Shown: positions 1 through 64,000 of the stretch, piece after piece
Layout of the letters: each line of letters starts with the position of its first letter
Numbering within the stretch: the stretch's first letter is position 1
Sequence record: NC_004928.1
Length of the DNA: 64,000 nucleotides
Origin: Escherichia phage RB69
Direction: 5' to 3' (one strand)
Program-made: the position numbers and the translations under genes
The notes under the pieces: generated by a model
Told to the model about the DNA's origin: nothing
Database searches by the model: none
The model's input: only the letters and a program-made list of their open reading frames with translations

Positions 1-119
1 GTAATTCTCCATTTACCTGTAGAAGTGCGGCTCGGTGGCTCAACTTGTTCAATCCAAATATAACCACCTTCAACGCGTTGGTTGGCGGATTCTGCAATAA
101 ATTCTTTATACGTTTTCAT
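1..119 (-). CDS. internal head protein-like, 3' end truncated by window edge
   Basis: ATG at 117-119 on minus strand; N-terminus MKTYKEFIAE matches the T4 IPI/IPII/IPIII capsid-targeting sequence; reading frame runs to the window edge. Confidence 0.6.
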   Translation of the reverse strand, partial: MKTYKEFIAESANQRVEGGYIWIEQVEPPSRTSTGKWRI

Positions 120-182
120 TTTTGTTTCCTTGTTTGTTTTGATAGAGTAATTATACCATATTAATACTTAAGCGTAAACCGT

Positions 183-443
183 TTAAGCTTGACCGCCAGA
201 AATAATTCCGAAGTTGTTAAAATCGTATCCAATATCGTCAACATCTACTTTAGGACTTACTACAACATAAGCAATTTCACTACGTTTTGCATAGGTGTTG
301 ATTTCTTTACCATCGCCACCTAAGAAAGAATACCCATTACGTTTTAATGAGCCAAAATCTTCCGCATCACCAATGAAAGCTTTAACTTTAAATTTAGGGT
401 CTTTGGCATCTGCTTCAATGATAAATTCTTGATACATTTTCAT
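183..443 (-). CDS. internal head protein-like small protein (capsid-targeting sequence variant)
   Basis: 86-aa ORF, N-terminus MKMYQEFIIEA resembles T4 capsid-targeting sequence; sits immediately downstream of denV as ipII/ipIII do in T4. Confidence 0.6.
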   Translation of the reverse strand: MKMYQEFIIEADAKDPKFKVKAFIGDAEDFGSLKRNGYSFLGGDGKEINTYAKRSEIAYVVVSPKVDVDDIGYDFNNFGIISGGQA

Positions 444-449
444 TTTTCC

Positions 450-863
450 TTAGTAAATTGATTTACCATAGTATTTGTACCAAGTCGGACGTTGAGCAAT
501 TTTTTCATCTAAGCGTGCTTGACTTATCGCAATGGACGCTTCGGACGGGACATAATTATTACGAAATTCGGCAGGGATGTCGGAAATATCCTGGACAGTC
601 GTGTCCTTGATTTTGAAACCACGTTTCAAGCATTCAGCGATTAGTTCGATTTGACGTAAACGTAAAAATTCGAGTTTGTCGTAAAAGAATGTTACGTGAC
701 CTGTGCCTAAGATAAATGTTGGAGAGATTTTAAAATCCTTTACACGTTTACCGTTTTGAACATGTTTACGGACTGCACCAAATACGCGTGGTAATTCACG
801 ATACTCAGCCATAAGATGTTGGTCGGTCAGTTCAGAAACAAGTGTTAAATTGATACGAGTCAT
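450..863 (-). CDS. denV: endonuclease V (pyrimidine-dimer DNA glycosylase)
   Basis: Protein [34 protein letters not shown]... is near-identical in my recollection to T4 DenV; start taken at internal ATG (863) not the track start 875. Confidence 0.93.
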
Positions 864-890
864 AATTTCCTCCAAGTAGTTGATGAATGT

Positions 891-920
891 ATAGTATCAA
901 AGTCCTTGGAGGAAGTAAAC
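891..920 (-). promoter_or_regulatory. sigma70-type early promoter (-35 GTTTAC, 18-nt spacer, -10 TACTAT) upstream of denV
   Basis: Minus strand reads GTTTAC(18 nt)TACTAT; T4 early promoter architecture. Confidence 0.6.
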
Positions 921-921
921 A

Positions 922-1203
922 CTATTTTTCTGAAGCGCCTGAAATATATTTTTCAAGACGTTGTTTCATTAGCGAGCCGTTCTTAGCGATTTCTTCCGGT
1001 TTATCGCACATACGCAACAAGGCTTCAAGCTTAACGATATCACTGGTGCGCTCAAATTTGCGAGTATCTATCTTGCTAGCAAGTTCAGAAATACGTGCTA
1101 ATAGACTTTCAGCTTCAACCAAAGCTGCACCTAGCTTCGTGGCAAATGTGTCAGTAGCTTCGTTAAGAGATAGATTCTGATAAAAATTCATGTATGTTTT
1201 CAT
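922..1203 (-). CDS. hypothetical protein with MKTY N-terminus (degenerate capsid-targeting-like)
   Basis: ORF track 922..1218; ATG at 1201-1203 overlaps the e stop codon (ATGA); product begins [11 protein letters not shown]. Confidence 0.5.
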
Positions 1204-1688
1204 ATATACGCTTTCCAAGTTCCTGTTTTAAATGTTGAGATTACGCGTTTCGCGCGATTAGGTGTCTGACGATACCATTTAGATTGGGCTAGATTTACTG
1301 CCGCTTCGTCCCAACGTTTCTGTTGAAGCATACGAAGAGAATTAGTAAAACCGGCGACGCCTGATACACCCATTTGGAAGACCATATTGACCAATGCACA
1401 CCGACGAACTGCATCTAAAGAATCATATACCGGTTTAAGTTTAGCATTACCCAAGATTCCGCGAACGGCTTTATCAACGTCTTCATTAAATAGCTTTTCA
1501 GCCTCATCAAGGGTAATTGTACCGTTGCATTTACGGCCGATCATTCTGTCAAGTTCAGCTTTAGCTACGGCTAAAGACGGGTTCTTTGTTACTAAATGGC
1601 CTATGCCAATCGTCCAAAAGCCTTCAGTGTCTTTGTATAAAGTCAGTCTAAGACCTTCGTCATTACGAAGCATTTCAAATATATTCAT
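1200..1688 (-). CDS. e: lysozyme (endolysin)
   Basis: [32 protein letters not shown]... matches T4 lysozyme over its whole length; GGAGG 5 nt upstream of ATG at 1688. Confidence 0.96.
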
Positions 1689-1722
1689 AATACCTCCCAC
1701 GTTTATAGGAGGTATTTATTAC

Positions 1723-2181
1723 TTATAGGAGGGTAGTGAGCACCTTATATAATGATTTGCCCATTACATATTCCCATTGAGAAGGTTTAATTAAAGCGAA
1801 TGCATCAAATTCAGGAATCTGTCGTCCGTCTGGGAATGTATGATAGGAATTACAAACACTGTTTCTGAATTGCTCGTGCTCTACAGGGATGGTATATAGG
1901 AACAGATGAATATTCTTATTGTCTGAGTAATGATGTTCACCTAGGTCTTTCAGGAAGGCAGGGTCATATTGTGTAAACCCAGTTTCTTCTTCGCATTCAC
2001 GAATAGCGGCTTCAATAGGAGATTCGCCAGGTTCGACACGGCCTTTAGGAATATCCCACCGATGAGCTAATGCACCTTTAGGACGAGAACCAGTTACACG
2101 CCCCATGAATAATTCTTTATCTTCGGTAAGGAAAATAATACCGGCTGATAGTTCTTTCACTTTATTTTTCTTACTCATCAT
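1723..2181 (-). CDS. nudE: NUDIX hydrolase
   Basis: Nudix box GRVEPGESPIEAAIRECEEETGF; position downstream of e as T4 e.1/nudE. Confidence 0.85.
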   Translation of the reverse strand: MMSKKNKVKELSAGIIFLTEDKELFMGRVTGSRPKGALAHRWDIPKGRVEPGESPIEAAIRECEEETGFTQYDPAFLKDLGEHHYSDNKNIHLFLYTIPVEHEQFRNSVCNSYHTFPDGRQIPEFDAFALIKPSQWEYVMGKSLYKVLTTLL

Positions 2182-2422
2182 CTCGGTCCCATGATTTGGC
2201 CATTAATTCGGACATAAATTCTTCAATGCGCGTTTCTTTAGATGGACTTTCACTATTAGAGACCGCAAGTTTGTAATCTGCAATAGGACGGAACAAATCA
2301 AGGTCCATATCAAGGTCGTCTTTGATTTGTTCTTCAGGTACATCTGTATCATACGTATACAGATAACTATCAAGTGATTCTGATTTAACGTAAATTGCTA
2401 TACTCATCTCAAATTCCTGCAT
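2171..2422 (-). CDS. hypothetical acidic protein
   Basis: 83-aa ORF; its start codon lies inside the ECR codons of the upstream gene. Confidence 0.5.
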   Translation of the reverse strand: MQEFEMSIAIYVKSESLDSYLYTYDTDVPEEQIKDDLDMDLDLFRPIADYKLAVSNSESPSKETRIEEFMSELMAKSWDRDDE

Positions 2423-2901
2423 TCGGTAATAAAACGTTCAACTTCATTATTCTTGGCCTTTATCTTGTCTTTACGTTCCTGTAAACTACTTTTAACAAGA
2501 TTAATAATGATGCCTACAGTACCTCCACCAATAATACCACCAATAATACTTACAATAGTAGATGCTAATAAGATAGCGATAATATCTGGTACAGCAAAGG
2601 CACTTACTTTAGTACTAAAAAACCATACCGACGGTACAAATATAATCCATCCTGTTATCCATTGGCACTTATTGAAAAACTTTTCAAGCTCAGCTTGGGT
2701 TGTTCGTATTACTTCATCGATAGGTTGATATCCATTAATGTATCTGTTCACGATAATACCTGCTGGTTTGTCGATTTTAAATGCTTGACAATGGTGTTTC
2801 ACTAAGTAGGATGGACATCCTGTCCAATCTACTGAATAGTATGAAATACCTTCGTCGCCACCGTCCATGTTTGACCAGTGAATTTTCTGTATCATTACCA
2901 A
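2404..2901 (-). CDS. hypothetical membrane protein, C-terminal FIxECR motif
   Basis: 165 aa; hydrophobic segments WIIFVPSVWFF / IIAILLASTIVSIIGGIIGGG; ends ERFITECRNLR. Confidence 0.55.
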   Translation of the reverse strand: MVMIQKIHWSNMDGGDEGISYYSVDWTGCPSYLVKHHCQAFKIDKPAGIIVNRYINGYQPIDEVIRTTQAELEKFFNKCQWITGWIIFVPSVWFFSTKVSAFAVPDIIAILLASTIVSIIGGIIGGGTVGIIINLVKSSLQERKDKIKAKNNEVERFITECRNLR

Positions 2902-3581
2902 CCTTCCATAGGGAATTCCAGATAAACTTGAGCGTTGACACGAATTTCATTGGTAATCTTTTTAACTCGGTCCGTATTACGAGATACACGTCCGAACCAA
3001 CGCCATCCATTACTAATTGCACGAGAACCAGTGTGCCATGTTTGCCAATCAAACTGAAGAAGAGTACGGTCTGGAGCTTCCCATTTCTCTAGTTCGCCTT
3101 TTTCGATTTTTTCGAGGACTTCTTTGTGCCACTGGCGATAGATAAGTTCGCCATCAGGAATCTGACTGAACTCTGCAGTTCCTGTTGCAAAATGAGTAGG
3201 ACACACATCAGCGTTAACAAGACCAAGAATATGTTCAGACAAATAGCGAGGATTGTCATAGTCAGGTGGTCCTGCAGTAATAAAGTGTTGACCAACCGGA
3301 ATATCTGGGCGTGGTACATCGTCATGGTGATAACCTGGGATAGCAGGATACCAACCAGGCATCAGCATGTGGACTCGTGAATCAAATACTACATCCGAGT
3401 CTTTCCAATCGTCAGGGAGATTTTGGATAAAGCTACGAGTAATTGGACCGCCGTTATCAAAAGCAAAATTCAAATCGCAATTAAAGAACATAGGCTCGTT
3501 TTTAATCTGGTCGTTTTTAATCGCATGAGCAAAACCACCTACTGCACGAGCTTGACTATTAAACACTTTAGAACTATTCAT
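2895..3581 (-). CDS. hypothetical protein
   Basis: 228-aa ORF in the minus-strand early block; no motif recognised. Confidence 0.55.
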   Translation of the reverse strand: MNSSKVFNSQARAVGGFAHAIKNDQIKNEPMFFNCDLNFAFDNGGPITRSFIQNLPDDWKDSDVVFDSRVHMLMPGWYPAIPGYHHDDVPRPDIPVGQHFITAGPPDYDNPRYLSEHILGLVNADVCPTHFATGTAEFSQIPDGELIYRQWHKEVLEKIEKGELEKWEAPDRTLLQFDWQTWHTGSRAISNGWRWFGRVSRNTDRVKKITNEIRVNAQVYLEFPMEGW

Positions 3582-3582
3582 A

Positions 3583-3888
3583 TTATTTTCCTCGACATTC
3601 TTTAATGAAATTTTCTAGATTGGTAGATTCAATAGCTTTTTTACGAGCTTCTGCGTGTTCTTCTTCAGACAATTTACGTTTATAATTGACCCAGACATTA
3701 TGGTCGAAACTAGTCGTGGCATATAATAACAATGCTCCAACGAATAGCAAAAACGGCGATAAGAATACAAAACCAGGAACACCATCCATATCGTAAGCCT
3801 TTTGTAATACTGCAACAGAAAGGGCTGCGTAAAAAAGTGATGCAAATATTGTTAAAAGACCAATTCGGTTGGTTTCGCCTAATTTCAT
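3583..3888 (-). CDS. hypothetical membrane protein, C-terminal FIxECR motif
   Basis: 101 aa, two predicted TM helices, ends ENFIKECRGK; early promoter just upstream. Confidence 0.6.
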   Translation of the reverse strand: MKLGETNRIGLLTIFASLFYAALSVAVLQKAYDMDGVPGFVFLSPFLLFVGALLLYATTSFDHNVWVNYKRKLSEEEHAEARKKAIESTNLENFIKECRGK

Positions 3889-3915
3889 AATATTCTCCTC
3901 ATGTTTAATAGGACT

Positions 3916-3945
3916 ACTATAATATAGTCCTATAATTGTGTAAAC
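3916..3945 (-). promoter_or_regulatory. sigma70-type early promoter inside inverted repeat (GTTTAC ... TATAGT)
   Basis: Minus strand GTTTACACAATTATAGGACTATATTATAGT; flanked by ataggact / agtcctat inverted repeat. Confidence 0.6.
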
Positions 3946-3957
3946 AGTTTTGCGAAA

Positions 3958-4914
3958 TTATTTGAAAGGTTTTACCATATGGAAATTTTGTTTGAAACGT
4001 TTGACGTAATCGTCATGTCCTAAACTTTGGTACATACTTACTACTTTGCTGTAGTTTTCCCAGGCATACTCACGGAACCAACCAGAGGTGATGCTTGTAC
4101 AGACTTTTTCCAATGCCATCATAAAACTGGCTTCAGGGTTAATTTTAAAGTCATTAGGAATTTGAGAACGTTCTAATGCTAGTACACATGATTCTTCGTA
4201 TACACCAGCCAATTTGACCATTTCTGGTAATGATTCGAACTTCTCGCGTGAGGTCATGACTTCAGAGCCGTCTTTCATATAAAATGTATACGCTGGACGG
4301 TCTGTTAGTGCAATGGCTTCATGAATAGTATCATGGTCATATGTATAGATGTCATCTTTAAAGAACGCACTTTTAGAAGTGTCAAGAACCGGGTGAGCAT
4401 AGTTCAAGGTTTCTTTCTGGCGTTTCAGCATAATTTCAGTAAGTTCATCGTTCAGTGTAACACCTTTACCACGAAGATACTGAATATGGTTCATAGTCTT
4501 TAAAAAGAATGGATTATTTTTCTTGAAACGATGAGACATCTTAATTGCAAGACATATCTCAGGAGTTGCCCAGTAAAACCCGTTCAAACGGTCTTTAGTC
4601 AAATTTTTCTTGGCGTATTTTAAAAGGTCATAAGAAGACGTGAAATCTTCAGGAGTGAGTTCACCGATTAATTCACGGACATTAGTGATTGCCGGAACAA
4701 TATATGCTTCAAAATGAGTTTCGCGTCCATTATGGAAGCATTTGAAAACTTGGACATCAGGGTTATCTTGGTGAACATATACACCCATCATTTGATTTTT
4801 GAATGCATTCCAAGAACATTGGTCCGCAATAAAGTCCCAATCGCTATTTTTGATAGCGCTAGAATCAATAAGACCGTGATAGTGAAGTGCACGAGAACCA
4901 ATAACCAACATCAT
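3958..4914 (-). CDS. hypothetical protein, possible nucleotidyltransferase fold
   Basis: 318 aa; N-terminal LVIGSRALHYHGLIDSSAIKNSDWDFIA resembles the hG[GS]...[DE]h[DE]h signature of pol-beta-type NTases (spacing longer than canonical). Confidence 0.6.
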   Translation of the reverse strand: MMLVIGSRALHYHGLIDSSAIKNSDWDFIADQCSWNAFKNQMMGVYVHQDNPDVQVFKCFHNGRETHFEAYIVPAITNVRELIGELTPEDFTSSYDLLKYAKKNLTKDRLNGFYWATPEICLAIKMSHRFKKNNPFFLKTMNHIQYLRGKGVTLNDELTEIMLKRQKETLNYAHPVLDTSKSAFFKDDIYTYDHDTIHEAIALTDRPAYTFYMKDGSEVMTSREKFESLPEMVKLAGVYEESCVLALERSQIPNDFKINPEASFMMALEKVCTSITSGWFREYAWENYSKVVSMYQSLGHDDYVKRFKQNFHMVKPFK

Positions 4915-4942
4915 AATATTTTCCTCTGATTAATTCATTAAC

Positions 4943-5194
4943 TTAAATTTCACGACATGCGATATCATATTCATCCCAGAGGTCATCGTGTGAAGCCTCT
5001 ACCAATGGAACGATTGTGCCGTTTATGTCTTCATTATAAGGGCAAATTGTACAGTGCGCATCTTCGAATCGGATGCCTTTGTGTTCAGATTTTTTATAAC
5101 GCATATCGAATATCTTTGCAAACTTTTCACGAGTAATGGTTTTAGCAACCACTTTGGTTCCGATACTTTCGTAATAAATCATTGTGGACTCCAT
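4943..5194 (-). CDS. hypothetical protein
   Basis: 83-aa ORF downstream of early promoter at 5211-5240. Confidence 0.5.
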   Translation of the reverse strand: MESTMIYYESIGTKVVAKTITREKFAKIFDMRYKKSEHKGIRFEDAHCTICPYNEDINGTIVPLVEASHDDLWDEYDIACREI

Positions 5195-5210
5195 TTAATT
5201 TGATAGGACT

Positions 5211-5240
5211 ACTATAACATAGCCCTATCTTGTTGTAAAC
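5211..5240 (-). promoter_or_regulatory. sigma70-type early promoter inside inverted repeat
   Basis: Minus strand GTTTAC(18)TATAGT within the tgataggactactataacatagccctatc element. Confidence 0.6.
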
Positions 5241-5244
5241 TGTT

Positions 5245-5442
5245 TTAGCAAGAATAACTAGATGATACCCAGCCTTGAACAGTAATACTATTATTTGATA
5301 ACGAGATTGCGTCCTGGAGATTCAGACCTGCGTTATCTTCAATCCATAATGTAACTTCTTCGCGTTCTTCTGTTGCAATTTGGAACAGGTTTTCCAGAGC
5401 AGCTACTGCCGTACGTACAGCACAATCTAATTCGCGAGACAT
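5245..5442 (-). CDS. small hypothetical protein, GWVxSSxxC C-terminal family
   Basis: 65 aa ending QGWVSSSYSC. Confidence 0.5.
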   Translation of the reverse strand: MSRELDCAVRTAVAALENLFQIATEEREEVTLWIEDNAGLNLQDAISLSNNSITVQGWVSSSYSC

Positions 5443-5451
5443 ATTGTTTCC

Positions 5452-5724
5452 TTAGCAAGTGTGAGAAGATGCGACCCAACCACCAGTTTCGAGGCTCAGG
5501 TTGTAGTCGTATTGGTAAACGTCAGCCCATTCAGCATAGCCGTTTTTTGTACAACGTTCAAGATCGGCTTTAAGATGTCCGGGTGAATGATAGGTTCCAC
5601 CCATACCATAAGCTGGGTACAAGTCGAATGTTGTGTTTTGTTTATCAGCAATTTCTTTGGCAGCCTCAATAGCTGCATAGATTTTTGCTACAGCTTCAGT
5701 CAGTTCGGTTTGTTCTTTAGACAT
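5452..5724 (-). CDS. small hypothetical protein, GWVxSSxxC C-terminal family
   Basis: 90 aa ending GGWVASSHTC; stop followed by GGAAACAAT and next ATG. Confidence 0.55.
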   Translation of the reverse strand: MSKEQTELTEAVAKIYAAIEAAKEIADKQNTTFDLYPAYGMGGTYHSPGHLKADLERCTKNGYAEWADVYQYDYNLSLETGGWVASSHTC

Positions 5725-5733
5725 AATGATTCC

Positions 5734-5835
5734 TTAGCACAACGCAGGAGACGAAACCCAAGCACCTTCAGTAATAACGTAACCATTACCTTCACGCTTA
5801 ACATCGCCACCATTATTTTCAATTTCATTTTTCAT
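5734..5835 (-). CDS. very small hypothetical protein (33 aa), GWVxSSxxC family
   Basis: Not in ORF track (below 60 aa); hand translation MKNEIENNGGDVKREGNGYVITEGAWVSSPALC; shares C-terminal motif and stop-RBS junction with neighbours. Confidence 0.35.
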   Translation of the reverse strand: MKNEIENNGGDVKREGNGYVITEGAWVSSPALC

Positions 5836-6040
5836 ACCACTGGGATACGATTTCACCCTTAGGATAATAAGTACGACCGCTACCATAATCACCTACAGAA
5901 AATGATACGGCATATTGGTCTGCGATCTTTGTTGCTTCTTCTTCGATACGTTCAGCTTGATTCAGAAGTTTATAAATTGCATCTGAAGCGGATTTGGCAT
6001 CATTAAATTCTGGTACTTTAATTTCGATAATCTTACTCAT
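5825..6040 (-). CDS. hypothetical protein
   Basis: 71-aa ORF; AAGGA RBS upstream of ATG. Confidence 0.5.
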   Translation of the reverse strand: MSKIIEIKVPEFNDAKSASDAIYKLLNQAERIEEEATKIADQYAVSFSVGDYGSGRTYYPKGEIVSQWYEK

Positions 6041-6396
6041 TTTCTACATTCCTTAATAAAGTTTTCTATTGTTTCATTTTCACGTTTAGCTAGGAGTTCA
6101 TTATAACTAATCATTTGAGAAGCGTAAACCTTTTTATTTTTCTTGTTATGGTTTATAAAATCGTAGTAAAAATAGACTACAGTACAAAATGATGCGATGG
6201 ATGCAAAGGCTTGGGTATACCGTAAGTCCTGCCATTGGTCTGTGAATCCGCCAGTGTTTCCTATAAATCCTAACACAACGCCGTCAATAAGAAATCCAAC
6301 TAATCCAAAGGCAAATCCCATGCCAATACTCATAATAAAAATTAGAATGTTCTCACCAAGAGAAGGCCATACGGTTAAGAGTTGAGGCTTTTGCAT
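6037..6396 (-). CDS. hypothetical membrane protein, C-terminal FIxECR motif
   Basis: 119 aa; hydrophobic N-terminal half; ends ENFIKECRK. Confidence 0.55.
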   Translation of the reverse strand: MQKPQLLTVWPSLGENILIFIMSIGMGFAFGLVGFLIDGVVLGFIGNTGGFTDQWQDLRYTQAFASIASFCTVVYFYYDFINHNKKNKKVYASQMISYNELLAKRENETIENFIKECRK

Positions 6397-6770
6397 CTTA
6401 TTTCCTTAACGAATTCCATAGCTTCTTCATATTCATACTTTTTAACAGCTTCATCATACTGAGCTTGGGCTTTTGCGCACTGAACTTTCCACTCACGAAC
6501 TCGAGCTCTGTGATGACGGCCTTGGTGCCAATATCCTACCCAATTAATAGGCATTAATAAAAACGGTACAATAAGTGGTGCGACGAACATTAATGAAAAT
6601 GCTGCATCAGACGATATAACTTCACTAGAATCTAAAACAGCTCCTATAATCATAAAGATTAAAAATGCTAAAGCTAAAATAGGGCCAAATAGTACTTCAT
6701 TAGGAATTAATTTACGTTTGTATTCGTATGCCCAGGGCTTACTTGGCATGTATAGGGTTGGCTTTGACAT
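6375..6770 (-). CDS. hypothetical membrane protein (EFVKEIRC C-terminal motif)
   Basis: Track ORF 6375..6800; start moved to internal ATG at 6770 (start uncertain); two hydrophobic segments. Confidence 0.5.
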   Translation of the reverse strand: MSKPTLYMPSKPWAYEYKRKLIPNEVLFGPILALAFLIFMIIGAVLDSSEVISSDAAFSLMFVAPLIVPFLLMPINWVGYWHQGRHHRARVREWKVQCAKAQAQYDEAVKKYEYEEAMEFVKEIRCKSLNS

Positions 6771-7341
6771 ATTCTCTACATTCCATAATAAATTGCTCAA
6801 GGATTAAATTGTTAGTGAAATTAGGACTAACAACCATAGTTTCATAAAGCGCATCAATAGCACTTAAAGCATCAACTCTTTTAAGCAAAGGCTTGCCTTC
6901 ATACATAGTTTCAGAATCGATGATTAACGTAAAGTAATATTTTTTATTATCGACTAGAACTTCTGTATCGATATAAAACATATTAGACCTCAGAAGCTTA
7001 TCTCTAAAACCATAATAATCTTCAGAGCGTTCGCTGATATATTCCCATTCAGTGTTTAAACAACAAACAGACCATGTAGGAGCAACGAAATCAGTGAATC
7101 TAATATCATGGTCTGCAACTAGTTTAGCAATAGCTCCGATATCATGAATCATAATACCTGGGGCTAATAAAGATTTTCTGCTATGGCTAGCCGTTTTCTC
7201 GGTGGTCTCATAAGAAGACGACCAGTACCATTTACGTCCGGTTGCAACATATCGTAATGAATCAACTAAAGACGTAGGTGGATTTACCTTATCTCGGAAC
7301 TCTTCAAACATTGAGTCAATATCATTATTTTGGTTTCGCAT
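6739..7341 (-). CDS. hypothetical protein with FIMECR motif near C-terminus
   Basis: Track ORF 6739..7362; ATG at 7341 follows a terminator hairpin and AAGGAG RBS. Confidence 0.55.
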   Translation of the reverse strand: MRNQNNDIDSMFEEFRDKVNPPTSLVDSLRYVATGRKWYWSSSYETTEKTASHSRKSLLAPGIMIHDIGAIAKLVADHDIRFTDFVAPTWSVCCLNTEWEYISERSEDYYGFRDKLLRSNMFYIDTEVLVDNKKYYFTLIIDSETMYEGKPLLKRVDALSAIDALYETMVVSPNFTNNLILEQFIMECREYVKANPIHAK

Positions 7342-7356
7342 GTTAACTCCTTTATT

Positions 7357-7384
7357 ATCCAAAAGGAGGACCGGAGTCCTCCGT
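7357..7384 (-). terminator. hairpin plus T-tract terminator
   Basis: Minus strand GGAGGACTCCGGTCCTCC followed by TTTTGG, directly after the 7391..7984 gene. Confidence 0.6.
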
Positions 7385-7390
7385 ATTATT

Positions 7391-7984
7391 TTATTTCAAA
7401 GAGTTAATATATTCTTGTACATCAGCAGAAGTGGTTTCGACACCAGCTGGAGTGCCATTGAACGTTTCAACACGAGTCAGAGTGTCTTCGATATCAACCT
7501 TAGTCAGTGCAGCGATTTCAATTACATCATCGGCCGTAGAGATACCAAGGGCATTGGCTGCTCGAGTTTCACGAATGTATTCGAGTTTGATTGCCAGATT
7601 CTGACGAGCATCATCAAGTTCAACCACCTTACGAGCAATTTCAATTCGCATAGCGGCATACCCGTCAGCTTTTGTATTAAGTTGTTCGGCAGTTCGACGA
7701 TACAGAAGACCAAGCTTAGCATGCATGGTAACATCTTGTCCTTCAGCCAAGAGCTTACGAATTTCACGTTCCTTAGAAGCGGCTTGCTTGTTCTTTTCAT
7801 TAACAAGTTCGCGAATACGTTTTTCTTCATTAATAGATTTAACAGAAGCCGTTTTTAGTTCTTTGATTTGGGTAATCAACTTATCTGCAGCTGCGTTATA
7901 CTGTTCTTCGACAGTCAGATTTTTAGCCATAGCAGTACCCAGTTTAGTGCGGATGAATTCAACAAGTTTCTTCAGTGTGTTCAT
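7391..7984 (-). CDS. coiled-coil protein, possibly PspA/IM30-like
   Basis: About 197 aa, predominantly helical with charged heptad-like pattern; start at ATG 7984 (track start 7999 is a TTG); family assignment is an unverified impression. Confidence 0.55.
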
Positions 7985-8025
7985 ATTATTACCTTTCAAT
8001 TGGTGGTTTATTATCCAACGAGAGC

Positions 8026-8054
8026 ATTATACTCTGCTCTCAAGAGTTTGTAAA
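8026..8054 (-). promoter_or_regulatory. sigma70 promoter (TTTACA, 17-nt spacer, TATAAT) with inverted repeat around -10
   Basis: Minus strand TTTACAAACTCTTGAGAGCAGAGTATAAT; GAGAGCA / TGCTCTC inverted repeat flanks the -10. Confidence 0.65.
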
Positions 8055-8282
8055 TTATTTTTTAATCAAATTGACATAAAACTTGGCGTCTTCGGGGTGC
8101 ATGCCTTCGCAGTATTCTTCAACCATGAACTTCTTAACAGCTTCATAAGGACCACTCAGATTAAGCTCAGTTGTCCAGAACTTGGAATCTTGGACTGAAT
8201 CGATACGAACTTCAGGGTGTCGGTTGCGAATAACTTCTTCGGTGTATTCATAATCAACGACATCAATACTAACTTTAGCCAT
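8055..8282 (-). CDS. hypothetical protein
   Basis: 75-aa ORF downstream of early promoter 8311-8340. Confidence 0.5.
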   Translation of the reverse strand: MAKVSIDVVDYEYTEEVIRNRHPEVRIDSVQDSKFWTTELNLSGPYEAVKKFMVEEYCEGMHPEDAKFYVNLIKK

Positions 8283-8310
8283 TTTGTATTCCTCGTGTTT
8301 TGATAGGACT

Positions 8311-8340
8311 ACTATAACATAAACTTACTTAGATGTAAAT
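8311..8340 (-). promoter_or_regulatory. sigma70-type early promoter inside inverted repeat
   Basis: Minus strand ATTTAC(18)TATAGT within ttgataggactactataacat element. Confidence 0.55.
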
Positions 8341-16687: not shown

Positions 16688-17263
16688 TTGTTATTTACAT
16701 TCTTCGACCCAATAGGATATAGTGCTAAAACCATTAATAAGAATGCACCTACTATTCCTATGACAGACATATTTCGTAACTATAAAGAGTACTTTAAACG
16801 TGTTGCGACCAACTATAGATTACAAACTTATTATATTAAAGGTTCTCCGCGTCCTGAAGAACTAGCAAACATAATTTATGGCAACCCTCAATTATACTGG
16901 GTCCTTTTGATGTGTAATGATAACTATGATCCGTATTATGGTTGGATCACATCTCAGGAAGCAGCGTATCAAGCTTCTATTCAGAAATATGCAAATGCCG
17001 GCGGAGACCAAATTCTTTATCATATTAACGAAAAACGCGAGAAATTTTATAACTTAGTTTCATATCCAGATGAGCCATTAGTATGGTATGATAAAGGCGA
17101 CAAAGCTCGTAAGTATCCGCAATATAAAGGACCTTTAGCTGCAGTAGATACTTATGAAGCGGCTGTACTAGATAACGAAAAACTTCGTAAAATAAAAATT
17201 GTTGCAAAGGAAGATATAAACTCGTTTATCACTGATTTGATTCGTGAGATGGAGATTGCATAA
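16688..17263 (+). CDS. 53: baseplate wedge protein gp53
   Basis: MLFTFFDPIGYSAKTINKNAPTIPMTDIFRNY... matches T4 gp53; apparent TTG start after GGAGA. Confidence 0.88.
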   Translation: MLFTFFDPIGYSAKTINKNAPTIPMTDIFRNYKEYFKRVATNYRLQTYYIKGSPRPEELANIIYGNPQLYWVLLMCNDNYDPYYGWITSQEAAYQASIQKYANAGGDQILYHINEKREKFYNLVSYPDEPLVWYDKGDKARKYPQYKGPLAAVDTYEAAVLDNEKLRKIKIVAKEDINSFITDLIREMEIA

Positions 17264-18996
17264 TGGAAATGATTAGTAGTAGCCTTAATTGGTTCGTTGG
17301 TGTTGTTGAAGACAGAATGGACCCATTGAAACAAGGGCGTGTTCGAGTACGAGTCGTAGGCCTGCATCCAGCACAGAGAGCACAAGGTGATGTACAAGGT
17401 ATTCCTACAGAAAAACTTCCATGGATGACTGTTATTCAACCTATTACATCTGCATCAATGTCGGGTATTGGTGGTTCTGTTACAGGCCCTGTTGAAGGAA
17501 CTCGAGTATATGGTCATTTCTTAGACAAATGGAAAACAAACGGTATTGTACTCGGTACATATGGTGGAATTGTACGCGAAAAGCCTAATAGACTCGAAGG
17601 TTTTTCCGACCCGACAGGTCAGTATCCGCGACGTTTAGGTAATGATACGAACGTATTAAACCAAGGTGGTGAAGCTGGCTATTATTCGAACTCTAACGTA
17701 ATTCAAGATAACAACTTAGATTATGGTATAAACCCAGATGATACAGATTTAGCAAATATTCCTGAAGATGATGACCCTAATTTTACAATAACAGAAATGT
17801 TACGTCGTGACGAAGGTCTTCGCGATAAAGTATATTGGGACCATCTAGGGTATCCTACAGTAGGTATTGGACACCTTATCGTAATGGAAAAGACCCGAGA
17901 CATGTCTCGAATTAATAAATTGTTATCCGATCAAGTAGGGCGTGAAGTAACAGGAAATCCCGGGACTATTACATTAGAAGAAGCAACAGCTCTATTTGAG
18001 AAGGACCTTGCTAAGATGCAGAAAGACATTCGTTCTAATTCTAAAGTAGGTCCTGTTTATGCTAAAATGAACAGGTCTCGCCAAATGGCATTAGAAAACA
18101 TGTGCTTCCAAATGGGCGTTGGCGGTGTAGCAAAATTCAATACTATGCTTAAAGCAATGGCCACAGGCGATTGGAAAACTGCATACAAATCTGGACGCGA
18201 TTCGTTATGGTTCCAACAGACTAAAGGGCGTGCTTCACGTGTAACAACAATTATTTTAACTGGTAACATGGAATCATATGGCGTTCCTGTTAAAACACCA
18301 CCTTCACCAGGAGTCGGTGCCGATTTAGTTACTAGAAATACCGATCCAGAAGACCCGGCTGGTCCTCCTGTTCCATTAGATTCACGTATCCTTTTTAAAG
18401 AACCGGAATCAAGTTATCGTGGTGAATACCCATATGTTCATGCTATGGAAACAGAAAGCGGTCATATCCAAGAGTTTGACGACACTCCAGGTAACGAACG
18501 TTATCGCTTAGTTCATCCAACAGGGTCATATGAGGAAGTTTCTCCGTCTGGTCGTCGCACTCGTAAAACTGTAGAAGACCTTTTTGACATCACTAATGGC
18601 GATGGGAATTTCCTGGTTTCTGGTGATAAACTTGTTAACGTTGGTGCTAACGAAATATATTATAACATGGCGGACCGCCTCCATCAAATAGATGGCAGCG
18701 ACACAATCTTTATTCGTGGCAACCAAGTTAAAACTGTTGAAGGTGATGGAACTCTTTACGTTAAGGGCAATATCAAAATAGTCGTTGACGGGAATGCAGA
18801 TATTCTTGTTAAAGGTGATGCTAAGTCTCAAGTTGAAGGGAATCATGACTATACTGTCAATGGTAATGTTAAATGGACTGTCAATGGTAATGTTGATATG
18901 ACTGTTGCTGGCAATTGGTCGGAGACAATGACTACAATGAGCTCAATAGCTTCAGGACAATATACTGTTGACGGATCTCGTATTGATATTGGGTAA
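17263..18996 (+). CDS. 5: baseplate hub / cell-puncturing protein gp5 with lysozyme domain
   Basis: 577 aa; N-terminus MEMISSSLNWFVGVVEDRMDPLKQGRVRVRV; internal lysozyme domain similar to e; C-terminal VxGxxxxx beta-helix repeats. Confidence 0.95.
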   Translation: MEMISSSLNWFVGVVEDRMDPLKQGRVRVRVVGLHPAQRAQGDVQGIPTEKLPWMTVIQPITSASMSGIGGSVTGPVEGTRVYGHFLDKWKTNGIVLGTYGGIVREKPNRLEGFSDPTGQYPRRLGNDTNVLNQGGEAGYYSNSNVIQDNNLDYGINPDDTDLANIPEDDDPNFTITEMLRRDEGLRDKVYWDHLGYPTVGIGHLIVMEKTRDMSRINKLLSDQVGREVTGNPGTITLEEATALFEKDLAKMQKDIRSNSKVGPVYAKMNRSRQMALENMCFQMGVGGVAKFNTMLKAMATGDWKTAYKSGRDSLWFQQTKGRASRVTTIILTGNMESYGVPVKTPPSPGVGADLVTRNTDPEDPAGPPVPLDSRILFKEPESSYRGEYPYVHAMETESGHIQEFDDTPGNERYRLVHPTGSYEEVSPSGRRTRKTVEDLFDITNGDGNFLVSGDKLVNVGANEIYYNMADRLHQIDGSDTIFIRGNQVKTVEGDGTLYVKGNIKIVVDGNADILVKGDAKSQVEGNHDYTVNGNVKWTVNGNVDMTVAGNWSETMTTMSSIASGQYTVDGSRIDIG

Positions 18997-18999
18997 TAT

Positions 19000-19515
19000 A
19001 TGGCACAAATACTTCCTTTAAATACCGACTTAGGAGAAGACATGGAAGGGGCGTCTATTGACGTCCTTTTTACTCCACAGTTAGAAACTACCGAAACTTT
19101 GGTGTCAATAAATATAATAGATTATGAACCAACACAAGGCATTACAGTTGACGGTAATCACTTATATGGAACATATGAAAGCGTATTTAGCTTTTCTTCA
19201 GATGCATTGAAATATCGATTAAACGATGATTTTAAAACTGCATCTTCATGGGAAGATTTACCGCAAGACCAAAGCACTCAACTATATTTGTGGAGAGCTC
19301 CTCAGAACCTCCGTAAAGTATTTAGTTATACGGTTGAAATGATTTATAACTACCAAGAAGAAGGTTCATCAGGCGGCTCAAGAAGTGACTCTAGTACAGA
19401 ACCTCCGCCGGCTCCGGTACAAAAAACTCTTACTAAGGTTTATACAAAAACTATAGTAGGAAATTGGAGCAAATGGGCTCAACAATTACGAAACTATGTT
19501 TATGCGAGGCCATAA
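19000..19515 (+). CDS. 5.1: gp5.1 conserved protein
   Basis: 171-aa ORF between 5 and 5.4 as in T4. Confidence 0.75.
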
Positions 19516-19517
19516 AA

Positions 19518-19811
19518 ATGTCTGGCTTAAGTTACGACCAGTGCGTTACAACAGGTCATGAAGCATGGCCTCCTACAATAATTAATGCTTCTCAATCTAA
19601 AGTATTCACCGGCGGTATTCCTGTTCTTGTAGCAGGAGACCAAATAACACCTCATACAGAAATTAAAAAACCGTACGAGACTCATGGAGGTGTTACTGAA
19701 CCTCGTACATCTAAAGTATATGTCACAGGTAAAAAGGCCGTTCAAATGGCTGACCCAATTTCATGCGGGGATACTGTTTCTCAGGCCTCGTCAAAAGTCT
19801 TTATAAAATAG
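19518..19811 (+). CDS. 5.4: PAAR-repeat spike tip protein gp5.4
   Basis: [58 protein letters not shown]... matches T4 gp5.4. Confidence 0.9.
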
Positions 19812-19819
19812 GAATTAAA

Positions 19820-21790
19820 ATGGCAAACACTCCTGTAAATTATCAGTTAGTCAGAACGGCGAATGCTATTCCCGAAATTTTTATCGGGGGCACATTTGCC
19901 GAAATTAAAACAAATATAATAGAATGGCTCAATGGACAGAACGAATTTCTTGATTATGATTTTGAAGGTTCGCGTTTAAACGTATTGTGTGACCTTTTAG
20001 CATATAATACTCTTTATATCCAACAGTTCAGTAATAGTGCAGTGTATGAAAGCTTTATGCGTACTGCTAACTTGCGCAGTTCCGTTGTACAAGCGGCTCA
20101 GGATAATGGATATCTGCCTGCATCTAAATCAGCAGCACAAACAGAAATTATGCTCACATGTACGGATGCATTAAATAGAAACTATATCACTATTCCACGT
20201 GGTACTCGTTTCCTGGCGTATGCTAAAGGTACTTCTGTAAATCCATATAACTTTGTTTCCACCGAAGACGTCATTGTAGTTAAAGACAAAAATAATCAAT
20301 ATTTCCCACGTCTTAGGTTAGCTCAGGGACGTATTGTTCGTACTGAATTAACATTTGATAAATTAAAACCTATCATTATTCGTGATAAGAACATCGACCG
20401 TAATTTGGTTAAATTGTATGTTGACGGAGCAGAATGGATTAACTGGACTCGCAAATCGATGGTTCATGCTGGTTCTACTTCGACCATTTATTATATGCGA
20501 GAAACTGTTGACGGGAACACTGAATTTTATTTTGGTGAAGGTGAAATCTCTATTAGCACATCAGAAGGTGCTTTAACATCCAACTACATTGGTGGCCTTA
20601 AACCTGTCCAGGGTTCTAAAATCGTAATTGAATATATTTCTACTAATGGTGCTGAAGCAAATGGTGCAGTAGGATTCTCTTATGCTGATACATTAGCTAA
20701 TATCACAGTTATTGGAATTAATGAAAACCCAAGTAATAACCCTGACTTCGTTGGTGCGGATGGCGGTGGCGACCCTGAAGATATTGAACGTATCCGTGAA
20801 TTAGGTACAATTAAACGTGAAACTCAACAACGATGTGTGACTGCGACAGATTACGACACATTCGTCTCTGAACGATTTGGTTCTATTATTCAAGCGGTTC
20901 AGACATTTACGGATTCATCTAAGCCTGGGTACGCATTTATTGCTGCTAAACCTAAGTCTGGGTTATATTTGACTTCCGTCCAACGAGATGATATTAAAAA
21001 TTATCTTAATGAGTATAACTTAGGGACGATAACTCCTGTTGTTATTTCTCCTGATTATTTGTTTATTAAAATGAATATTCGCGTTACGTATGCATTGAAC
21101 AAATTACAAGAATCTGAACAATGGTTAGAAGGCCAAATTATTAATAAAATCGACCGGTATTATATTGAAGACGTGGAAATTTTTAACTCGTCATTCGCAA
21201 AATCTAAAATGCTAACGTATGTCGATGACGCAGATATTTCTATCATTGGTTCGTCTGCGACTATTCAAATGGTTCGCGAGGTACAGAACTTCTACAAAAC
21301 ACCTGAAACAGGTATTAAATACAATAACCAGATTAAAGATAGAACATTAGAATCTAACGTGTTTTCATTTGATAGTTTACGCGTTGACCCTGAAACGGAA
21401 GCTACTATTAAATATGACGTTCGCATTGTAGGTTCAGATAGAAATGACCGTGGCATTGGACAAGTTATCATTGGTCCGTTTGCAGATGGCGACGTTATAG
21501 AAAATGCTTATATTCAACCATATACTGGTGACGATTTTAATAAACTTCATGTTACGGACGGAAGAAACAAATATTACTCTATAGGTGAAGTAAATTATCC
21601 GGCTGATTCAATTTATTGGAATATAGCTAAAATTGATTTAACTTCTGATAGGTTTGAAGTTCAAACTATTGAACTCTATTCAGACCCAGCTGATGATGTT
21701 ATCTTTACTAAAGACGGGTCATTAATTGTATTTGAAAATGACTTACGTCCGCAATATTTAACCATAGATTTGGAGCCTATTTCACAATGA
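19820..21790 (+). CDS. 6: baseplate wedge protein gp6
   Basis: From ATG 19820: MANTPVNYQLVRTANAIPEIFIGGTFAEIK... matches T4 gp6. Confidence 0.95.
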   Translation: MANTPVNYQLVRTANAIPEIFIGGTFAEIKTNIIEWLNGQNEFLDYDFEGSRLNVLCDLLAYNTLYIQQFSNSAVYESFMRTANLRSSVVQAAQDNGYLPASKSAAQTEIMLTCTDALNRNYITIPRGTRFLAYAKGTSVNPYNFVSTEDVIVVKDKNNQYFPRLRLAQGRIVRTELTFDKLKPIIIRDKNIDRNLVKLYVDGAEWINWTRKSMVHAGSTSTIYYMRETVDGNTEFYFGEGEISISTSEGALTSNYIGGLKPVQGSKIVIEYISTNGAEANGAVGFSYADTLANITVIGINENPSNNPDFVGADGGGDPEDIERIRELGTIKRETQQRCVTATDYDTFVSERFGSIIQAVQTFTDSSKPGYAFIAAKPKSGLYLTSVQRDDIKNYLNEYNLGTITPVVISPDYLFIKMNIRVTYALNKLQESEQWLEGQIINKIDRYYIEDVEIFNSSFAKSKMLTYVDDADISIIGSSATIQMVREVQNFYKTPETGIKYNNQIKDRTLESNVFSFDSLRVDPETEATIKYDVRIVGSDRNDRGIGQVIIGPFADGDVIENAYIQPYTGDDFNKLHVTDGRNKYYSIGEVNYPADSIYWNIAKIDLTSDRFEVQTIELYSDPADDVIFTKDGSLIVFENDLRPQYLTIDLEPISQ

Positions 21791-24700
21791 CAGTAAAAGC
21801 GCCAGCAGTCACGAGTCTCAGATTATCTAAATTGTCCGCAAACCAAGTTCAAATTCGCTGGGATGAGGTTGGCGCTAATTTCTACTATTTTGTGGAAATA
21901 GCTGAGACCAAAACAGCTAATGGGGAAGCAATTCCCCGTAATAGCTATAGATGGACTAATTTAGGATATACCGCTGATAACAATTTCTTTGAGTCTGGTT
22001 TAAATTCATTAACAACATATATGATGCGTGTGGCTACAGCAGCGGAGGGATTTGAGCAGTCTGATTGGAGATACACCGAAGAGTTTGAAACATTTGAAAT
22101 AAACGCTTACACATTCCAACATATGATTGAAATGCAATTAGCTAACGAGTTTATTTCTGAAAAATTTACAAAAAATAATACAAACTACGTTGATTTTAAT
22201 AATGACACGATCATGGCAGCACTGATGAGCGAGTCGTTCCAATTTAGTCCTGCATACACCGATGTGTCATCGATTAGAAATTTTATAATTGGTGAAAATC
22301 AGTATCATGAAATCCAGGGGCATATCCAGGACGTATGTAAAGATATAAATCGAGTATATCTAATGGAATCTGAAGGAATTCTTTACCTTTTTGAAAGATT
22401 CCAACCTATTGTAAAAGTGTCTAATGATAAAGGCCAAACATGGAAAGCGGTTAAATTGCTTAATGACCGTGTAGGATATCCACTTTCACGAACTGTATAT
22501 TACCAATCAGAATATACGACGTATTTGCTCGGCTATGATAAGATTTTTTACGGGCGTAAATCATCCGATATTCGTTGGTCTGCTGATGATGTTCGTTTCA
22601 GTTCACAAGATGTAACATTTGCTAAAATCGGGGACCGATTAAATTTAGGTTTTGATGTAGAGATTTTCGGTACATACGCGTCATTACCAGGAAACGTATC
22701 ACGTATTGCAGAAGCTATTACTTGTAATGATGACTATGTTTATATTGCGGCCAGAGATAAAGTTCGCTTCGTTAAAACCAGTAACGCTCCTATTGATTCA
22801 GATCCATTATCTCCGACCTATTCCGAACGGTTGTTTGAACCTGAGACGTTTACAATAACAGGCAACCCTAAAGCAGTTTGTTATAAAATGGATTCTGTTG
22901 GTGGAAGAATATTCGCTCTTATTATTGGTGAAGTCGAAAACGTTAATGACGACCCAAGAACAAAGCCTATTTTAGATTCCGTTGATAAAGGTGTATACGT
23001 TTTAGACCATGACGCTGGAACATTTAAAAGGATATTTGGTAATACCGAAGAAGAACGCCGTCGTATAGAACCGGCTTTCACCAATATGTCTACTGATGGT
23101 GTTGAGCTTTATATCTCTTCTAGTAATTTTAAATTTTTAGAATCTGATATTGTTGACGACCCAGAAACGCAATCTAAGTATGGACTTTTAGGAGCAGTTA
23201 AGTATGAATATCCTAGAGAATGGCTCGCAGATAAACATTACCATATGATGATTTTCGCATCAAACGAAGAAAGTAATTGGGAAACTTTTTCACCAACTCC
23301 TATGCAGTATTATGCAGAACCTTTCTTTAGTTATTCTAGAAAATCAGGCACACGTTCTTGGATTAATAACTCTGATAGAGCGGTAGTGATTTATTCTGAT
23401 TTGCTTTACACAAAGGTAGTGGAAAGCCACCCTAGCACTTCACCTGATCGTAAAGTTCATGAATACTGGAATGATGGTGATTGTAAGATTGTTATGCCGA
23501 ATATAGAATTCACTGGATTTAAAAAATACGCATCTGGTATGTTGTTTTATAAATCATCAGGTGAAATAATTTCATATTACGATTTTAGTTATCGTGTTAG
23601 AGATAACGTTTCTATAATTTGGAAGCCCACTAACGTATTTTTGACCTCCTCATTACAAAACCAAGAAAAAGAAACTTCTTGGGTTCCTGTTGAAGAGACA
23701 GGTCTAGCTGACCCGGATTTACGCCCATTACTCACTACAATGATGCCAGAGTCTTATCTGTTGGATAATACAAACTTTGAAGCATTTTGTGAAGCGTACA
23801 TTCAATATCTTTCTGATGGATACGGGACTCATTATAATAACTTATTGAATTTGATTAAAAATAAATACCCACGAGAAGAACACGCATGGGAATATCTTTG
23901 GTCTGAAATTTATAAACGGAACATTTATTTGAATGCTGAGAAACGTGATTTAGTTTCTAGGTTCTTTGAGTCCAGAAGTTACGATTTTTATTCTACTAAA
24001 GGAACTGAAGCGTCGTATAAGTTTTTGTTTAAAGTTCTTTATAACGAAGACGTTGAAGTGGAAATTGAGTCATCTGCTGGAACAGAGTACGATATCATAA
24101 TTCAATCCGATTCTATAAGTGAAGATTTGGTTGGACAAACTATATACACTGCTACAGGTAGATGTAATGTTACATATTTAGAAAGAAGCTATTCTAAAGG
24201 TAAATTACAATGGACTGTGACTATTCATAACCTTTTAGGTAGGCTTTTAGTCGGTCAAGAAGTAAAAGCCGAAAGACTAGCAGATTTTGAAGGTGAAATA
24301 GTTCGCGGTATTAAAGGTAAAGAACTTGCCCAAAACACTATCGATTATTTTAATCGTGGTAGAGCTTATTACGTCATGAAAATAAAGTCAAATCTTCCGT
24401 CCTCTCGTTGGAAATCTGACGTACTACGTTTTGTACATCCGGTAGGATTTGGATTTATTGCAATAACCTTATTAACAATGTTTATTAATACAGGATTAAC
24501 GCTTAAACATGTTGAAACTATTATTAATAAATATAAAAATTATAAGTGGGATTCCGGACTGCCTACGGAATATGCAGACCGCGTCGCTCGTTTAGACCCT
24601 CAAGGTAATGTAGAATTCAATCCTGCTACAGGTGAAGTAATTTATGATGCCGGTCCTTATGCTGGTATCGAATACCCTTTACCTGCAAATTATAACGAAG

Positions 24701-24885
24701 AAAATGATAACTCTATTTTCCAAGGACAATTACCGTCCGAACGACGCAAGCCAATGAGCCCATTATTTGATGCATCAGGTACAACGTTCTCTAGATTTAG
24801 AGAGCTTGTTAATGAAAGATTGTTAGATAACGTGGGAAATCCTAGAGACCCGATTAATCCACCACAGGTTAAATTAGATGAATGA
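21787..24885 (+). CDS. 7: baseplate wedge protein gp7
   Basis: 1032 aa, size and position as T4 gp7; ATGA overlap with gene 6. Confidence 0.92.
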   Translation: MTVKAPAVTSLRLSKLSANQVQIRWDEVGANFYYFVEIAETKTANGEAIPRNSYRWTNLGYTADNNFFESGLNSLTTYMMRVATAAEGFEQSDWRYTEEFETFEINAYTFQHMIEMQLANEFISEKFTKNNTNYVDFNNDTIMAALMSESFQFSPAYTDVSSIRNFIIGENQYHEIQGHIQDVCKDINRVYLMESEGILYLFERFQPIVKVSNDKGQTWKAVKLLNDRVGYPLSRTVYYQSEYTTYLLGYDKIFYGRKSSDIRWSADDVRFSSQDVTFAKIGDRLNLGFDVEIFGTYASLPGNVSRIAEAITCNDDYVYIAARDKVRFVKTSNAPIDSDPLSPTYSERLFEPETFTITGNPKAVCYKMDSVGGRIFALIIGEVENVNDDPRTKPILDSVDKGVYVLDHDAGTFKRIFGNTEEERRRIEPAFTNMSTDGVELYISSSNFKFLESDIVDDPETQSKYGLLGAVKYEYPREWLADKHYHMMIFASNEESNWETFSPTPMQYYAEPFFSYSRKSGTRSWINNSDRAVVIYSDLLYTKVVESHPSTSPDRKVHEYWNDGDCKIVMPNIEFTGFKKYASGMLFYKSSGEIISYYDFSYRVRDNVSIIWKPTNVFLTSSLQNQEKETSWVPVEETGLADPDLRPLLTTMMPESYLLDNTNFEAFCEAYIQYLSDGYGTHYNNLLNLIKNKYPREEHAWEYLWSEIYKRNIYLNAEKRDLVSRFFESRSYDFYSTKGTEASYKFLFKVLYNEDVEVEIESSAGTEYDIIIQSDSISEDLVGQTIYTATGRCNVTYLERSYSKGKLQWTVTIHNLLGRLLVGQEVKAERLADFEGEIVRGIKGKELAQNTIDYFNRGRAYYVMKIKSNLPSSRWKSDVLRFVHPVGFGFIAITLLTMFINTGLTLKHVETIINKYKNYKWDSGLPTEYADRVARLDPQGNVEFNPATGEVIYDAGPYAGIEYPLPANYNEENDNSIFQGQLPSERRKPMSPLFDASGTTFSRFRELVNERLLDNVGNPRDPINPPQVKLDE

Positions 24886-25882
24886 TTCAAGTGTTGTCTA
24901 TCGTTCGATAGTTACTTCAAAATTTAGAACTGAAAAAATGTTGAATTTCTACAATTCAATAGGTGATGGTGATAATAAAAACACCATCTTTATAACGTTT
25001 GGTCGGTCTGAACCATGGGCTGCTAATGAAAATGAGGTGGGCTTCGCCCCACCGTATCCAACAGACTCGGTTTTAGGTGTAACAGATATGTGGACTAACA
25101 TGATGGGTTTAGTTAAAGTTATCCCATCTATGTTAGACTCGGTTATTCCTAGACGTGACTGGGGAGATATTCGTTATCCGGACCCTTATACATTCAAAAT
25201 AAATGATATAGTCGTATGTAATACAGCCCCATATAATGCCACTGAAGTCGGAGCTGGATGGTTAGTATACCGTTGCGTAGATGTTCCTGATGTTGGGATG
25301 TGTTCTATTGAGTCTCTCGACAACAAAGAAGAATGTCTTAAATTAGGCGGTAAATGGACTCCATCTGTTAGGTCTTTAACCCCTCCTGAAGGCCGTGGAG
25401 ATGCTGAAGGGATTATCGAAGTTGGTGATGGATATATATGGGAGTATCTTTATGAGATTCCACCTGATGTGTCTATAAACCGATGTACTAATGAATATAT
25501 AGTCGTTCCATGGCCGGAAGAAGTTAAAGAAGACCCTGCTCGTTGGGGATATGAAAACAATCTAACCTGGCAACAAGATGATTTTGGCCTTGTGTATAGA
25601 GTTAAAGCAAACATAATTCGTTTTAAAGCCTATTTAGACTCAGTTTATTTCCCTAATGCAGCACTGCCTGGTAATAAAGGATTTAGACAAATTTCTATTA
25701 TCACAAACCCCTTGGAAGCTAAACTCCGTCCTAATGACCCTAATATAAAGGCTGAAAAGGATTATTATGACCCCAGAGATTTACAGCGTCATTCTGGTGA
25801 AATGATTTATATGGAAAACCGTCCACCTATTATTATGGCAATGGACCAAACCGAAGAGATCAATATTTTGTTTATGTTCTAA
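24878..25882 (+). CDS. 8: baseplate wedge protein gp8
   Basis: 334 aa, size and synteny as T4 gp8. Confidence 0.9.
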   Translation: MNDSSVVYRSIVTSKFRTEKMLNFYNSIGDGDNKNTIFITFGRSEPWAANENEVGFAPPYPTDSVLGVTDMWTNMMGLVKVIPSMLDSVIPRRDWGDIRYPDPYTFKINDIVVCNTAPYNATEVGAGWLVYRCVDVPDVGMCSIESLDNKEECLKLGGKWTPSVRSLTPPEGRGDAEGIIEVGDGYIWEYLYEIPPDVSINRCTNEYIVVPWPEEVKEDPARWGYENNLTWQQDDFGLVYRVKANIIRFKAYLDSVYFPNAALPGNKGFRQISIITNPLEAKLRPNDPNIKAEKDYYDPRDLQRHSGEMIYMENRPPIIMAMDQTEEINILFMF

Positions 25883-25886
25883 TTTA

Positions 25887-25908
25887 GGGAGACTTCGGTC
25901 TCCCTTTC
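25887..25908 (+). terminator. UUCG-tetraloop hairpin after gene 8
   Basis: GGGAGACTTCGGTCTCCC followed by TTTCGTG; weak T-tract so may act mainly as RNA-stability hairpin. Confidence 0.45.
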
Positions 25909-25912
25909 GTGT

Positions 25913-25920
25913 ATAAATAG
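25913..25920 (+). promoter_or_regulatory. late promoter TATAAATA
   Basis: Exact TATAAATA 25 nt upstream of gene 9 start. Confidence 0.7.
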
Positions 25921-25944
25921 TATAAACTATTAAGGATTAGCCAC

Positions 25945-26808
25945 ATGTATATTCAAACTCCAAAACAATTGATTGACGTTGGCGAAATTGGTAACGCTTC
26001 TACAGGCGATATCCTTTTTGACGGCGGTGTTAAAATAAACAATGATATAAATGCTATTTACAATGCGTTTGGTGACCAACGAAAAATGGCAACTGCTAAT
26101 GGGACAGGACCAAATGGACAAATAATCCATGCCACTGGATACTACCAAAAAGGAGGCCCTACTGATTATTTCACCCCTGTTCCAGTAGGAAGTAGACACG
26201 ACATAGATGCTTCTACCGGTGGTGTTATTGTTACTGTTGCTAGAGGTGAACTCGGCGATTCCGTGGAATTTATAAATTCAAACGGGTCAATTTCGGTAAA
26301 CAACCCATTAAGTATCCAAGCATTAGATTCTATTAAAGGTGTTGCAGGTAATTTAGTTATAACCACACCTTATACTAAAGTTACTCTTCGTTGTATTTCT
26401 TCTGGTGCAGGTGGTTCAATATGGGATTATTCTACAGAAAGTATGTTTAGTCATACCGAAATTCCTGTAGACGGGACATGGAATATTATTTCAGACTATG
26501 TCAATATTCCTCTATTTTATAAAACTGAATATAATGCTGCTAAACTTTTGGTTACATGCCAATCTGCCAACGGCAGAAAAATTAAATCATGCGAAATAAA
26601 TATTCTAATAGATACAATTAATTCAAGAGTTATTTCAACCGAATACGCAGTGATGCGCGTTGGTAATGATAACGAAGAAGATGAAATTGCGAATATTAGT
26701 TTTTCGATAATTAACAATTTTGCCACTATGACAGTTTCTTCACATATAAATGGTCTTCGAGTGGCAGCTAAAGTTATTTCAACTCAGAAAATTAGGGTCG
26801 CTCAATAA
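25945..26808 (+). CDS. 9: baseplate protein gp9 (long tail fibre socket)
   Basis: MYIQTPKQLIDVGEIGNASTGDILFDGG... matches T4 gp9. Confidence 0.93.
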   Translation: MYIQTPKQLIDVGEIGNASTGDILFDGGVKINNDINAIYNAFGDQRKMATANGTGPNGQIIHATGYYQKGGPTDYFTPVPVGSRHDIDASTGGVIVTVARGELGDSVEFINSNGSISVNNPLSIQALDSIKGVAGNLVITTPYTKVTLRCISSGAGGSIWDYSTESMFSHTEIPVDGTWNIISDYVNIPLFYKTEYNAAKLLVTCQSANGRKIKSCEINILIDTINSRVISTEYAVMRVGNDNEEDEIANISFSIINNFATMTVSSHINGLRVAAKVISTQKIRVAQ

Positions 26809-28622
26809 TGAAACAAAATATTAAAATTGGGAACGTCGTTGATGACGGACAAGGCGATTACCTTCGTCGTGGTGGTGCAAAAATTAATGAAAACTTTGAT
26901 GAGTTGTATTATGAATTAGGCGATGGCGAAGTTCCATATTCCGCTGGTGCCTGGAAAACATACCATTCTTCAGATGGACTTAATTTAGCTGCTGAATGGG
27001 GTAAATCATACGCAATTGATACTTCAACAGGGCGTGTTTCTATAAATTTACCTAAAGGAACAGTGGAAGATTATAATAAAGTAATTAGAGCCCGTGATGT
27101 ATTCGCCACATGGAATATTAACCCTGTAACATTAATTGCTGCCAGTGGTGATACTATTAAAGGTTCTTCTAGCCCAGTAGAAATCAATGTGCAGTTTTCA
27201 GACTTAGAATTAGTTTACTGTTCTCCTGGGCGCTGGGAATACGTTAAAAATAAACAAATAGACAAAATTACTAGTTCTGATATTAGTAGTGTAGCTCGTA
27301 AAGAATTTTTAGTCGAAGTTCAAGGTCAAACTGATTTTCTTGATGTATTTGGGTCTGTTTCTTATAATGTGAATAATATCCGTGTAAAACATCGTGGTAA
27401 CGAATTATACTACGGTGATGCGTTCAGTGACAATAGTGACTTTGGTTCTCCAGGAGCTAATCCTGGAGAAATCGTTGCATTAGATGGTAAAAACATCCGT
27501 TTAAGACAACCATGTAATATTGGCGACACCGTACAAATTGAAACCTTTTTGGATGGGATTACACAATTACGCAGTTCTTATTCTCGCCGCCAAATACGTA
27601 TTTTAGATTCGAAATTAACAACCCGTCCTTCCTTAGAAGGAAGTGTATATGTCGCTGATTTGTCAACTTTGAAATCTATTCCTTTTTCGGCATTTGGAGT
27701 TAATCCTTCAGAACCGGTCAATACTAATTCTTTAGAAGTTCGTTTTAATGGTATTCTTCAAGAATTAGCCGGTACTGTTGGTTTACCTATGTTCAGATGT
27801 GAAGGTGCTGATGCAGAAACTTCTACCGAGTGTTCAGCTTTAGGTGGGACTTGGGTTACATCTAACACCGATTATTCTATTGAATATGATGATAACGATG
27901 CAACTATTGCACGTGCTTTAGTCTTTGACCGTAAGTTTGAAGACCAAGACATTATTGATATTACATGGTTTAATAACGATTTAGGCGCTTTATTAAGTAT
28001 CGATGACATTTTAGATACAACTGATGAAAGGTATGTCGCACAAGGTGCAACCGTAAATGTGACCGGCGATGTGGCTTTGACCGATTTCAATAATATCGGA
28101 TGGCCTAATGTAGAATCTGTTCCGGCATATAGCAGGGAATTCTCATCTATTGCAAATATTTTTAACACTATTTACCCTGTCGGTACTATTTACGAAAATG
28201 CAGTGAACCCTAATAACCCAGCCACGTATTTAGGATTTGGTTCTTGGAAATTATGGGGACAAGGAAAAGTATTAGTTGGATGGAACGACGATATTAGCGA
28301 TCCTAATTTTGCATTAAATAATAACGACCTTGATTCTAGCGGGAATCCTACACATACCGCCGGTGGAACAGTCGGAACAACGTCTAACACACTAACTAAT
28401 TCTGATTTACCTCCTACTCAAACTGACGAGAAAGTTCTTATTTCCGATGAGAACGGTACAATTATTATTGGTGGTTGTCAATACGACCCTGATGCAGAAG
28501 GTCCTATATACACCAAATACCGTGAAGGCCACGCCACAACGAATAGTACACACGTACCGCCTCAAGCCGTAAATAATATTCAACCGTCAATTACCGTATA
28601 CCGTTGGGTAAGGATTGCATAA
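26808..28622 (+). CDS. 10: baseplate wedge protein gp10
   Basis: 604 aa; synteny 9-10-11-12. Confidence 0.92.
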
Positions 28623-29281
28623 TGACCATACTTAATACTAAAGCGGGAGTAATATCCCGCGAAGCAGATTTTTTAGGATTTAGAAAAAATCCTACTCAAA
28701 TTGATATTTTAAACAACCAAGGCGTAGGTTCTGTAACCATTTCTCAATTGGCAAAAGGATTCTACGATGATAACGTAGAATCTGCAATAAACGATGTTCA
28801 TAATATTGCTAGAGCAGATGTAGGAACAGTTACAATTAACACCTCAGGTGTATCTCCTGAAGGAACTTCACAGGTAGATTATTGGTCCTTTAGTGGAAGT
28901 GTAACTGACCCTAGTTTGCCCGATGGAAGCCCTGTTATTGTAAAAGTTTACGGGCTTCCTGTTAATGCTACTGTAGGTATGACAGCCGACGAATTTGTTG
29001 TACAATTACGTACTACTCTCCGGAATGCGATTTCCGACCAATTGGCTATTGCAGAGTATAAAGATGACCCTACTGTTGGGACTAAATTACAAATAACATA
29101 TTTAGATAACCAAAGACACGTACTCCCAACGTATTCCTCTTATGGTATCACGGTTTCTCAAGAAATAGTGTCTCAGGCTAAGTCCGGGTACGGCACTTGG
29201 AATTTACTAGGTGCGCAAACCATTACTCTTGACAGCCATACTTCACCTACAACCTTTTATTATTTTGTGAGAACCGCATGA
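28622..29281 (+). CDS. 11: baseplate wedge protein gp11 (short tail fibre attachment)
   Basis: From ATG 28622 (TAATG overlap with gene 10): [20 protein letters not shown]... matches T4 gp11. Confidence 0.93.
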
Positions 29282-30828
29282 GTAACAATACATATCAACA
29301 CGTTTCGAACGAATCAGTATATGTTGAATTTGACCCTACCGGGTCAAATTTTGATAGTTCAATAACCAATGTCCAGGCAGCCTTAGCCTCAATTAGCGCA
29401 TATGGTGTTAAAGGTGTTCCGGACGCAAGCGAAGCAGAAAAAGGTGTAATTCAATTAGCGACAGAACAAGAAGTTCTTGATGGATTTAATAGTACTAAAG
29501 CCGTTACACCCGCCACATTAAATGCAAGACTTCAGTATCCGAACGCGTCAGAAACACAGTACGGCGTAACTAAATATGCAACACAAGAGGAGGCCATTGC
29601 TGGCACTTTAGACACTGTTTCTATTACTCCGCTTAAATTAAACCAAACTATTGATAACACGTTCTCTACTCGTTATTCAACAGAAACAACTAACGGTGTT
29701 ATTAAAATTGCAACTCAAACCGCTGCACTTGCCGGGTCTGATGACACCACAGCAATGACTCCGCTTAAAACGCAGCAATTAGCAATAAAATTAATTTCTC
29801 AAATAGCTCCTAATAACGACCCGGCTTCAGAATCTATTACCGGTGTTGTGCGTTTAGCTACTGTGGCTCAAACACGTCAAGGAACTCTTCGCGAAGGATA
29901 TGCAATTTCCCCGTATACCTTTATGAATTCTGTTGCAACACAAGAATATAAAGGTGTTATACGTCTAGGAACACAAGCGGAAATTAATAGTAATTTGGGA
30001 GATGTTGCTGTAACAGGTGAAACGCTAAATGGTAGAGGAGCTACAGGTTCTATGCGTGGAGTCGTAAAATTAACGACGCAGGCCGGTGTTGCACCCGAAG
30101 GCGATAGCTCTGGAGCATTAGCATGGAACGCAGATGTAATTAATACACGCGGTGGGCAAACTATTAATGGTTCTTTAAATTTAGATCACCTCACAGCAAA
30201 TGGAATTTGGTCGCGTGGTGGAATGTGGAAAAACGGTGACCAGCCAGTTGCAACAGAGAGATATGCATCTGAACGTGTTCCTGTTGGAACAATTCAAATG
30301 TTCGCAGGTGATAGCGCTCCTCCAGGTTGGGTTTTATGTCATGGTGGGACCATTTCTGGAGACCAATTTCCGGACTATCGAAATGTGGTTGGAACAAGAT
30401 TTGGCGGTGATTGGAATAATCCTGGAATTCCGGATATGCGCGGCCTTTTTGTTAGAGGAGCTGGTACTGGCAGTCATATTTTAAATAATCGTGGCCAAGA
30501 CGGATATGGAAAGGATAGATTAGGTGTAGGATGTGACGGCATGCATGTTGGTGGTGTCCAAGCACAACAAATGTCATATCATAAACATGCCGGTGGATGG
30601 GGCGAATTTCAACGTCATGAGGCACCGTTCGGAGCATCCGTATATCAAGGTTATTTGGGTACTAGAAAATACTCTGATTGGGATAACGCATCATATTTCA
30701 CAAATGACGGCTTCGAATTAGGTGGTCACCGCGACGCAACAGGCACTCTTAACCGTGAAGGACTTATCGGATATGAGACTCGTCCATGGAATATATCTTT
30801 AAATTATATTATTAAAGTCCATTACTAA
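29278..30828 (+). CDS. 12: short tail fibre protein gp12
   Basis: 516 aa; synteny. Confidence 0.92.
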
Positions 30829-30837
30829 GGGTAAAAA

Positions 30838-32280
30838 ATGATCGAATTAAAAAGTCTACCATATGTTGATGGCCCTCCTGACGAGGGTCAAAAACGTTTA
30901 AACTGGATTAAAAATTCAGAAGAAATAACTGGCGCTGATACGTTATACGGTTCTGAAGGAGTAATGAACCGTCCAATAACAGAAGTTCAACGAAATGTAG
31001 AAACAATTAACGATAACGTTAAGACTATCGCAGAATCTTTAGATACCGCTAATGCTGATATTGTCACAATTAAAAGTATCTTGGATGTTTCTGGTGACGT
31101 GGATGCTTTAGCACAAATTGGACATAACACTGATGATATTGAAGTATTAAAACACACTGTAAATTCACACGGTGTTGATATTTTAAACACTGAAGAAAAA
31201 CTAGATGATACTATTGCTAATATCGGAGTAGTTAATCCAGAAACAGATTCGGTGTATCGTACGGTGCGTAACGACCTTCTTTGGATTAAAACCGAATTAG
31301 GGCAATATACTGGACAAGATATTAACGGTGTCCCAACCGAAGGTAATGAAAGCACCGGGATGAAACGACGTATTATTACTAACAGTTCAGTGTTGGTTGA
31401 CCAAGGCGTTCGTTTAACCGAGTTAGAAAATAAATTTGCCGATTCTGATGTTGGGGCTCTGACAACCGAAGTTGAAAACCTCCGTCAAGAAATAGGTCCT
31501 AGACCATCGTTAACAGTACCGGTTTACACTCGTTTATCCGGTATTGATTCATCCATTTCTATCCAAACTAGAGATATTGCGGCATTAAAAGATTTTGTTG
31601 GATATCCTAATTCAACCGCTATTAAAACTCAAGTCGAGGCCAATCGTCTTTCTATATCAACAATAAATTCAGACATTAACTCGCCTGGCGGTATTAAACC
31701 ACGTTTGACAACGTTAGAAACTACTATAGGCTCTCCAGATTTACCAACTACTCTTCAGGGTAAGATCAAATTAAATACCGATTCCATTTCAGGTATTAAC
31801 ACAGTTTTAGGTGTTGATTCTTCTAGTGGTTTACGTTTTAACGTAGCATGGCTTAATCAGGTGGTTGGCGTTGATTCAAATGGTGGACAACCTGAACCGG
31901 CTGGTTCACTTTTATATAGGACTCGTATTCTTGAAACTGGTGTTACTGACCTAGGCAATAACATTCAAAACGTTCAAACCGAATTGGGAACTAATTCGTC
32001 CGGTATTAAAGGACAAGTGACTAGTTTAAATAAACTTATAAGCGGCACTAACCCAAACGGTCAAACCATAGAAGAACGTGGTATATTGCCAACAGTTAAA
32101 AACCATGACACATCAATTATGGCTTTAACTACGCGTGTTACCACTTTAGAAACCGACCTTGCTGCAGCAGAAGCAGAAATTCAGGCCCTTAAAGAGGCTG
32201 GATATATCGAAGATGCTCCTTCAGACGGTAAATTCTATGTTCGTAAAGATGGTGCTTGGGTTGAACTTCCTACAGCTTAA
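30838..32280 (+). CDS. wac: fibritin (whisker antigen control)
   Basis: 480 aa coiled-coil protein ending in foldon-like GYIEDAPSDGKFYVRKDGAWVELPTA. Confidence 0.93.
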   Translation: MIELKSLPYVDGPPDEGQKRLNWIKNSEEITGADTLYGSEGVMNRPITEVQRNVETINDNVKTIAESLDTANADIVTIKSILDVSGDVDALAQIGHNTDDIEVLKHTVNSHGVDILNTEEKLDDTIANIGVVNPETDSVYRTVRNDLLWIKTELGQYTGQDINGVPTEGNESTGMKRRIITNSSVLVDQGVRLTELENKFADSDVGALTTEVENLRQEIGPRPSLTVPVYTRLSGIDSSISIQTRDIAALKDFVGYPNSTAIKTQVEANRLSISTINSDINSPGGIKPRLTTLETTIGSPDLPTTLQGKIKLNTDSISGINTVLGVDSSSGLRFNVAWLNQVVGVDSNGGQPEPAGSLLYRTRILETGVTDLGNNIQNVQTELGTNSSGIKGQVTSLNKLISGTNPNGQTIEERGILPTVKNHDTSIMALTTRVTTLETDLAAAEAEIQALKEAGYIEDAPSDGKFYVRKDGAWVELPTA

Positions 32281-32286
32281 TGAAAA

Positions 32287-32300
32287 GGGCCTTCGGGCCC
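32287..32300 (+). other. tetraloop hairpin after wac (RNA structure)
   Basis: GGGCCTTCGGGCCC directly after wac stop; no T-tract. Confidence 0.4.
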
Positions 32301-32312
32301 TAAAGGATTTAT

Positions 32313-33239
32313 ATGTCAGGTTATAATGCACAAAACCCTAAAGAATTAAAGGATGTAATATTACGTCGTTTAGGCGCTCCTATTGTAAATGTTGAATTAA
32401 CTACAGACCAAATTTATGATTGTATTTCCAGAGCATTAGAACTTTATGGCGAATACCATTTTGACGGGTTGAATAAAGGTTTCCATGTATTTTTTGTTGA
32501 TGACGAAGAAAAATACCGTCACGGCGTATTTGATATGCGTGGTTCTAATGTATTTGCTGTAACAAGAATTATAAGAACAAACGTTGGCTCTATTACTTCA
32601 ATGGACGGTAATGCAACTTATCCTTGGTTCACTGATTTCCTTTTAGGAATGGCCGGTGTTTCTGGTGGTATGGGTAGTAATTGTGGTAAATTCTACGGTC
32701 CGAACGCTTTTGGTGCCGACCTCGGGTATTATTCTCAATTAGTATCTTATATGGGTATGCTTCAAGATATGATTGCTCCTCTTCCGGATTTTTGGTTTAA
32801 CTCTGCAAACGAGCAATTAAAAGTAATGGGTAACTTTAGACAGAAAGATGTCATTATTGTTGAATCATACGTTCGTTCTTATATTGAGACCCATAAGATG
32901 GTAGGAAATACAGTAGGTTATGGGCAGGTCGGTCCTCGTGATTCATGGTCTATTTCTGAGCGGTACGACAACCCGGACCATAATTTGGTCGGACGACGAG
33001 TTGGTGAAGATCCTGCAACTAAACAAGGCGCATATAACAACCGCTGGGTTAAAGATTATGCGTCTGCATTAGCTAAAGAGCTTAATGGACAAATTCTTGC
33101 TAAACATCAAGGTATGATGTTACCAGGCGGTGTCACTGTTGATGGTGTTCGATTAATCGAAGAAGCTCGATTAGAGAAAGAAGCTTTACGAGAAGAGTTA
33201 TATTTACTAGACCCTCCTGCAGGTATTTTGGTAGGTTAA
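32313..33239 (+). CDS. 13: neck protein gp13
   Basis: 308 aa; synteny wac-13-14-15. Confidence 0.9.
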
Positions 33240-33240
33240 T

Positions 33241-34005
33241 ATGGCGACTTATGATAAAAATCTTTTCGCCAAACTAGAAAATCGTGGCGGGTATTCTCAG
33301 ACAAATGAGACCGAAATCCTCAATCCATTTGTCAATTTTAATAACTATGAGAATAGTCAGACATTAGCTGATGTTCTAGTGGCAGAAAGCATACAAATGC
33401 GTGGTATTGAATGTTTTTATGTTCCACGTGAATATGTTGCTGTGGATCTTATCTTTGGTGAGGACCTTAAAAATAAATTTACTAAAGCATGGAAATTTGC
33501 TGCGTATCTGAACTCTTTTGAAGGTTATGAAGGAGCGAAATCGTTCTTCAGCAACTTCGGAATGCAAGTTCAAGATGAAGTTACATTATCTATTAACCCA
33601 GGTCTTTTCAAACACCAGGTCAACAATCAAGAGCCTAAGGAAGGTGATTTAATATACTTCCCAATGGACAACAGTTTGTTTGAGATTAACTGGGTTGAAC
33701 CATACGACCCATTCTATCAAGTAGGTAAAAATGCGATTCGTAAAATTACTGCAGGCAAGTTTATTTACTCTGGCGAAGAAATCAATCCGGTGCTTCAGAA
33801 AAATGAAGGTATCAATATACCTGAATTTAGTGACTTGGAACTTAACCCTGTTAGAAATCTTGACGGTATCCATGACATTAATATCGATGAATATTCTGAA
33901 GTTGAGCAAATCAATTCAGAGGCAAGTGAATACGTTGAACCATATGTAGTAGTTAACAACCGCGGTAGACAAAATTCACCATTTGACGATGGGTTTATGA
34001 ATTAA
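33241..34005 (+). CDS. 14: neck protein gp14
   Basis: 254 aa; synteny. Confidence 0.9.
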
Positions 34006-34057
34006 TAAATAAATAAGATAAAGCAAACACCGGTCGAAAGGCCGGTTAGGAGAAATG

Positions 34058-34879
34058 ATGTTTGGTTATTTTTACAACTCGTCGTTCAGGCGATATATCA
34101 CAATGATGGGCGATTTGTTTTCAAATATCCAAGTTAACCGTCAATTGTCTACAGGCAATAAATTAATTAGAGTTCCTATTACGTATGCATCTAAAGAGCA
34201 CTTTATGATGAAACTTAATAAATGGACCTCTATAAACTCGCAAGAAGATGTGGCTAAAGTCGAAACTATTCTACCACGTATAAATCTCCAAATGGTAGAT
34301 TTCGTTTATAACCCAACGTTTAAAACGAATATATTGAATAACTCTCTTTTGAGTAAATCGACTAAGGATATTGTAGACCAATACAACCCATCACCAATTA
34401 AAATGATTTTTGAACTGAGCATCTTTACTCGTTATGAAGATGATATGTTCCAAATCGTTGAGCAAATTATTCCATATTTTCAGCCGCATTTTAATACGAC
34501 TATGATTGAGCAATATGGACAGGATATTCCATTTGAAAGGGATATTAAAGTCGTATGGATGGCAGCAGCAATGGATGAACAAATAGACGGTGATAATTTA
34601 TCTCGTCGACGTTTAGAGTGGTCATTAACATTTGAAGTAAATGGATGGATGTATCCTCCGGTAGGCGCAGCTGAAGGCCTTATTAAAACGACTTATCTTG
34701 ATTTTCATGCTAATGAACGAGACCTTCAAACAGCCGCCAGTGTTTTTGAATCAGTTGATACAGAAATTAAACCGAGAGACGTTGAAGCACAAGATTGGAA
34801 TGGTGAAGTTGAACAAACCTATACTCATGATATTCCAATCCCGACTCCACCAACCCCTCCTGGTCCTAGAAAACAATAA
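34058..34879 (+). CDS. 15: tail sheath stabiliser / tail terminator gp15
   Basis: MFGYFYNSSFRRYITMMGDLFSNIQVNRQL... matches T4 gp15; second ATG chosen for RBS spacing. Confidence 0.93.
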   Translation: MFGYFYNSSFRRYITMMGDLFSNIQVNRQLSTGNKLIRVPITYASKEHFMMKLNKWTSINSQEDVAKVETILPRINLQMVDFVYNPTFKTNILNNSLLSKSTKDIVDQYNPSPIKMIFELSIFTRYEDDMFQIVEQIIPYFQPHFNTTMIEQYGQDIPFERDIKVVWMAAAMDEQIDGDNLSRRRLEWSLTFEVNGWMYPPVGAAEGLIKTTYLDFHANERDLQTAASVFESVDTEIKPRDVEAQDWNGEVEQTYTHDIPIPTPPTPPGPRKQ

Positions 34880-37205
<2,326 letters not shown>

Positions 37206-37232
37206 AAATAAAGCAAATTAAGAGGAATTAAA

Positions 37233-39215
37233 ATGGCACTTCTCTCTCCGGGCGTTGAGCTCAAAGAAACTACCGTACAGAGTACGGTAGTTAATAACTC
37301 CACTGGTACTGCTGCCCTGGCTGGAAAATTCCAATGGGGACCTGCATTCCAGATTAAACAAATCACCGATGAAGTTGCGTTGGTTGATATGTTTGGTACT
37401 CCTAACACAGACACCGCAGATTATTTCATGTCTGCTATGAACTTCCTTCAATATGGTAATGACCTTCGTGTTGTACGCGCTGTTGATCGTGATACTGCTA
37501 AGAACTCATCTCCTGTGGCAGGAAACATTAATTTTACTATTTCTTCGGCTGGCACCAACTACAGAGTTGGTGATAAAGTTGTAGTTAAATATTCTACAGA
37601 TATTATCGAACCAGACGGTGAAGTTACTTCAGTTGATTCTGACGGTAAAATTTTGAATATCTTTATTCCTTCAGGTAAAATTATCGCTAAAGCTAAAGAA
37701 ATCGGCGAATATCCTGAATTAGGTTCAAACTGGACTGCCGAAATGTCTGGGTCTTCTTCTGGTCTGTCTGCAGTAATTACTATTGATTCCGTTGTAATGG
37801 ATTCTGGTATTCTGTTGACTGAAGTTGAAACTTCAGAAGAAGCTATTACTTCTCTAACTTTCCAAGAATCTATTAAAAAATATGGTGTCCCGGGTGTAGT
37901 TGCTCTTTATCCAGGTGAACTTGGAGACCAGCTCGAAATTGAAATCGTATCTAAAGCAGACTATGACAAAGGTGCTTCAGCCCAGTTAAAAATTTATCCT
38001 GATGGTGGCACTCGTTATTCTACTGCTAAAGCAATCTTTGGGTACGGTCCGCAGACTGATGACCAATATGCAATTATCGTTCGTCGCAACGACTCGGTAG
38101 TCCAGAGCGTAGTTCTTTCTACTAAACGTGGTGAACGAGATATTTATGGTAGCAATATCTTCATTGATGATTTCTTTGCTAAAGGCGCAAGCAATTATAT
38201 TTTCGCTACGGCACAAGGTTGGCCAAAAGGTTTCTCTGGCGTAATCAAACTGAATGGTGGCTTATCATCTAATGAAACGGTTGAAGCCGGTGATTTAATG
38301 GAAGCTTGGGATTTGTTTGCTGACCGTGAATCGGTTAATGCACAGTTGTTTATTGCTGGTTCTTGTGCTGGTGAATCTTTAGAAGTTGCTTCTACAGTTC
38401 AGAAACATGTTGTAGCAATTGGTGATTCTCGTCAAGATTGCTTGGTTCTTTGCTCGCCTCCACGTGCAGCTGTAGTTGGTATTCCTGTTAATCGTGCAGT
38501 TGATAATCTGGTTGATTGGCGTACAGCGTCAGGAACTTACACTGATAATAACTTTAATATAAGTTCTACTTATGCTGCTATTGATGGTAACTATAAATAT
38601 CAATATGACAAATATAACGATGTGAATCGTTGGGTTCCATTAGCTGCTGATATCGCCGGTCTTTGTGCTCGAACAGACAATATTTCTCAGCCTTGGATGT
38701 CTCCAGCCGGTTATAACCGTGGTCAAATTCTTAACGTTATTAAGCTTGCAATTGAAACTCGTCAAGCACAAAGAGATCGTTTGTATCAGGAAGCTATTAA
38801 CCCTGTTACTGGTACCGGTGGTGATGGATATGTTCTGTATGGTGATAAAACTGCCACTTCTGTTCCTTCGCCATTTGACCGTATTAACGTACGTCGTTTG
38901 TTTAACATGGTTAAAACGAACATTGGTTCGGCATCCAAATATCGCCTATTTGAATTGAACAACGCATTTACCCGTTCTTCTTTCCGTACAGAGACTTCTC
39001 AATATCTACAGGGTATTAAAGCTCTTGGTGGTGTATATAACTTTAAAGTTGTTTGTGATACTACCAATAACACCCCAGCAGTTATCGACCGTAATGAATT
39101 TGTAGCTACTTTCTACTTACAACCTGCCCGCTCGATAAATTATATTACGTTGAACTTTGTAGCAACAGCAACTGGCGCTGATTTCGACGAACTGATTGGT
39201 GCTGTAGGTGGCTAA
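37233..39215 (+). CDS. 18: tail sheath protein gp18
   Basis: 660 aa; MALLSPGVELKETTVQS...; size as T4 gp18. Confidence 0.95.
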   Translation: MALLSPGVELKETTVQSTVVNNSTGTAALAGKFQWGPAFQIKQITDEVALVDMFGTPNTDTADYFMSAMNFLQYGNDLRVVRAVDRDTAKNSSPVAGNINFTISSAGTNYRVGDKVVVKYSTDIIEPDGEVTSVDSDGKILNIFIPSGKIIAKAKEIGEYPELGSNWTAEMSGSSSGLSAVITIDSVVMDSGILLTEVETSEEAITSLTFQESIKKYGVPGVVALYPGELGDQLEIEIVSKADYDKGASAQLKIYPDGGTRYSTAKAIFGYGPQTDDQYAIIVRRNDSVVQSVVLSTKRGERDIYGSNIFIDDFFAKGASNYIFATAQGWPKGFSGVIKLNGGLSSNETVEAGDLMEAWDLFADRESVNAQLFIAGSCAGESLEVASTVQKHVVAIGDSRQDCLVLCSPPRAAVVGIPVNRAVDNLVDWRTASGTYTDNNFNISSTYAAIDGNYKYQYDKYNDVNRWVPLAADIAGLCARTDNISQPWMSPAGYNRGQILNVIKLAIETRQAQRDRLYQEAINPVTGTGGDGYVLYGDKTATSVPSPFDRINVRRLFNMVKTNIGSASKYRLFELNNAFTRSSFRTETSQYLQGIKALGGVYNFKVVCDTTNNTPAVIDRNEFVATFYLQPARSINYITLNFVATATGADFDELIGAVGG

Positions 39216-39228
39216 TAAGACGCCTGAT

Positions 39229-39246
39229 GGGCTATTTCGGTAGCCC
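39229..39246 (+). other. hairpin after gene 18
   Basis: GGGCTATTTCGGTAGCCC immediately followed by late promoter. Confidence 0.45.
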
Positions 39247-39247
39247 A

Positions 39248-39255
39248 TATAAATA
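39248..39255 (+). promoter_or_regulatory. late promoter TATAAATA
   Basis: Exact TATAAATA upstream of gene 19. Confidence 0.7.
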
Positions 39256-39327
39256 TACTATATCGTTTAAAAATTAATTCTATGGGCATCCGGTTAATCC
39301 TAAGCCCATATTACTACAGAGGCTAAT

Positions 39328-39819
39328 ATGTTTGTAGATGACGTAACTCGTGCCTTCGAATCTGGTGATTTCGCTCGCCCTAACCTGTTCGAAGTAGAAA
39401 TCTCTTATCTTGGGCAAAACTTTAGCTTCCAGTGTCGTGCTACTGCTCTTCCTGCTGCGATCGTTGAAAAGGTTCCTGTTTCTTATATGAACCGTAAAAT
39501 TAACGTGGCCGGTGACCGTACATTCGATGATTGGACTATTACAGTAATGAACGACGATGCTCATAGTATTCGTCAGAAATTCGTTGATTGGCAAGGTATT
39601 GCAGCAGGACAAGGTAATGAAATTACCGGTGGTAAACCTGCTGAATATAAAAAGTCTGCTATCGTTCGTCAATTTGCTCGTGATGCTAAAACTGTCACTA
39701 AAGAAGTTGAAATTGTTGGCTTGTGGCCTACTAACGTTGGCGAAGTATCTCTTGACTGGGACAGCAATAACGAGATTGAAACGTTCGAAGTAACTCTTGC
39801 TCTTGATTGGTGGGAATAA
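39328..39819 (+). CDS. 19: tail tube protein gp19
   Basis: 163 aa; MFVDDVTRAFESGDFARPNLFEVEISYLG...; synteny 18-19-20. Confidence 0.93.
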   Translation: MFVDDVTRAFESGDFARPNLFEVEISYLGQNFSFQCRATALPAAIVEKVPVSYMNRKINVAGDRTFDDWTITVMNDDAHSIRQKFVDWQGIAAGQGNEITGGKPAEYKKSAIVRQFARDAKTVTKEVEIVGLWPTNVGEVSLDWDSNNEIETFEVTLALDWWE

Positions 39820-39867
39820 TCTGGTTGGGGAGAAATCCCCAGCTTCCCGTGATGACGGAGAAGTCCA

Positions 39868-39875
39868 TATAAATA
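39868..39875 (+). promoter_or_regulatory. late promoter TATAAATA
   Basis: Exact TATAAATA 29 nt upstream of gene 20 start. Confidence 0.7.
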
Positions 39876-39903
39876 TAACTATAATTCCCATTTGGAGAAT
39901 ACA

Positions 39904-41475
39904 ATGAAATTTAATATCTTAAGTTTGTTTGCTCCATGGGCAAAAATGGACGAACGTGATTACAAAGACCAAGAAAAAGAAAATTTAGAATCGATCACCT
40001 CACCAAAATTAGACGACGGCGCTAAAGAATACGAAGTATCTGAAAATGAAGCACAGCAAACATATAATGCTATGTTTCAGAGAATGTTCGGTAGCCAAGA
40101 ACCAGGGCTCAAATCAACGCGTGAATTAATCGATACGTATCGAAATTTGATGACGAACTATGAAGTGGATAATGCAGTCTCTGAAATAGTTTCCGATGCT
40201 ATCGTATATGAAGATGATACAGAAGTCGTTTCTATAAATTTAGACAACACAAAATTTAGTCCAAATATCAAATCAATGATGTTGGATGAATTTAACGAAG
40301 TGTTAAATCATTTATCTTTCCAACGTAAAGGTTCAGATCATTTTAGACGTTGGTATGTGGATTCTCGAATTTTCTTCCATAAAATTATTGACCCTAAACG
40401 CCCTAAAGAAGGTATTAAAGAGCTTCGTCGTTTAGACCCACGTCAAGTTCAATATGTCCGTGAAGTTATTACAACCACTGAAGCCGGTGTTAAAATAGTC
40501 AAGGGTTATAAAGAATATTTCATTTATGACACATCACACGAATCTTATGCTTGTGATGGTCGCATATATGAAGCTGGCACAAAAATAAAAATCCCTAAAG
40601 CCGCGATTGTTTATGCCCATTCTGGTTTAGTTGATTGTTGTGGTAAAAATATCATTGGTTATTTGCATCGGGCTATTAAGCCGGCGAACCAATTAAAACT
40701 TCTTGAAGATGCCGTCGTAATTTATCGTATTACTCGTGCTCCTGATCGTCGTGTATGGTATGTTGATACAGGTAATATGCCTTCAAGAAAAGCAGCAGAA
40801 CATATGCAACATGTTATGAATACGATGAAAAACCGTATTGCATATGATGCTACCACAGGCAAGATTAAAAACCAACAGCATATTATGTCGATGACCGAAG
40901 ATTATTGGTTACAACGACGTGATGGTAAAGCAGTAACAGAAGTTGATACATTACCAGGTGCAGATAATACTGGAAATATGGAAGATGTACGTTGGTTCCG
41001 TAATGCGCTTTATATGGCTTTACGTATTCCTATTACCCGTATTCCAAGTGACCAAGGTGGTATACAGTTTGATGCTGGTACTTCTATTACACGAGATGAA
41101 TTGTCATTTGGTAAATTTATTCGTGAGCTGCAACATAAATTTGAAGAGATATTCCTAGACCCGCTTAAAACTAATTTAATTCTTAAAGGAATTATTACAG
41201 AAGATGAGTGGAACGATGAAATAAATAATATTAAGATAAAATTTCATCGGGATAGTTATTTCTCGGAATTAAAGGATGCTGAGATTCTGGAGCGTCGAAT
41301 TAATATGCTTCAGATGGCCGAACCATTTATTGGTAAATATATTTCTCACAGAACAGCTATGAAAGATATTCTTCAGATGTCTGACGAGGAAATTGAACAA
41401 GAGGCTAAGCAAATTGAAGAAGAGTCGAAAGAGGCTCGTTTCCAAGACCCCGACCAAGAACAAGAGGATTTTTAA
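39904..41475 (+). CDS. 20: portal vertex protein gp20
   Basis: From ATG 39904: [26 protein letters not shown]... matches T4 gp20. Confidence 0.95.
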
Positions 41476-41711
41476 TGGACGATTTAATTCAAGCTATTAA
41501 ATCAAACGACCTCGTTGCTACTCGAAAGTTTTTTGAAAGTGCAATGGCAGAAAAAACGGTTCGTTTGATTGAAGCACGCAAAGCAGAAATCGCTTCTCAA
41601 TTTTTGATTGAAGGCGAAGAACCTGAAGAAGAAAAGAAAGCTAAAGCTTCGGAAGACGACGCTGATGAAGGCGATGACGACGAAGACGAAGATGATGAGG
41701 ACGATGAATAA
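41475..41711 (+). CDS. 67: prohead core protein gp67
   Basis: 78 aa with acidic C-terminal tail; synteny 20-67-68-21. Confidence 0.85.
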
Positions 41712-42136
41712 TGTATCTTATCCCTGAATCTTATGAATTGGTACTCGAAAATGTCGAAGCACTTATTCCTGAAGCACAGGGCCGAATCGATGCATTGTCT
41801 TCTGCTCTCGATATTGACGATATAAATACTATTATCGAGAACATGCTTGAAACTGAAACGGATTTAGCTGTTGCAATGGCTTCCATTATTAATGAAGAAC
41901 AGTTAAATGAGTTTATCGTTAAACATGTTTCTTCTCGTGGTGAAGTCACCCGCACTAAAGACCGTAAAACTCGTGAACGTAACGCGTTCCAAACAACCGG
42001 TCTTTCTAAAGCAAAACGTAGACAAATCGCTCGTAAGGTCGTTAAAGCTAAAAAAGCTAACCCTTCAGGCCAAGTTAAAGGCTTGCGTAAGCGTAAAAAG
42101 GCTCTTAAACGTCGTAAAGCATTAGGATTAAGCTAA
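41711..42136 (+). CDS. 68: prohead core protein gp68
   Basis: 141 aa, basic C-terminus; synteny. Confidence 0.85.
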
Positions 42137-42777
42137 TGAATAAACCCGAGTTACTTATTGAAACTTGGGGTCAACCCGGTGAGATTATTGATGGCGTTCC
42201 AATGTTGGAATCTCATGATGGAAAAGATTCTGGCTTAAAACCAGGGCTTTATATAGAAGGTATTTTTCTTCAGGCAGAGGTTGTTAACCGAAATAAACGT
42301 TTATATCCTAAACGCGTTTTGGAAAAAGCAGTAAGTGACTATATTAAAGAACAAGTCGCAACCAAACAAGCCCTTGGAGAATTAAACCATCCACCTCGCG
42401 CAAATGTTGACCCTATGCAAGCCGCTATCATTATTGAAGATATGTGGTGGAAAGGAAACGATGTATATGGACGCGCTAGAATTATTGAAGGCGACCATGG
42501 TCCCGGCGATAAATTAGCTGCTAATATACGAGCTGGTTGGATTCCAGGTGTTTCCTCTCGTGGTCTTGGTTCTTTAACCGACACCAATAAAGGGTACCGT
42601 ATCGTGAACGAAGGATTTAAATTAACCGTCGGCGTAGATGCCGTATGGGGACCTTCTGCTCCAGATGCTTGGGTTACTCCTAAACAAATATCAGAATCAG
42701 AAAATTCGGTGGAAATCACCAAAAACAGTGCTGACGAAGCATTTAAAGCTCTCGCAGAGAGTTTAAAAGCATTATAA
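42136..42777 (+). CDS. 21: prohead core protease gp21
   Basis: 213 aa; size and position as T4 gp21. Confidence 0.92.
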   Translation: MNKPELLIETWGQPGEIIDGVPMLESHDGKDSGLKPGLYIEGIFLQAEVVNRNKRLYPKRVLEKAVSDYIKEQVATKQALGELNHPPRANVDPMQAAIIIEDMWWKGNDVYGRARIIEGDHGPGDKLAANIRAGWIPGVSSRGLGSLTDTNKGYRIVNEGFKLTVGVDAVWGPSAPDAWVTPKQISESENSVEITKNSADEAFKALAESLKAL

Positions 42778-42779
42778 AT
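42772..42779 (+). promoter_or_regulatory. late promoter TATAAATA
   Basis: Exact TATAAATA overlapping gene 21 stop, upstream of gene 22. Confidence 0.7.
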
Positions 42780-42810
42780 AATAATGTAATCTAAACCACA
42801 GGACACTAAA

Positions 42811-43623
42811 ATGATCAAAAGAACAATTTTGAAAGAAGCTCAGAATATCGAGACTTCAGTTGCTCTTAATAGTGTTTTCGAATCAGTAGAACTGTCTCCG
42901 GACGTTAAAGCTAATTTCAGCACTGTATTCGAAGCCACCGTTAAGCAGGAAGCAGTCAAACTGGCTGAATCTCATATCAAAGCCATCGCCGAAAAAGCCG
43001 AAGAAGAAGTTGAAAAGGCTAAAGAAGATGCTGAAGAGAAAGCTGATAAAAAATTGGCTGAACAAGCTTCTAAATTCCTGGACCATCTTGCAAAAGAATG
43101 GCTCGCAGAAAACCAAATCGCAGTTGATAAAGGCATTAAAGCTGATTTGTTCGAATCCATGCTTGGTGGTCTGAAAGAACTGTTTGTTGAACATAACGTT
43201 GTTGTTCCAGAAGAATCTGTAGATGTTGTAGCAGAAATGGAAGAAGAGCTGGCCGAACATAAAGAAGAAACCGCTCGTTTGTTCGAAGAAGTTACCAAAC
43301 GTGATGCATATATCAATTACGTTCAGCGTGAAACCGCTATTAATGAAAGCGTGAAAGACCTGACTGAATCTCAGAAAGAAAAAGTTATTGGCCTGGTTGA
43401 AGGTATGGATTATTCTGACGCATTTGGTACTAAGTTAACTGCTATTGTAGAAATGGTTAAAGGTTCTACTAAAGAAGAAGCCGCTATTACCGAAAGTATA
43501 AATACAGTTGACAATGACGCTGCCGGTCTTAATTTTGTTGCCGAAGCAGTTGACACTACCACAACTCAGGTAGAACAGAATTCTAATGTAAGTTTATATG
43601 CGAAAGTCGCATCTCGTTTCTAA
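42811..43623 (+). CDS. 22: prohead scaffold protein gp22
   Basis: 270 aa, highly charged helical; synteny. Confidence 0.9.
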   Translation: MIKRTILKEAQNIETSVALNSVFESVELSPDVKANFSTVFEATVKQEAVKLAESHIKAIAEKAEEEVEKAKEDAEEKADKKLAEQASKFLDHLAKEWLAENQIAVDKGIKADLFESMLGGLKELFVEHNVVVPEESVDVVAEMEEELAEHKEETARLFEEVTKRDAYINYVQRETAINESVKDLTESQKEKVIGLVEGMDYSDAFGTKLTAIVEMVKGSTKEEAAITESINTVDNDAAGLNFVAEAVDTTTTQVEQNSNVSLYAKVASRF

Positions 43624-43640
43624 TTTAAAGGTTAACACAA

Positions 43641-45209
43641 ATGACTACTATCAAAACTAAAGCTCAGCTCGTAGACAAATGGAAAGAACTGCTGGAAGGT
43701 GAAGGCCTGCCGGAAATCGCTAATAGCAAGCAGGCTATTATCGCTAAAATCTTCGAAAACCAGGAAAAAGATTTCGAAGTATCCCCTGAATATAAAGACG
43801 AGAAAATCGCTCAGGCATTTGGTTCTTTCTTGACCGAAGCTGAAATTGGTGGTGACCACGGTTATAATGCTCAGAACATCGCAGCAGGTCAAACCTCTGG
43901 TGCAGTAACCCAGATTGGGCCGGCAGTTATGGGTATGGTTCGTCGTGCTATTCCTAATCTGATCGCTTTTGATATTTGTGGTGTTCAGCCTATGAACAGC
44001 CCTACCGGTCAGGTATTTGCTCTCCGTGCAGTATATGGTAAAGACCCTATCGCTGCTGGCGCTAAAGAAGCTTTCCATCCGATGTATGCTCCGGATGCAA
44101 TGTTCTCTGGTCAGGGCGCTGCTAAGAAATTCCCAGCGCTGGCTGCTAGCACACAAACTAAAGTAGGTGATATCTATACTCACTTCTTCCAGGAAACTGG
44201 TACTGTATATCTGCAAGCTTCTGCTCAAGTAACAATTAGTTCAAGTGCTGATGATGCAGCTAAATTAGATGCAGAAATTATCAAACAAATGGAAGCTGGC
44301 GCACTGGTAGAAATCGCTGAAGGTATGGCTACTTCTATCGCTGAACTTCAGGAAGGCTTCAATGGTTCTACCGACAACCCGTGGAACGAAATGGGCTTCC
44401 GTATCGACAAACAAGTTATTGAAGCTAAATCTCGTCAGCTGAAAGCAGCTTACTCCATCGAATTGGCACAAGACCTCCGTGCAGTACACGGTATGGATGC
44501 TGATGCTGAACTGAGCGGTATTCTTGCTACTGAAATTATGCTGGAAATCAACCGTGAAGTTGTTGACTGGATTAACTACTCCGCTCAGGTTGGTAAATCT
44601 GGTATGACTAATATCGTTGGTTCTAAAGCTGGTGTATTTGACTTCCAAGACCCGATTGATATTCGTGGTGCTCGTTGGGCCGGTGAAAGCTTTAAAGCTC
44701 TGTTGTTCCAGATTGATAAAGAAGCAGTTGAAATTGCTCGTCAAACCGGTCGTGGTGAAGGCAACTTTATTATCGCTTCCCGTAACGTAGTTAACGTACT
44801 GGCATCAGTCGATACTGGTATTTCTTACGCTGCACAGGGTCTGGCTTCTGGTTTTAATACCGACACTACTAAGTCTGTATTTGCCGGTGTACTTGGTGGT
44901 AAATACCGCGTATACATCGACCAGTATGCTAAACAGGATTACTTCACTGTTGGTTATAAAGGCGCTAACGAAATGGATGCAGGTATTTACTACGCTCCTT
45001 ACGTTGCACTTACCCCACTGCGTGGTTCCGATCCTAAGAACTTCCAGCCGGTAATGGGCTTTAAAACTCGTTATGGTATCGGTGTTAACCCGTTTGCTGA
45101 AAGTTCCCTGCAGGCTCCAGGTGCTCGCATCCAGTCCGGTATGCCGTCTATCCTGAACAGCCTTGGTAAGAACGCTTACTTCCGCCGTGTATATGTAAAA
45201 GGCATCTAA
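43641..45209 (+). CDS. 23: major capsid protein gp23
   Basis: 522 aa; MTTIKTKAQLVDKWKELLEGEG...; size as T4 gp23. Confidence 0.96.
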   Translation: MTTIKTKAQLVDKWKELLEGEGLPEIANSKQAIIAKIFENQEKDFEVSPEYKDEKIAQAFGSFLTEAEIGGDHGYNAQNIAAGQTSGAVTQIGPAVMGMVRRAIPNLIAFDICGVQPMNSPTGQVFALRAVYGKDPIAAGAKEAFHPMYAPDAMFSGQGAAKKFPALAASTQTKVGDIYTHFFQETGTVYLQASAQVTISSSADDAAKLDAEIIKQMEAGALVEIAEGMATSIAELQEGFNGSTDNPWNEMGFRIDKQVIEAKSRQLKAAYSIELAQDLRAVHGMDADAELSGILATEIMLEINREVVDWINYSAQVGKSGMTNIVGSKAGVFDFQDPIDIRGARWAGESFKALLFQIDKEAVEIARQTGRGEGNFIIASRNVVNVLASVDTGISYAAQGLASGFNTDTTKSVFAGVLGGKYRVYIDQYAKQDYFTVGYKGANEMDAGIYYAPYVALTPLRGSDPKNFQPVMGFKTRYGIGVNPFAESSLQAPGARIQSGMPSILNSLGKNAYFRRVYVKGI

Positions 45210-45233
45210 TCTTAATTGATTAAATCTTATTTT

Positions 45234-45263
45234 GGGAGACTTCGGTCTCCCATTTTTGGTTTT
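45234..45263 (+). terminator. rho-independent terminator after gene 23
   Basis: GGGAGACTTCGGTCTCCC followed by ATTTTTGGTTTT. Confidence 0.8.
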
Positions 45264-45290
45264 ATTTCTGCGCAATTTCGATGTAAGTTT

Positions 45291-45531
45291 TCAAAATATT
45301 TTGCCAATTAGGCATACCTTCTGAACATATGCCGGAGAACCGTCTTTATTTTTGAATGATGCAAGTTTATCAGTGGCCCAATAACCTTTAGTTCGAGCTT
45401 CAGAATCAACTTTCATCCATACTTTGTTGAAGGCATTACCATTAACTTTTGCACCATATTTTTGTACTTTCGGTTACAGATCCAGCTTCCAGAACTTTTA
45501 CAGTATCTCGTAAGAAACGTGCTTTAGTCAT
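45291..45531 (-). pseudogene. small minus-strand gene split by a frameshift between genes 23 and 24
   Basis: ATG at 45529-45531 with GAGGAG RBS; frame A gives 29 aa then stop; frame shifted at an A-run continues 58 aa to stop at 45291. Confidence 0.4.
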
Positions 45532-45561
45532 TTTGTTTACTCCTCTGCAGCTGATAAGTCG

Positions 45562-45591
45562 ATAGTATCACATACCAAATACGTTGTAAAC
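45562..45591 (-). promoter_or_regulatory. sigma70-type early promoter (GTTTAC ... ATACTA), duplicate of the 8.5 kb cassette
   Basis: Minus strand GTTTAC(18)ATACTA; downstream RBS-start sequence CAGAGGAGTAAACAAAATGACT is near-identical to 8491-8515. Confidence 0.5.
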
Positions 45592-45597
45592 AATCTT

Positions 45598-45605
45598 TAT
45601 AAATA
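45598..45605 (+). promoter_or_regulatory. late promoter TATAAATA
   Basis: Exact TATAAATA 28 nt upstream of gene 24 start. Confidence 0.7.
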
Positions 45606-45632
45606 ATCTATATCACATAAGGGAAAAATGCA

Positions 45633-46916
45633 ATGAGTAAAATCCAAAAATTATCGCGTGAATCTACAACGTCTACCAGCAACTCAATTGGTCGCCCAAA
45701 TCTCGTTGCTTTGACTCGCGCTACGACTAAATTAATATATTCTGACATCGTAGCAACACAAAGAACTAATCAACCTGTTGCTGCTTTTTATGGTATCAAA
45801 TATCTTAACCCAGATAACGAATTCACATTTAAAACTGGTGCTACTTATGCTGGCGAAGCTGGATATGTAGACCGAGAAAAAATTACTGAGCTCACAGAAG
45901 AATCAAAAGCCACACTAAATAAAGGCGATTTTTTCAAATATAATAATATCGTCTATAAAGTGTTAGAAGATACACCATTTGCAGATATTCAAGAAAGTGA
46001 TCTAGAATTAGCTCTTCAGATTGCAGTCGTTCATTTAAAGGTACGGTTGTTTTCAGATGCAGCGGTAACAAGCAAATTTGAAAGCTCTGGTAGCGAAATT
46101 TCTGATGCAAGATTCCAGATTAATAAATGGCAAACTTCAGTCAAATCTCGTAAACTTAAAACCGGCCTCACGGTTGAATTAGCGCAAGATTTGGAAGCGA
46201 ATGGATTTGATGCCCCTAACTTCTTAGAAGATTTGCTTGCAACTGAAATGGCTGATGAAATTAATAAAGATATTCTTCAGTCTTTAATTACTGTATCGAA
46301 ACGTTATAAAGTTACTGGAATTACTGACACCGGATTTATTGACTTGAGCTATGCATCCGCTCCAGAAGCAGGTCGTTCGTTATATCGAATGGTGTGTGAA
46401 ATGGTATCACACATTCAAAAAGAGTCAACTTATACTGCGACGTTTTGTGTAGCTTCAGCTCGTGCAGCTGCTATTCTTGCTGCTTCCGGTTGGTTAAAAC
46501 ATAAACCAGAAGATGATAAGTATCTTTCACAAAATGCTTACGGGTTCTTAGCTAATGGTTTACCGCTTTATTGCGATACTAACAGTCCATTAGATTATGT
46601 GATCGTTGGCGTAGTAGAAAATATCGGTGAAAAAGAAATTGTTGGATCAATTTTCTATGCTCCGTATACAGAAGGTCTCGACTTAGATGACCCGGAACAT
46701 GTTGGTGCATTTAAAGTTGTAGTTGATCCAGAAAGCTTGCAACCGTCTATTGGTTTATTGGTTAGATACGCTTTATCAGCAAATCCTTACACAGTAGCAA
46801 AAGACGAAAAAGAAGCGAGAATAATTGATGGCGGGGACATGGATAAAATGGCAGGACGTTCAGACTTGTCTGTTTTACTCGGTGTTAAATTGCCTAAAAT
46901 TATTATAGATGAATAA
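45633..46916 (+). CDS. 24: capsid vertex protein gp24
   Basis: 427 aa; synteny after gene 23. Confidence 0.92.
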   Translation: MSKIQKLSRESTTSTSNSIGRPNLVALTRATTKLIYSDIVATQRTNQPVAAFYGIKYLNPDNEFTFKTGATYAGEAGYVDREKITELTEESKATLNKGDFFKYNNIVYKVLEDTPFADIQESDLELALQIAVVHLKVRLFSDAAVTSKFESSGSEISDARFQINKWQTSVKSRKLKTGLTVELAQDLEANGFDAPNFLEDLLATEMADEINKDILQSLITVSKRYKVTGITDTGFIDLSYASAPEAGRSLYRMVCEMVSHIQKESTYTATFCVASARAAAILAASGWLKHKPEDDKYLSQNAYGFLANGLPLYCDTNSPLDYVIVGVVENIGEKEIVGSIFYAPYTEGLDLDDPEHVGAFKVVVDPESLQPSIGLLVRYALSANPYTVAKDEKEARIIDGGDMDKMAGRSDLSVLLGVKLPKIIIDE

Positions 46917-46950
46917 ACAAAAAAAGGGACCTTACGGTCCCTTTTTTCGT
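46917..46950. terminator. bidirectional terminator between gene 24 and rnlB
   Basis: A-run, GGGACCTTACGGTCCC hairpin, T-run; convergent genes on both sides. Confidence 0.8.
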
Positions 46951-47948
46951 TATGATACTAATTCAATCCATGCAGGACGCAGAACATCTTGCACCATTCG
47001 GACTAATTCTTTCTTAACAAGATTCGGATTATCAGATGTTGTTAATACAATACCTTCACGAGAAGTTTCTTCCAGAATATCTTGAACAGTCAATCCCATC
47101 ACTTTGCCAAAATCTTTTGGCGTTACAGTCCCAATCTTAGAAATAACATTATTAACACGATTTAATGTAACATAACAAGCTAGAACATCAAGCAAGTTTT
47201 TGTCAATTTCGGTTAATGGAACCTGAGTTTTAATAGGCTTATCAGACTTTTTCTTTTCACTGAATTTAGAGTTCTTGCACTTAATCGCTACACGAGTACC
47301 GTTTGGCAGCCATTTAGGGAAACAAGGCTTCAGAACATAACCTTCTGCAGTATTATCACCAATAACATTAGCATCAAATACACAATTATTTGCTTCTACA
47401 AGGTCTTCTGACGCAGTAGCATTATAAGCGGCTAAAACGGAATCAAGGTCATTTGGAATCATGATAAGAGAATCAAATGTTCCACGACCAAGCATTGGTG
47501 CCATTTTAAAACCGAATTCATTACAGAAATCTTGCATTTCGTAATCGGTCAAATACGTATTATCACCACTTTCTGTATTGATAAGGATATCGAACACATA
47601 AAAATCTTTTTCACCGTAGTCAACACCTTTCTGGATTCCACCACCAGCGAATTCACCGAATACTTGATATGATACGGCTCGAGCTGTGTACATGAATTTC
47701 TGAACGGTTTTAATAGCTTTATCATACTTCTTGAGTACGATTTCATAACCATAAAAATCTTCTGCTGGAAGAATAGGGCCTGTGCGCTTGGCGCATGTGA
47801 CGTTGTCACGTTCAATTATTAACGAGAAGTTGGTCCCATGGATTTTCTCACGTGCTACCCAAACACCAGTAGTCAAACCATTAGTGTAGAGTTTTTCAAT
47901 AAACTTAGAGTTGTAGTGGTTTTCAAGACTGCTGTATTTCTTAAACAT
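46950..47948 (-). CDS. rnlB: RNA ligase 2
   Basis: [21 protein letters not shown]...[17 protein letters not shown]... matches T4 Rnl2 including lysine-adenylation motif KIHG. Confidence 0.95.
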
Positions 47949-48067
47949 AAATCACCATTATAAATAATAATATCAAAATAATTAGCAGAGACTCTATCTC
48001 CGACCCGATGTTTAATTTGAATGGATAGAACCTAGATTCATTATACCATCAAAAAATGTAAAGCATA

Positions 48068-48319
48068 TTAGAACTTGATTTCTATCCAATGACCATCACG
48101 TTGGTCGTGATTAATTTTGTACTGAAAGCCGTTATCACGAAGCCATTGACCGACTTGTTCAGTTATAGTTAAATCGTTCTTTGACGGGTAGTACGTGAAT
48201 TGTGTCTGACCTTTGTCAGCGGCTTTCTCTGCCATCGCAGAGAAGTTAGTAATAAAATCACTCAACAAATTAGCTTTAGTGGCCAGAGCCCTTTCTCTTA
48301 ATTCCTGTGCAAAACTCAT
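48068..48319 (-). CDS. hypothetical protein
   Basis: 83-aa ORF between rnlB and hoc. Confidence 0.5.
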   Translation of the reverse strand: MSFAQELRERALATKANLLSDFITNFSAMAEKAADKGQTQFTYYPSKNDLTITEQVGQWLRDNGFQYKINHDQRDGHWIEIKF

Positions 48320-48516
48320 TTCTTCACCTTTTTGTTAATCAAACGTTTACGGTATACAACTTTTTCTTTTGCTTTAAACTTTGACCGAGCTGTCTCGGCT
48401 TTAGTCCATAGTAATCCAACTTCTTTAGGTTGTAAACCGATTTTTTGAGCAATTTCTACGAATGAAAATCCCGCCTCATGTAATGTATAAACTTCAACTT
48501 CAGCTCTCATAATCAA
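48316..48516 (-). CDS. small protein with helix-turn-helix-like segment
   Basis: 66 aa; AGFSFVEIAQKIGLQPKEVGLLW resembles an HTH; basic C-terminal tail. Confidence 0.5.
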   Translation of the reverse strand: MIMRAEVEVYTLHEAGFSFVEIAQKIGLQPKEVGLLWTKAETARSKFKAKEKVVYRKRLINKKVKK

Positions 48517-48574
48517 TCCCGTATTATTTGGTTTGTGCCATTATATACATCAATCTCACGTTGTGTTTTGTATG

Positions 48575-48606
48575 CTTTAAAAACGAAGAAAGGGGCCGAA
48601 GCCCCT
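48575..48606 (-). terminator. rho-independent terminator after hoc
   Basis: Minus strand GGGGCTTCGGCCCC followed by TTTCTTCGTTTTT. Confidence 0.7.
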
Positions 48607-48611
48607 TACGA

Positions 48612-50027
48612 TTATGGATATGTATAGATGATACCAGTTTCCAAAGCAGTTTTATGGATGATGTATCCATTACGTGATTCTTGAACATCAACTTCTGGAT
48701 AGTCTTTCATCATCTTCTGAAGAGTGTAACGATGCAGGTAGTATTTACTATCTGGATCTTCAGTTTTCCAATCTTTACCTTCTTCAGTCATTTTTTGGAT
48801 TTCATCCATAACCCACCAACCGCACCAGATGTAAGCTGAAGTACGATGTGGAAGAGGATGAACATAAGGTAGTTCACCTTCTGGCTCAATTGGAGTCTGT
48901 TCAGTAATAACAACTTCAGCGGTTGAACTAATTGTCTTTGAAGTATAGTTATCTTTAGTTAATACTGCTTCAACTTTAATTGTATGAGTACCAGCTGAGG
49001 AGGTATCAATACTGTAAGTATTAGTAGAATTACTTTCTGCTACATTGTCTTTCTTCCAAGAATACACAATATTAGTATCACCTGGAGCACCAGTAACAGA
49101 TGCTGTTAAAGTTGCAGTTCCGCCAACAGTAGTATTAACTGATGGCGGAGATAAAGAAATGGTGGCACTATTAAATGTAGCATTATTAGTTACTACTGTT
49201 GCTTCTGCTGAAATTTCTTTTGTAACATAATTTGTTGCAGAAACAGATACGGTGCATTTAAGAGTTTTACTTCCGACCTCGGTTGGAGTGAATTTATACG
49301 TAGCAGAAGTTGCATCCAGAATATTACTGTCATCCATTGACCATTGGAATGATGTAGTAGCACCTGAAGGTGCACCAGAGACATTTGCAGTTAAAGTAAT
49401 AGGAACACCAAAGACCGTAGTCGGAGACTCAGGCGTAATTTTTAGTGTTGAAGAATTAGCCTTTTTATTTACAGTCAAAGAAACCGCTGATGATTCTACT
49501 GTTTTATCAACGTAATCAGTTGCAGTCACTGTGACAGAACAAGTTATAGACTTAGTTCCTTCAGATGTTGGTGTATATTCAAAGGTTGATTGCTTTTGAC
49601 CATCAACAGCGACCCCGTCAACTTTCCATGTATAAGCAATAGCAGCACCACTAGGTTGATTGCTTACATTAGCAGTGAATGTTGTTGCTGTTCCAATTTC
49701 TACTGCCGCCGGAGAAGCCGGAGTAACAGCGACGGTAGAATTATTTTCTTTCTTATTAACAGTGATAGTTGTTGACGCTTCAGCTATTTCCGGATCTCCT
49801 GCGGAAAGTGTATTGGTTGCAACCACTTTAATTTTTTTTGTTCCTGCCGGAGAAGCAAGAGTATAATCCATTGTAGCAGCCGTAGACTCCTGTGCTATAT
49901 CATCTACAGTCCAGACGTATGTAATAGTACCATCTGGAGTTTCACCTGCAGGTGTAGCAGTGAATGTTTGTGAACCTCCAATAACCCCTGTAGGAGTTAA
50001 AGGAGATAACGTGACAGTGAATGCCAT
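48612..50027 (-). CDS. hoc: highly immunogenic outer capsid protein Hoc (Ig-like repeats)
   Basis: 471 aa; four tandem Ig-like segments of about 95 aa and a C-terminal domain YIWCGWWVMDEIQKMTEEGKDW typical of Hoc capsid-binding region. Confidence 0.88.
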   Translation of the reverse strand: MAFTVTLSPLTPTGVIGGSQTFTATPAGETPDGTITYVWTVDDIAQESTAATMDYTLASPAGTKKIKVVATNTLSAGDPEIAEASTTITVNKKENNSTVAVTPASPAAVEIGTATTFTANVSNQPSGAAIAYTWKVDGVAVDGQKQSTFEYTPTSEGTKSITCSVTVTATDYVDKTVESSAVSLTVNKKANSSTLKITPESPTTVFGVPITLTANVSGAPSGATTSFQWSMDDSNILDATSATYKFTPTEVGSKTLKCTVSVSATNYVTKEISAEATVVTNNATFNSATISLSPPSVNTTVGGTATLTASVTGAPGDTNIVYSWKKDNVAESNSTNTYSIDTSSAGTHTIKVEAVLTKDNYTSKTISSTAEVVITEQTPIEPEGELPYVHPLPHRTSAYIWCGWWVMDEIQKMTEEGKDWKTEDPDSKYYLHRYTLQKMMKDYPEVDVQESRNGYIIHKTALETGIIYTYP

Positions 50028-50036
50028 AAGTTATCC

Positions 50037-50705
50037 TTATTTTAATGTTACGAAAGAAGAATTACGAGTTTCACGAATTAGAACTGATCCATCGCGATTA
50101 ATATAATAAATTAAGCTAAATAATGTTTGGTGAGCAGAAGCATGCACAAAACTCGTTGGGTGAGATTTCCAATCTGGGGTTTCGGCTATCCATTGATAAA
50201 TCCACCAAGGAACAGTAACATATCCTGGGCCTTTGCCTAATTTAATGAGTGTAGGACTAAAATTTTCAGGCAGAACAAAATTTACTTCTTTATTTACTTC
50301 TGGCTCAGGCTCTTTTTCAGATTCAACAACCTGAGTAATTGCTTCTTCGAATTTATCATGGTCGAATTCTTTTTCTTGTTCGACAACTTCTAATACTTCA
50401 ACTTGTTCTGTTGGAGAATCAAACAACAGAATAGCTTCTTCTTTAACTTCTTCGTTGGTGAAATTAACACCGTCCACATCATCTGCGGCAGTAATTAAAT
50501 CAGTAATAGATAATCCATCAGTTTCAGGTAATGGTTCATCAGCCAGTGCGTTAAGAGCTTCTTCGATATCAATAACAATATTATCGAACGATTTTGTTTT
50601 CTTAACACTAATGCCAAATTGTTCTGCATATTCAAACAGTTTAGCTTTAGCTTCCTTTTTATCAGAAAGAGCACGTAACTCTTCAATATAGTCTTTATCG
50701 ATCAT
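50037..50705 (-). CDS. inh: Inh-like protein (inhibitor of prohead protease), by synteny
   Basis: 222 aa acidic protein between hoc and uvsW as T4 inh. Confidence 0.65.
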   Translation of the reverse strand: MIDKDYIEELRALSDKKEAKAKLFEYAEQFGISVKKTKSFDNIVIDIEEALNALADEPLPETDGLSITDLITAADDVDGVNFTNEEVKEEAILLFDSPTEQVEVLEVVEQEKEFDHDKFEEAITQVVESEKEPEPEVNKEVNFVLPENFSPTLIKLGKGPGYVTVPWWIYQWIAETPDWKSHPTSFVHASAHQTLFSLIYYINRDGSVLIRETRNSSFVTLK

Positions 50706-50718
50706 GGTATTTCCTCAT

Positions 50719-50726
50719 TATAAATA
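50719..50726 (+). promoter_or_regulatory. late promoter TATAAATA
   Basis: Exact TATAAATA 30 nt upstream of uvsW. Confidence 0.65.
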
Positions 50727-50755
50727 TAACTATATTTATTACATGGTAATTTGAC

Positions 50756-52270
50756 ATGACTGACATTAAAGTACATTTTTATGATTTTAGTCACGTGCGC
50801 ATTGAATGCGACGAAAGTACGTTTTACGAACTTCGTGACTTTTTTAGCTTTGAAGCTGACGGGTATAAATTTAACCCAAAATATCGCTATGGGCAATGGG
50901 ATGGTAGAATTCGACTTTTAGATTACAATCGTTTGTTACCATATGGACTTGTAGGACAAATAAAAAAGTTCTGTAACAATATGAGTTATTCTGTATGGAT
51001 TGACCCTAAAATCTTTGAGACCGAAGACCTTACCAGGGAAGATTTTGACGCGTGGCTTTCTAAACAAGAAATTTATTCAGGCAACGCCAAAATCGAACCA
51101 CATTGGTATCAAAAAGATGCCGTATATGAAGGTCTGGTTAATCGTCGTCGAATTTTAAACCTTCCGACATCAGCAGGTAAATCACTAATCCAAGCACTTT
51201 TAGCTCGATATTATCTAGAGAACTATGAAGGTAAAATTCTCATTATCGTCCCTACAACAGCATTGACAACCCAAATGGCTAATGATTTTGTTGATTATCG
51301 CTTGTTTAGTCATTCGATGATTAAGAAAATTGGCGGTGGTGCTGATAAAGCGGACAAATCTAAAAACGACGCTCCAATTATTGTTGGCACATGGCAAACG
51401 GTAGTTAAGCAGCCTAAAGAATGGTTCTCTCAGTTCGGTATGATGATGAACGATGAATGCCACTTAGCAACAGGCAAAAGTATTTCTTCAATCATCTCAG
51501 GATTAAATAATTGCATGTTTAAATTCGGTTTATCTGGCTCATTAAGAGACGGAAAAGCCAATGTAATGCAGTACGTAGGTATGTTCGGCGAAATCTTCCG
51601 TCCTGTTAGCACGTCTAAATTAATGGAAGACGGACAGGTAACTGAGCTTAAGATTAATAGTATTTTCCTTCGTTATCCAGACGAATTCGCCACCAAATTA
51701 AAAGGTAAAACATACCAAGAAGAAGTTAAAATTATTACCGGACTAAAACGTCGTACAAAGTGGATTGCTCAACTTTCGGTAAAATTGGCTAAGAAAGACG
51801 AGAACGCCTTTGTAATGTTTAAACACGTTACACACGGTAAAGAAATATTTGAAGCTATTAAAGAGCTTGGATACGAAAAAGTTTATTACGTATCAGGTGA
51901 AGTTGATACTGAAACACGTAACGCTCTTAAAGTCATGGCAGAAAATGGTAAAGGCATTATTATTGTCGCATCATATGGAGTATTCTCTACCGGTATTTCA
52001 GTCAAGAATCTTCATCATGTTATTTTTGCTCATGGTGTTAAATCAAAAATTATCGTACTTCAAACCGTAGGTCGTGTGCTTCGTAAGCACGGTTCTAAAG
52101 CTGTTGCTACAGTTTGGGATCTCATCGATGACGCAGGTGTAAAACCTAAATCATTAAATACTAAAAAGAAGTATACTCATCTTAATTACTTGTTAAAACA
52201 CGGTATTGATCGTATCCAACGTTACGCTGATGAGAAATTTAACTATGTAATGAAAACAATTAATTTATAA
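50756..52270 (+). CDS. uvsW: UvsW DNA helicase (SF2)
   Basis: MTDIKVHFYDFSHVRIECDESTFYELRDFFSFEADGYKFNP...; Walker A PTSAGKS; matches T4 UvsW. Confidence 0.95.
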   Translation: MTDIKVHFYDFSHVRIECDESTFYELRDFFSFEADGYKFNPKYRYGQWDGRIRLLDYNRLLPYGLVGQIKKFCNNMSYSVWIDPKIFETEDLTREDFDAWLSKQEIYSGNAKIEPHWYQKDAVYEGLVNRRRILNLPTSAGKSLIQALLARYYLENYEGKILIIVPTTALTTQMANDFVDYRLFSHSMIKKIGGGADKADKSKNDAPIIVGTWQTVVKQPKEWFSQFGMMMNDECHLATGKSISSIISGLNNCMFKFGLSGSLRDGKANVMQYVGMFGEIFRPVSTSKLMEDGQVTELKINSIFLRYPDEFATKLKGKTYQEEVKIITGLKRRTKWIAQLSVKLAKKDENAFVMFKHVTHGKEIFEAIKELGYEKVYYVSGEVDTETRNALKVMAENGKGIIIVASYGVFSTGISVKNLHHVIFAHGVKSKIIVLQTVGRVLRKHGSKAVATVWDLIDDAGVKPKSLNTKKKYTHLNYLLKHGIDRIQRYADEKFNYVMKTINL

Positions 52271-52295
52271 GGGCTTCGGCCCTTAGGAGATAAAA

Positions 52296-52526
52296 ATGGT
52301 ACTTGAATTTAAACAATTTTTATACGAAGCATCTATTGACGAATTCATGGGTAAAATTGCTAGTTGTCATACCTTAGAAGGGCTTGAAGAATTGGAAGCT
52401 TATTATAAGAAACGTATAAAAGAAACGGAATTAAAAGATACAGATGATATTTCTGTCAGGGATGCCTTAGCAGGTAAGCGTGCCGAACTTGAAGGCGACG
52501 ATGAGGATGCGGAAGAAGATTTCTAA
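52296..52526 (+). CDS. uvsW.1: UvsW.1
   Basis: 76-aa acidic ORF directly after uvsW. Confidence 0.8.
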   Translation: MVLEFKQFLYEASIDEFMGKIASCHTLEGLEELEAYYKKRIKETELKDTDDISVRDALAGKRAELEGDDEDAEEDF

Positions 52527-52607
52527 TTAAAAAAAGGCCCGACCTTTTTGGAAGGGCCAAAAACCATAGGCAAAAAGGTAACACTATAGTAAAAGTTGGG
52601 TTTCGTT

Positions 52608-52751
52608 CAATTGCTCTTCTGAACTTTCTGAAACCGGCAATTGTTGTACATAATTATAACAAGGACCAGGATGTGCTGGACCTTTGTCTGTTTCAACAAC
52701 CAATGCAGAATCGATTGGAGTTTTACAGACAACACAAATCTTATCTGACAT
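52608..52751 (-). CDS. small Cys-containing protein (47 aa)
   Basis: Not in ORF track; hand translation MSDKICVVCKTPIDSALVVETDKGPAHPGPCYNYVQQL...; GGAG RBS. Confidence 0.35.
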
Positions 52752-52876
52752 GATTGTCTCCTCTGAATTATATATATCTATTTATAACCCCATCTTAAAG
52801 CGCATTTCTTGTACACGCTTTAAACATGCTTCCATTTCTGCTAAAAGTCTAAATACTTCTTTATAATTTGTCATAT

Positions 52877-53104
52877 TTACCCCATATCTCTCATATGCAT
52901 ATCAATGCCCATATCTTTAGAATAAAAATATTCATCAAGATATCCGGCAAATTTTCCTTTAATATAAAGGACATCTTCACCACACGGGTGGTTCGTCAGA
53001 ATACGAATATCCTGACGTCGTAGACGATACTTTTCCATTAAGAATTTAATTTCTGTTTCAAATTCTTCATCATTATTAAAGGCATCTTCAATTGAATAAC
53101 GCAT
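52877..53104 (-). CDS. hypothetical protein (uvsY-upstream small gene)
   Basis: 75-aa ORF immediately downstream of uvsY on the same strand. Confidence 0.55.
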   Translation of the reverse strand: MRYSIEDAFNNDEEFETEIKFLMEKYRLRRQDIRILTNHPCGEDVLYIKGKFAGYLDEYFYSKDMGIDMHMRDMG

Positions 53105-53517
53105 TATTGCCCCGCTTCAAATTCTCGCATATCTTGAATATGTTTAAGTGCAAAACTACGAGACTTAACCGCATCAAGTGCACCACTACAGAACTCAAGT
53201 AAAATTCCCCAGTATTGTAAAGTAGTCTCTATTTTAAGCACATCTTTATCTGCGGCCAGGACAGTTTTCATTTCAGATTTCTCGTATCGGTCCATACTGA
53301 ATTCATCACCATCACCTCGTCCCGAGTAGTAGTCTAATCTTGCTTTTAGAGCAGTTTTCTTCTGAGTCTCTATACGCAACATTTCTTTACGAATAAATGA
53401 GTGCTTACGTAGCCATTTGCTGTATAACTTAACATTATTCGCCGTCTCATATTGCAACTTTGTCGTATCAATAGCTAAGTCTGCGTCTAACTCTTCCTGT
53501 AAATCTTCCAGCTTCAT
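53104..53517 (-). CDS. uvsY: recombination mediator UvsY
   Basis: From ATG 53517: MKLEDLQEELDADLAIDTTKLQYETANNVKLYSKWLRKHS... matches T4 UvsY (137 aa). Confidence 0.93.
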   Translation of the reverse strand: MKLEDLQEELDADLAIDTTKLQYETANNVKLYSKWLRKHSFIRKEMLRIETQKKTALKARLDYYSGRGDGDEFSMDRYEKSEMKTVLAADKDVLKIETTLQYWGILLEFCSGALDAVKSRSFALKHIQDMREFEAGQ

Positions 53518-53572
53518 AATATTCTCTCTTTTAACTAATAATCTCCCGGCTGTATCGGAAGGACCTAAAACC

Positions 53573-53599
53573 ATTATACATAGGTTGCCTTGAAGCATT
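53573..53599 (-). promoter_or_regulatory. candidate MotA-type middle promoter for uvsY
   Basis: Minus strand AATGCTTCA then 12 nt then TATAAT, inside the 3' end of gene 25. Confidence 0.5.
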
Positions 53600-53996
53600 A
53601 CACTCTATTGCTTGACGCTAACTGAAGTTTAATTTGTTCAATATCGTCAGGGTTGTCTACGACCGAAAATCTAATCTCTACTATAACCGTATAGTCGTCA
53701 TATACCGGCGTTACACTTACAGAAAGTTTGTCGATGCGTGGCTCATAGTTACGAACAGCTGCCTGGATATTACGCTCAATCGTATCGGCTGTAAGTGGTG
53801 TCATATTCTCGAAAAGTTCATCAACCAAATCGCATCCAAATTCAGGGTCGAAGGGGCGTGAGCCTTTTCTAGTTGTCACTATGCCAAGAAGACTATTTTT
53901 AATAGAACGAAGTCCTACAGAACGAGCAACGTCCTTGTTCCAATCCATACGCATTTCTGGGTCGATATCTGAATAAAGTTTATTGATATTAGACAT
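53598..53996 (-). CDS. 25: baseplate wedge protein gp25
   Basis: 132 aa; synteny uvsY-25-26-51-27. Confidence 0.9.
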   Translation of the reverse strand: MSNINKLYSDIDPEMRMDWNKDVARSVGLRSIKNSLLGIVTTRKGSRPFDPEFGCDLVDELFENMTPLTADTIERNIQAAVRNYEPRIDKLSVSVTPVYDDYTVIVEIRFSVVDNPDDIEQIKLQLASSNRV

Positions 53997-54622
53997 TATA
54001 GTAACTCAAAGAATTCTTTGAGGCCTCGTATTGTGTGAACGTGTGACGCCCCACATTTGGGACATTTAATAGGGGTTGCCAGATAAATTGATGGCGACAC
54101 CAAAAGATTTTTAATATTGATCATGTCATCTTCTGTTATAAGGCCGTAAAGGTCGTTTATTTCTGCTTCAGTTAAATCTTCAACAGGGATGGACTCTCCA
54201 TTGACAAAAACAGCCTCAATACATGAAGCAATCATTAATGCGATATTTTTATCATCAAATAATTTAGGTTGACGGAACTTAATTTTAATACCGCTGAACG
54301 AATACCAGGGATCGGCCTGTTCATCTAATTGAGTGTGCAATAAATTCATATAGACTTGAAATGAATGCCCACAGGAACAATTCCAGGTGTGTTCTTGATT
54401 CACTTCACCTAATGAATGTGCCCACAGATTTACCAACAATAACTCGGCTTCTTGTTTAGTCAAGTTTTTAGCGTTAGAGCAATTAGTGATAATATTGTTC
54501 ACTGCTGATTCAATAGTACCGGTAGCCCGCGCACCTATGAGTCCTAAATATTCTTTTAAAGTAAAGGCTCTACAATTCACTTCTTTATCGCCTAAACGTA
54601 CGGTAAACGTATATTTGTACAT
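53996..54622 (-). CDS. 26: baseplate hub protein gp26
   Basis: 208 aa; synteny. Confidence 0.85.
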   Translation of the reverse strand: MYKYTFTVRLGDKEVNCRAFTLKEYLGLIGARATGTIESAVNNIITNCSNAKNLTKQEAELLLVNLWAHSLGEVNQEHTWNCSCGHSFQVYMNLLHTQLDEQADPWYSFSGIKIKFRQPKLFDDKNIALMIASCIEAVFVNGESIPVEDLTEAEINDLYGLITEDDMINIKNLLVSPSIYLATPIKCPKCGASHVHTIRGLKEFFELL

Positions 54623-54640
54623 GTTAACTCCTTTATTGTG

Positions 54641-54652
54641 TATTTATAAATA
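54641..54652. promoter_or_regulatory. palindromic divergent late promoter (TATTTATAAATA)
   Basis: TATAAATA on plus at 54645-54652 (gene 51) and on minus at 54641-54648 (gene 26). Confidence 0.7.
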
Positions 54653-54669
54653 ATAGAAAAGGAGTAATT

Positions 54670-55425
54670 ATGGCTAATATAATTCGTTGTAAATTACCGG
54701 ATGGTGTTCATCGTTTTAAGCCGTTCACTGTGGCGGATTATAGAGACTTTTTACTAGTTAGAAATGATATCGAACATCGTTCGCCGCAAGAACAAAAAGA
54801 AATAATTGCCGATCTGATTGATGATGATTATTTTGGCGAGTACCCTAAAACATGGCAACCATTTATATTCCTGCAAGTTTTTGCAGGCTCTATAGGCAAA
54901 ACAAAAGTTCCCGTTATTTTCACTTGCCCTAAATGCTCTAAAGAAAAAACTGCACCATTTGAGATATATCAAAAAGAACTAGTCGAACCTGAACTTGATG
55001 TTGCTGGTATAAAAATACGTTTTTCTTTCCCTGAAAAGTTTTATGACAATAAAGCATTAATGATAAGTGAAAACATAAAAGAAATATATTATAATGATGA
55101 ATGGTACCCATGGAATGATTTGACTGAAGAGAACCAAATCCAAGTAATAGAAGCAATAGACATTGACTCGCTCGAGAAGGTTATTGCTTCTATGAATCCT
55201 ATTAATTTGACCCTTAGATTAGGTTGTTGTGAACGTCATGTTAAAACATATACTGATATCTTAGAGGTTTTTAAATTGTTAGTTAACCCTGATGAGATTT
55301 TTACATTTTATCAGATAAACCATTCACTAGTAAAGAGTCAATACACATTGGATTCTATTATGCAAATGATTCCTGTTGAACGTGGTATTGCTTTAACATT
55401 AGTAGAAAAGGACCATAAAAAATGA
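54670..55425 (+). CDS. 51: baseplate hub assembly protein gp51
   Basis: 251 aa; synteny. Confidence 0.85.
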
Positions 55426-56594
55426 CAGTATTCCAACGTCCAGGATATCCTAACTTAAGCGTTAAATTATATCAAGATTATTCGGCTTGGCAAGAAAATA
55501 GATACGTTGAACTCGCGGCAACAATAACAACTTTAACCATGCGAGATTCGCTATATGGAAGAAATGAAGGGATTCTTCAATTTTATGACACTAAAAACAT
55601 CCACACTAAAATGGATGGTAGACAGATAGTCCAAATCTCTGTTTCAAATTCAAACACACCTCTCCAAGTTAGAACTCGAATTTATGGATGTAGACATTAT
55701 TCTGTGTCTGTAGACTCAAAAGGTGACAATATTATTGCAATTGAGCTTGGAACAATACATTCTATAGAGAACCTTAAATTTGGACGGCCATTCTTCCCAG
55801 ACGCAGGAGAATCTATACGTGAAATGTTAGGTGTCATATACAAAGACCGTACGTTAATTACTCCGCCAATAAACACTATTAATGCTTATGTTCCTGATAT
55901 TCCTTGGACAAGCACATTTGATGATTATTTGGCATATGTCAGAGAATTAGGACTTGCTACAGCGAGTGATAAGTTCGTATTCGTATGGCAAGATATTTTA
56001 GGCGTAAACATGATTGACTACGATACTCTTATTGGCCAGGAAGGCATTAAGATGGTTGTAGGCGAGCCAAATACCGTAGGTCAGTATATTCAAGAGCTTG
56101 AGTATCCATTAGTATGGGATTTTACCTGGATGACTAAAGCTAACCAATTTACAAGAGACCCTATTAAAAACGCCACGGTATTCGCCCATTCATTTTTAGA
56201 TACATCTATTCCGGTTATTGTTACAGGTGATGGTGATAACGCTATTGTTGTGTCAAGATCCGGTGGATATTCCGAAATGACCTATCGTAATGGATTTGAA
56301 GAAGCAAGTCGTCTTCAGACAATGGCTCAATATGACGGATATGCTAAATGCACTACTACAGGTAATTTTAACATAACGCCTGCTACTAAAATTATATTTG
56401 TTGACCAAAAGAACCAATTCAAATCTGAATTTTACGTAGATGAAGTTATTCATGAGTTATCAAATAACAACTCACAAACTCATCTGTACATGTTTACCAA
56501 CTCAATGGTGTTAGAACCTGTTAACCCAGTTAAGGTTAAAAATGAACTTAAATCTGATTCTACCTCTAAAGAAAATAATTCTACCACAGTCTAA
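55422..56594 (+). CDS. 27: baseplate hub protein gp27
   Basis: 390 aa; size as T4 gp27. Confidence 0.9.
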
Positions 56595-57075
56595 TAAAAA
56601 GGTAATGATTCCCAAATTAGGGCTCAAACATTATAATCTTTTAAAGGACGTTAAAGGTCCTGACGAAAACATGAAAATCTTAGCTGATTCTATTTGTAAA
56701 AATATGAGTCCCGCAGATTTTGATTTTGCATGTCTACACATATTGGAATTTAATAACAAACTTAAGTCTGAAGTTGAAAAAGACGGATTCACATATAAAC
56801 TAGATGACGTCTATGTATGCCAACGAACAGAATTCCAATTCCAAGGCAATACTTTTTATTTTAGACCCCCAGGCAAATTTGAACAATTCGCTACAATCAG
56901 TGAAATGCTATCAAATTGCTTAATAAAAGTTAATGACGAAGAGAAAGAAATTTCTTTCCTTGAGATGCCTGCTTTTGTAATCAAATGGGCAGAAGACCTT
57001 TCGACAACTATTGCTATTCCAGGCCCTAATGGCCCTATTAAGGGTATAGCAGAAATTATTGGATTGCTTGAATGA
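56542..57075 (+). CDS. 28: baseplate hub distal protein gp28
   Basis: 177 aa; synteny; start uncertain (53-nt overlap with gene 27). Confidence 0.8.
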
Positions 57076-58844
57076 AACCTGAAGAAATGAAATCCATGCG
57101 TAGAAATAAGGTCATTGCCGATAATAAACCACAAAAAGTAGCTGCAACAGCAGCTACCGATTCATTAGAAGCATTGAATAACATTTCATCAAAACTAGAC
57201 GATGTCCAAGCTGCGTCTGAACTCACATCACAAAGTGTAGAAGATAAAGGCAATGGAATTATTGAATCAATTGGAGACTTAAAGAATTCGACAGATAATA
57301 CTGCTGAAGGCACAGAGCTTATCGCAGAAGTTATTGAAAAACAAACTGAAGTCACTAAAAGTATAAACGAAGTTTCTAGTGCAATAAGCTCTAAGTTAGA
57401 CCGATTAGCTACATTATTAGAGCAAAAATTACAAACATCTACCGCTATTCAAAATACAGGAGGCACCTCTCTTGAAGTAATTGAGAATGCAATACCTGTT
57501 AAAGTGGTTGAGAATGAAACTTCTGATGAGTTGTTTAAAGCATTCCCTACACCTGAAAAGATCGATAATAAGCCAGACGAAGATTTCTTCCCAACGCCGG
57601 TTCAAGAAAGTGCTAATTCTACTTCCGATTCTAAAGGCGGGATTAGCTTTAAATTGAGCGATAAAATTGCAATGCTCACCAAAACAGTTCAAACCGGGTT
57701 TAATAAATCAATATCAATTTCAGACAGAATTGCTGGAATGCTTTTCAAATACACTATAACGGCTGCTATTGAAGCAGCAAAAATGGCCGCACTTATTCTT
57801 GGTATTGTTATCGGTATTGATTTATTGATAGTCCATTTCAAATATTGGACAGACAAGTTCACTTCTGCCTGGGATTTATTTGATGAAAACTTTACTAAAT
57901 TCTCCGATGAAGCTAAAGAGTGGGGTAAATTCTTAAGTGATATATTCACTTCTATTGACTCGATAAAACAATTGTGGGAAGCTGGAGACTGGGGTGGTTT
58001 AACCGTTGCTATTGTCAAAGGTGTAGGAACAGCATTAATGAACTTAGGTGAACTAATTCAATTAGGAATGGCTAAACTCTCCGCATCTATATTGCGTGCT
58101 ATAGGTTTTGGTGATACCGCGGACGAAATAGAAGGACGTGCTTTAGAAGGATTCCAAGAAACTACTGGGAACAAATTAAAGAAAGAAGACCAAGAGAAAG
58201 TCGCCAAATATCAAATGAAGCGTGACGACGGGGAATTAGGAACCGTTTCTAAAGGTCTTGATATGTTACAACGCGGCAAAACATTCGTTACTAACTGGGT
58301 TCGTGGTAATGATAATAAAGAAGAGTTTAGTACAAGCGATGAGCGTGCTGCGGAATCGGCAAAATTAAAAGAGTTACCTGAAGAGGAACGTAAAGAGGCA
58401 TATATAAAAGCTAATGAAACTCGGGCAGCCTTAGTTAGATTTGAGGATTATATCGATAAAATCGATATGACTAATCCGGAAAATGCTAAAAACGTTGAGA
58501 AGTCTTATGCCGATTTAAGTAAACTTATTAAAGACCCTGAACTTAATAAAACTCCTGTTGTTAAAAAGGAATTAGATGCTAGATTTGAAAAGCTAAATAA
58601 TAAAATGGCTGAAGCCAAAAAGGCTCAGACAACAGTTAAGCCTGAATCTTCGTCTAAATCTCCGGAAGCAAAACAAGTTCAGTCAATAGAGAAAGGACGT
58701 GCTTCTGAATCTAAACAACAGCAACCGGTAGCGACGATTAGTAATACAAATAATGTCGTCAAAAAGAATACCGTAGTCCAGAATATGACCCCTGTAACAA
58801 GTACAACGGCTCCTGGAATTTTCCATGCCACCGGTGTTAATTAA
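57072..58844 (+). CDS. 29: baseplate hub / tail length determinator gp29
   Basis: 590 aa; synteny 28-29-48-54. Confidence 0.9.
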   Translation: MKPEEMKSMRRNKVIADNKPQKVAATAATDSLEALNNISSKLDDVQAASELTSQSVEDKGNGIIESIGDLKNSTDNTAEGTELIAEVIEKQTEVTKSINEVSSAISSKLDRLATLLEQKLQTSTAIQNTGGTSLEVIENAIPVKVVENETSDELFKAFPTPEKIDNKPDEDFFPTPVQESANSTSDSKGGISFKLSDKIAMLTKTVQTGFNKSISISDRIAGMLFKYTITAAIEAAKMAALILGIVIGIDLLIVHFKYWTDKFTSAWDLFDENFTKFSDEAKEWGKFLSDIFTSIDSIKQLWEAGDWGGLTVAIVKGVGTALMNLGELIQLGMAKLSASILRAIGFGDTADEIEGRALEGFQETTGNKLKKEDQEKVAKYQMKRDDGELGTVSKGLDMLQRGKTFVTNWVRGNDNKEEFSTSDERAAESAKLKELPEEERKEAYIKANETRAALVRFEDYIDKIDMTNPENAKNVEKSYADLSKLIKDPELNKTPVVKKELDARFEKLNNKMAEAKKAQTTVKPESSSKSPEAKQVQSIEKGRASESKQQQPVATISNTNNVVKKNTVVQNMTPVTSTTAPGIFHATGVN

Positions 58845-58852
58845 GGATTATT

Positions 58853-59962
58853 ATGATTAGTGTAAAAGAAATAGTAGTAGATGCAAAGGATTTAAATAAA
58901 GCAATCCCAGTCTCAGAAAGTGCTGGGCAAAGCACTAAAACCGAAACAACTACTAAAACTTATGTTGCTCAATTTCCTACAGGAAGAGCAGCCGGAAATG
59001 ACTCCACAGGAGACTTCCAGGTAACAGACCTTTATAAGAATGGATTATTATTTACCGCGTACAATATGTCTGCACGCGATTCAGGATCCCTAAGAAATTT
59101 ACGTCCGGCATACGCCGGGACTTCATCTAATGGTATCATATCAGATTTAACTGATAATGTGAAAGATGCAGTGACTAAATTCTCAAATGGATTGCTTCCT
59201 GCCGGAGCTAATAAATCTACTATAAATAAAACTCCTGTTGCTAATATACTTTTGCCACGTTCCAAATCTGACGTTGATACAACTTCACATCGTTTTAATG
59301 ATATCGGTGATAGCCTTATTACTAAAGGTGGAGGTACTGCTACGGGCGTTTTAAGTAACATTGCTTCTACTGCAGTTTTTGGTGCATTAGATTCTATTAC
59401 TCAAGGGCTTATGGCTGATAATAACGAACAGATTTATACGACTTCTCGTAGTATGTATGGCGGTGCTGAGAACCGTACTAAAGTCTTTACATGGGATTTA
59501 ACTCCACGTTCAACTGAAGACCTTATGGCTATTATAAACATTTACCAGTATTTTAACTATTTCTCATATGGTGAGACCGGTAAATCACAATACGCCCAAG
59601 AGATTAAAAGTTATTTAGACGAATGGTACCGTTCAACGTTTATTGAGCCTATGACACCAGACGATGCTGTAAAAAATAAGACATTGTTTGAAAAGATTAC
59701 TGCGTCATTAACAAACGTATTAGTTGTAAGCAACCCTACGATTTGGATGGTTAAAAACTTTGGACACACATCTAAATTTGACGGGTTAACTGATGTATTT
59801 GGCCCATGTCAAATTCAAAGCGTACGTTTTGATAAAACTCCAAATGGACAATTTAATGGTCTTGCTGTTGCTCCTAACTTACCGTCAACATTTACGTTAG
59901 AGATAACAATGCGAGAAATTATTACATTAAACCGTTCTTCACTTTATGCGGGGACTTTCTAA
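58853..59962 (+). CDS. 48: baseplate tail tube cap gp48
   Basis: 369 aa; synteny. Confidence 0.9.
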   Translation: MISVKEIVVDAKDLNKAIPVSESAGQSTKTETTTKTYVAQFPTGRAAGNDSTGDFQVTDLYKNGLLFTAYNMSARDSGSLRNLRPAYAGTSSNGIISDLTDNVKDAVTKFSNGLLPAGANKSTINKTPVANILLPRSKSDVDTTSHRFNDIGDSLITKGGGTATGVLSNIASTAVFGALDSITQGLMADNNEQIYTTSRSMYGGAENRTKVFTWDLTPRSTEDLMAIINIYQYFNYFSYGETGKSQYAQEIKSYLDEWYRSTFIEPMTPDDAVKNKTLFEKITASLTNVLVVSNPTIWMVKNFGHTSKFDGLTDVFGPCQIQSVRFDKTPNGQFNGLAVAPNLPSTFTLEITMREIITLNRSSLYAGTF

Positions 59963-60924
59963 TGTACTCTTTAGAAGAATTTAATAACCAAGCTATAAAT
60001 GCAGATTTCCAACGAAACAATATGTTTAGTTGTGTATTTGCTACTACACCGTCGACCAAATCGTCTTCACTAATTTCGTCAATTGGTAGTTTTGCTTATA
60101 ATAACTTAGGGTTGGATTCAGATTGGCTAGGATTGACTCAAGGTGATATCAATCAGGGCGTAACAACCCTGATTACAGCAGGAACACAGAAATTAATTCG
60201 AAAATCAGGTGTAAGTAAATATCTGATTGGAGCAATGAGCCAACGTACGGTACAAAGCTTGTTAGGTGAGTTCACAGTAGGAGCTTATCTGATAGACTTC
60301 TTCAATATGGCATATAATAATACAGGTTTAATGATTTATTCTGTAAAAATGCCTGAGAACCGATTATCTTATGAAACGGATTTCAACTATAACTCCCCGA
60401 ACATCCGAATTACCGGTCGAGAAATGGACCCGTTAGTAATAAGCTTTAGAATGGATTCCGAAGCATCTAACTTTAGAGCAATGCAGGACTGGGTAAACTC
60501 AGTCCAAGACCCTGTAACAGGTCTTCGCGCTTTACCACAAGACGTCGAAGCAGATATTCAGGTTAATTTACATGCGCGAAATGGTTTACCACATACCGCT
60601 GTCATGTTCACTGGATGTATTCCTGTTAGCGTCTCTTCTCCTGAGTTAACGTATGATGGTGATAACCAAATAACAGTTTTTGACGTAACATTTGCTTATC
60701 GCGTTATGCAATCAGGTGCTGTAAATAGACAGGCTGCTTTAGAATGGCTGGAATCAGGACTTATTAGTAGTGTTTCAGGAATGTTTGGAAATAATCAGAA
60801 TGATTCTGGACTAGGAAGTGCAGTATCAAGACTTTCTAGATTAGGTGGGACTGCTGGTGGTGTGTCTAATATAAACACATTGACAGGTGTGGTGAATTCT
60901 GCGTCAAGAGTTTTAGGACTATAA
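59962..60924 (+). CDS. 54: baseplate tail tube initiator gp54
   Basis: 320 aa; synteny. Confidence 0.9.
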   Translation: MYSLEEFNNQAINADFQRNNMFSCVFATTPSTKSSSLISSIGSFAYNNLGLDSDWLGLTQGDINQGVTTLITAGTQKLIRKSGVSKYLIGAMSQRTVQSLLGEFTVGAYLIDFFNMAYNNTGLMIYSVKMPENRLSYETDFNYNSPNIRITGREMDPLVISFRMDSEASNFRAMQDWVNSVQDPVTGLRALPQDVEADIQVNLHARNGLPHTAVMFTGCIPVSVSSPELTYDGDNQITVFDVTFAYRVMQSGAVNRQAALEWLESGLISSVSGMFGNNQNDSGLGSAVSRLSRLGGTAGGVSNINTLTGVVNSASRVLGL

Positions 60925-60953
60925 GAAAAAGGGAGACAACGTCTCCCTTTAGG
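60924..60953. terminator. bidirectional terminator between gene 54 and the alt-side genes
   Basis: A-run, GGGAGACAACGTCTCCC hairpin, T-run. Confidence 0.7.
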
Positions 60954-60956
60954 GGT

Positions 60957-61250
60957 TTATTTACGGAATGAAAGGAATGCTGGTGCTCGGAATGGAGTAT
61001 CATCTTTAGAGTATTTAACTAATACGACCATTGGTACCTCTGTTTCTAAATGACCTGTCACTACACCTATAAAAATTTGGTCGGTGTGCTCAGGGTCACG
61101 AAAGTTTTTAAGAGGTTCCATAGCAATATGGAATGCACCTGGGAATACTCGATTCAATTCGTCAATCACAGCTTCGTTAAAAACATCATCTGCTGGAATA
61201 ACATTTTCAACTACTAGTTCTTGACCATTAAAGCGAAGCATAGATTTCAT
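60957..61250 (-). CDS. hypothetical protein downstream of alt
   Basis: Track ORF 60957..61322 runs through a promoter; start moved to ATG 61250 with GAGG RBS. Confidence 0.55.
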   Translation of the reverse strand: MKSMLRFNGQELVVENVIPADDVFNEAVIDELNRVFPGAFHIAMEPLKNFRDPEHTDQIFIGVVTGHLETEVPMVVLVKYSKDDTPFRAPAFLSFRK

Positions 61251-61281
61251 AACGGTTTCCTCATGTTGTTGATGGGATGAT

Positions 61282-61309
61282 AGTATAACACATCCATGTG
61301 CTTGTAAAC
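61282..61309 (-). promoter_or_regulatory. sigma70-type early promoter
   Basis: Minus strand GTTTAC(16)TATACT. Confidence 0.5.
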
Positions 61310-63396
61310 TATCCTTGGACAAATTTAAACGGAACTGATTCTAAATCCATTAAAGATGCTAACAATTTCAAACCTTTAGGTGCGCTAGTTTTTTCTACAA
61401 ATGAAGAGAACGATACCGGCTCATCTGATTCGATTTCACCTGTCATAGCAACCACCTCACCTGTTTCCATGAGAACATCACCATCATAAATGACAGCTTC
61501 ATCTAACTGGTCTGAGGACATGACTTCAGCTTGAATAAATTTAAGGTTGGATTCTAAACCTGCACCAGTGTCAGATGACGCATCTGTAATTTTATTTATC
61601 TGCAAGAGAATGCCTCTAGGCAAAATAATTTCTTGCTCATTAGGGTGATTACTCAACTGTCCTGGATAAATCACGTTAACTTTATGAGCACCATCAATAG
61701 CCCATCCAACGTTAACACGGATTTGTTCTGGTGCATGCATAGCTGTTCTTACTTGACTAGGAGAAATAGTAACACCTTCGTCATTATTGTCAATGTTAAG
61801 CTCTTTGCGAACGTTCTTCAGGAGCAAGTCCAAGGGCAACGTTCTCTTTAAACCCACCGAAAATAATAGGAGCTTGTGAAGTGGAAACATAGTTTCTGAA
61901 GTAGAATACCTTATTTTTAACCATTGCTTCGTAAATAGGCATTCTGATAGACTGAGCTCTATATAACGTTTGTCCTTCAGGTAACGGTCTCCATTTAAAA
62001 ACGCCGAATCAAGACCATCAATAGCGCGTTTAACTTCATCTTCATCTGCAACATCGTAAAAATCTGGTTTATAACGACCTAACAACATATTATTGATATC
62101 GGTATACGCAGAAGAGGCATATTCACGAATAGCTCGTTTTTCAGCAACAGAGTATTGTTTAGGGTCCCGATTCATTGTTATATTAAAGGTGCCTCTAGCC
62201 GATTCTCGTGCATAAGTATACATCACATTAGACAAGAACGCTGATTTACGTTGTTTCCAAGTTTTTTCAGATACTTCAGCTAAAACGTCGTCGGCCAGTT
62301 GGAAATTATCACGTCTAAAATCTTCAAACCATTCGTCTTTAATAGAGTCTGCAATCTCATTTGCAGCTTCAACAAAAGCAGCTAATGCTTTAACAGATGT
62401 TGTTTTTTCAGTTTTAATTTTCTTAGCAAACTTTTCTAAAGTTGGCTTAATAACACCACCATAAGAAACTTCATCAGCAAATTTAAAGGATTCATCAATA
62501 CGATTATAAATCTTATTTTCGATATCAGCAACTAAAGTGCCTTTTGCTGTGGACGATGCTTGGGCTAGTACTATTTCATATGCTTCAGGAAGTAATTCGG
62601 CTGTAGCCGGGCCACTAACTTCTTTAGCAGAATTTTCGTATTTCTGGAATAACTCACCTTCTTGGCGGTCCGCTTCTAAAGATTGACTTGCTGCAATAGC
62701 ACGACGAGAAATTTTAGTACGAGCAATAACAGGCTTATCTTTACGTTTTTCTTCTACAGCAGCAATAGAACCAGCGATAGCCGTTTCTTTGGTGACCTTT
62801 TCGCCAGTCTTTTTACTCACATAAACTTCGCCAACATCAGAATCTACTTTCGTGTACAACTCTGTGTTAATGTTAGGGATGCCTTTAATATCTTCAATGT
62901 TGGCATTTTTACGAACCATCATCACATAGGTGTGTTTACCTGTGAATTGATACATTGCCGACAATACTTTAAAACGACCACCGGTTTTAGTAGAAACTAA
63001 ACGAGCAAGAAGAGTTTGAAGCTGCTGTCCACGTCCTTTCAATTTCTTGGTAGGGAATCGGAACAGAACTGCATCCATACGAAGAGCTTTAACCTGTTCA
63101 TATACTGTATTGAAAATGGTGTTGATTGCATCAATAGGAGCAGGACCAAGGCCATTTTTCAATTCAGCGAGATTACCCTTTTCAGATAGACTCATAATAA
63201 CAACATGAGCGTATTTGTCGCCAAGTTTAACTTGTTTTACAGCATCACCTTCGGAAAGGTAAGAGAATAAGCGAACTACGATGTTTGTATCGATATCACC
63301 AATTTTCCAGACTTGTGGAACTTTAGCTTTAGGGTTCAAATTGACGACAGGAAGACTGCCTTCAGATTCAAACACTTCATTTAATTGTTCAGACAT
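61309..63396 (-). CDS. alt: ADP-ribosyltransferase Alt (packaged, injected)
   Basis: 695 aa; N-terminus MSEQLNEVFESEGSLPVVNLNPKAKVPQ resembles T4 Alt; size and position after gene 54. Confidence 0.88.
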   Translation of the reverse strand: MSEQLNEVFESEGSLPVVNLNPKAKVPQVWKIGDIDTNIVVRLFSYLSEGDAVKQVKLGDKYAHVVIMSLSEKGNLAELKNGLGPAPIDAINTIFNTVYEQVKALRMDAVLFRFPTKKLKGRGQQLQTLLARLVSTKTGGRFKVLSAMYQFTGKHTYVMMVRKNANIEDIKGIPNINTELYTKVDSDVGEVYVSKKTGEKVTKETAIAGSIAAVEEKRKDKPVIARTKISRRAIAASQSLEADRQEGELFQKYENSAKEVSGPATAELLPEAYEIVLAQASSTAKGTLVADIENKIYNRIDESFKFADEVSYGGVIKPTLEKFAKKIKTEKTTSVKALAAFVEAANEIADSIKDEWFEDFRRDNFQLADDVLAEVSEKTWKQRKSAFLSNVMYTYARESARGTFNITMNRDPKQYSVAEKRAIREYASSAYTDINNMLLGRYKPDFYDVADEDEVKRAIDGLDSAFLNGDRYLKDKRYIELSLSECLFTKQWLKIRYSTSETMFPLHKLLLFSVGLKRTLPLDLLLKNVRKELNIDNNDEGVTISPSQVRTAMHAPEQIRVNVGWAIDGAHKVNVIYPGQLSNHPNEQEIILPRGILLQINKITDASSDTGAGLESNLKFIQAEVMSSDQLDEAVIYDGDVLMETGEVVAMTGEIESDEPVSFSSFVEKTSAPKGLKLLASLMDLESVPFKFVQG

Positions 63397-63428
63397 AGTG
63401 TTTTCCTTTTAGTAATAATTTATATTTA

Positions 63429-63452
63429 TGCCAAAAAGAGCCCGAAGGCTCT
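63429..63452 (-). terminator. hairpin plus T-tract upstream of alt
   Basis: Minus strand AGAGCCTTCGGGCTCT followed by TTTTTGG. Confidence 0.55.
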
Positions 63453-63640
63453 TAATCCACAATCTGGAGCAAAGTACGATAAACTTCAAAATTAGGGCCT
63501 TTTTCGTACTTATCAAAATTGTCCATAAAAATATGATAGGAATCGTTATTAGGAAAATCTAATACAATTTGGGAACAAGAGGTGGAAACATCACCACCAT
63601 CTTTATTAGCGACAACTACTGTTTCTAAATAAGCTTTCAT
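63452..63640 (-). CDS. hypothetical protein
   Basis: 62-aa ORF between alt and the ligase-like ORF. Confidence 0.5.
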   Translation of the reverse strand: MKAYLETVVVANKDGGDVSTSCSQIVLDFPNNDSYHIFMDNFDKYEKGPNFEVYRTLLQIVD

Positions 63641-64000
63641 TATACACCCGTCTGGTCCCAGGACCCAAATACGTCTTCAAACGAATCCGCTTCTGTTTTA
63701 TCAAAACGGAACCCTTTAATAATTGGAAGGAAAATACCTACAGTACCTTCACGGCCTTTAGAATGAACCCAACCATTACATTCACAATCAGCGATACGTC
63801 CAATCAATTTACCTTCACGAGCTTCGGACATTAATCGTTCACGGTCCAAATCATGACGCTCGTCTAAAGGAATAAGAACCTTTACACCGTCAACTGTTTT
63901 ATGAGTTGTATCTTTAAAACCTGAACCACAATCGGTTGTAATACGACGACAACGTGATACGAGTTCGACACCACCCAATTTGTTAGGGTCTTTAGAGTGT
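63640..64000 (-). CDS. 30: ATP-dependent DNA ligase C-terminal region (partial, 5' end beyond window)
   Basis: C-terminal LPIIKGFRFDKTEADS resembles ligase motif VI (P-R/K-h-x-R-x-D-K); position after alt consistent with T4 gene 30. Confidence 0.55.
   Translation of the reverse strand, partial: HSKDPNKLGGVELVSRCRRITTDCGSGFKDTTHKTVDGVKVLIPLDERHDLDRERLMSEAREGKLIGRIADCECNGWVHSKGREGTVGIFLPIIKGFRFDKTEADSFEDVFGSWDQTGV

Follow-up and report, generated by a model that had tools for sequence, protein, structure and literature searches.

Three open reading frames that flank the endonuclease gene denV in Escherichia phage RB69, a T4-like phage of the genus Mosigvirus, are confirmed by sequence comparison as genuine T4-type capsid-targeted internal-protein genes. 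By homology, ORF-A is placed in the Ip10 family, ORF-B in an unnamed internal-head-protein family of T4-like phages and ORF-C in the Ip5 family. We consider it likely, with good confidence, that all three are cargo genes of the RB69 internal-protein system, the products of which would be packaged in the head, cleaved and co-injected with the DNA as anti-defence proteins.

These genes belong to an already described feature and do not represent a new type of element. ORF-B and ORF-C, which are both complete, are identical to RB69ORF125c and RB69ORF127c, respectively, and both carry the name "internal head protein" in RefSeq (NP_861815 being the exact match of ORF-B). An earlier sequence-only reading of the same DNA had proposed the three ORFs as new candidates for injected anti-defence effectors. 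By analogy with T4, such a function is indeed the leading hypothesis for genes of this kind, but the novelty was not borne out, ORF-B and ORF-C being named in RefSeq and the Ip5, Ip10 and VR20 homologues being named or annotated. The genes, the leaders, their variability and the anti-defence hypothesis all occur already in the literature and in the RefSeq annotation, and the variable repertoire of internal proteins has reportedly been described from Repoila et al. 1994 onwards.

Leaders, cleavage motifs and head machinery

The window, i.e., the whole stretch of 64,000 nucleotides that was analysed (record NC_004928.1), begins with the following features, in which ↓ marks a predicted cleavage:

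1..119, minus strand: ORF-A, first 39 codons of a gene cut by the window edge, MKTYKEFIAE↓SANQ...
90..119, minus strand: capsid-targeting leader of ORF-A, MKTYKEFIAE↓S
150..178, minus strand: sigma-70-like promoter upstream of ORF-A (TTTACG, 17 nt, TG-TATAAT)
183..443, minus strand: ORF-B (RB69ORF125c), 86 aa, MKMYQEFIIE↓ADAK
414..443, minus strand: leader of ORF-B, MKMYQEFIIE↓A
450..863, minus strand: denV, endonuclease V, a pyrimidine-dimer glycosylase (Pfam PF03013, E = 3e-14; phrog_1183, E = 1.5e-62)
922..1203, minus strand: ORF-C (RB69ORF127c), 93 aa, Ip5 family, leader followed by ↓ATD
1159..1203, minus strand: leader of ORF-C, 15 residues, then ↓A
1200..1688, minus strand: gene e, T4-type lysozyme (Pfam PF00959)

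The six-frame translation of the window was searched with the leader pattern MK[TM]Y..F, 200 shuffles serving as a control. Six matches occur, as compared to a shuffle mean of 0.02 and a maximum of 1, and each of the six opens an ORF of the minus strand. The T4-type leaders claimed by the sequence-only reading for the three ORFs at 1..119, 183..443 and 922..1203 were thus recovered, as were their positions around denV, all on the minus strand; the idea of a set of three genes holds for these ORFs themselves but not for the whole set, which comprises six leader-bearing ORFs in the window. ORF-A, ORF-B and ORF-C begin with MKTYKEF, MKMYQEF and MKTYMNF, respectively, in each case at the true ORF start and with the residues at the critical positions 4 and 7 in place; ORF-C keeps Tyr4 and Phe7 and has lost Glu6. 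In the leader, targeting is determined by residues 4 and 7, and processing by residues 8 and 10 (PMC9026906). An [LI]-x-E motif occurs at residue 10, 15 or 19 of all six leader ORFs. The leader ends of ORF-A, ORF-B and ORF-C were checked for an L-x-E site, and in all three an L/I-x-E closes the leader, predicting at the motif level gp21-type sites at IAE10↓S, IIE10↓A and LNE15↓A, respectively. Leaders of this type keep their amino-acid sequence even between distant families.

The other leader-bearing ORFs are distributed as follows:

9428..9990, minus strand: RB69ORF149c, with its leader-bearing ORF at 9550..9990, MKTYAEFLTE↓A
12449..12736, minus strand: IpI orthologue, 19-residue leader ending LTE↓A
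12783..13109, minus strand: RB69ORF156c, an Ip7-like internal protein, MKTYQEFIAE↓A, adjoining gene 57B

RB69ORF149c is split by a frameshift relative to a 187-aa Tequatrovirus protein, and RB69ORF156c shares 47% identity with ip7 of phage VR20. The IpI orthologue displays 94% identity to T4 IPI over an aligned mature region of 82 aa and is thereby homologous to a known GmrSD inhibitor (PMC6024577). In close relatives (APCEc01), a seventh leader ORF is located just past the window edge, next to ORF-A.

The cognate protease and scaffold of such leaders are encoded in the same window, where gp21, gp22, gp67 and gp23 were all identified:

41475..43623, plus strand: prohead core genes, the presumed target machinery of the leaders
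41475..41711, plus strand: gp67 (Pfam PF17634)
41711..42136, plus strand: gp68, by position only, without a Pfam match
42136..42777, plus strand: gp21 prohead protease (Pfam PF03420, E = 3e-107)
42811..43623, plus strand: gp22 scaffold (Pfam PF25623)
after gp22, plus strand: gp23, with a T4-type LTE↓AEIGGD site (Pfam PF07068)

Following the T4 model, the capsid-targeting sequence (MKTY-EF-, with Tyr4 and Phe7 as main determinants) would dock the precursor on the gp22/gp67/gp68 core during prohead assembly, and gp21 would cut after the Glu of the L/I-x-E motif, at residue 10 in ORF-A and ORF-B and at residue 15 (LNE) in ORF-C. The freed proteins, of about 8-11 kDa, would remain in the DNA-filled head, be ejected together with the DNA and behave in the cell as first-response counter-defence proteins. 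Packaging, cleavage, ejection and any anti-defence target of the three products are inferred; a search of the accessible literature found no virion proteomics, cleavage or ejection data for the internal proteins of RB69 or Mosigvirus.

Mature domains and family placement

ORF-A, which we take from its gene order to be RB69ORF124c, has a full-length homologue of 104 aa in the close relative APCEc01, identical at 38 of the 39 residues. The assignment to Ip10 was made through this homologue, residues 1-39 only being present in the window: the APCEc01 protein shares 72% identity with VR20 ip10 (E = 1e-57), and ORF-A is 72% identical to Ip10 of Shigella phage SP18. The Ip10 proteins of SP18, VR7 and VR20 also have the leader and the denV-proximal locus in common with the ORF-A homologue. 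The UniRef label "IpII" given to the Mosigvirus ORF-A cluster is a misnomer, devoid of any similarity to T4 IPII, and was probably suggested by position, given that phage NHEP29 has a true IPII orthologue in the ORF-A slot. Mature ORF-A is basic (pI 9.6, net +5), like T4 IPII and IPIII.

The predicted mature ORF-B consists of 76 aa (8.2 kDa) and is acidic, with a pI of 4.9. The ORF shares 72% identity with an annotated internal head protein of VR20, and hmmsearch with its profile recovered distant leader-bearing relatives. Two FG-GAP-like repeat proteins, P0098 and P0101, which also matched the profile, were treated as motif-level chance in repeat proteins.

The predicted mature ORF-C, of 78 aa and 8.6 kDa, is nearly neutral. 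Its mature domain is homologous to named Ip5 proteins: ORF-C shares 87% identity with VR20 ip5 along its entire length (E = 9e-58) and 46% with RB14 Ip5 by BLASTP (E = 1e-22), tblastn giving 54% over residues 7-69 of the mature domain in the latter comparison. The GenBank note on RB14 already gives RB69ORF127c as a relative. The Ip5 proteins (T2, T6, RB14, PST ipV; VR20 ip5) have in common with ORF-C a 15-residue leader ending in x-x-E. Those of the relatives of ORF-C read MKTYNEFLTVTTLNE↓A, without Glu at position 10, and that of RB14 Ip5 ends in ...TKTTITE↓S; because the relatives of ORF-C are devoid of Glu10, the cleavage site of the family would be residue 15.

With respect to VR20, dN/dS amounts to 0.17 for ORF-B and 0.19 for ORF-C, and these low values indicate that both are real, constrained proteins under purifying selection.

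The sequence-only reading saw no resemblance between the mature domains, and BLASTP with the first 10 residues removed agrees, no pair reaching E < 0.1. In the same type of comparison, none of the mature domains of ORF-A, ORF-B and ORF-C matched T4 IPII or IPIII at E < 0.2. BLASTP likewise revealed no homology of the three ORFs to T4 IPI, IPII or IPIII, and hence no homology to a GmrSD inhibitor. The T4 proteins belong to PHROG families (phrog_7857 for IPII, phrog_5341 for IPIII) that both differ from those of the three ORFs. Searches of Pfam, NCBIfam, PADLOC and PDB sequences with the mature domains returned nothing significant. Two groupings proposed by PHROG were also examined. That of ORF-B with RB69ORF156c was rejected, leader-stripped hhalign giving a probability of 0.1% and BLASTP nothing; because neither method supports this homology, phrog_2667 looks like a composite cluster joined by the common leader. 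For the grouping of ORF-A, assigned to phrog_3966, with the APCEc01_181 protein, BLASTP found nothing, and phrog_3966 is probably composite as well.

The structure prediction suggested for the mature domains was of limited help, the models of ORF-B and ORF-C being too weak for use and the fold searches empty. The AlphaFold2 model of ORF-B (mean pLDDT 53) was left out of the fold search. That of ORF-C (mean pLDDT 68) is all-helical, with helices at residues 14-44, 53-65 and 69-91, and at this pLDDT Foldseek found no match to it in BFVD or PDB.

Compared to the T4 internal proteins, the RB69 ORFs possess the same type of leader (MKTYQEFIAE↓A in IPII and IPIII) and the same L/I-x-E motif, and the gp21, gp22, gp67 and gp68 machinery is common to both phages (RB69 gp68 by position). 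The predicted mature products of RB69 are similar in size, with 8-11 kDa against 8-20 kDa in T4, but no similarity of their domains to IPI, IPII or IPIII could be detected.

Cassette exchange at the denV locus

More than 30 variable internal proteins have been described from two loci of T4-like phages (PMC2839356). The gene order, compared with those of T4, APCEc01, VR20 and RB14, places the RB69 genes in the variable internal-protein loci (vs.8-denV-e or tRNA-ipI-57B). The position is shared with T4, whose locus reads denV, ipII, ipIII, e; however, the RB69 cassettes occur on both sides of denV, which represents a conserved landmark between ORF-B and ORF-C, and amount to four at the locus (the fourth by homology with APCEc01) instead of two in T4. 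In VR20, the order is e, ip5, denV, ip10, internal head protein, ip7, vs.8, so that ip5 lies between e and denV, as ORF-C does, whereas the Tequatrovirus Ip5 is located in the other locus, beside ipI and 57B.

Among close relatives, these cassettes are freely exchanged, lost or eroded. In NHEP29, where the T4-IPII orthologue replaces ORF-A, homology to RB69 stops exactly after leader codon 10. In phage Mizar, homology sets in at window position 413, the base directly adjoining the ORF-B leader, and the cargo domain that follows is a different one.

Basic T4 internal proteins were first thought to neutralise or organise the packed DNA or to help the core, and the RB69 products could likewise be packaged structural proteins devoid of any host target, belonging to the scaffolding core or neutralising and organising the packed DNA. 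We regard this as rather improbable. The basic character of mature ORF-A, shared with T4 IPII and IPIII, would suit such a role, as would the accumulation of polyheads in T4 IPIII-minus and triple-IP mutants (PMC9026906) and the fact that no defence target was found for the Ip4-10 group; but mature ORF-B is acidic and ORF-C nearly neutral, the free swapping, loss and erosion of the cassettes in close relatives misfit a structural need, and all three T4 internal proteins now have defence targets.

The promoter upstream of ORF-A is the best promoter-like site in 1..2300, with 10 of 12 matches and an extended -10. An imperfect, AT-rich hairpin surrounds it, and CTATCAAAACAA and a Shine-Dalgarno sequence come next; a similar cassette, in which a hairpin encloses the -10 box and precedes CTATCAAA, occurs upstream of IpI and RB69ORF156c. 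The promoter is of the early type, not the late type; on the minus strand of 1..2300, no canonical late promoter (TATAAATA) occurs, one-mismatch variants only being found. Early-promoter/stem-loop cassettes at internal-protein loci, analogues of PeSL, are said to have been described by Repoila (1994), Arbiol (2010) and Comeau (2014). The element of ORF-A fits the early-promoter and stem-loop elements known from these loci (PMC2839356). As in PeSL-like cassettes, the swaps are limited to the two internal-protein loci; the breakpoints mapped here, however, fall at the 3' end of the leader-coding sequence and not in the promoter element. Both the leader and the promoter/hairpin repeats may serve as recombination handles, and a change of repertoire would consist of the replacement of a whole cassette by recombination through the conserved leader and the upstream promoter/hairpin element.

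The Shine-Dalgarno sequence of ORF-B (AAGGA) overlaps the denV stop codon. The ATG of ORF-C overlaps the stop codon of gene e (ATGA), so that the two genes probably share a transcript and are coupled in translation.

Possible targets and the altered leader of ORF-C

As of 2025, every member of the T4 trio has a known target: Ip1, Ip2 and Ip3 inhibit one GmrSD variant each, a different one in every case, and in this respect the T4 proteins have established targets, unlike ORF-A, ORF-B and ORF-C (PMC12373910). IPIII is active in the cytoplasm without its leader. By analogy, the likeliest targets of the RB69 cargo would be particular GmrSD-family Type IV restriction enzymes that attack sugar-modified cytosines; RB69 DNA is arabinosylated, and both GmrSD and BrxU enzymes cut such DNA. 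For the relatives of Ip5 and Ip10, a GmrSD target may be wrong, because ip4-10 gave no reproducible inhibition when confronted with eight active GmrSD systems (Silas et al. 2025).

An injected counter-defence role with other targets is less probable but deserves serious weight; candidates would be systems directed at the incoming DNA or active at the moment of entry, among them other nucleases, activities of the RecBCD type and sensors of abortive infection. It would account for the lack of reproducible activity of ip4-10 on any active GmrSD class tested, and it agrees both with the IpI orthologue that RB69 already possesses against GmrSD and with the lack of sequence relationship between the cargo domains and their different charges. 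All internal proteins whose target has been identified (Ip1, Ip2, Ip3) nevertheless act on a GmrSD variant, the GmrSD family is very diverse with only 15 groups sampled, and the tests used glucosylated T-even phages instead of the arabinosylated RB69. We tentatively suggest, as a possibility rather than an expectation, that at least one of the Ip10-like, ORF125c-family and Ip5-like proteins disables a first-response defence beyond those of the T4 trio, either an arabinosyl-cytosine-tuned GmrSD/BrxU subtype or a non-Type IV system. If true, this would explain the negative results of ip4-10 with glucosylated T-even phages. To our knowledge, no phage counter-defence factors other than internal proteins are in place at the moment of DNA entry. 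The many other Ip families, including those of ORF-A, ORF-B and ORF-C, are devoid of known targets and are therefore reasonable candidates for anti-defence screens, especially those of RB69, which carries arabinose and not glucose on its DNA.

ORF-C deserves particular attention in view of its leader. With respect to other Mosigvirus phages, a 1-nt deletion and a 1-nt insertion, 21 nt apart, put codons 5-12 (about 1169..1190) in a shifted frame, a compensated frameshift that is unique to the RB69 copy of Ip5. Of the 15 leader residues, 8 are unlike those of all relatives, the variant was seen on a single contig, and no second, independent double-indel leader was found in 232 phage records or in IMG/VR. 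Because Glu6, Leu8 and Glu10 have been lost, the targeting efficiency of ORF-C is uncertain.

It could even be assumed that at least one product, especially that of ORF-C, goes unpackaged, the leader DNA serving as a recombination handle while the product acts in the producing cell or the gene decays. The 8 altered residues, brought about by two indels on a single contig, would fit this assumption, as would the frameshifted RB69ORF149c and the early-type promoter of ORF-A. We nevertheless consider it very improbable: the second indel brings ORF-C back into frame, suggesting that the protein downstream is under selection; Tyr4, Phe7 and the LNE15↓A site are still in place, dN/dS values stay at 0.17-0.19, and leaders are conserved as proteins even between distant families. 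Read as a packaged cargo gene, ORF-C offers a naturally scrambled leader which, next to its consensus counterpart MKTYSEFLSESILNE, retains only M1, K2, T3, Y4, F7 and the LNE15 site, plus L13, and would define a minimal capsid-targeting signal.

Leader-bearing genes of the window

The sequence-only reading recognized three genes with the T4-type capsid-targeting leader of internal proteins (IPs) around denV, and this is borne out and extended to six ORFs of the window. The motif MK[TM]Y..F matches six times in the six-frame translation, in all cases on the minus strand and at an ORF start, against a mean of 0.02 over 200 shuffles. The minus strand carries every gene in the first 15 kb, and the genes surrounding denV are transcribed in the order nudE, e, ORF-C, denV, ORF-B, ORF-A.

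Genes around denV and further leader-bearing ORFs
1200..1688, minus: e, lysozyme gene (Pfam PF00959)
922..1203, minus: ORF-C, its ATG overlapping the stop codon of e (ATGA)
450..863, minus: denV (Pfam PF03013)
183..443, minus: ORF-B, starting 6 nt past denV, Shine-Dalgarno AAGGA before the ATG
1..119, minus: ORF-A, truncated by the window edge
9550..9990, minus: further ORF with MK[TM]Y..F match
12449..12736, minus: further ORF with MK[TM]Y..F match
12783..13109, minus: further ORF with MK[TM]Y..F match

The leader starts read MKTYKEFIAE in ORF-A and MKMYQEFIIE in ORF-B, and the ORF-C leader comprises 15 residues; in T4, IPII and IPIII share MKTYQEFIAE whereas IPI has MKTFKEFTSTTTPVSTITE. The gp21 prohead protease is specific for [LI]-x-E, a motif that closes all six leaders at residue 10, 15 or 19. 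The gp21 gene belongs to the window (PF03420, E = 3e-107), along with gp22, gp67 and gp23, the last bearing the T4-type site LTE↓AEIGGD (the arrow marks the predicted gp21 cut). The capsid-targeting sequence and its determinants have been reviewed (PMC9026906).

Start codons vary among the records. An alternative start 4 codons further upstream (MEPKMKTY...) extends the IpI ORF (12449..12748, minus strand) to the 99-aa form annotated in the RB69 record; the ATG at 12736 is favoured as the genuine start by the leader consensus and the relatives. Several records set the ORF-B start at the third codon (MYQEF...), which misses the MK of the leader.

Family membership and known functions

Mosigvirus phages, APCEc01 among them, share 98% nucleotide identity with the window, and five window proteins match RB69 proteins exactly. 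Two of these are ORF-B (RB69ORF125c) and ORF-C (RB69ORF127c), which RefSeq lists as "internal head protein", an annotation also carried by the equivalent ORFs of several GenBank relatives; the three remaining leader-bearing ORFs are RB69ORF149c, RB69ORF156c and IpI. ORF-C is 87% identical to ip5 of phage VR20; against Ip5 of RB14, T6 and PST, identity ranges from 46% by BLASTP to 54% by tblastn, and the RB14 GenBank record already reads "similar to ... Ip5, RB69ORF127c". The family call for ORF-A rests on its full-length homologue from APCEc01 (38/39 residues equal in the window part), which shares 72% identity with Ip10 from SP18 and VR20. ORF-B is 72% identical to VR20 gp119, an unnamed internal head protein, and the VR20 locus has nearly the same layout as that of RB69: e, ip5, denV, ip10, gp119, ip7, vs.8. 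ORF-A, ORF-B and ORF-C belong to the T4-type internal protein class. The first interpretation was right as to class and likely role, but their presentation as new candidates fails, since relatives named internal head protein, Ip5 or Ip10 are already on record in RefSeq and GenBank.

A complete HMMER scan of 1.8 billion representatives yielded no more than a handful of remoter ORF-B relatives, and the leader is present in all assessable ones (MKTYNEFIAE, MKTFQEFINE, MKSFDQYIME, MQTFHEFLVE); one of them, VR7ORF154c, sits in the other IP locus. Two FG-GAP-like repeat proteins (P0098, P0101) also matched the ORF-B profile (186..443) through the motif GDA-DD-FG ... NGYSF, with scores summed over repeats, and were rejected as probable motif-level chance similarity.

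We infer the packaging, processing, ejection and targets of the ORF-A, ORF-B and ORF-C proteins. Infection of the wild E. coli strain ECOR17 by T4 depends on IPIII, which is functional without its leader (Srikant et al.). Ip1, Ip2 and Ip3 inhibit one GmrSD variant each, and ip4-10 gave no reproducible inhibition of further GmrSD variants (Silas et al. 2025, PMC12373910). In RB69 the cytosines are arabinosylated, and GmrSD and BrxU enzymes cleave its DNA; RB69 IpI is discussed in the same reports (PMC6024577, PMC13390438, PMC13326640).

Cargo domains and cassette exchange

The mature domains had been described as mutually unlike, which was confirmed: once the first 10 residues were taken off, no two of the seven Mosigvirus IPs and the three T4 IPs resembled each other, apart from IpI and T4 IPI (94%). 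PHROGs group ORF-B with RB69ORF156c (phrog_2667), a homology rejected by hhalign on leader-stripped alignments (probability 0.1%), so that this cluster looks like a shared-leader artefact. Similarly, phrog_3966 unites ORF-A with its upstream neighbour (APCEc01_181 protein), and their mature domains lack detectable similarity. The shared 10-residue leader apparently drives both clusterings, and annotation transfer through them is therefore unreliable; UniRef likewise misnames the ORF-A cluster as 'IpII'.

The predicted mature products comprise 94 aa (pI 9.6) for ORF-A, 76 aa (pI 4.9) for ORF-B and 78 aa (pI 8.1) for ORF-C. Nothing significant was found for the mature domains in Pfam, NCBIfam, PADLOC or PDB sequences. 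From shallow alignments, AlphaFold2 gave an unusable model for ORF-B (pLDDT 53) and a weak one of three long helices for ORF-C (pLDDT 68), for which Foldseek found nothing in BFVD and PDB. Between RB69 and VR20, the dN/dS of ORF-B (0.17) and ORF-C (0.19) is close to that of e (0.11), and both are therefore constrained proteins.

Megablast matches of many relatives end at window 90-97 or 413, where the ORF-A and ORF-B leaders end.

Leader-end breakpoints (homology between RB69 and close relatives stops precisely where the leader-coding sequence has its 3' end) and shared upstream cassettes
90..119 and 413..443 of the window; L005:1911-2110; L006:1702-2058: breakpoints
120..182, minus: upstream cassette, ORF-A
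12737..12796, minus: upstream cassette, IpI
13110..13169, minus: upstream cassette, RB69ORF156c

NHEP29 is nearly identical to RB69 through the intergenic region and the leader and loses homology directly past leader codon 10; its ORF-A slot is occupied by a T4-IPII orthologue. Mizar lacks ORF-A and ORF-B, and has the ORF-B leader fused to a cargo domain of the ORF123c type (presumed name, from gene order, of the RB69 gene just past the window edge). Eroded ORF-B alleles also occur. The upstream cassette consists of an AT-rich hairpin with a -10-like box, CTATCAAA(A/T)(A/C)AA, a Shine-Dalgarno sequence and the ATG. Over 30 IP variants in two small variable loci, with PeSL-like early-promoter and stem-loop elements, were reported by Arbiol et al. 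(PMC2839356; see also PMC4122927), and the RB69 cassettes and locus variation fit this description.

Frameshifts and expression signals

Compared with all relatives, the ORF-C leader (1159..1203, minus) has lost 1 nt past codon 4 and gained 1 nt at a point 21 nt further downstream; the two changes rewrite codons 5-12 from SEFLSESI to MNFYQNLS and keep Tyr4, Phe7 and LNE15↓A. The predicted cleavage site of the Ip5 family is residue 15, not 10, judging from relatives that read MKTYNEFLTVTTLNE↓A. This double indel is absent from 232 phage records and IMG/VR contigs, and the exact protein is recorded from one contig only. Either the 2003 sequence contains a patch of errors here, or the frameshift and its compensation are genuine and would then speak for selection maintaining the cargo reading frame. 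A frameshift also separates RB69ORF149c (9428..9990, minus; 146 aa, leader MKTYAEFLTE↓A) from its 187-aa leader-bearing counterpart in Tequatroviruses, e.g., RB14ORF136, whose last 61 residues continue in a different frame at 9428..9613; either the gene is a pseudogene or the sequence is in error at this point.

A separate sigma-70-like promoter with an extended -10 (TTTACG, 17 nt, TG-TATAAT) serves ORF-A. The ribosome-binding site of e lies inside a hairpin (TACCTCC, 9 nt, GGGAGGTA; 1689..1730, minus strand), an arrangement reminiscent of the known translational control of T4 lysozyme. Directly upstream of this hairpin occur the late-promoter-like boxes AATAAATA and TATAAGTA, with one mismatch each; a late transcript from them would include ORF-C. 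Only two tRNA genes (Arg-tct, Met-cat) occur at 10783..10941 (minus strand), where the matching region of T4 holds an eight-tRNA cluster.

Follow-up and report, generated by a model that had tools for sequence, protein, structure and literature searches.

A shared C-terminal F-I-x-x-C-R motif on proteins encoded downstream of e.6, an apparently PspA/Vipp1-like gene of T4-type phages

In the stretch of Escherichia phage RB69 DNA analysed here (NC_004928.1; 64,000 nucleotides, hereafter the window), five minus-strand genes end in nearly the same few residues, which raises the question of what is being conserved there and why. An earlier sequence-only reading had proposed either a paralogous protein family or a conserved junction sequence, and all five of its ORFs proved to be present with the ends that it gave. 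The genes are homologues of T4 e.2, e.3, e.4 and e.5, plus one extra paralogue, annotated only as hypothetical and distributed over PHROGs 2203, 9798, 2330, 2604 and 2607, a group without a name. We found no published description of the tail-motif family, in agreement with the reading's impression that this was not a described T4 family.

Five genes and their common tail

The e.2-like gene (2404..2895, minus strand), for which the ATG at 2895 is a likelier start than the TTG at 2901, encodes a 163 aa protein with an N-terminal soluble domain, two TM helices and a cytoplasmic tail ending VERFITECRNLR (motif codons 2416..2433). The protein matches phrog_2203 'membrane protein', and its orthologues from five genera keep the motif. 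In T4 itself e.2 is truncated, and at least this gene is therefore dispensable in the laboratory. The extra paralogue (3583..3888, minus strand; 101 aa), which lacks a T4 counterpart, has two TM helices and a 46-residue charged tail with the end LENFIKECRGK (motif codons 3592..3609), and matches phrog_9798 and, weakly, phrog_2203 as well. The e.3-like gene (6037..6396, minus strand; 119 aa; match to phrog_2330) encodes a TM hairpin followed by a tail ending IENFIKECRK, with motif codons at 6043..6060, where the K-E codons AAGGAA are also the Shine-Dalgarno (SD) sequence of the following gene. Only the first TM segment of this protein passed the hydropathy threshold; the second (AFASIASFCTVVYFYYDFI) fell below it and was called by eye and by analogy with orthologues.

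The e.4-like gene (6375..6770, minus strand; 131 aa; match to phrog_2604) encodes two TM helices and a 56-residue tail ending AMEFVKEIRCKSLNS, with Ile in place of the motif Cys (motif codons 6396..6413). The e.5-like gene (6739..7341, minus strand), always directly 3' of e.6, encodes a soluble 200 aa protein ending LEQFIMECREYVKANPIHAK, with motif codons at 6775..6792, and in its AF2 model the motif lies inside a helix spanning residues 178-194. By hydropathy and the positive-inside rule, the first four proteins are two-TM hairpins in an N-in/C-in orientation and the fifth has no TM segment, as the sequence-only reading had said in counting four with TM helices. The predicted periplasmic loops hold 0-1 K/R, as against 7-17 K/R in the tails, and by this topology prediction the motif is cytoplasmic.

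In all five proteins F-[IV]-x-x-[C/I]-R lies no more than 20 residues from the C-terminus. The motif as first described, F-I-x-E-C-R, needs two corrections: the e.4-like protein has Ile in place of the Cys, and the Glu falls outside the conserved core, Phi(-3)-[ED](-2)-x-F-[IV]-x-x-C-R. Of 49 tails, 44 have a hydrophobic residue at -3 and 28 an acidic one at -2, a pattern that the search expression did not impose. A long charged tail precedes the motif, which stands 0 to 15 residues from the free C-terminus and is followed by basic residues; by their i, i+1, i+4, i+5 spacing Phi, F, I/V and C share one helix face, adjoining the invariant Arg. In 12 of 89 instances I, V or S takes the place of the Cys, as Ala does in remote clades; the Cys therefore behaves like a small hydrophobic side chain and not like a reactive thiol, although the preference for it (~85%) stays unexplained by simple hydrophobic packing.

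Such a tail is rare by chance. Of the 84 non-overlapping window ORFs, 4 have F[IV]..CR among their last 30 residues, against 0.0046 expected from composition (Poisson P ~2e-11), and none has it in the body of the ORF. A six-frame scan of the 64 kb window returned just two further matches, each in a short ORF that is unlikely to be a gene, and the same kind of scan returned none in T4 bases 1-50000. Outside the window, phages of Escherichia, Klebsiella, Enterobacter, Erwinia, Edwardsiella and Aeromonas retain F-I-x-x-C-R, and each Tevenvirinae genome encodes two to six motif proteins.

Selection on the motif acts at the protein level

The suggestion of a conserved junction sequence dragged along with gene cassettes called for a comparison of codons with nucleotides, which was carried out together with a search of other T4-like genomes and gave 89 distinct motif instances from ~45 T4-like loci. 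Conservation tracks the amino acids. The motif Arg is written with all six of its codons (AGA, CGT, AGG, CGC, CGA and CGG), Phe with TTT or TTC, Cys with TGC or TGT and Ile with every synonymous codon; third codon positions hold little information, and the 30 nt downstream hold at most 0.8 bit per position. Even the two ENFIKECR copies of the window differ in 4 codons, every difference being synonymous. Selection on the motif therefore acts at the protein level, and the junction-sequence proposal falls on the free synonymous sites, the six Arg codons and the lack of conservation in the flanking DNA.

The reading was nevertheless right that the motif lies near the next gene start: the next ATG is found -1 to +10 nt past the Arg codon for the five window genes and -1 to +28 nt past it overall, and the SD of the following gene is embedded in the motif codons. 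This overlap would speak for a nucleotide-level element, be it a recombination junction, a ribosome-binding region or some other RNA signal travelling with shuffled cassettes. Depending on the spacing, however, the SD falls in x-x, in the Arg and the next codon, or past the motif, so that there is no fixed RNA element, and the third positions, Arg codons and downstream sequence described above point the same way. We regard such an element as extremely improbable, and a junction or regulatory DNA element of the PeSL or ribosome-binding type was rejected as a candidate. The sliding SD does influence which residues fill the variable x-x positions and which codon is used for Arg; the invariant Arg switches codon family according to whether it has to contribute to the next gene's SD as well. 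In this way the x-x and Arg codons also supply the SD of a translationally coupled following gene, a separate, secondary layer that makes the locus a clean teaching case of dual coding.

Genuine PeSL-like cassettes are present elsewhere in the region in two copies (3916-3944 and 5211-5239), the former being an early-promoter-like site within a hairpin cassette on the minus strand (3916..3944), upstream of the extra paralogue. PeSL promoter-stem-loop cassettes of T4-type phages were reportedly described by Arbiol et al. in 2010. Like the motif, they recur at gene borders of the same hyperplastic region; unlike it, they are intergenic and conserved as DNA, whereas F-I-x-x-C-R is found within coding sequence and its conservation is that of a protein.

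Carriers of the motif and the neighbouring gene e.6

If the motif is a protein feature, a paralogous family would be one source of it. Full-length profiles are linked by hhalign at 70-95% probability, but once the tail (the last ~10 or more residues) is trimmed the probability between the five window families drops below 5%, bearing in mind that TM segments are poor material for such a comparison. Trimming abolishes the links among the five window genes, so only the C-terminal module is demonstrably shared, and the paralogous-family proposal is right only in part; the carriers at large fall into ~19 BLAST-level families of differing architecture. A relic of common descent, in which one ancestral gene gave rise to all and the tail is a structural cap without a common partner, is in keeping with the two-TM-plus-tail architecture common to four window proteins and with the weak links that survive trimming elsewhere (fam0-fam11, 51%; fam2-fam14, 45%). 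We nonetheless judge it very unlikely: soluble proteins with unrelated N-terminal parts carry the motif too, the variants switch in concert inside genomes (see below), and in e.5 orthologues aligned at 13-19% identity three of the four invariant columns (F184, C188 and R189) belong to the motif.

In the window, the motif genes share the strand of e.6 and follow it at distances of 50 bp to 5 kb. The e.6-like gene (7391..7984, minus strand; 197 aa) is preceded by an early-promoter-like site at 8026..8054 on the minus strand (TTTACA-17-TATAAT, 11/12 matches, a consensus match only) and is separated from e.5 by a terminator-like hairpin at 7365..7382, also on the minus strand (GGAGGACTCCGGTCCTCC, then TTTT), at whose equivalent place a terminator is annotated in Citrobacter phage Margaery. 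The gene is conserved in more than 1100 phage genomes. Its link with the motif genes had been missed by the sequence-only reading.

By profile match and predicted fold, e.6 appears to resemble PspA/Vipp1 (IM30, ESCRT-III superfamily). When PDB sequences are searched with the e.6 profile (A7), Vipp1/PspA proteins take all 8 top places (E 6e-5 to 2.5e-3), with the match collinear from residue 1 and Vipp1 at E 6e-5, and with the AF2 model of e.6 (pLDDT 83), in which an N-terminal amphipathic helix alpha0 precedes a long alpha1-alpha2/3 coiled-coil hairpin, the best 12 Foldseek matches are likewise all Vipp1/PspA. PF04012 is precomputed on two remote e.6 homologues (P0044 and P0045) and reaches 4e-4 on one orthologue; the window e.6 taken alone stays below threshold against Pfam PspA_IM30 (PF04012), and in hhalign the e.6 profile aligns weakly (27-41% probability) with individual sequences of PspA or Vipp1.

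Counted at loci with e.6, the strict motif stands in the last 30 aa of 99 of the 624 ORFs within 6.5 kb downstream of e.6, compared with 0 of 628 ORFs upstream and 0 of 132 ORFs more than 6.5 kb downstream, and is absent from protein bodies at these loci (~139,000 positions). The first gene past e.6 bears the motif in 37 of 47 loci. Among the e.6 loci surveyed, the motif is thus confined to the region downstream of e.6. The e.6-e.5 pair is kept in different genomic contexts, in Aeromonas Aes012, Citrobacter Margaery and metagenomic phages, and in phages whose e.6 is just 22-28% identical several unrelated downstream proteins end in I-[IVL]-x-x-A-[RK] instead (loci L044, L046, L048, L049, L055 and L056), while L052, L053, L054 and Margaery have Y-I-x-x-C-R or F-I-x-x-C-K tails. 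The tails of one genome thus change variant together. These concerted variants could be due in part to shared ancestry along the phage tree, and the synteny with e.6 could be merely that of a common hyperplastic region. What the sequence comparisons suggest to be new here is the restriction of the motif to genes downstream of e.6, the PspA/Vipp1-like character of e.6 and the joint switching of the tails in remote phages.

A putative docking helix and known PspA-type systems

We infer that the motif serves as a binding site and that what it binds is e.6. In this reading, to which we give slightly less than an even chance, the tail would be a cytoplasmic helical docking motif through which adaptors similar to PspC, and soluble partners too, plug into e.6. 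The motif helix, carried by many early proteins that are unrelated in other respects and are encoded just past e.6, would connect the two-TM hairpins (e.2, e.3, e.4 and the extra paralogue) and the soluble e.5 with e.6; the hairpins might act like PspC or LiaI, anchoring or regulating a PspA-like polymer on the cytoplasmic side of the inner membrane, with the soluble motif proteins as further e.6 partners.

The same helix might instead dock onto a conserved host protein (host PspA, PspF or another cytoplasmic or inner-membrane factor, for example), with e.6 a mere neighbour. Early T4 genes often target host proteins, and F-I-x-x-C-R is the same in phages of six genera, from Escherichia to Aeromonas, whose core proteins are conserved. 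A host partner is unlikely, however, given the strict limitation of the motif to the region downstream of e.6, the co-inheritance of the e.6-e.5 pair through rearranged contexts and motif variants that follow e.6 clades. Less likely again is a hetero-oligomeric bundle in which motif helices bind one another, joining hairpins and soluble proteins with no need for e.6. The two to six motif proteins of each Tevenvirinae genome, the uniform variant inside each genome, the amphipathic face and an acidic -2/basic +5 pair that could give inter-helix salt bridges would all suit it, but Aes012 and Margaery have a single motif protein near e.6, and a heptad pattern is absent upstream of position -5. As a turnover or quality-control tag, read by a host or phage protease or chaperone to time the removal of early proteins, the motif would be well placed near the C-terminus, in the cytoplasm and on unrelated proteins. 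It is nonetheless polar and amphipathic rather than non-polar, its distance of up to 15 residues from the free C-terminus is unlike that of known C-terminal degrons, and a tag would leave the e.6 link unexplained; we think this highly improbable.

Should docking onto e.6 be correct, T4-type phages may encode their own Psp-like system for membrane maintenance or remodelling, with e.6 as the hub and shuffled adaptors and clients attached through a portable C-terminal helix, a broader proposal that we hold more tentatively, as possible but on balance doubtful. Such a hub-and-plug-in architecture, with F-I-x-x-C-R co-evolving to I-V-x-x-A-R elsewhere, would if true be undescribed for any PspA/Vipp1 system. 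The system may keep the inner membrane energised in infection and lysis inhibition, with host psp induction shut off. If the tail binds e.6, this would be the first PspA system encoded by a phage and a natural portable peptide tag recruiting proteins to an ESCRT-III-like polymer; it would also open a way to study how, until lysis, large lytic phages safeguard the host's inner membrane and proton-motive force. T4 is the reference lytic phage, its genes e.2-e.6 have been without a function since the genome was annotated, and there is now one testable hypothesis for all of them.

Among known systems, LiaI-LiaH of Bacillus subtilis and similar pairs have a small membrane protein, encoded next to the gene of a PspA homologue, that recruits this homologue to the membrane. 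These pairs have a single anchor and belong to cellular stress regulons, whereas the phage would have a motif-defined set encoded by early genes. In enterobacteria, PspC is polytopic and its cytoplasmic C-terminal domain binds PspA (PMC5596341). The enterobacterial PspA-PspB/PspC arrangement, a PspA-family gene followed by small inner-membrane proteins in one operon, has its phage counterpart in a PspA-like e.6 followed by predicted N-in/C-in hairpins with cytoplasmic C-terminal helices and K/R-rich tails. The two-TM proteins e.2-e.4 gave no Pfam match to PspC (PF04024) or PspB at E <= 0.1, and F-I-x-x-C-R is absent from the E. coli PspB/PspC tails; the phage arrangement differs also in its up to six interchangeable partners, soluble ones included, and in being without a PspF-type regulator. 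With Vipp1/IM30 and the ESCRT-III superfamily, e.6 shares the profile, the predicted fold, alpha0 and the alpha1-alpha2/3 hairpin, but it is shorter (197 aa) and its residues 150-197 are without a counterpart in the match. The tail itself is most like short linear motifs such as the ESCRT-III MIM motifs that bind MIT domains: ~10 residues, one helix face, a position near the C-terminus and otherwise unrelated carriers. MIM motifs, however, are on the ESCRT-III subunit itself, whereas the phage motif is on the putative partners.

The C-terminal tail in the window and its genomic setting

The window phage is of the RB69/HX01 type, a T4-like phage of the genus Mosigvirus, and its 2300-7500 region is 97% identical to that of Escherichia phage mogra. 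On the minus strand the order is the tRNA region, e.8/e.7-like genes, e.6 (7391-7984), five genes with a shared C-terminal motif interleaved with others, nudE (1723-2181), the e lysozyme gene (1200-1700) and denV (450-875). Comparison with T4 (NC_000866) identified the motif genes at 6739-7341, 6375-6770, 6037-6396 and 2404-2895 (all minus strand) as the counterparts of e.5, e.4, e.3 and e.2, respectively, and the one at 3583-3888 (minus strand) has no T4 counterpart.

The ends of all five ORFs are as the sequence-only reading had described them. Of the 84 non-overlapping ORFs in the window, 4 have the strict motif, F[IV]..CR, among their final 30 residues, with 0.0046 matches expected from composition (Poisson P about 2e-11), and the fifth gene carries the variant FVKEIR. 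No match was found in the bodies of the window ORFs, a six-frame scan of the 64 kb window gave just two further matches, each in a short ORF that is unlikely to be a gene, and the same scan of T4 bases 1-50000 gave none. The earlier claim of transmembrane helices in four of the five proteins also held: two helices each are predicted in an N-in/C-in orientation from hydropathy and the positive-inside rule, with 0-1 K/R in the loops and 7-17 in the tails, and the e.5-like protein has no predicted helix. For the e.3-like protein, the first segment alone is above threshold, the second being inferred from sequence and orthologues. The five proteins had no match in Pfam, PHROGs returned families of unknown function only, and protein homologue searches returned 3, 9 and 6 proteins. 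A profile of the tail alone, searched with an E-value ceiling of 10 on few candidates, reached no further than T4-like phages. Literature searches retrieved nothing relevant on e.2-e.6 or on a phage PspA.

Several other features of this region were recorded. T4 e.2 (NC_000866 67490-67960) is frameshifted to 102 aa, close relatives keep an intact 162-aa gene, and an out-of-frame remnant, ...NNFITECRK, is still legible in the T4 DNA. The ORF listed at 2171-2422 (minus strand) probably begins at 2407 (MSIAIY...), where its PHROG alignment begins, with AGGA 7 nt upstream and an ATGA overlap with the stop of the e.2-like gene. Two larger conserved genes lie among the motif genes, at 2895-3581 and 3958-4914 (minus strand), both without the motif; the 228-aa protein is phrog_1843, with '2OG-Fe(II) oxygenase' among the features that one related record annotates in the matched stretch, and the 318-aa protein interleaved with the motif genes is DUF7277/DUF7275. 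Tandem small genes at 5245-5442, 5452-5724 and 5734-5892 (minus strand) form a second tail-defined family, ending in G-W-V-S-S-x-x-x-C with Cys as the final residue (GWVSSSYSC*, GGWVASSHTC*, GAWVSSPALC*); it is also present in the collected loci L001-L003, and every genus examined has 3-5 copies located between motif genes. Near-identical cassettes of an early promoter and a hairpin occur at 3916-3944 and 5211-5239 (minus strand), with GTTTACA-N17-TATAGT lying within a TAGGACTA...TAGTCCTA stem. They look like PeSL elements, which are found on either side of shuffled early genes in phages of the T4 type.

Protein-level conservation and anatomy of the motif

The sequence-only reading had offered two interpretations, a paralogous protein family or a conserved junction DNA carried along with shuffled genes. 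We sampled the region from annotated phage records of five genera and from 34 IMG/VR loci anchored on the well-conserved neighbour e.6, giving 138 tail instances, 89 of them distinct as DNA. Among the 89, Phe is encoded by TTT (60) and TTC (29), Cys by TGC (40) and TGT (37), and Arg by AGA (28), CGT (26), AGG (17), CGC (9), CGA (8) and CGG (1); ATT, ATC and ATA are all in use for Ile. Third positions and the 30 nt past the motif hold little information. The octapeptide ENFIKECR occurs twice in the window, and its two copies have four codon differences, every one synonymous. Among 13 e.5 orthologues at 13-19% identity only four columns are invariant, three of them being the motif's F, C and R. 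Conservation therefore tracks the genetic code while synonymous sites and flanking DNA vary freely, which refutes the junction-DNA alternative; an RNA element was excluded as well, alone among the rival explanations.

The proximity of the next gene start to the motif, also part of the earlier reading, was confirmed, and that gene's Shine-Dalgarno sequence slides along the motif depending on the spacing. Where the next ATG lies no more than 5 nt from the Arg codon, the Shine-Dalgarno falls in the x-x codons (AAGGAA, GAGGAA, AAGGAG or AAAGGA; 23 of 33 cases); at 6-12 nt it falls in the Arg and following codon (AGG-A, AGA-GG or CGA-GG; 24/28); and at 13-28 nt it lies beyond the motif (19/21), with Arg then mostly CGT. 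The idea that the motif is itself the Shine-Dalgarno is rejected because of this sliding. The amino acids stay constant, and the ribosome-binding site is fitted in through codon choice and the variable residues, which is a case of dual coding and not a nucleotide motif.

Anchoring 49 non-redundant tails on the Phe revealed features not imposed by the search pattern. Position -3 is hydrophobic in 44 tails and position -2 acidic in 28, position +2 is often Lys and +6 often basic, and no conservation was seen upstream of -5. The originally proposed F-I-x-E-C-R includes a Glu that is not part of the core; this position varies, and Glu is simply the most frequent residue there. The spacing of -3, 0, +1, +4 and +5 puts the hydrophobic residue, F, I/V, C and R on a single helix face, and in the AF2 model of e.5 the motif lies within helix 178-194. 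I, V or S takes the place of the Cys in 12 of the 89 instances, as does Ala in remote clades; judged by these substitutions, the Cys behaves as a small hydrophobic residue and not as a reactive thiol, and a thiol, metal-binding or catalytic role was rejected as a general explanation. A prohead-protease site (I-x-E) was rejected because conservation of the Glu is confined to this genus.

Placement after e.6 and variation among families

The same loci served as their own control; they come from related phages, so the counts are not independent events. The strict motif was found in the last 30 residues of 0 of 628 ORFs upstream of e.6, 99 of 624 within 6.5 kb downstream and 0 of 132 further downstream, and at none of about 139,000 non-C-terminal positions. 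The first gene after e.6 carries it in 37 of 47 loci, the exceptions being mostly fragments or variants. The e.6-e.5 pair is kept despite a different surrounding genome: in Aeromonas phage Aes012 (Tulanevirus) it lies between nrdH and gp55.2, with the tail MFVDYCRR, and in Citrobacter phage Margaery (Pseudotevenvirus) e.6 is 35% identical and the tail reads KFIHSCKK. A third case, Erwinia phage IT22, contains four motif genes. Between e.6 and e.5 of the window, at 7365-7382 (minus strand), is a GC-rich hairpin with a run of T after it, and Margaery has an annotated terminator at the same junction; the hairpin may be an attenuator setting how much e.6 is made relative to its putative partners.

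We also inspected the contigs encoding the most divergent e.6 homologues. The genes just downstream of e.6 again have a tail of related sequence, its variant uniform per genome: ILANAR, IVHRAR, IVFITR and IIARAK in L048; ILARAR and IIKHAR in L055; IVEQAR and IIEQAR in L044; IVTKAR in L046; IINNAR in L049; IIETAK in L056; YIMQCR in L053; YIHECR, YLDRCK and FIDYCK in L054; and FIDECK in L052. The I-V-x-x-A-R group coincides with a set of e.6 sequences that cluster more closely with one another. Given this uniformity, unrelated proteins of one genome switch tails together, as co-evolution with one shared partner would predict; shared ancestry also contributes, and the tail as a relic of descent was weighed as a rival. 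In L051 (5662-6594), from a remote metagenomic phage, e.6 is separated from the tail-bearing genes by a thymidylate synthase gene, and the tails there read F-V-x-x-C-[YF], without Arg.

BLAST groups the 130 full-length proteins into about 19 families, among them several kinds of two-TM hairpin, the soluble e.5 family of ~200 aa and other soluble proteins, about 95-110 aa long. Profile-profile comparison linked many families at 70-95% probability over their full length, and after trimming from F-4 onward the five window families scored below 5% against one another. The C-terminal module is the sole demonstrably shared part; beyond it, the hairpins may or may not have a common ancestor. The observation behind the sequence-only reading was confirmed and extended, and its interpretation was supported in part.

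e.6 as a candidate partner and comparison with known systems

Single-sequence searches with e.6 gave no PspA match in Pfam and nothing significant in PDB, and the PDB search with e.5 was likewise without a significant match; for the window e.6, the PspA link is visible with profiles only. A 14-member e.6 profile gave weak Vipp1 matches, collinear from residue 1. A search of 1.84 billion representatives retrieved 37 homologues, down to 22% identity, and with a 28-member profile the top eight matches among PDB sequences were Vipp1/PspA (E 6e-5 to 2.5e-3), aligning residues 1-139 against 1-139. Two remote homologues, P0044 and P0045, have a precomputed match to PF04012 (PspA_IM30), and for one orthologue the score against this family is 4e-4. 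The AF2 model of e.6 is confident (pLDDT 83), with a helix at the N-terminus (2-22) preceding a long hairpin (25-80, 86-145). It is thus very likely that e.6 is a protein of the PspA/Vipp1 kind (ESCRT-III superfamily). The gene is in 1108 phage records, labelled 'hypothetical' or 'host specificity protein' in those examined and apparently never as PspA/Vipp1-like, and we found no mention of such a likeness in the literature searched.

Residues 3-10 of e.6 (window 7955-7978), L-V-E-F-I-R-T-K, resemble the first half of the tail (Phi-E-x-F-I, Phi being hydrophobic). In L054, Tyr replaces Phe in both the e.6 N-terminal helix (VEYIR) and the tail (EYIHECR); L053 breaks the pattern.

The best-supported reading is that the tail would act as a cytoplasmic docking helix, which the two-TM hairpins would present at the tip of a charged stalk of 30-55 residues, and that its putative partner is most likely e.6. 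A host protein as partner, self-assembly of the tails with one another and a turnover tag were weighed as rivals to this reading.

T4 induces the host psp operon weakly (PMC12795941), which is circumstantially in keeping with a phage that brings its own version. The closest precedent for the proposed arrangement is the Psp system, in which the polytopic protein PspC binds PspA through its cytoplasmic C-terminal domain (PMC5596341). The small inner-membrane proteins that control PspA are encoded after pspA, as the phage hairpins are after e.6, but the hairpins are homologous to neither PspB nor PspC. LiaI-LiaH is similar to the Psp arrangement. The motif group appears to be undescribed and would fit a known type of system, a PspA-family protein with small membrane partners, in a new, modular and phage-encoded form.

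What the first reader, a model, noticed from the sequence alone, without database searches (positions are those of the whole stretch)
3958..4914. 318-aa early protein with a nucleotidyltransferase-like N-terminal motif
The N-terminus LVIGSRALHYHGLIDSSAIKNSDWDFIA resembles the G-S ... D-x-D signature of pol-beta-superfamily nucleotidyltransferases, though spacing is longer than canonical. Phage NTase-fold proteins include nucleotide-signal modifiers and toxin-antitoxin components; I cannot match it to a named T4 gene. It has its own early promoter and sits in the variable region.
Basis: inference. Interest (0 to 1): 0.55.

Follow-up and report, generated by a model that had tools for sequence, protein, structure and literature searches.

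The report
Phage nucleotidyltransferase with Cys-tailed partner proteins
The ORF is a real, probably active, uncharacterised phage nucleotidyltransferase that is almost always encoded just downstream of one to six small acidic proteins ending in Ser-Ser-Ser-x-x-Cys, which suggests an undescribed enzyme-plus-substrate (or enzyme-plus-regulator) module.

Summary
Window 3958-4914 (minus strand) encodes a 318-aa protein of a Mosigvirus-type T-even phage. It matches only two Pfam domains of unknown function, DUF7277 and DUF7275 (PHROG 2141).

The larger, better conserved helical C-lobe has no counterpart among solved structures.

112 of 124 loci (32 of 39 clades) carry 1-6 tandem genes for small acidic proteins directly upstream on the same strand. 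In the window these lie at 5245-6040. About 96% end exactly in W-x-S-S-S-x-x-Cys-COOH. Starting from the small proteins instead, 31 of 33 loci have the enzyme gene just downstream. No third gene is conserved and I found no literature.

My best guess is that the enzyme nucleotidylylates a Ser in these tails. This is inferred, not shown. The gene shares an early-type promoter with an 83-aa ORF; it has none of its own.

The parts
3958..4914 (-). Gene for the 318-aa two-lobed nucleotidyltransferase (Pfam DUF7277 + DUF7275; PHROG 2141)
4585..4914 (-). N-lobe, about aa 1-110: pol-beta-type catalytic core with G6-S7, D25-x-D27 and E69
   Evidence: Triad kept in at least 97% of 262 homologs, counting E or D at 69. 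Secondary-structure order. DUF7277 covers aa 2-101. Median identity to homologs is only 26%.
3961..4584 (-). C-lobe, about aa 111-318: all-helical DUF7275. Near-invariant K125, H128, R129, K139, T140, R165, H194-D195-x-x-H198, E240-E241, E248-R249, K270 and the stretch C272-T-S-I-T-S-G-W-F-R281
4922..4926 (-). Shine-Dalgarno GAGGA, 7 nt before the ATG, inside the 28-nt gap to the upstream ORF
   Evidence: Read directly from the sequence.
4943..5194 (-). 83-aa ORF (PHROG 3723, unknown function) between the small-protein genes and the enzyme gene, apparently co-transcribed with it. Not conserved outside close relatives.
   Evidence: HX01 annotates it as 'major capsid protein', probably wrongly.
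5211..5240 (-). T4-early-type promoter-like site: GTTTACA, 17 nt, TATAGT (preceded by TG)
   Evidence: This is a consensus match only; function was not tested.
5245..5442 (-). Small acidic partner protein, 65 aa, ending ...QGWVSSSYSC (PHROG 4882)
5452..5724 (-). Small acidic partner protein, 90 aa, with a YGMGG motif and the tail ...GGWVASSHTC (PHROG 899)
5734..6040 (-). Third partner gene (101 aa in phage HX01). In this window a 1-nt insertion breaks it: the N-terminal part is 5825-6040, and the tail ...GAWVSSPALC sits in another frame at 5734-5886.
6100..6128 (-). Promoter-like site (TTTACG, 17 nt, TATAAT) upstream of the small-protein genes
   Evidence: Consensus match only.

Best explanation
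The gene encodes an active, Mg2+-dependent two-lobed pol-beta-superfamily nucleotidyltransferase. The N-lobe supplies the metal-binding triad (D25, D27, E69) and the G6-S7 phosphate-binding turn. The large, highly conserved helical C-lobe supplies basic and histidine residues (K125, H128, R129, K139, R165 and others) that close the cleft over the NTP and the acceptor. The enzyme works as one module with the small acidic proteins encoded just upstream. I propose that those proteins are its acceptor substrates: their flexible C-terminal tail (G-x-W-x-S-S-S-x-x-Cys-COOH) enters the cleft and a tail serine hydroxyl receives an NMP or a nucleotide-linked group. Known pol-beta enzymes modify small proteins in this way: CitX/MdcG on a Ser of acyl carrier proteins, GlnE and GlnD on Tyr, and MNT on HEPN. 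On this view the differently built bodies of the paralogs are the effectors, expressed early in infection for host takeover or counter-defence. SHOWN: the fold, the conserved catalytic residues, the two-way gene linkage, and the near-invariant terminal Cys and Ser residues. INFERRED: catalytic activity, the identity of the acceptor, the chemistry, and the biological role.

For: Linkage: 71 of 80 viral loci have at least one ORF ending W-x-S-S-x-C within 2 kb upstream on the same strand. That is 159 such ORFs in 159 kb, against 19 in 2975 strand-kb elsewhere, roughly a 150-fold enrichment. An HMM of the small proteins finds 191 hits, all on the enzyme's strand, and 186 of them end within 3 kb upstream. 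Overall 112 of 124 loci and 32 of 39 clades at 60% identity are positive. In reverse, 31 of 33 loci found through the small protein have the enzyme gene downstream. No third gene family is conserved.

Tails: 202 of 211 unique tails end exactly in Cys. In the global database 117 of the best 120 homologs have W at -8, S at -5, S at -4 and C at -1. The paralogs share the tail but have distinct bodies that are conserved across genera, which fits a common handle on different effectors.

Residues lost from the enzyme only in the partner-less short forms (R129, T140, R148, R165, Y172, H174, P175, C272, S277, R281) are candidates for binding the tail.
Against: There is no biochemical evidence of any kind. 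The closest structural relatives, the MenT toxins, act on tRNA 3' ends, not on proteins. Some small proteins carry a second, internal copy of the W-x-S-S-S-C motif directly next to the Y-G-x-G motif. This hints that the tail may pack against the body instead of being a free substrate. Seven clades have the enzyme without a detectable partner within about 3.5 kb, and the short actinophage and KVP40 forms have none, so the conserved catalytic core must have a function that does not need the partner. Gene linkage alone cannot tell a substrate from a regulator or an adaptor.
Confidence: 0.42

Rival explanations
1. A MenT/AbiEii-like RNA 3'-end nucleotidyltransferase. The enzyme would add nucleotides to tRNA or another RNA, either to shut off or re-programme host translation or to repair RNA ends. 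The upstream small acidic proteins would be antitoxin-like regulators or pseudo-substrate inhibitors whose tail plugs the active site, as the small MenA1 protein encoded upstream neutralises MenT1.
Against: No sequence-level membership: there is no AbiEii/DUF1814 Pfam hit for any of 44 members even at E 10. There is no invariant Asp at the place of MenT motif IV; K139-T140 sit there instead. Up to six paralogous 'antitoxins' with distinct conserved bodies and a 96% invariant terminal Cys are hard to explain as inhibitors. The protein is not basic: median pI is 6.2. The gene is not linked to tRNA clusters in Aeromonas phage 31 (none annotated within 20 kb) or in the 4-kb flanks read for Abraxas, phAPEC8 and phiPsa267.
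Confidence: 0.2
2. The small proteins are specificity adaptors or cofactors, neither substrates nor inhibitors. Each paralog would recruit the enzyme to a different host or phage target, and the conserved tail would be the docking peptide.
For: A shared tail with different conserved bodies. The number of paralogs varies from 1 to 6 per locus. Strict co-occurrence in both directions.
Against: A docking peptide does not explain why the last residue must be Cys, or why hydroxyl residues are invariant at -4 and -5. I know of no precedent among pol-beta nucleotidyltransferases.
Confidence: 0.12
3. An enzyme that acts on a small molecule or makes a nucleotide signal: an ANT/Lnu-like modifier of a metabolite, or a maker or modifier of a signalling nucleotide used against host defence. 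The upstream small proteins would be only neighbours.
Against: The reported family is RlaP (PF10127) with a different motif, and shows no profile similarity to this one (hhalign probability 0.1%). No PADLOC hit. A roughly 150-fold, two-way linkage across about 30 clades in otherwise non-syntenic phages is very unlikely for unrelated neighbours.
Confidence: 0.1
4. A catalytically dead fold used as a structural or binding protein.
For: The loop between G-S and D-x-D is longer than canonical. No known C-lobe family to compare with.
Against: The G-S turn, both Asp and the third carboxylate are kept in 97-100% of 262 diverse sequences, although the N-lobe is otherwise only about 26% identical. That pattern marks a working active site.
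Confidence: 0.03

Closest known systems
MenT1/MenT3/MenT4 and AbiEii (DUF1814 nucleotidyltransferase toxins)
   Different: No sequence or Pfam relationship. This protein has the full D-x-D...E triad, whereas the residues named as catalytic in MenT1 are T39, D41, K137 and D152. No conserved Asp lies at the motif IV position. The C-lobe is about 200 aa, much larger, and unmatched in the PDB. The partners are tandem acidic paralogs with a Cys-terminal tail, not AbiEi or MenA proteins. The family is phage-borne, not a bacterial toxin-antitoxin locus.
ANT(2'')-Ia (AadB) and LnuA antibiotic nucleotidyltransferases
   Different: They are 160-180 aa proteins that act on small antibiotics, with no sequence similarity and no partner proteins. 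This protein is 318 aa and its C-lobe is more conserved than its N-lobe.
Pol-beta-type enzymes that modify proteins: CitX/MdcG, GlnE, GlnD, MNT of HEPN-MNT (from my own knowledge of these families)
   Same: They are precedents for the proposed chemistry: transfer of a nucleotide or a nucleotide-linked group from a triphosphate donor to a Ser or Tyr hydroxyl of a small partner protein encoded nearby.
   Different: None appears among the structural or sequence matches. Their acceptor proteins (ACP, PII, GS, HEPN) are unrelated to the Cys-tailed proteins. Membership was not tested beyond the absence of Pfam hits.
Phage RlaP-type nucleotidyltransferases reported to make cyclic dinucleotides (Ho et al. 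2022 preprint)
   Same: Phage-encoded pol-beta enzymes in accessory or anti-defence regions, with an S-D-W-D-like catalytic motif.
   Different: A different family: Av05_0062 hits Pfam RlaP (PF10127), carries the motif GS-x-AY[GAN]T-x4-SDxD, and has hhalign probability 0.1% against this family.
Lanthipeptide and AviCys-type RiPP precursors (from my own knowledge: for example epidermin Ser19...Cys22-COOH)
   Same: Several tandem precursor-like genes lie next to one enzyme gene. The C-terminal S-x-x-Cys-COOH spacing equals that of C-terminal lanthionine/AviCys rings. In some classes the serine is activated with an NTP (by phosphorylation) before elimination.
   Different: No LanB/LanM/LanKC, LanC or LanD homolog is present. 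The 'precursors' are 60-100 aa acidic proteins with conserved bodies, not a leader plus a variable core. Serine activation by a nucleotidyltransferase has no precedent I know of.

Membership tests
Pol-beta nucleotidyltransferase superfamily | Alpha/beta core in the order strand - G[GS] turn - helix - strand (acidic pair) - helix - strands | tested here: met
Pol-beta nucleotidyltransferase superfamily | hG[GS] motif | tested here: met
   V-I-G6-S7; G in 99% and S in 97% of 262 sequences.
Pol-beta nucleotidyltransferase superfamily | [DE]h[DE]h motif plus a third carboxylate on a later strand | tested here: met
   D25-W-D27-F: D25 in 259/262, D27 in 261/262. E69 lies on strand 63-72, with E in 242 and D in 16 of 262.
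Pol-beta nucleotidyltransferase superfamily | Canonical spacing of 9-13 residues between G[GS] and the acidic pair | tested here: not met
   17 residues here; most family members have 13-19. The loop is longer, but the fold and the motifs are intact.
Pol-beta nucleotidyltransferase superfamily | Mg2+-dependent nucleotidyl transfer | not testable with these tools
   Needs biochemistry.
Pfam DUF7277 + DUF7275 / PHROG 2141 | Profile match above the curated cut-off | tested here: met
   DUF7277 96.7 bits and DUF7275 265.1 bits (cut-off 27 for both); PHROG 2141 E 6e-150.
DUF1814 / AbiEii / MenT toxins | Sequence membership (Pfam AbiEii profile; motifs I-IV) | tested here: not met
   No hit for any of 44 members at E up to 10. 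No invariant Asp at the motif IV position after K125.
DUF1814 / AbiEii / MenT toxins | Two-lobed fold similar to solved MenT structures | tested here: met
DUF1814 / AbiEii / MenT toxins | Cognate AbiEi/MenA-type antitoxin gene next to it; toxicity; tRNA 3'-end extension | tested here: inconclusive
   A small upstream gene exists, but it belongs to an unrelated Cys-tailed family. Toxicity and tRNA modification cannot be tested here.
Phage RlaP-type cyclic-dinucleotide-making nucleotidyltransferases (Ho et al. 2022) | Motif GS-x-AY[GAN]T-x4-SDxD, NP-x-h2[DE], and the RlaP profile | tested here: not met
   No RlaP hit. hhalign of A1 against Av05_0062 gives probability 0.1%. The motif is absent.
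HD-domain / class I phosphodiesterase (considered for the C-lobe) | H...HD...D metal site in an HD helical fold | tested here: not met
HEPN / KEN ribonuclease (considered after a weak RNase L hit) | R-x4-6-H catalytic motif in a HEPN fold | tested here: not met
Lanthipeptide / AviCys RiPP system | Precursor with a C-terminal S/T-x-x-Cys, plus a dehydratase, a cyclase and (for AviCys) a LanD flavoprotein | tested here: inconclusive
   The tail motif is present in 96%. No LanB/M/KC/C/D homolog or any other conserved third gene was found. Whether this enzyme replaces them cannot be tested here.

The most novel reading that the evidence does not exclude
The cassette is a new kind of ribosomal peptide or protein maturation system carried by phages. 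The nucleotidyltransferase would activate a tail serine by O-nucleotidylylation, taking the role that phosphorylation or glutamylation plays in known lanthipeptide pathways. The conserved Lys/His/Arg/Glu residues of the novel C-lobe would then catalyse beta-elimination to dehydroalanine. The invariant C-terminal Cys would add to it, giving a four-residue C-terminal thioether (lanthionine or AviCys-like) ring on a family of small acidic effector proteins.
Probability: 0.12. Interest if true: 0.9.

Novelty: new variant of a known kind. Interest (0 to 1): 0.68.

Why it matters
The enzyme family is large: at least 1593 clusters at 50% identity and 732 sequenced phages, spanning T4-like, rV5-like, Otagovirus, jumbo and actinobacterial phages. 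It is almost entirely viral, and it exists in databases only as two domains of unknown function.

Showing that it is a conserved-active-site nucleotidyltransferase with a C-lobe unlike any solved structure gives a concrete handle on it. So does showing that it is locked to a family of small proteins whose last residue is nearly always Cys, behind a Ser-Ser-Ser stretch.

If the small proteins are substrates, this would be a new protein-modification system that phages use early in infection, possibly a new route to modified peptides. If they are regulators, it would be a phage-borne relative of MenT/AbiEii toxin-antitoxin biology.

Either way the question can now be settled by co-expression and intact-mass spectrometry.

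Tried and rejected

2. C-lobe as a HEPN/KEN domain, after an RNase L profile hit at E 0.17. The catalytic motif is absent and there is no fold support.

3. Identity with the published phage cyclic-dinucleotide-making nucleotidyltransferases. I located the Av-05 enzyme (Av05_0062). It belongs to RlaP and is unrelated at profile level.

4. Linkage to tRNA gene clusters, an idea prompted by the MenT similarity. The window's tRNAs are about 6 kb away and Gordonia phage ClubL has tRNAs 1.2 kb downstream. But Aeromonas phage 31 has none annotated within 20 kb, and Abraxas, phAPEC8 and phiPsa267 show none in their flanks. I dropped the idea.

5. The directly adjacent 83-aa ORF as a conserved partner. 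It is not homologous to the upstream ORFs of other lineages and is not conserved across clades.

6. A 'Rosetta-stone' fusion of a small protein to the enzyme (P0256). This is an artefact of a gene call that reads through a TAG stop. In table 11 they are two adjacent genes.

7. A conserved third component such as a flavoprotein, peptidase or transporter. None is shared by more than 5 of 40 clades.

8. Charge as a clue to the acceptor. Median pI is 6.2, neither strongly basic nor acidic, so it is uninformative.

9. Literature searches for DUF7275/DUF7277, PHROG 2141/899 and the motifs YGMGG and WVSSS found nothing relevant.

11. Absence from T4 itself was not tested directly. It is inferred from the hit counts and organism lists.

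Full report
OBSERVATION. Window 3958-4914 holds a 318-aa ATG-to-stop ORF on the minus strand. The DNA is 96-98% identical to many Mosigvirus genomes of the RB69/HX01 type. In phage HX01 the gene is D299_gp055, 'hypothetical protein', in a run of small early genes downstream of e/nudE. The protein matches only Pfam DUF7277 (aa 2-101, E 1.4e-27) and DUF7275 (aa 120-305, E 4.8e-79), and PHROG 2141 (unknown function). There are no meaningful NCBIfam, PADLOC or PDB sequence hits. A note on numbering: alignment A1 and the AF2 model start at the second Met, so their positions are the ORF positions minus 1. ORF numbering is used throughout this report.

IS IT A NUCLEOTIDYLTRANSFERASE?

- Fold. With a 44-sequence alignment, AlphaFold2 gives a confident model (pLDDT 92.3, pTM 0.86). 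The N-terminal 110 residues run strand, G6-S7 turn, helix, strand starting at D25-x-D27, helix, then three strands with E69 on the last. This is the pol-beta order.
- Conservation. In 262 sequences, many of them representatives of 50%-identity clusters, G6 is kept in 99%, S7 in 97%, D25 in 259/262, D27 in 261/262, and position 69 is E in 242 and D in 16. The rest of the N-lobe is only about 26% identical, so this pattern points to a working active site.
- One departure. The G-S to D-x-D loop has 17 residues here and 13-19 in most of the family, longer than the textbook 9-13.

THE C-LOBE. Residues 111-318 (DUF7275) are all-helical and much better conserved than the N-lobe (median identity 54% against 26%). 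Near-invariant residues are K125, H128, R129, K139, T140, R165, Y172, P175, H194-D195-x-x-H198, E240-E241, E248-R249, K270 and the stretch C272-T-S-I-T-S-G-W-F-R281.
- I tested the ideas that this lobe is an HD/phosphodiesterase or a HEPN/KEN domain and found no support.
- Short family members from actinophages and KVP40 (248-263 aa) keep G-S...D-x-D joined directly to DUF7275. The two lobes therefore always travel together and most likely form one catalytic cleft, as in MenT, ANT(2'') and Lnu.

DISTRIBUTION. The family has 2211 homologs and 1593 clusters at 50% identity, nearly all about 300 aa.
- It occurs in 732 phage records: Mosigvirus, other non-T4-type Straboviridae, Phapecoctavirus, Otagovirus, Acinetobacter, Aeromonas, Vibrio, Stenotrophomonas and jumbo phages, and Gordonia and Streptomyces phages.
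- A motif-seeded scan of one genome from each of 185,579 bacterial and archaeal species found five loci, all in metagenome bins. The family is in effect viral.
- T4-type phages do not appear among the hits. This is inferred from counts and was not tested directly.

While comparing the genes upstream of the enzyme in distant phages, I saw that they end alike. A scan then showed the following:
- The only real ORFs in the 64-kb window that end W-x-[SA]-S-x(1-4)-Cys-stop are the three directly upstream of the enzyme gene: 5245-5442, 5452-5724 and 5734-6040.
- The same holds in Aeromonas phage 31 (41 kb searched), phAPEC8, phiPsa267 and two metagenome bins, where the small genes abut the enzyme's start codon.
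- The proteins are true homologs: PHROG 899 at E 1e-12 to 1e-23, with PHROG 4882 for the 65-aa form, and no Pfam family.

Survey of 80 viral-contig loci found through the enzyme:
- 71 have at least one such ORF within 2 kb upstream on the same strand. That is 159 ORFs in 159 kb, against 19 in 2975 strand-kb elsewhere, about a 150-fold enrichment.
- An HMM of the small proteins finds 191 hits, all on the enzyme's strand, with 186 ending within 3 kb upstream and none on the opposite strand.
- Over all 124 loci held, 112 are positive. After collapsing the enzymes at 60% identity, 32 of 39 clades are positive, or 22 of 29 if only loci ascertained through the enzyme are counted.

Reverse survey: of 33 loci found through the small protein's YGMGG motif, 31 have the enzyme gene within about 1.6 kb downstream. 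One exception is cut off by the contig end and the other is a weak hit. No third gene family is shared by more than 5 of 40 clades, so the module has two components. An apparent fusion of the two proteins (P0256) turned out to be a gene-calling artefact, a TAG stop that was read through.

THE SMALL PROTEINS.
- They are 52-172 aa (median 90) and acidic (median pI 4.4). They have an N-terminal helix (...A-E-x-I-A-D-E-H-G-x-x-F), often a Y-G-M-G-G motif, a variable acidic insert, and the tail G-x-W-x-S-S-S-x-x-C.
- Of 211 unique tails, 202 (96%) end exactly in Cys.
- In the large protein collection the profile finds 603 homologs. The best 120 are all 70-99 aa, carry no Pfam domain and are named 'hypothetical' or unnamed. 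Of these, 117 have W at -8, S at -5, S at -4 and C at -1.
- Loci hold 1-6 copies. The paralogs fall into subfamilies with different bodies that are conserved across genera.
- Their phage distribution matches that of the enzyme.
- I found no literature on either family or on the motifs.

MECHANISM. Shown: a pol-beta fold with an intact, conserved metal-binding triad; a conserved C-lobe with no structural precedent; and a strict two-way genetic coupling to Cys-tailed small proteins.

Inferred (my best guess, about 0.4): the small proteins are acceptor substrates, and a tail serine hydroxyl is nucleotidylylated in the cleft between the lobes. Precedents exist among pol-beta enzymes that modify small proteins: CitX/MdcG on Ser, GlnE and GlnD on Tyr, MNT on HEPN (from my own knowledge). 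The shared tail on differently built bodies fits a common modification handle. Residues lost only in the partner-less short enzymes (R129, T140, R148, R165, Y172, H174, P175, C272, S277, R281) are candidates for contacting the tail.

Rivals:
- A MenT-like RNA 3'-end transferase regulated by antitoxin-like small proteins (about 0.2). Fold neighbours and gene order favour it. The lack of DUF1814 motifs, the many paralogs and the invariant terminal Cys argue against it.
- Small proteins as targeting adaptors (about 0.12).
- A small-molecule or signal-nucleotide enzyme with unrelated neighbours (about 0.1). The published phage family that makes cyclic dinucleotides is RlaP and is unrelated.
- A catalytically dead fold (about 0.03).

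Most novel reading (about 0.12): the S-x-x-Cys-COOH spacing equals that of C-terminal lanthionine/AviCys rings. The enzyme might therefore activate the serine for elimination, after which the terminal Cys would close a thioether ring.

TRANSCRIPTION. Only 28 nt, holding a GAGGA ribosome-binding site at 4926-4922, separate the start codon from the 83-aa ORF at 4943-5194. The nearest early-type promoter, GTTTACA-17-TATAGT at 5240-5211, lies upstream of that ORF. Another promoter-like site at 6128-6100 precedes the small-protein genes. The gene sits in an early-type unit but does not have a promoter of its own.

VERDICT. The protein belongs to an uncharacterised, phage-restricted family that is a new variant within the pol-beta superfamily. 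Its obligate pairing with Cys-tailed small proteins is, as far as I could find, undescribed, and it makes the function directly testable.

Noticed in passing
window 5734-6040 (minus strand): The third small-protein gene (101 aa in HX01 and L015) carries a 1-nt insertion here (...CAGTGG[T]ATGAAA...). It truncates the protein at ...SQWYEK and puts the Cys tail out of frame. The tail also reads SSPALC instead of SSSALC. This is either a pseudogene or a sequencing error.
   Followed up: yes
window 2404-2901, 3583-3888, 6037-6396, 6375-6800 (all minus strand): Four ORFs that look like paralogous small membrane proteins flank the cassette. Each has a hydrophobic central stretch and a similar C-terminal end (...ERFITECRNLR...ENFIKECRGK...ENFIKECRK...EFVKEIRCKSLNS). 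The three scanned have no Pfam hits.
   Followed up: no
window 3916-3944 and 5211-5240 (minus strand): Two promoter-like sites share an extended module, GTTTACA-N17-TATAGT-AGTCCTAT. This suggests a repeated early-promoter cassette in front of successive small transcription units.
   Followed up: partly
window 10783-10941 (minus strand): tRNA-Arg(tct) and tRNA-Met(cat) genes lie about 6 kb from the enzyme gene. They are the only tRNAs in the window.
   Followed up: partly
L001 (phage HX01) 6986-7237 and 7495-7767: The RefSeq record names the 83-aa ORF 'major capsid protein' and the 90-aa Cys-tailed protein 'tail completion protein'. Some other records name the enzyme 'prohead assembly scaffold protein'. 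Given the sizes and families, these are almost certainly wrong names that have been copied between records.
   Followed up: partly
L010 (Streptomyces phage Wakanda gp195), L011 (KVP40.0037), L012 (Gordonia phage ClubL gp16): These are short forms of the enzyme (248-263 aa) with a much reduced N-lobe that still keeps G-S...D-x-D. None has a Cys-tailed partner nearby, and all lack a set of C-lobe residues that are invariant elsewhere (R129, R165, H174, C272, S277, R281).
   Followed up: partly
L014 19741-19959; L002 3377-3631; L020: Some small proteins carry two copies of the tail motif: an internal ...D-D-W-x-S-S-S-C directly followed by Y-G-E-G, and a terminal W-x-S-S-S-C. This hints that the tail and the Y-G-x-G motif lie close together in the folded protein.
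   Followed up: no
L128 107-1240 (protein P0256): The database protein of 377 aa reads through an in-frame TAG, translated as Q, and so joins a small protein to the enzyme. With table 11 these are two genes, and the enzyme starts at a GTG behind an AAAGGA ribosome-binding site.
   Followed up: yes
L011 (KVP40) and L002 (phAPEC8): In both of these unrelated phages a Sir2-like gene lies a few kb downstream of the enzyme gene, and KVP40 also has a MazG-like gene two genes upstream. This may be coincidence within accessory regions.
   Followed up: no

Follow-up and report, generated by a model that had tools for sequence, protein, structure and literature searches.

Arrays of small cysteine-tailed proteins and their linkage to a predicted nucleotidyltransferase gene in phage RB69 and other phages

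In bacteria, nucleotidyltransferases of the MenT/AbiEii class are toxins acting on tRNA, and in the MntA-HepT (MNT-HEPN) and GlnD-PII pairs an enzyme of the Pol-beta type nucleotidylates a hydroxyl on a small protein encoded alongside it or acting with it. The predicted Pol-beta fold of the phage enzyme described below, with its GS...DxD motif, is shared with AbiE (AbiEi/AbiEii) and with the aminoglycoside and lincosamide nucleotidyltransferases ANT(2'') and LnuA. For MenT1, a published account describes blocking of the enzyme by a short protein antitoxin (PMC10435456). The locus described here, from Escherichia phage RB69, appears to resemble the MenAT1/MenAT modules of Mycobacterium tuberculosis in gene order and, as judged from a predicted structure, in enzyme fold; as in MenAT and AbiE modules, the small candidate partner gene lies immediately upstream on the same strand. 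Unlike MenAT, the phage module is phage-encoded rather than cell-encoded, it carries 1-8 paralogous small genes with an invariant W-x-x-S-S...Cys end where MenAT has one, and its enzyme has a large extra C-terminal DUF7275 domain and gives no DUF1814 sequence match. By analogy, MntA-HepT and GlnD-PII could serve as a model for the tail of the small proteins as an acceptor, although the acceptors in those systems are Tyr residues of HEPN or PII proteins, to which the present family is unrelated in sequence or fold. When the small proteins were compared with the Phd/YefM/RelB-type antitoxin fold, scores fell short of a level that would support homology, the common element being a simple helix-hairpin-helix unit.

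Layout of the locus and the split gene C

The window (the whole 64,000-nucleotide stretch of DNA that was analysed) is from phage RB69, and its closest other genomes are those of Mosigvirus phages, at 97-98.5% identity. Every gene of the ORF list within 3900-7400 lies on the minus strand, where the order from 5' to 3' is e.3, gene C, gene B, gene A, an 11-bp hairpin, a small unrelated gene and RB69ORF134c. Gene A, gene B and the 318-aa neighbour match RB69 proteins exactly, including RB69ORF137c and RB69ORF134c, and the exact sequence of gene A is found in NCBI as AAP76038.1, among others. The features of the locus are as follows.

3958..4914, minus strand: RB69ORF134c, 318 aa, DUF7277 plus DUF7275, predicted Pol-beta-type nucleotidyltransferase
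4943..5194, minus strand: RB69ORF135c-like small gene, 79-83 aa, PHROG 3723, between the array and the nucleotidyltransferase gene
5202..5229, minus strand: 11-bp hairpin directly 3' of gene A, fold energy -16 kcal/mol, z -3.6
5239..5211, minus strand: promoter-like site TTTACA-17-TATAGT from a promoter scan, overlapping the hairpin
5245..5442, minus strand: gene A, RB69ORF136c, 65 aa, pI 4.05, C-terminus QGWVSSSYSC (ORF list)
5443..5451, minus strand: B-to-A junction, TGC TAA GGAAACAAT ATG, within the 48-nt direct repeat at 5437-5484
5452..5724, minus strand: gene B, RB69ORF137c, 90 aa, pI 4.81, AYGMGGTY motif, C-terminus GGWVASSHTC
5725..5733, minus strand: C-to-B junction, TGC TAA GGAATCATT ATG, within the 48-nt direct repeat at 5719-5766
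5734..6040, minus strand: gene C, a single 101-aa gene, RB69ORF139c plus RB69ORF138c in the reference annotation
5734..5835, minus strand: RB69ORF138c (NP_861828.1, exact match) from its ATG, 33 aa, C-terminus GAWVSSPALC
5746..5748, minus strand: CCT (Pro) in the part of gene C that encodes the tail; the codon is TCT (Ser) in relatives and resequenced RB69
5825..6040, minus strand: RB69ORF139c (NP_861829.1, exact match), 71 aa
5836..5836, minus strand: extra base, T on the minus strand in GTGG[T]ATGAAA, which frameshifts gene C
6037..6396, minus strand: e.3-like gene directly upstream of gene C, annotated in relatives as putative membrane protein
6128..6100, minus strand: promoter-like site inside the e.3-like gene; a T4 middle-promoter-like site is annotated at the equivalent position in SA79RD

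Genes e.3, C, B and A read as a tightly packed run with an AAGGA ribosome-binding site for each. At the boundary between e.3 and gene C, the stop codon of the one and the start of the other overlap (AAAATGAGT), and both of the following junctions take the form TGC-TAA-GGAA-nnAnT-ATG, with a 9-nt spacer and an AAGGA Shine-Dalgarno sequence overlapping the stop codon. At the place matching the RB69 hairpin, the annotation of phage SA79RD has a rho-independent terminator. The RB69ORF135c-like gene is not a member of the Cys-tail family; its orthologs are found in WG01 (ORF126) and in resequenced contigs. A search of Rfam over 3800-6900, at E up to 1, returned no RNA family.

A first-pass annotation of this DNA had pointed to three consecutive ORFs ending QGWVSSSYSC, GGWVASSHTC and GAWVSSPALC. 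The ORF list and the sequence bear this out on the minus strand, and in a six-frame scan of the window the tail occurs only in these three ORFs plus two short spurious ones. The junction that it gave as TAA-GGAA-ATG is indeed alike in both places, these letters being an abbreviation of the literal sequence above. Its third unit, a 33-aa gene, does not hold, as the 33-aa ORF is the tail of the 101-aa gene C.

The e.3-, e.4- and e.5-like neighbours (6037..6396, 6375..6800 and 6739..7362, minus strand) have a common C-terminal motif, F-[IV]-x-E-C-R, in the forms ..ENFIKECRK, ..EFVKEIRCKSLNS and ..EQFIMECREYVK.., and it recurs in genes of WG01, F48 and ECLOM01 (L003, L004 and L005). The codons of the e.3 motif, ATT AAG GAA TGT, double as the Shine-Dalgarno sequence for gene C.

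Gene C is one intact 101-aa gene, and RB69ORF138c and RB69ORF139c are its halves, split because of one extra base at 5836 in the reference. Phages SA79RD and F27 have at the same place one 306-nt ORF of 101 aa that ends GAWVSSSALC and lacks this base; the extra T is the sole length difference between the RB69 reference and that ORF. We checked the site with a 66-nt probe across it, which matched 137 related records: none was an exact match, and each of the 40 records listed is 65 bases long over this stretch, without the extra T. Exact RB69ORF137c and ORF134c proteins are found on 8 and 9 contigs, respectively (NCBI plus Logan); the 71-aa and 33-aa products have exact matches on the reference contig only. 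Three loci were inspected, representing the eight contigs with exact RB69ORF137c, and in all three the extra base is absent, a T stands at 5748 and a 101-aa gene is called upstream of gene B. Ser at 5748 restores the tail of gene C to GAWVSSSALC (W-V-S-S-S). For one resequenced locus, L175, a comparison over 5.1 kb showed just three differences from the window, at 5836, 5748 (C/T) and 3268, the last of which (C in the reference and A in L175, minus strand) is outside the locus studied. Relatives and resequenced RB69 lack the extra base and have a single ORF here, and we therefore conclude that gene C is intact; the inserted base most likely arose as an error of sequencing or as a change confined to the stock that was sequenced.

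PHROG 899 is matched by the 71-aa ORF at profile positions 134-201 (E 2.3e-17) and by gene B at 148-221 (E 5.7e-19), and the 33-aa ORF alone has no match in the PHROG profile search. We consider it far-fetched that the 33-aa ORF is a gene in its own right or encodes the end of a programmed-frameshift product, the likeness of the copies being a DNA-level junction repeat: its ATG overlaps the end of the 71-aa ORF by 11 nt, from which a coupled restart could follow, and DNA similarity between the copies is highest over the tail plus junction, but this ATG has no preceding Shine-Dalgarno sequence, the extra base is missing in related records and resequenced RB69, both short products are confined to the reference contig, and protein homology extends across the whole genes. 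A programmed ribosomal frameshift was also considered for gene C and rejected, the site not being kept in related records or in resequenced RB69.

The Logan protein P0108 (145 aa) is a chimera of gene C residues 1-68 (to ..VSQW) and unrelated sequence; the Trp at its breakpoint is also the site of the frameshift in the RB69 reference. In other deposited genomes, P0011 (phage vB_Eco_mar005P1, 5 contigs) and P0012 are frameshifted or truncated forms of gene B, so that individual members of the family must be either dispensable or prone to sequencing errors.

A family of small acidic proteins with a terminal cysteine

Genes A (65 aa), B (90 aa) and C (101 aa) are three ancient paralogs of one family. 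Identity among them is 45-50% at the nucleotide level and ~30% at the protein level, and DNA similarity peaks over 48 nt of tail plus junction (73% identity). Similarity is not restricted to the junction, such a restriction being part of what the first-pass annotation had named as counting against its view: B and C are 30% identical over 73 residues (E 4e-6), and profiles of the A type and the B/C type align end to end (hhalign probability 90%, E 1.5e-6), whereas A and B compared as a pair align at the tail only. Because the profile alignment is full-length, gene A, which matches PHROG 4882 (E 1.1e-36), is a short form or subtype without the YGMGG loop. The codons of the invariant Ser residues vary between copies (TCA/TCT/AGT, TCT/TCT and TCG/TCT), which places selection on the protein and not on the DNA junction. 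Orthologs specific to each subtype are found in Dhakavirus, Marfavirus, Karamvirus and Aeromonas phages; the duplications are therefore ancient. Of the local amplification of a small cassette proposed at first pass, the tandem paralogs remain, and the timing (ancient) and the unit (genes of 65-101 aa) have to be revised. PHROGs keeps 899 and 4882 as two unrelated function-less families; here they are joined in one superfamily and tied to the DUF7277/DUF7275 enzyme.

Members of the family are acidic proteins of ~80 residues, seen only in phage and viral contigs, that each combine an amphipathic helix at the N-terminus with a small beta-sheet and a C-terminal tail that protrudes, G-G-W-x-x-S-S-x(0-3)-Cys-COOH. 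WG01, F48, ECLOM01 and Assk carry 2-5 members in tandem, which fall into five subtypes; four end in GAW[VI]SSSxMC, GGWVSSSxEC, GW[VQ]SSSxxC or GFW[FY]xSSMxxC, and the fifth has an internal DWLNSSCYGEE plus a terminal IWxPSSC. In an AF2 model of gene B (pLDDT 88.2), the predicted elements are H3-29, E32-35, E43-46, H48-60, H66-73, E81-85 and H86-89; the tail block has a pLDDT of 73, below the rest of the model, and this lower confidence would fit an exposed tail.

The terminal Cys, which had been remarked on at first pass, proves real and very strongly conserved. It is present in all intact proteins among 105 word-search hits. An exhaustive HMM search of 1.84 billion representatives gave 38 clusters, all of them similar small proteins except a frameshift-truncated gene B copy and one near-threshold 3409-aa match; 30 new representatives were retrieved, and 29 end in Cys. 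At 80 IMG/VR loci, the same holds for 120 of 123 distinct members, and W, S and S do not vary among the members; the medians are 80 aa for length and 4.33 for pI. The distance from Ser-Ser to the terminal Cys is 0, 2 or 3 residues (31, 82 and 5 members, respectively). Only the terminal Cys is invariant, and 47 of the 123 have no other.

Scans of A and B against Pfam, NCBIfam and PADLOC gave no match; for the 101-aa C, Pfam matches to XkdF protease and E217 gp32 were weak, under the cut-off, and were set aside. Compared with PDB sequences, the family profile hit designed helical proteins only (E at least 0.03). Neither the family nor the enzyme is found in the syntenic region of T4 (positions 50-100 kb). 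Searching the literature by RB69 ORF name, by PHROG or Pfam identifier and by the idea of the motif yielded nothing relevant, nor was any paper or curated family found that describes the small proteins or their enzyme pairing; a jumbo-phage comparative paper does not mention the module.

On one metagenomic contig (L010; 1335-1610, 2159-2467 and 2690-2932), an eight-member array alternates with a second repeated small-protein family bearing the motif ..KEAL.(I/V)..LLG.T.GD..Y..Y.EL...FPD... This alternation suggests a two-gene repeating unit in some phages.

Linkage to the nucleotidyltransferase gene

The nucleotidyltransferase gene beside the array, which did not figure in the first-pass annotation, is our best clue to function. 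By prediction, RB69ORF134c belongs to the Pol-beta-type nucleotidyltransferases and has a MenT/ANT-like fold. Across 43 homologs that are 46-75% identical to the RB69 protein, G6 S7, D25 D27 and E69 are invariant, and this GS / DxD / E triad indicates that the Pol-beta nucleotidyltransferase catalytic motif is present; the same homologs also keep many residues of the C-terminal domain. The AlphaFold2 model has a pLDDT of 90 and a pTM of 0.85. A Pfam scan at E up to 1 returned DUF7275 and DUF7277 only, with no DUF1814/AbiEii match, and NCBIfam and PADLOC gave no relevant match. Within DUF7275, the invariant K125/H128 (residues 125-132) and D193-H194-D195..H198 (193-198) motifs are reminiscent of a metal-dependent phosphohydrolase; a structural match was sought and none was found.

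We measured the linkage in both directions. The forward test took 80 IMG/VR contigs of 8-371 kb with an ORF134c homolog (40-97% identity), including T4-like, rV5-like, Otagovirus-like and jumbo-sized ones. On 75 of these, 1-5 family genes lie within 3.5 kb upstream of the enzyme gene on the same strand, and by our own tally there are 229 upstream family ORFs against 10 motif matches elsewhere in the ±5 kb flanks. The reverse test used a degenerate DNA pattern for AYGMGGxY, which gave 40 hits in family ORFs. The enzyme gene lies 20-1366 nt downstream in 31 of the 40 and is adjacent in 2 more; of the remainder, one has the enzyme upstream and six have under 1 kb of downstream sequence. Among family loci with enough downstream sequence, 33 of 34 therefore have the enzyme gene downstream or adjacent.

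The pair is also present in Pseudomonas phage PHB09 (Otagovirus), E. coli phage phAPEC8 (rV5-like) and Acinetobacter phage KARL-1, and the genomic settings differ: e.3/e.2 in RB69, gp41/gp61 in KARL-1, and a phosphatase and a Sir2-like gene in phAPEC8. Three members stand directly upstream of a DUF7277/DUF7275 protein in a distant metagenomic phage, and on another contig eight precede one. The enzyme occurs without family genes on 5 of the 80 contigs and as distant homologs in DSS3_VP1 and a Streptomyces phage; the family gene almost never occurs without the enzyme gene. The linkage is thus polar and, for the family, near-obligate: a solid and unexpected association.

Enterobacter phage CC31 (L038, 3515-4576) is one of the five contigs on which the enzyme stands without the family, and ~1 kb upstream of it is free of plus-strand ORFs of at least 40 aa; relatives carry two members in that stretch, and its emptiness may reflect a deletion or decayed copies. 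In a distant metagenomic phage (L008/L009) the module lies among genes of translation and RNA-repair type (PTH2, RtcB, RlaP-like and HAD). The enzyme homolog of DSS3_VP1 is near RNA ligase 2 and a phosphoesterase, and that of Streptomyces phage Wakanda is near a polynucleotide kinase. Such neighbours hint at an RNA-end-directed role for the enzyme.

Proposed function and alternatives

On balance, we lean towards the view that the small proteins work together with the RB69ORF134c nucleotidyltransferase as an undescribed two-part module. As partners of the enzyme encoded downstream, they would dock on it through the invariant tail as their common element, and the variable acidic body, which differs between paralogs, would tune or direct it. 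A tail kept invariant on divergent paralogs would be expected of a shared docking or acceptor element, and the order of the genes, with the small ones first, matches that of antitoxin-toxin or substrate-enzyme operons. The partners might be pseudo-substrate regulators, by analogy with the blocking of MenT1 by MenA1; acceptors nucleotidylated on the Ser-Ser hydroxyls or the terminal Cys; or specificity adaptors. Some observations count against direct interaction: a hairpin or terminator, and sometimes another gene, lies between the array and the enzyme gene; the conserved residues of the enzyme stay the same whether or not the family is present; and partners in several copies are not typical of antitoxins. 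A Cys in the enzyme that would track the family, as for a disulfide or a shared metal site, was looked for and rejected, C243 varying where the family is present and C272 being kept where it is absent.

A bolder reading, possible though doubtful, is that in phages of several unrelated lineages a MenT-like enzyme acts on, or is gated by, an array of small proteins via their tail. In one version, the tail would be nucleotidylated on Ser or Cys and would represent a new phage-made protein modification; in another, the acidic body and tail would mimic a tRNA acceptor end and restrain a tRNA-modifying enzyme until it is needed. Different paralogs might set different specificities.

The main rival, which we rank below the partner model and regard as possible though doubtful, is that the small proteins are independent host-directed effectors, acidic inhibitors or mimics directed against host defence or nucleic-acid-binding proteins and diversified by duplication, with the nucleotidyltransferase merely in the same island of accessory genes. 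The small size and acidity of the proteins (median pI as above), the position of the array in the variable e.2/e.3 region and its absence from the syntenic part of T4, a copy number of 1 to 8 with a variable middle region, the frameshifted copies in some genomes (P0011 and P0012) and the hairpin or terminator ahead of the enzyme gene are all in keeping with such a role. However, an accessory island does not readily account for a polar, near-obligate linkage that is kept through relocation to unrelated genome contexts and phage lineages, and the invariant tail on divergent paralogs suits a common partner better than many host targets.

Less likely still is a metal or redox site at the terminal Cys, where the first-pass annotation had suggested a modification or metal site; in this reading, oligomers formed by the N-terminal helix would pool thiols and carboxylates for metal binding or disulfides. 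This idea is compatible with the partner model. That the Cys is always last while its distance from Ser-Ser varies means that a free thiol plus carboxylate end is conserved, and one subtype has a second, internal copy, W-x-x-S-S-C-Y-G-E. But with a single invariant Cys, and many members that have only one, a metal site complete within each protein is hard to build; His or Asp ligands are not conserved, the at least 3-4 conserved Cys/His ligands of a zinc-ribbon-like protein are lacking, and the family does not match known metal-binding folds. The host cytoplasm, moreover, is reducing.

It is very improbable that the genes are precursors for a peptide-type tail modification such as a lanthipeptide-like AviCys ring, for which dehydration is combined with the oxidative decarboxylation of the C-terminal Cys, as in epidermin-type precursors: several tandem genes with a common Ser-Ser-x-x-Cys-COOH end and an enzyme gene beside them recall that arrangement, but the annotated or Pfam-scanned neighbours in RB69, SA79RD and L008 include no dehydratase, protease, radical-SAM enzyme or LanD-type/flavoprotein decarboxylase, the distance from Ser to Cys varies, gene B is predicted to be a folded domain rather than a leader-core peptide, and the neighbouring enzyme is a Pol-beta-type nucleotidyltransferase.

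For RB69, the reference annotation is corrected here, with RB69ORF138c and RB69ORF139c becoming one 101-aa gene. The phage is easy to work with in the laboratory, and T4, whose syntenic region is without the module, offers a natural comparison. We propose a concrete partner for small proteins annotated as 'hypothetical' in T4-like, rV5-like, Otagovirus-like and jumbo-sized phage contigs, and, through the predicted fold, two functionally uncharacterised Pfam domains, DUF7277 and DUF7275, are linked to nucleotidyltransferases of the MenT/AbiEii class. A functional pairing would give phages a counterpart of the bacterial toxin-antitoxin architecture, with an unusual multi-copy partner and an invariant C-terminal Cys, and would bear on how phages control translation or counter tRNA-directed defences.

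Follow-up and report, generated by a model that had tools for sequence, protein, structure and literature searches.

Background

PspA was named after its induction by phage and is now recognised as a bacterial ESCRT-III protein. The α0-α3 region of E. coli PspA carries the determinants of its interaction with PspF and with PspBC, while the C-terminal region of PspA and of Vipp1 (IM30) supplies the α5 contact that builds their polymers. That a phage might encode a protein of this type has been suggested in print for one phage. Gendre et al. 2022 (PMC9409062) called Gp_125 of Salmonella phage SeF3a, a Kuttervirus of the Ackermannviridae, a PspA homologue: HHblits comparison of this PHROG 1203 protein with pdb70 pointed to PspA, and the authors proposed that it might prevent the loss of PMF brought about by abortive-infection systems. 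The argument there is sequence-based only, the gene is presented as something peculiar to a few Kutterviruses and, as far as the text shows, no connection is drawn with e.6 of T4 or with the more than 1100 genomes considered below. In a full-text literature search neither PspA encoded by a phage nor phrog_1203 came up again, and there was nothing on the function of e.6, which was met only in the supplement of a T4 omics study (PMC9697503) and is absent from the CRISPRi-ART preprint and its supplement.

The subject here is the e.6 orthologue of Escherichia phage RB69. Its product very probably belongs, as a compact and highly divergent member, to the PspA/IM30 (Vipp1) branch of the ESCRT-III superfamily. 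A PspA-like e.6 does not make a system of a new kind, the likeness having been noted once before in print, for the Kuttervirus relative. What can be added is the reach of the family, the transcription unit in which the gene lies, and a reading of what such a protein might do for a lytic phage.

The e.6 locus of RB69

The window, that is, the whole analysed stretch of 64,000 nucleotides of RB69 DNA (NC_004928.1), is approximately 99% identical at the DNA level to Mosigvirus phages, among them Escherichia phage vB_EcoM_G2469. The gene occupies positions 7391..7984 of the minus strand (594 nt, stop codon at 7391-7393) and specifies a protein of 197 amino acids that is 88.3% identical to T4 e.6 (approximately 88% to T2 e.6); judged by its sequence, it is the Mosigvirus orthologue of T4/T2 e.6. 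The longest mechanical ORF begins further upstream, with a TTG at 7999. The start is nevertheless assigned to the ATG at 7984, because the starts of homologues agree on it (an equivalent start, M..LKK, is present in all 37 aligned homologues) and because a Shine-Dalgarno sequence, AAAGG (7992..7996, minus strand), stands 7 nt to its 5' side. The extent that the original prediction had given to its product of roughly 197 residues is thus correct. Two plus-strand ORFs overlap the gene (7340-7858 and 7725-8198); since they are broken by 3 to 6 stop codons in T4 and T2, they are unconserved and are rejected as chance ORFs.

The setting is the early, leftward-transcribed, hyperplastic region that extends from the lysozyme gene to the tRNA genes, where e.6 lies among other small early genes. 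On its 3' side are e.5 and, beyond it, the genes e.4 and e.3 for predicted membrane proteins; on its 5' side is an FRD3-family gene in the RB69 stretch and e.7 in T4. The placement of e.6 directly upstream of e.5 and the small membrane proteins e.4, e.3 and e.2 is general in the Tevenvirinae, and in Klebsiella phage May the e.6-family gene also adjoins a gene for a membrane protein. Does e.6 then have a steady partner? None was found across clades by BLASTP and PHROG assignment: e.5 (phrog_2607), the gene that follows in phages GAP161 and CfP1 (phrog_10543) and the May membrane protein (phrog_11433) are mutually unrelated, the sole resemblance among them being between 'LEQFIMECREYV' and 'MEKFIHSCKKNV', at E 0.45. 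Nor does a conserved partner speak for any of the alternative readings of e.6 considered below.

The neighbourhood does not look like a psp operon. Neighbouring genes and their Pfam matches yielded no relative of PspF, PspB or PspC, and there are no Psp-related Pfam matches in e.5, e.4, e.3, the FRD3-like protein or a 54-aa ORF at 8329-8493. The association that marks a Psp system, PspF/PspB/PspC genes together with a σ54 promoter, was not found at this locus, the e.6 promoter being of the σ70 early type. A PADLOC search gave no defence-system match for e.6 or its neighbours.

A predicted single-gene transcription unit

The top promoter-like site of the region, TTTACA-17-TATAAT at 8054..8026 of the minus strand, matches at 11 of 12 positions; it begins immediately past the FRD3-like stop codon and has an A-rich tract upstream. 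It is of the T4 early (σ70) type. Seven sites in the window fit the T4 early pattern TTTACW-N17-TAYWAT, where chance alone would yield 0.27, and all seven are on the minus strand; T4 e.6 has GTTTACA-17-TATTAT at the equivalent position, and candidate σ70-like promoters can be picked out by eye in GAP161 (TTGACT-17-TAGTAT) and in Aeromonas phage 65 (TTGACG-17-GATACT). The timing that such a promoter implies is borne out in T4, for which time-resolved omics place e.6 in the class "early-RNA_middle-Protein", with the protein detected (PMC9697503 supplements).

The -10 box is enclosed by an inverted repeat of 7 bp, GAGAGCA/TGCTCTC (8020..8041, minus strand; -11.7 kcal/mol, z -2.7). Phage VR25 has a hairpin of different sequence at the same position (-12.4 kcal/mol). 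Arrangements of this sort have a name: the PeSL (promoter-early stem-loop) cassettes of T4-like phages were reportedly described by Arbiol and colleagues in 2010. Krisch and colleagues define the PeSL as an early promoter combined with a stem-loop in the hyperplastic regions of T4-like phages (Comeau et al. 2014, PMC4122927). At e.6 there is an early promoter of the clade consensus (T4/PST-type, TTTACW-N17-TAYWAT) and a stem-loop, in a hyperplastic region, and the two together make up a PeSL-like composite element, of a kind already known. It differs from the described cassettes in that the stem encloses the -10 box and in that e.6 is widely conserved and not an ORFan.

At its other end the gene has what reads as an intrinsic terminator, with a GC-rich stem of 7 bp, a UCCG loop and a run of U (GGAGGAC-UCCG-GUCCUCC followed by UUUU; 7361..7382, minus strand; -14.4 kcal/mol, z -2.8). 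It is also annotated in the 99%-identical phage G2469 (MK327934), and a GC-rich hairpin follows the e.6 stop codon in 10 of the 10 orthologues inspected, from Tequatrovirus to Taipeivirus. The strong T4 early promoter and the gene's own terminator delimit what is, on this sequence evidence, a single-gene transcription unit. The original prediction had already described the gene as that of an early protein with a near-consensus σ70 promoter, wrapped in an inverted repeat, and with a terminator of its own, and each of these elements proved to be in place.

A side observation concerns the 11-mer TGGATAATAAA, which flanks e.6 as an exact repeat (minus strand, downstream copy at 7351..7361 and upstream copy at 8007..8017). 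These are its only two exact copies in the 64 kb, and each lies just past a hairpin.

Relationship to PspA and Vipp1

Taken alone, the RB69 protein discloses little of its ancestry. It has no match to PF04012, the Pfam model to which E. coli PspA belongs, even at E<=10, and nothing specific to it was found in Pfam, NCBIfam or the PDB sequences, which returned weak coiled-coil noise only. A profile made from close homologues (A2) reaches Vipp1 among PDB sequences only at E about 1-2. The PDB-level signal requires the diverse members that the search of representative proteins supplied: when 37 of them, down to 17% identity, are aligned (A3) and the resulting HMM is run against all PDB sequences, the top eight matches are all Vipp1 or PspA, with E values between 5e-5 and 1.3e-3 and a collinear alignment that runs from residue 1 to about 146. 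Distant members of the family also approach PspA by themselves. Two, P0063 and P0057, score 39.0 and 35.1 bits against PF04012, above its gathering threshold of 33.9 bits, and PF04012 is the best sub-threshold match of three others (P0062 and the GAP161 and CfP1 orthologues).

Comparison of profile with profile gives the same answer. In hhalign, A3 and a PspA+Vipp1 profile align over 170 columns (Prob 92.6%, E 4e-7), with an identity to PspA of roughly 11-12%. The template is shallow (Neff 1.6; six enterobacterial PspA sequences, to which Vipp1 residues 1-152 were added from the A3/PDB alignment), because the PspA collection yielded only Enterobacterales sequences that are at least 80% identical. 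Structure comparison concurs: Foldseek searches with two independent AF2 models are led by Vipp1/PspA (the top 8 and the top 11 matches, respectively), followed by archaeal CdvB2.

With eukaryotic and archaeal ESCRT-III (Snf7/CHMP, CdvB) the relation holds at the level of the superfamily only: the Pfam results include no match to the Snf7 profile (PF03357), the structural likeness is confined to the hairpin core, and a Vps4/MIM partner is not evident. BAR domains, which are recognised by a sequence-profile match together with a crescent dimer, were also considered, and neither was found for the e.6 orthologue.

The original prediction, an impression that the protein might be PspA/IM30-like, is upheld by these several lines of evidence: the A3 search of the PDB, the members that pass PF04012, hhalign and its controls (described below), Foldseek, and the published HHblits result for the Kuttervirus relative. 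The combination that it had set against itself, absence of any PspA/IM30 profile match together with homologues of another function, is not what was found.

Predicted anatomy of the protein

In the two AF2 models (pLDDT 76 and 81) helices span residues 2-22, 25-80, 86-145, 151-160, 166-174 and 186-196, which agrees with the almost entirely helical protein that had been predicted. Basic and acidic residues are nearly balanced (K+R = 32, D+E = 31). Like PspA, the protein would be peripheral to the membrane: no transmembrane segment was found, the maximum of KD19 being 1.06. A reading as an Rz-like spanin or LysB was tried and rejected. The profile matches that point that way are weak ones, phrog_1267 with an E of 0.042 and TIGR03495 with 15.6 bits where the cutoff is 92.75, and a spanin role is excluded because transmembrane (or signal-anchor) and lipobox segments are absent.

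The first helix (codons 2-22; 7919..7981, minus strand) is cationic and amphipathic, the equivalent of α0 of PspA and Vipp1. Its hydrophobic moment (muH) is 0.43, compared with 0.42 for the corresponding helix of E. coli PspA; across the 37 family members the mean muH is 0.41 and the mean net charge +2.8, with 36 of the 37 positively charged. A PspA-type α0 is thus present, and its role as the membrane-binding element is a prediction from sequence and model.

Helix α1 (codons 25-80; 7745..7912) and helix α2/3 (codons 86-145; 7550..7729), both on the minus strand, form the two arms of a hairpin, with a turn at residues 81-85. The assignment draws on the AF2 models, on the HMM alignment to Vipp1 and on hhalign. 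Block-mean pLDDT rises from about 77 to 97 along the first arm and lies at about 87-94 along the second. In the models, then, the e.6 orthologue has the α1/α2+3 coiled-coil hairpin of PspA. Within α1, residues 50-56, S-I-N-E-E-K-R, match T-I-A-E-E-K-R of Vipp1.

The C-terminal region (codons 146-197; 7394..7549, minus strand) is modelled with low to moderate confidence as three small helices (pLDDT 50-85 for 151-160, 166-174 and 186-196). It has conserved motifs of its own in the e.6 family: LGI..DDV, V(E/D)TF and a terminal D..YL.SL. The hhalign alignment extends with good confidence to PspA residue 172, and weakly to 213. In the region of α4, T-R-V-E-T-F pairs with A-R-F-E-S-F; the pairing of α5 has negligible confidence and includes a gap of 21 residues. 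The three helices are possible equivalents of α4 and α5, shorter by approximately 21 residues than the PspA region. Whether e.6 can polymerise is uncertain on this model, because the α4/α5 equivalents are short, poorly modelled and weakly aligned.

How close, then, is e.6 to its described relatives? In E. coli PspA (PF04012; PDB 4WHE, 7ABK) the elements follow one another as they do in e.6, with an amphipathic α0, then a linker and an α1/α2-3 hairpin with its turn near residues 80-85, and the size is similar (222 aa, compared with 197 for e.6). The low identity sets the two apart, as do the linker, in which the AEDP motif of PspA is replaced by N-x-S/T-x-E-D, and the shorter α4/α5 region. The genetic context differs as well: e.6 is a gene of lytic phages, under an early σ70 promoter instead of σ54/PspF, and comes without the PspF, PspB and PspC partners. 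Vipp1/IM30 (Synechocystis sll0617; PDB 7O3W, 6ZVR, 8QFV) is the best match of e.6 by sequence profile and by Foldseek, and shares with it the cationic amphipathic α0 and the motif (S/T)-I-(N/A)-E-E-K-R at residues 50-56; e.6 differs in lacking the C-terminal extension (α6) of Vipp1 and any link with thylakoids, and an e.6 polymer is hypothetical.

Prevalence and annotation

The RB69 gene product matches PHROG 1203, which is listed as of "unknown function", at E 5e-87. When 1.8 billion representative proteins were searched exhaustively with a profile, 45 representatives came back, a small closed family in which the full-length members have roughly 195-209 residues and the remainder are shorter fragments. 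In nucleotide records it is anything but rare: tblastn finds it in 1108 phage records of Straboviridae, Aeromonas phages included, and distant members extend it to the Ackermannviridae, for example Klebsiella phage May. By these matches the family spans more than 1100 genomes of the Straboviridae and Ackermannviridae.

Canonical PspA detectable by BLAST is present in two of 50,697 phage records, both of them metagenomic contigs. With canonical PspA so nearly absent from phages, e.6 is, as far as homology searches can tell, the family that chiefly represents PspA-like proteins in cultured phages, masked by its divergence.

Most GenBank and UniRef entries label members of the family hypothetical; some call them "host specificity protein" or "tail completion protein". 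The analysis gave no support to either label. Could e.6 be a virion or host-range protein all the same? That reading is extremely improbable: the annotations themselves are all that speaks for it, and against it stand the lack of similarity to any tail or host-specificity family, the early promoter and early RNA, the location in the early e-to-tRNA hyperplastic region, and the hypothetical status of e.6 in most records.

What might e.6 do?

The proposal that seems best to fit these findings follows from what infection does to the host. T4-type phages globally shut off host transcription, and the host is consequently unable to induce its σ54/PspF-dependent psp operon. A phage that needed a PspA-type effector would therefore have to bring its own, and an early σ70 promoter would be the means of supplying it. 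The protein would accumulate in the cytoplasm soon after infection and bind the cytoplasmic membrane on its inner face by way of α0; through its hairpin it would self-assemble, in the manner of PspA and Vipp1, into a polymer that covers the membrane and limits the leakage of protons, and the membrane would be kept energised until programmed lysis. Several insults are candidates for what it might guard against: damage done by genome injection or by superinfection, the accumulation of holin and other membrane proteins of the phage, and abortive-infection systems that collapse the PMF. T4 already provides a precedent for the last of these: RIIA and RIIB are membrane-associated early proteins that counter the PMF-collapsing Rex system. 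Their role is of the kind proposed here for e.6; the parallel is a functional analogy only, the proteins being unrelated in sequence and structure.

These propositions are not all equally secure. A divergent PspA-like e.6 that guards the host inner membrane is, on balance, the probable explanation of the findings as a whole. The membrane- or PMF-protecting role taken as a separate claim, argued from analogy with PspA, is plausible and held tentatively. The most elaborate version of the proposal makes e.6 an ESCRT-III-superfamily polymer of the Straboviridae and the ViI-like Ackermannviridae that is made within minutes, coats the inner membrane and holds the PMF after the host Psp response has been silenced, either as a counter-defence against depolarising Abi systems or in order to safeguard the timing of lysis; it is speculative and rather unlikely to be right in full. 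The e-to-tRNA region of T4 can be deleted in the laboratory, and any role of e.6 would then be a conditional one.

A PspA-like polymer might also serve the membrane in some way other than the repair of general damage: it might time or inhibit lysis by buffering the depolarisation caused by the holin, or it might shape or anchor sites of replication or head assembly. This possibility shares with membrane protection all the evidence of homology to PspA and Vipp1, and the membrane proteins encoded nearby (e.4, e.3 and e.2 in the Tevenvirinae, a neighbour in May) could be counted in its favour. It is nonetheless unlikely: the terminator parts e.6 from the genes downstream, the neighbours are not conserved between clades, and expression that is early rather than late suits a purely lysis-stage role poorly.

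A second alternative keeps the homology and moves the target from the membrane to host regulation. As a PspA mimic, e.6 might bind PspF or PspB/PspC and so block or hijack the Psp response, or it might titrate host PspA polymers. The part of e.6 that is best conserved with PspA is precisely α0-α3, and early expression suits a host-takeover factor. Against this, global host shut-off makes a repressor of one σ54 operon seem redundant; the conserved, cationic and amphipathic α0 favours binding to membranes; the family also occurs in Aeromonas phages; and an identity to PspA of only about 11% makes a conserved interface with PspF doubtful. We consider such mimicry somewhat less probable than another membrane task for the polymer.

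The third alternative denies the homology: e.6 could be an unrelated coiled-coil scaffold or adaptor whose likeness to PspA is convergent or merely compositional. The controls of the hhalign comparison speak against this: with either profile reversed, or in 30 shufflings of the PspA columns, the score falls from 46.8 to values of 8-18 and the probability does not exceed 1%; since the signal is lost in this way, it does not come from coiled-coil composition. The matches, moreover, are collinear from residue 1 and cover α0 and the linker, not heptads alone; two members score above the curated PF04012 threshold of Pfam; and the N-termini of the Ackermannviridae members, SLIKRIFRIAEANVN (S-L-I-K-R-I-F-R-I-A-E-A-N-V-N), closely resemble that of PspA/Vipp1, GIFSRFADIVNANIN (G-I-F-S-R-F-A-D-I-V-N-A-N-I-N). 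An unrelated coiled coil is therefore improbable, the least favoured of these three.

Implications

If the preferred reading, a divergent PspA-like protein at the host inner membrane, is right, these phages probably carry a "phage shock protein" of their own, which would keep the inner membrane of the host intact during infection. A cryptic PspA-like protein in T4 and more than a thousand of its relatives provides a function-level hypothesis for a conserved early gene that has been "hypothetical" until now, and the hypothesis is directly testable by T4 genetics. One can think of e.6 in two ways. For the student of PspA and ESCRT-III it is a small, divergent and genetically tractable member with which to probe the minimum required for assembly. 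For the student of phage development it suggests that the upkeep of an energised host membrane is managed by the phage. Should e.6 turn out to counter defences that collapse the PMF, it would represent a new class of anti-defence protein; and if the proposal as a whole is true, it would be the first PspA/ESCRT-III system of membrane protection encoded by a virus for which a role is defined, in the best-studied of phages.

Hairpins and a repeated 11-mer on either side of e.6

A GC-rich hairpin lies immediately 3' of the e.6 stop codon in every one of the ten orthologous loci that were inspected (the window itself and loci L002, L003, L004, L005, L086, L087, L088, L089 and L090). Across these loci the hairpin is conserved in structure but not in sequence: UUCG or GAAA tetraloops are frequent, and a run of U follows the stem in only some of them. 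The post-e.6 hairpin may set the stability of e.6 mRNA, or the level of e.6 relative to the downstream genes.

The 11-mer TGGATAATAAA has just two exact copies in the 64-kb window, one on either side of e.6 (upstream at 8007-8017 and downstream at 7351-7361, both on the minus strand), each preceded by a hairpin at a distance of 2-3 nt. Because these hairpin-adjoining copies stand on both sides, e.6 is bracketed by "hairpin + TGGATAATAAA + SD" modules; the same GGATAATAAA is present 3' of hairpins in VR25 and Mineola. The modules may mark the limits of PeSL-type (promoter-early stem-loop) cassettes, or they may reflect a shared intergenic design.

Upstream of e.6 in the window, a stem-loop at 8020-8041 overlaps the -10 region, and relatives have one as well. 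It is kept in VR25 (1440-1480 of locus L086), but with an entirely different stem sequence (GGGAACAUG/UAUGUUCCC, -12.4 kcal/mol). The T2 stem-loop (3945-3985 of locus L004) is weaker, and the TTTACA and TATAAT boxes of T2 are separated by just 12 nt, a spacing that suggests that the T2 e.6 promoter may be impaired.

Neighbors of e.6

Directly upstream of e.6 the window has a gene of the Phage_FRD3 family (8055-8282, minus strand; PF05798, E 1e-38), whereas T4 carries e.7 at this place: an example of gene replacement in a hyperplastic region. Just downstream of the PspA-like e.6 are encoded two predicted small membrane proteins, e.4 (6375-6770, minus strand), with two hydrophobic segments, and e.3 (6037-6396, minus strand), with one strong hydrophobic segment; each ends in a charged helical C-terminal tail. 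This layout of a PspA-like gene and membrane-protein genes recalls PspA with PspB and PspC; homology of e.4 and e.3 to PspB/PspC was looked for and not found. The C-terminus of e.5 (6739-7341, minus strand), LEQFIMECREYV, faintly resembles that of the gene following e.6 in GAP161 and CfP1 (4624-5568 of locus L002), MEKFIHSCKKNV; the match is not significant (BLASTP E 0.45), and the two proteins fall into separate PHROGs (2607 for e.5, 10543 for the GAP161 and CfP1 protein).

Canonical PspA and the annotation of the e.6 family

Canonical PspA is detectable by BLAST in only two of 50,697 phage records, MT835668.1 (3476-4144) and MT839532.1 (2206-2883), both of them metagenomic contigs named "Bacteriophage sp." and viral by record label; their PspA proteins are 28-32% identical to that of E. 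coli.

Many GenBank records (H25, H32, H35, H82, H89 and other hits) and UniRef names label e.6 orthologues "host specificity protein" or "tail completion protein". No support for these labels was found, and they look like propagated misannotations. Two metagenomic proteins join an N-terminal part of e.6 to unrelated domains (P0035, residues 1-111 with PF02774; P0039, residues 1-84 with PF17782 and PF01978). Their source contigs are shorter than 1 kb, and the fusions are probably assembly chimeras.

Early promoters across the window

The T4/PST early-promoter consensus TTTACW-N17-TAYWAT is matched exactly at seven sites in the window, where 0.27 would be expected by chance, and every one of them is on the minus strand: 891-919, 8026-8054 (the e.6 promoter), 9231-9259, 13144-13172, 45562-45590, 48408-48436 and 61280-61308. 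Together these seven sites provide a map of the window's early transcription units.

Follow-up and report, generated by a model that had tools for sequence, protein, structure and literature searches.

The window analysed here, the whole stretch of 64,000 nucleotides from Escherichia phage RB69 (sequence record NC_004928.1), belongs to the T4-like phages of the RB69 group (genus Mosigvirus) and carries gene 53 in an arrangement where it is divergent from gene 4 and lies directly upstream of gene 5 (Table 1). The same gene 4/53/5 order is also annotated in most of the relatives that we examined; the Aeromonas and Vibrio phages have another upstream neighbor at gene 53. Gene 4 is annotated at the same extent in Shigella phage Shf125875, mar005P1 and T2. 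A mechanical listing of open reading frames (ORFs) also yields a frame of 197 amino acids on the minus strand (16177-16770), which lengthens gene 4 by 48 codons too many, crosses the spacer and runs antisense to codons 1-27 of gene 53. At the other end of gene 53, the stop codon and the ATG of gene 5 overlap by 1 nt within TAATG (17261-17265), a configuration that suggests translational coupling of the two genes. T2 carries a small repEB (oriE) CDS within the beginning of its gene 5, on the other strand.

Table 1. Coordinates of genes and signals around the start of gene 53 in the window
Feature	Position	Strand	Evidence or remark
Gene 4, head completion protein	16177..16626	-	Pfam Tn7_TnsA-like_N, E 1.9e-20; start ATG 16626, Shine-Dalgarno AAGGAGGA
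Late promoter box TATAAATA for gene 53, T4-type	16638..16645	+	Exact consensus match
Late promoter box TATAAATA for gene 4, divergent	16653..16660	-	Exact consensus match
Gene 53, baseplate wedge subunit	16688..17263	+	Pfam PF11246, T4 gp53 PDB chains, RefSeq NC_025437 same start
First in-frame ATG of gene 53 (Met25)	16760..16762	+	Start in some annotations; rejected here as the start
Gene 5, baseplate hub and tail lysozyme	17263..18996	+	Pfam Gp5_OB, Phage_lysozyme, Gp5_C

The spacer between genes 4 and 53 is 61 nt long and holds two late promoter boxes, one per strand, which stand back to back with 7 nt between them. The plus-strand TATAAATA box, which includes the in-frame TAA found upstream of gene 53, falls in an alignment column that is conserved in T2 and most other genera, and the minus-strand box is conserved in relatives as ...TTATTTATA... 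in the aligned spacers. Such boxes occur 18 times in the window, compared to 8.7 expected by chance. Sigma-70 promoters were also considered, but between 16400 and 17400 their matches were no more numerous than in shuffled sequences, and the late-type boxes are the relevant signals.

The reading frame of gene 53 is opened by a TTG codon at 16688-16690 on the plus strand and runs over 191 codons, for a product of 191 amino acids. Direct reading and the ORF listing agree on this start, which is the one given by the original prediction, and they also confirm that no in-frame ATG precedes it. Indeed, when all codons are read backwards from 16687 (ATT, ACT, GAG, AAG, TGG, TAT, TCA, ATT, CCA, ATA, TTT, TTA, TTA, GTA and ATA), a TAA is reached at 16640-16642, in agreement with the ORF boundary, and neither ATG, GTG nor TTG is met on the way; the TTG is therefore the first possible start in the frame. 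Upstream of it lies the Shine-Dalgarno sequence AAGGAG (16676-16681, plus strand), within which the GGAGA noticed earlier is located (16678-16682), followed by a 6-nt spacer, ACTATT, a distance to the TTG that lies within the 5-9 nt expected of a Shine-Dalgarno sequence. AAGGAG is identical across all Mosigvirus loci aligned. The base at position -1 is polymorphic, being T in the window and C in most relatives, and TTG is seen in both contexts. The in-frame ATT at 16685-16687 was considered as a rare start codon and rejected: it stands only 3 nt from the Shine-Dalgarno sequence, is replaced by ATC in most relatives, and belongs to a type of codon at which initiation amounts to 1-2% of that at AUG (bioRxiv 10.1101/063800).

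The gene 53 leader of Mosigvirus genomes contains 14 nt more than that of T2 (window 16661-16675). These additional nucleotides include an inverted repeat, CCAAT-ttcat-ATTGG, that ends one base before the Shine-Dalgarno sequence and has a variable loop base (ttaat in Shf125875). The corresponding hairpin is absent from the minimum-free-energy fold of the leader, and this fold as a whole is non-significant. A regulatory RNA structure at the start of the gene was rejected, as the segment 16653-16740 folds at -10.5 kcal/mol with a z of -0.31, like shuffled sequences.

The product of gene 53 scores 303 bits against the Pfam family Phage_gp53 (PF11246), for which the cut-off is 21, and its residues 1-186 cover positions 1-199 of the 200 in the model. 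As predicted, the frame matches T4 gp53 from its very first residues: residues 1-189 align to residues 1-189 of the T4 protein (PDB 5hx2_F, E 5.9e-111; also 5iv5 and others). With such scores, chance is no concern. In most of the genera sampled, the homologous start codon is directly followed by a family N-terminal motif, (M)[LI]F[ST]FFDP[IV].Y, which is weaker in the most distant of the lineages sampled.

We examined the conservation of the start codon by searching GenBank phage records with two 31-mers centred on it, one for each version of the -1 base. This length forces every 28-nt megablast seed to include the start codon. The set searched does not include the RB69 reference record (AY303349 / NC_004928). 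With TTG at their centre, the 31-mers matched 151 GenBank phage records, with an identity of at least 99% over the matched piece in 150 cases; when the TTG was replaced by ATG, GTG or CTG, no GenBank phage record was matched, a negative result for which the TTG search provides the positive control. Moreover, 151 is also the number of records that are at least 90% identical to the locus, that is, of Mosigvirus type. TTG thus appears to be fixed in the RB69-like clade as it is represented in GenBank. The comparison with relatives that the original prediction had called for consequently supports its first option, a genuine non-ATG start, and excludes its second, a base-call issue.

Alignment of the gene 4/53 spacer and first codons gives the same picture, with TTG in four Mosigvirus relatives where T2 has ATG. 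In IMG/VR, two contigs of the same type carry TTG and the Tequatrovirus contigs carry ATG. One of the two TTG contigs, 121,442 bp long, probably duplicates the phiE142 genome. Five further IMG/VR matches to the degenerate pattern were discarded as chance matches in unrelated contigs. Outside the clade, the homologous start codon is ATG in 16 loci from other T4-like lineages: T2, Karamvirus, Citrobacter phage Ursula, Gaprivervirus, Kanagawavirus, Jiaodavirus, Providencia phage PSTCR6, Pseudotevenvirus, Krischvirus, Biquartavirus, Chrysonvirus, Marfavirus, Muldoonvirus, Morganella phage vB_Mm5 and Schizotequatrovirus. It is GTG in two loci of Acinetobacter phages of the genus Lazarusvirus, Stupor and AB-Navy-v2 (positions 289-303 of loci L022 and L029), where gene 53 may thus have acquired a non-ATG start a second time, independently. 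The Lazarusvirus GTG is preceded by GGAGA, and an ambiguous in-frame ATG located 12 nt upstream overlaps that Shine-Dalgarno sequence; the Stupor and AB-Navy-v2 records annotate different gene 53 starts.

Over 801 nt around the site, the identity of the window is 98.1% with Escherichia phage ECO111 5-P, 94-96% with other Mosigvirus genomes and about 76% with phages of the T4/T2 type. On a larger scale, some 36 kb of the window are 97% identical to Shf125875. The two genomes are collinear, with 96-98% identity except in variable segments: gaps or low identity occur at about 8.6-10.1 kb and 12.4-13.1 kb, in the region of tRNAs and internal proteins (window positions ~8570-13090), as well as past about 48.9 kb, close to hoc.

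Which codon starts translation was assessed from the substitution pattern of the first codons. Between the window and T2, codons 2-24 have a pS of 0.86 and a pN of 0.11, hence a pN/pS of 0.127, and 14 of the 19 differences are at third positions. For codons 25-189 the pN/pS is 0.146, which is indistinguishable from that of codons 2-24. Purifying selection on the protein is thus as strong over the first codons as over the remainder of gene 53, which argues that translation starts at the TTG. We hold it as highly probable that gene 53 starts at a genuine UUG codon and that this initiation is driven by the Shine-Dalgarno sequence. The trait is lineage-specific and already known.

The following scheme would account for it. 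The late transcript probably begins a few bases downstream of the plus-strand box, given its match to the consensus, and from the behavior of T4 late promoters a start just past the in-frame TAA would give the mRNA a leader of some 35 nt devoid of ATG. On this transcript, AAGGAG would position the 30S subunit 6 nt upstream of the UUG, and the initiator fMet-tRNA would read this codon, such that gp53 is expected to begin with Met-Leu-Phe-Thr-Phe-Phe, as T4 gp53 does. The UUG itself most probably goes back to one A-to-T substitution in the first position of an ancestral ATG, a change that appears to be fixed among RB69-like phages. E. coli has three canonical start codons, of which UUG is one, used by about 3% of its genes; in E. 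coli reporters, these codons reach 10-100% of the level obtained with AUG and yield a Met N-terminus (bioRxiv 10.1101/063800). In view of this range, a modest drop is plausible, and gp53 synthesis per mRNA is probably somewhat lower than it would be with ATG.

Could this drop itself have been selected? The TTG would then be an adaptive down-tuning of gp53 output, selected in Mosigvirus to fit the stoichiometry of the baseplate. Such dosage tuning is conceivable since only six copies of gp53 are needed per tail in T4, where gp53 binding triggers wedge association (PMC3004832). Moreover, of the 67 CDSs that RefSeq annotates in the 50 kb of Shf125875 homologous to the window, 66 start with ATG and gene 53 is the only one with a non-ATG start, which makes its TTG a local rarity, and this TTG is invariant in 151 genomes despite a polymorphic neighbor at position -1. 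The GTG that Acinetobacter T4-like phages may use independently would, if its origin is indeed separate, hint at recurrent down-tuning of gene 53. The clade is shallow, however, with 94-98% identity at the locus, so that one invariant base is expected under neutrality and the invariance of the TTG is no proof of selection. Likewise, T2, and T4 if its ATG is correctly deduced, make the same six-copy protein from ATG, the Shine-Dalgarno sequence is neither stronger nor weaker than in the relatives that use ATG, and the predicted leader structure is non-significant, as its z of -0.31 indicates. On balance, we regard adaptive down-tuning as unlikely. Maintenance of the UUG by selection in the RB69-like lineage, as a throttle on gp53 dosage relative to the other wedge proteins and perhaps on gp5 dosage via the TAATG overlap, seems to us rather doubtful.

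A different proposal is that the upstream 24 codons are an untranslated leader and that the gene starts at its first in-frame ATG, Met25, to give a gp53 of 167 amino acids. This start owes its interest to annotation: it is used in at least one GenBank record (S143_2, MZ189261), and a proportion of records have no wedge-subunit CDS over the TTG. We sampled 60 TTG-bearing records, 54 of which are annotated. A wedge-subunit CDS covers the TTG in 37 of these 54; in ten, the only CDS over it is a 'head completion' or 'head closure' protein, in three it is a 'hypothetical protein', and in four there is nothing. Records without a wedge-subunit CDS over the TTG therefore amount to 14-17 out of 54, the range reflecting the three 'hypothetical protein' records, and 17 is the number that can be cited in favor of Met25. 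The properties of the locus speak against it. The ATG at 16760 has no Shine-Dalgarno-like sequence in front of it (nothing resembling GGAG in the 20 nt upstream, aagaatgcacctactattcctATG), whereas codons 2-24 evolve as coding sequence by both their pN/pS and their excess of third-position differences, and codons 1-24 encode the family N-terminal motif, aligned to residues 1-24 of T4 gp53 and to the Pfam model from position 1. In addition, the Met25 start is accompanied by a gene 4 ORF that is over-extended to 594 nt and crosses the two late promoter boxes, which has the look of an artefact of gene calling: in S143_2, gp53 from Met25 is paired with a 594-nt gene 4 CDS that matches the ORF 16177..16770. 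Several GenBank Mosigvirus records, S143_2 among them, combine the long form of gene 4 with a truncated gp53. Initiation at Met25 is thus, in our estimation, very improbable. The two starts predict distinct proteins: from the TTG, the N-terminal tryptic peptide would be MLFTFFDPIGYSAK and the mass about 22 kDa, and from Met25 the protein would begin MTDIFR and weigh about 19.6 kDa, both masses being estimated from chain length. The searchable literature yielded no Mosigvirus proteomic data, and neither N-terminal peptides nor ribosome profiling for any Mosigvirus gp53.

Finally, that faulty sequencing or assembly put a T at 16688 and so hides a true ATG, a prior suspicion fed by the ATG of T2 (and, by deduction, of T4), is next to impossible, as the 151 GenBank records come from many laboratories and hosts, none has ATG, GTG or CTG, and the TTG is present next to either T or C at position -1.

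A genuine UUG start of gene 53, the reading that we retain, is neither new nor mechanistically unusual, and is already both annotated and published. A CDS starting at the TTG is present in the records of Shf125875 (RefSeq NC_025437), mar005P1 (LR027386), phiE142 (KU255730) and phiC120 (KY703222). The phiC120 genome paper lists ORF 3 as starting with TTG, one of two TTG starts among 281 ORFs, with ATG used in 97.9% (PMC8022965); in the GenBank record KY703222, ORF 3 is a 576-nt baseplate wedge subunit gene that adjoins gene 5. The main value of our observation concerns annotation quality. By our sample, the start of gene 53 is mis-handled in roughly one quarter to one third of the Mosigvirus annotations deposited. 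The TTG leads to a recurrent mis-call, which removes 24 residues from gp53, adds 48 spurious codons to gene 4 across the promoter region, or does both. For cloning or engineering of Mosigvirus gp53, or structural work on its N-terminus, the TTG start should be used.

Compared with its closest known counterparts, the gene 53 of T4 and T2 (PDB 5hx2, 5iv5, 5iv7), the gene studied here encodes a protein of about 84% identity that is collinear from residue 1, and occupies the same place between the divergent gene 4 and gene 5, with a TATAAATA box upstream in both cases. It differs in its start codon, TTG in place of the ATG seen in T2, in Tequatrovirus IMG/VR contigs and, by deduction, in T4; in a C-terminus that is 5 residues shorter than that of T4/T2 gp53; and in its overlap with gene 5, 1 nt as opposed to 17 nt in T2. 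The other Mosigvirus genes (Shf125875 NC_025437, phiC120 KY703222, mar005P1, JS09 and phiE142) share the TTG and the AAGGAG, and encode proteins of 191 amino acids that are 95-99.5% identical to that of the window, with only single-base polymorphisms such as that of the -1 base. The closest protein is that of phiE142, at 99.5% identity. This phage has a genome of 121 kb and is classified as 'Carettavirus', and in its annotation gene 5 begins 54 nt beyond the stop codon of gene 53, without overlap. Mosigvirus genomes are about 169 kb long. The start of gene 53 presents no mechanistic difference from canonical bacterial UUG initiation: a Shine-Dalgarno sequence stands at the standard distance, the UUG opens a conserved frame, and the N-terminus is expected to be fMet. 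Biologically, it is nothing out of the ordinary, a canonical alternative start codon that is used in one lineage and is simply rare in the genome.
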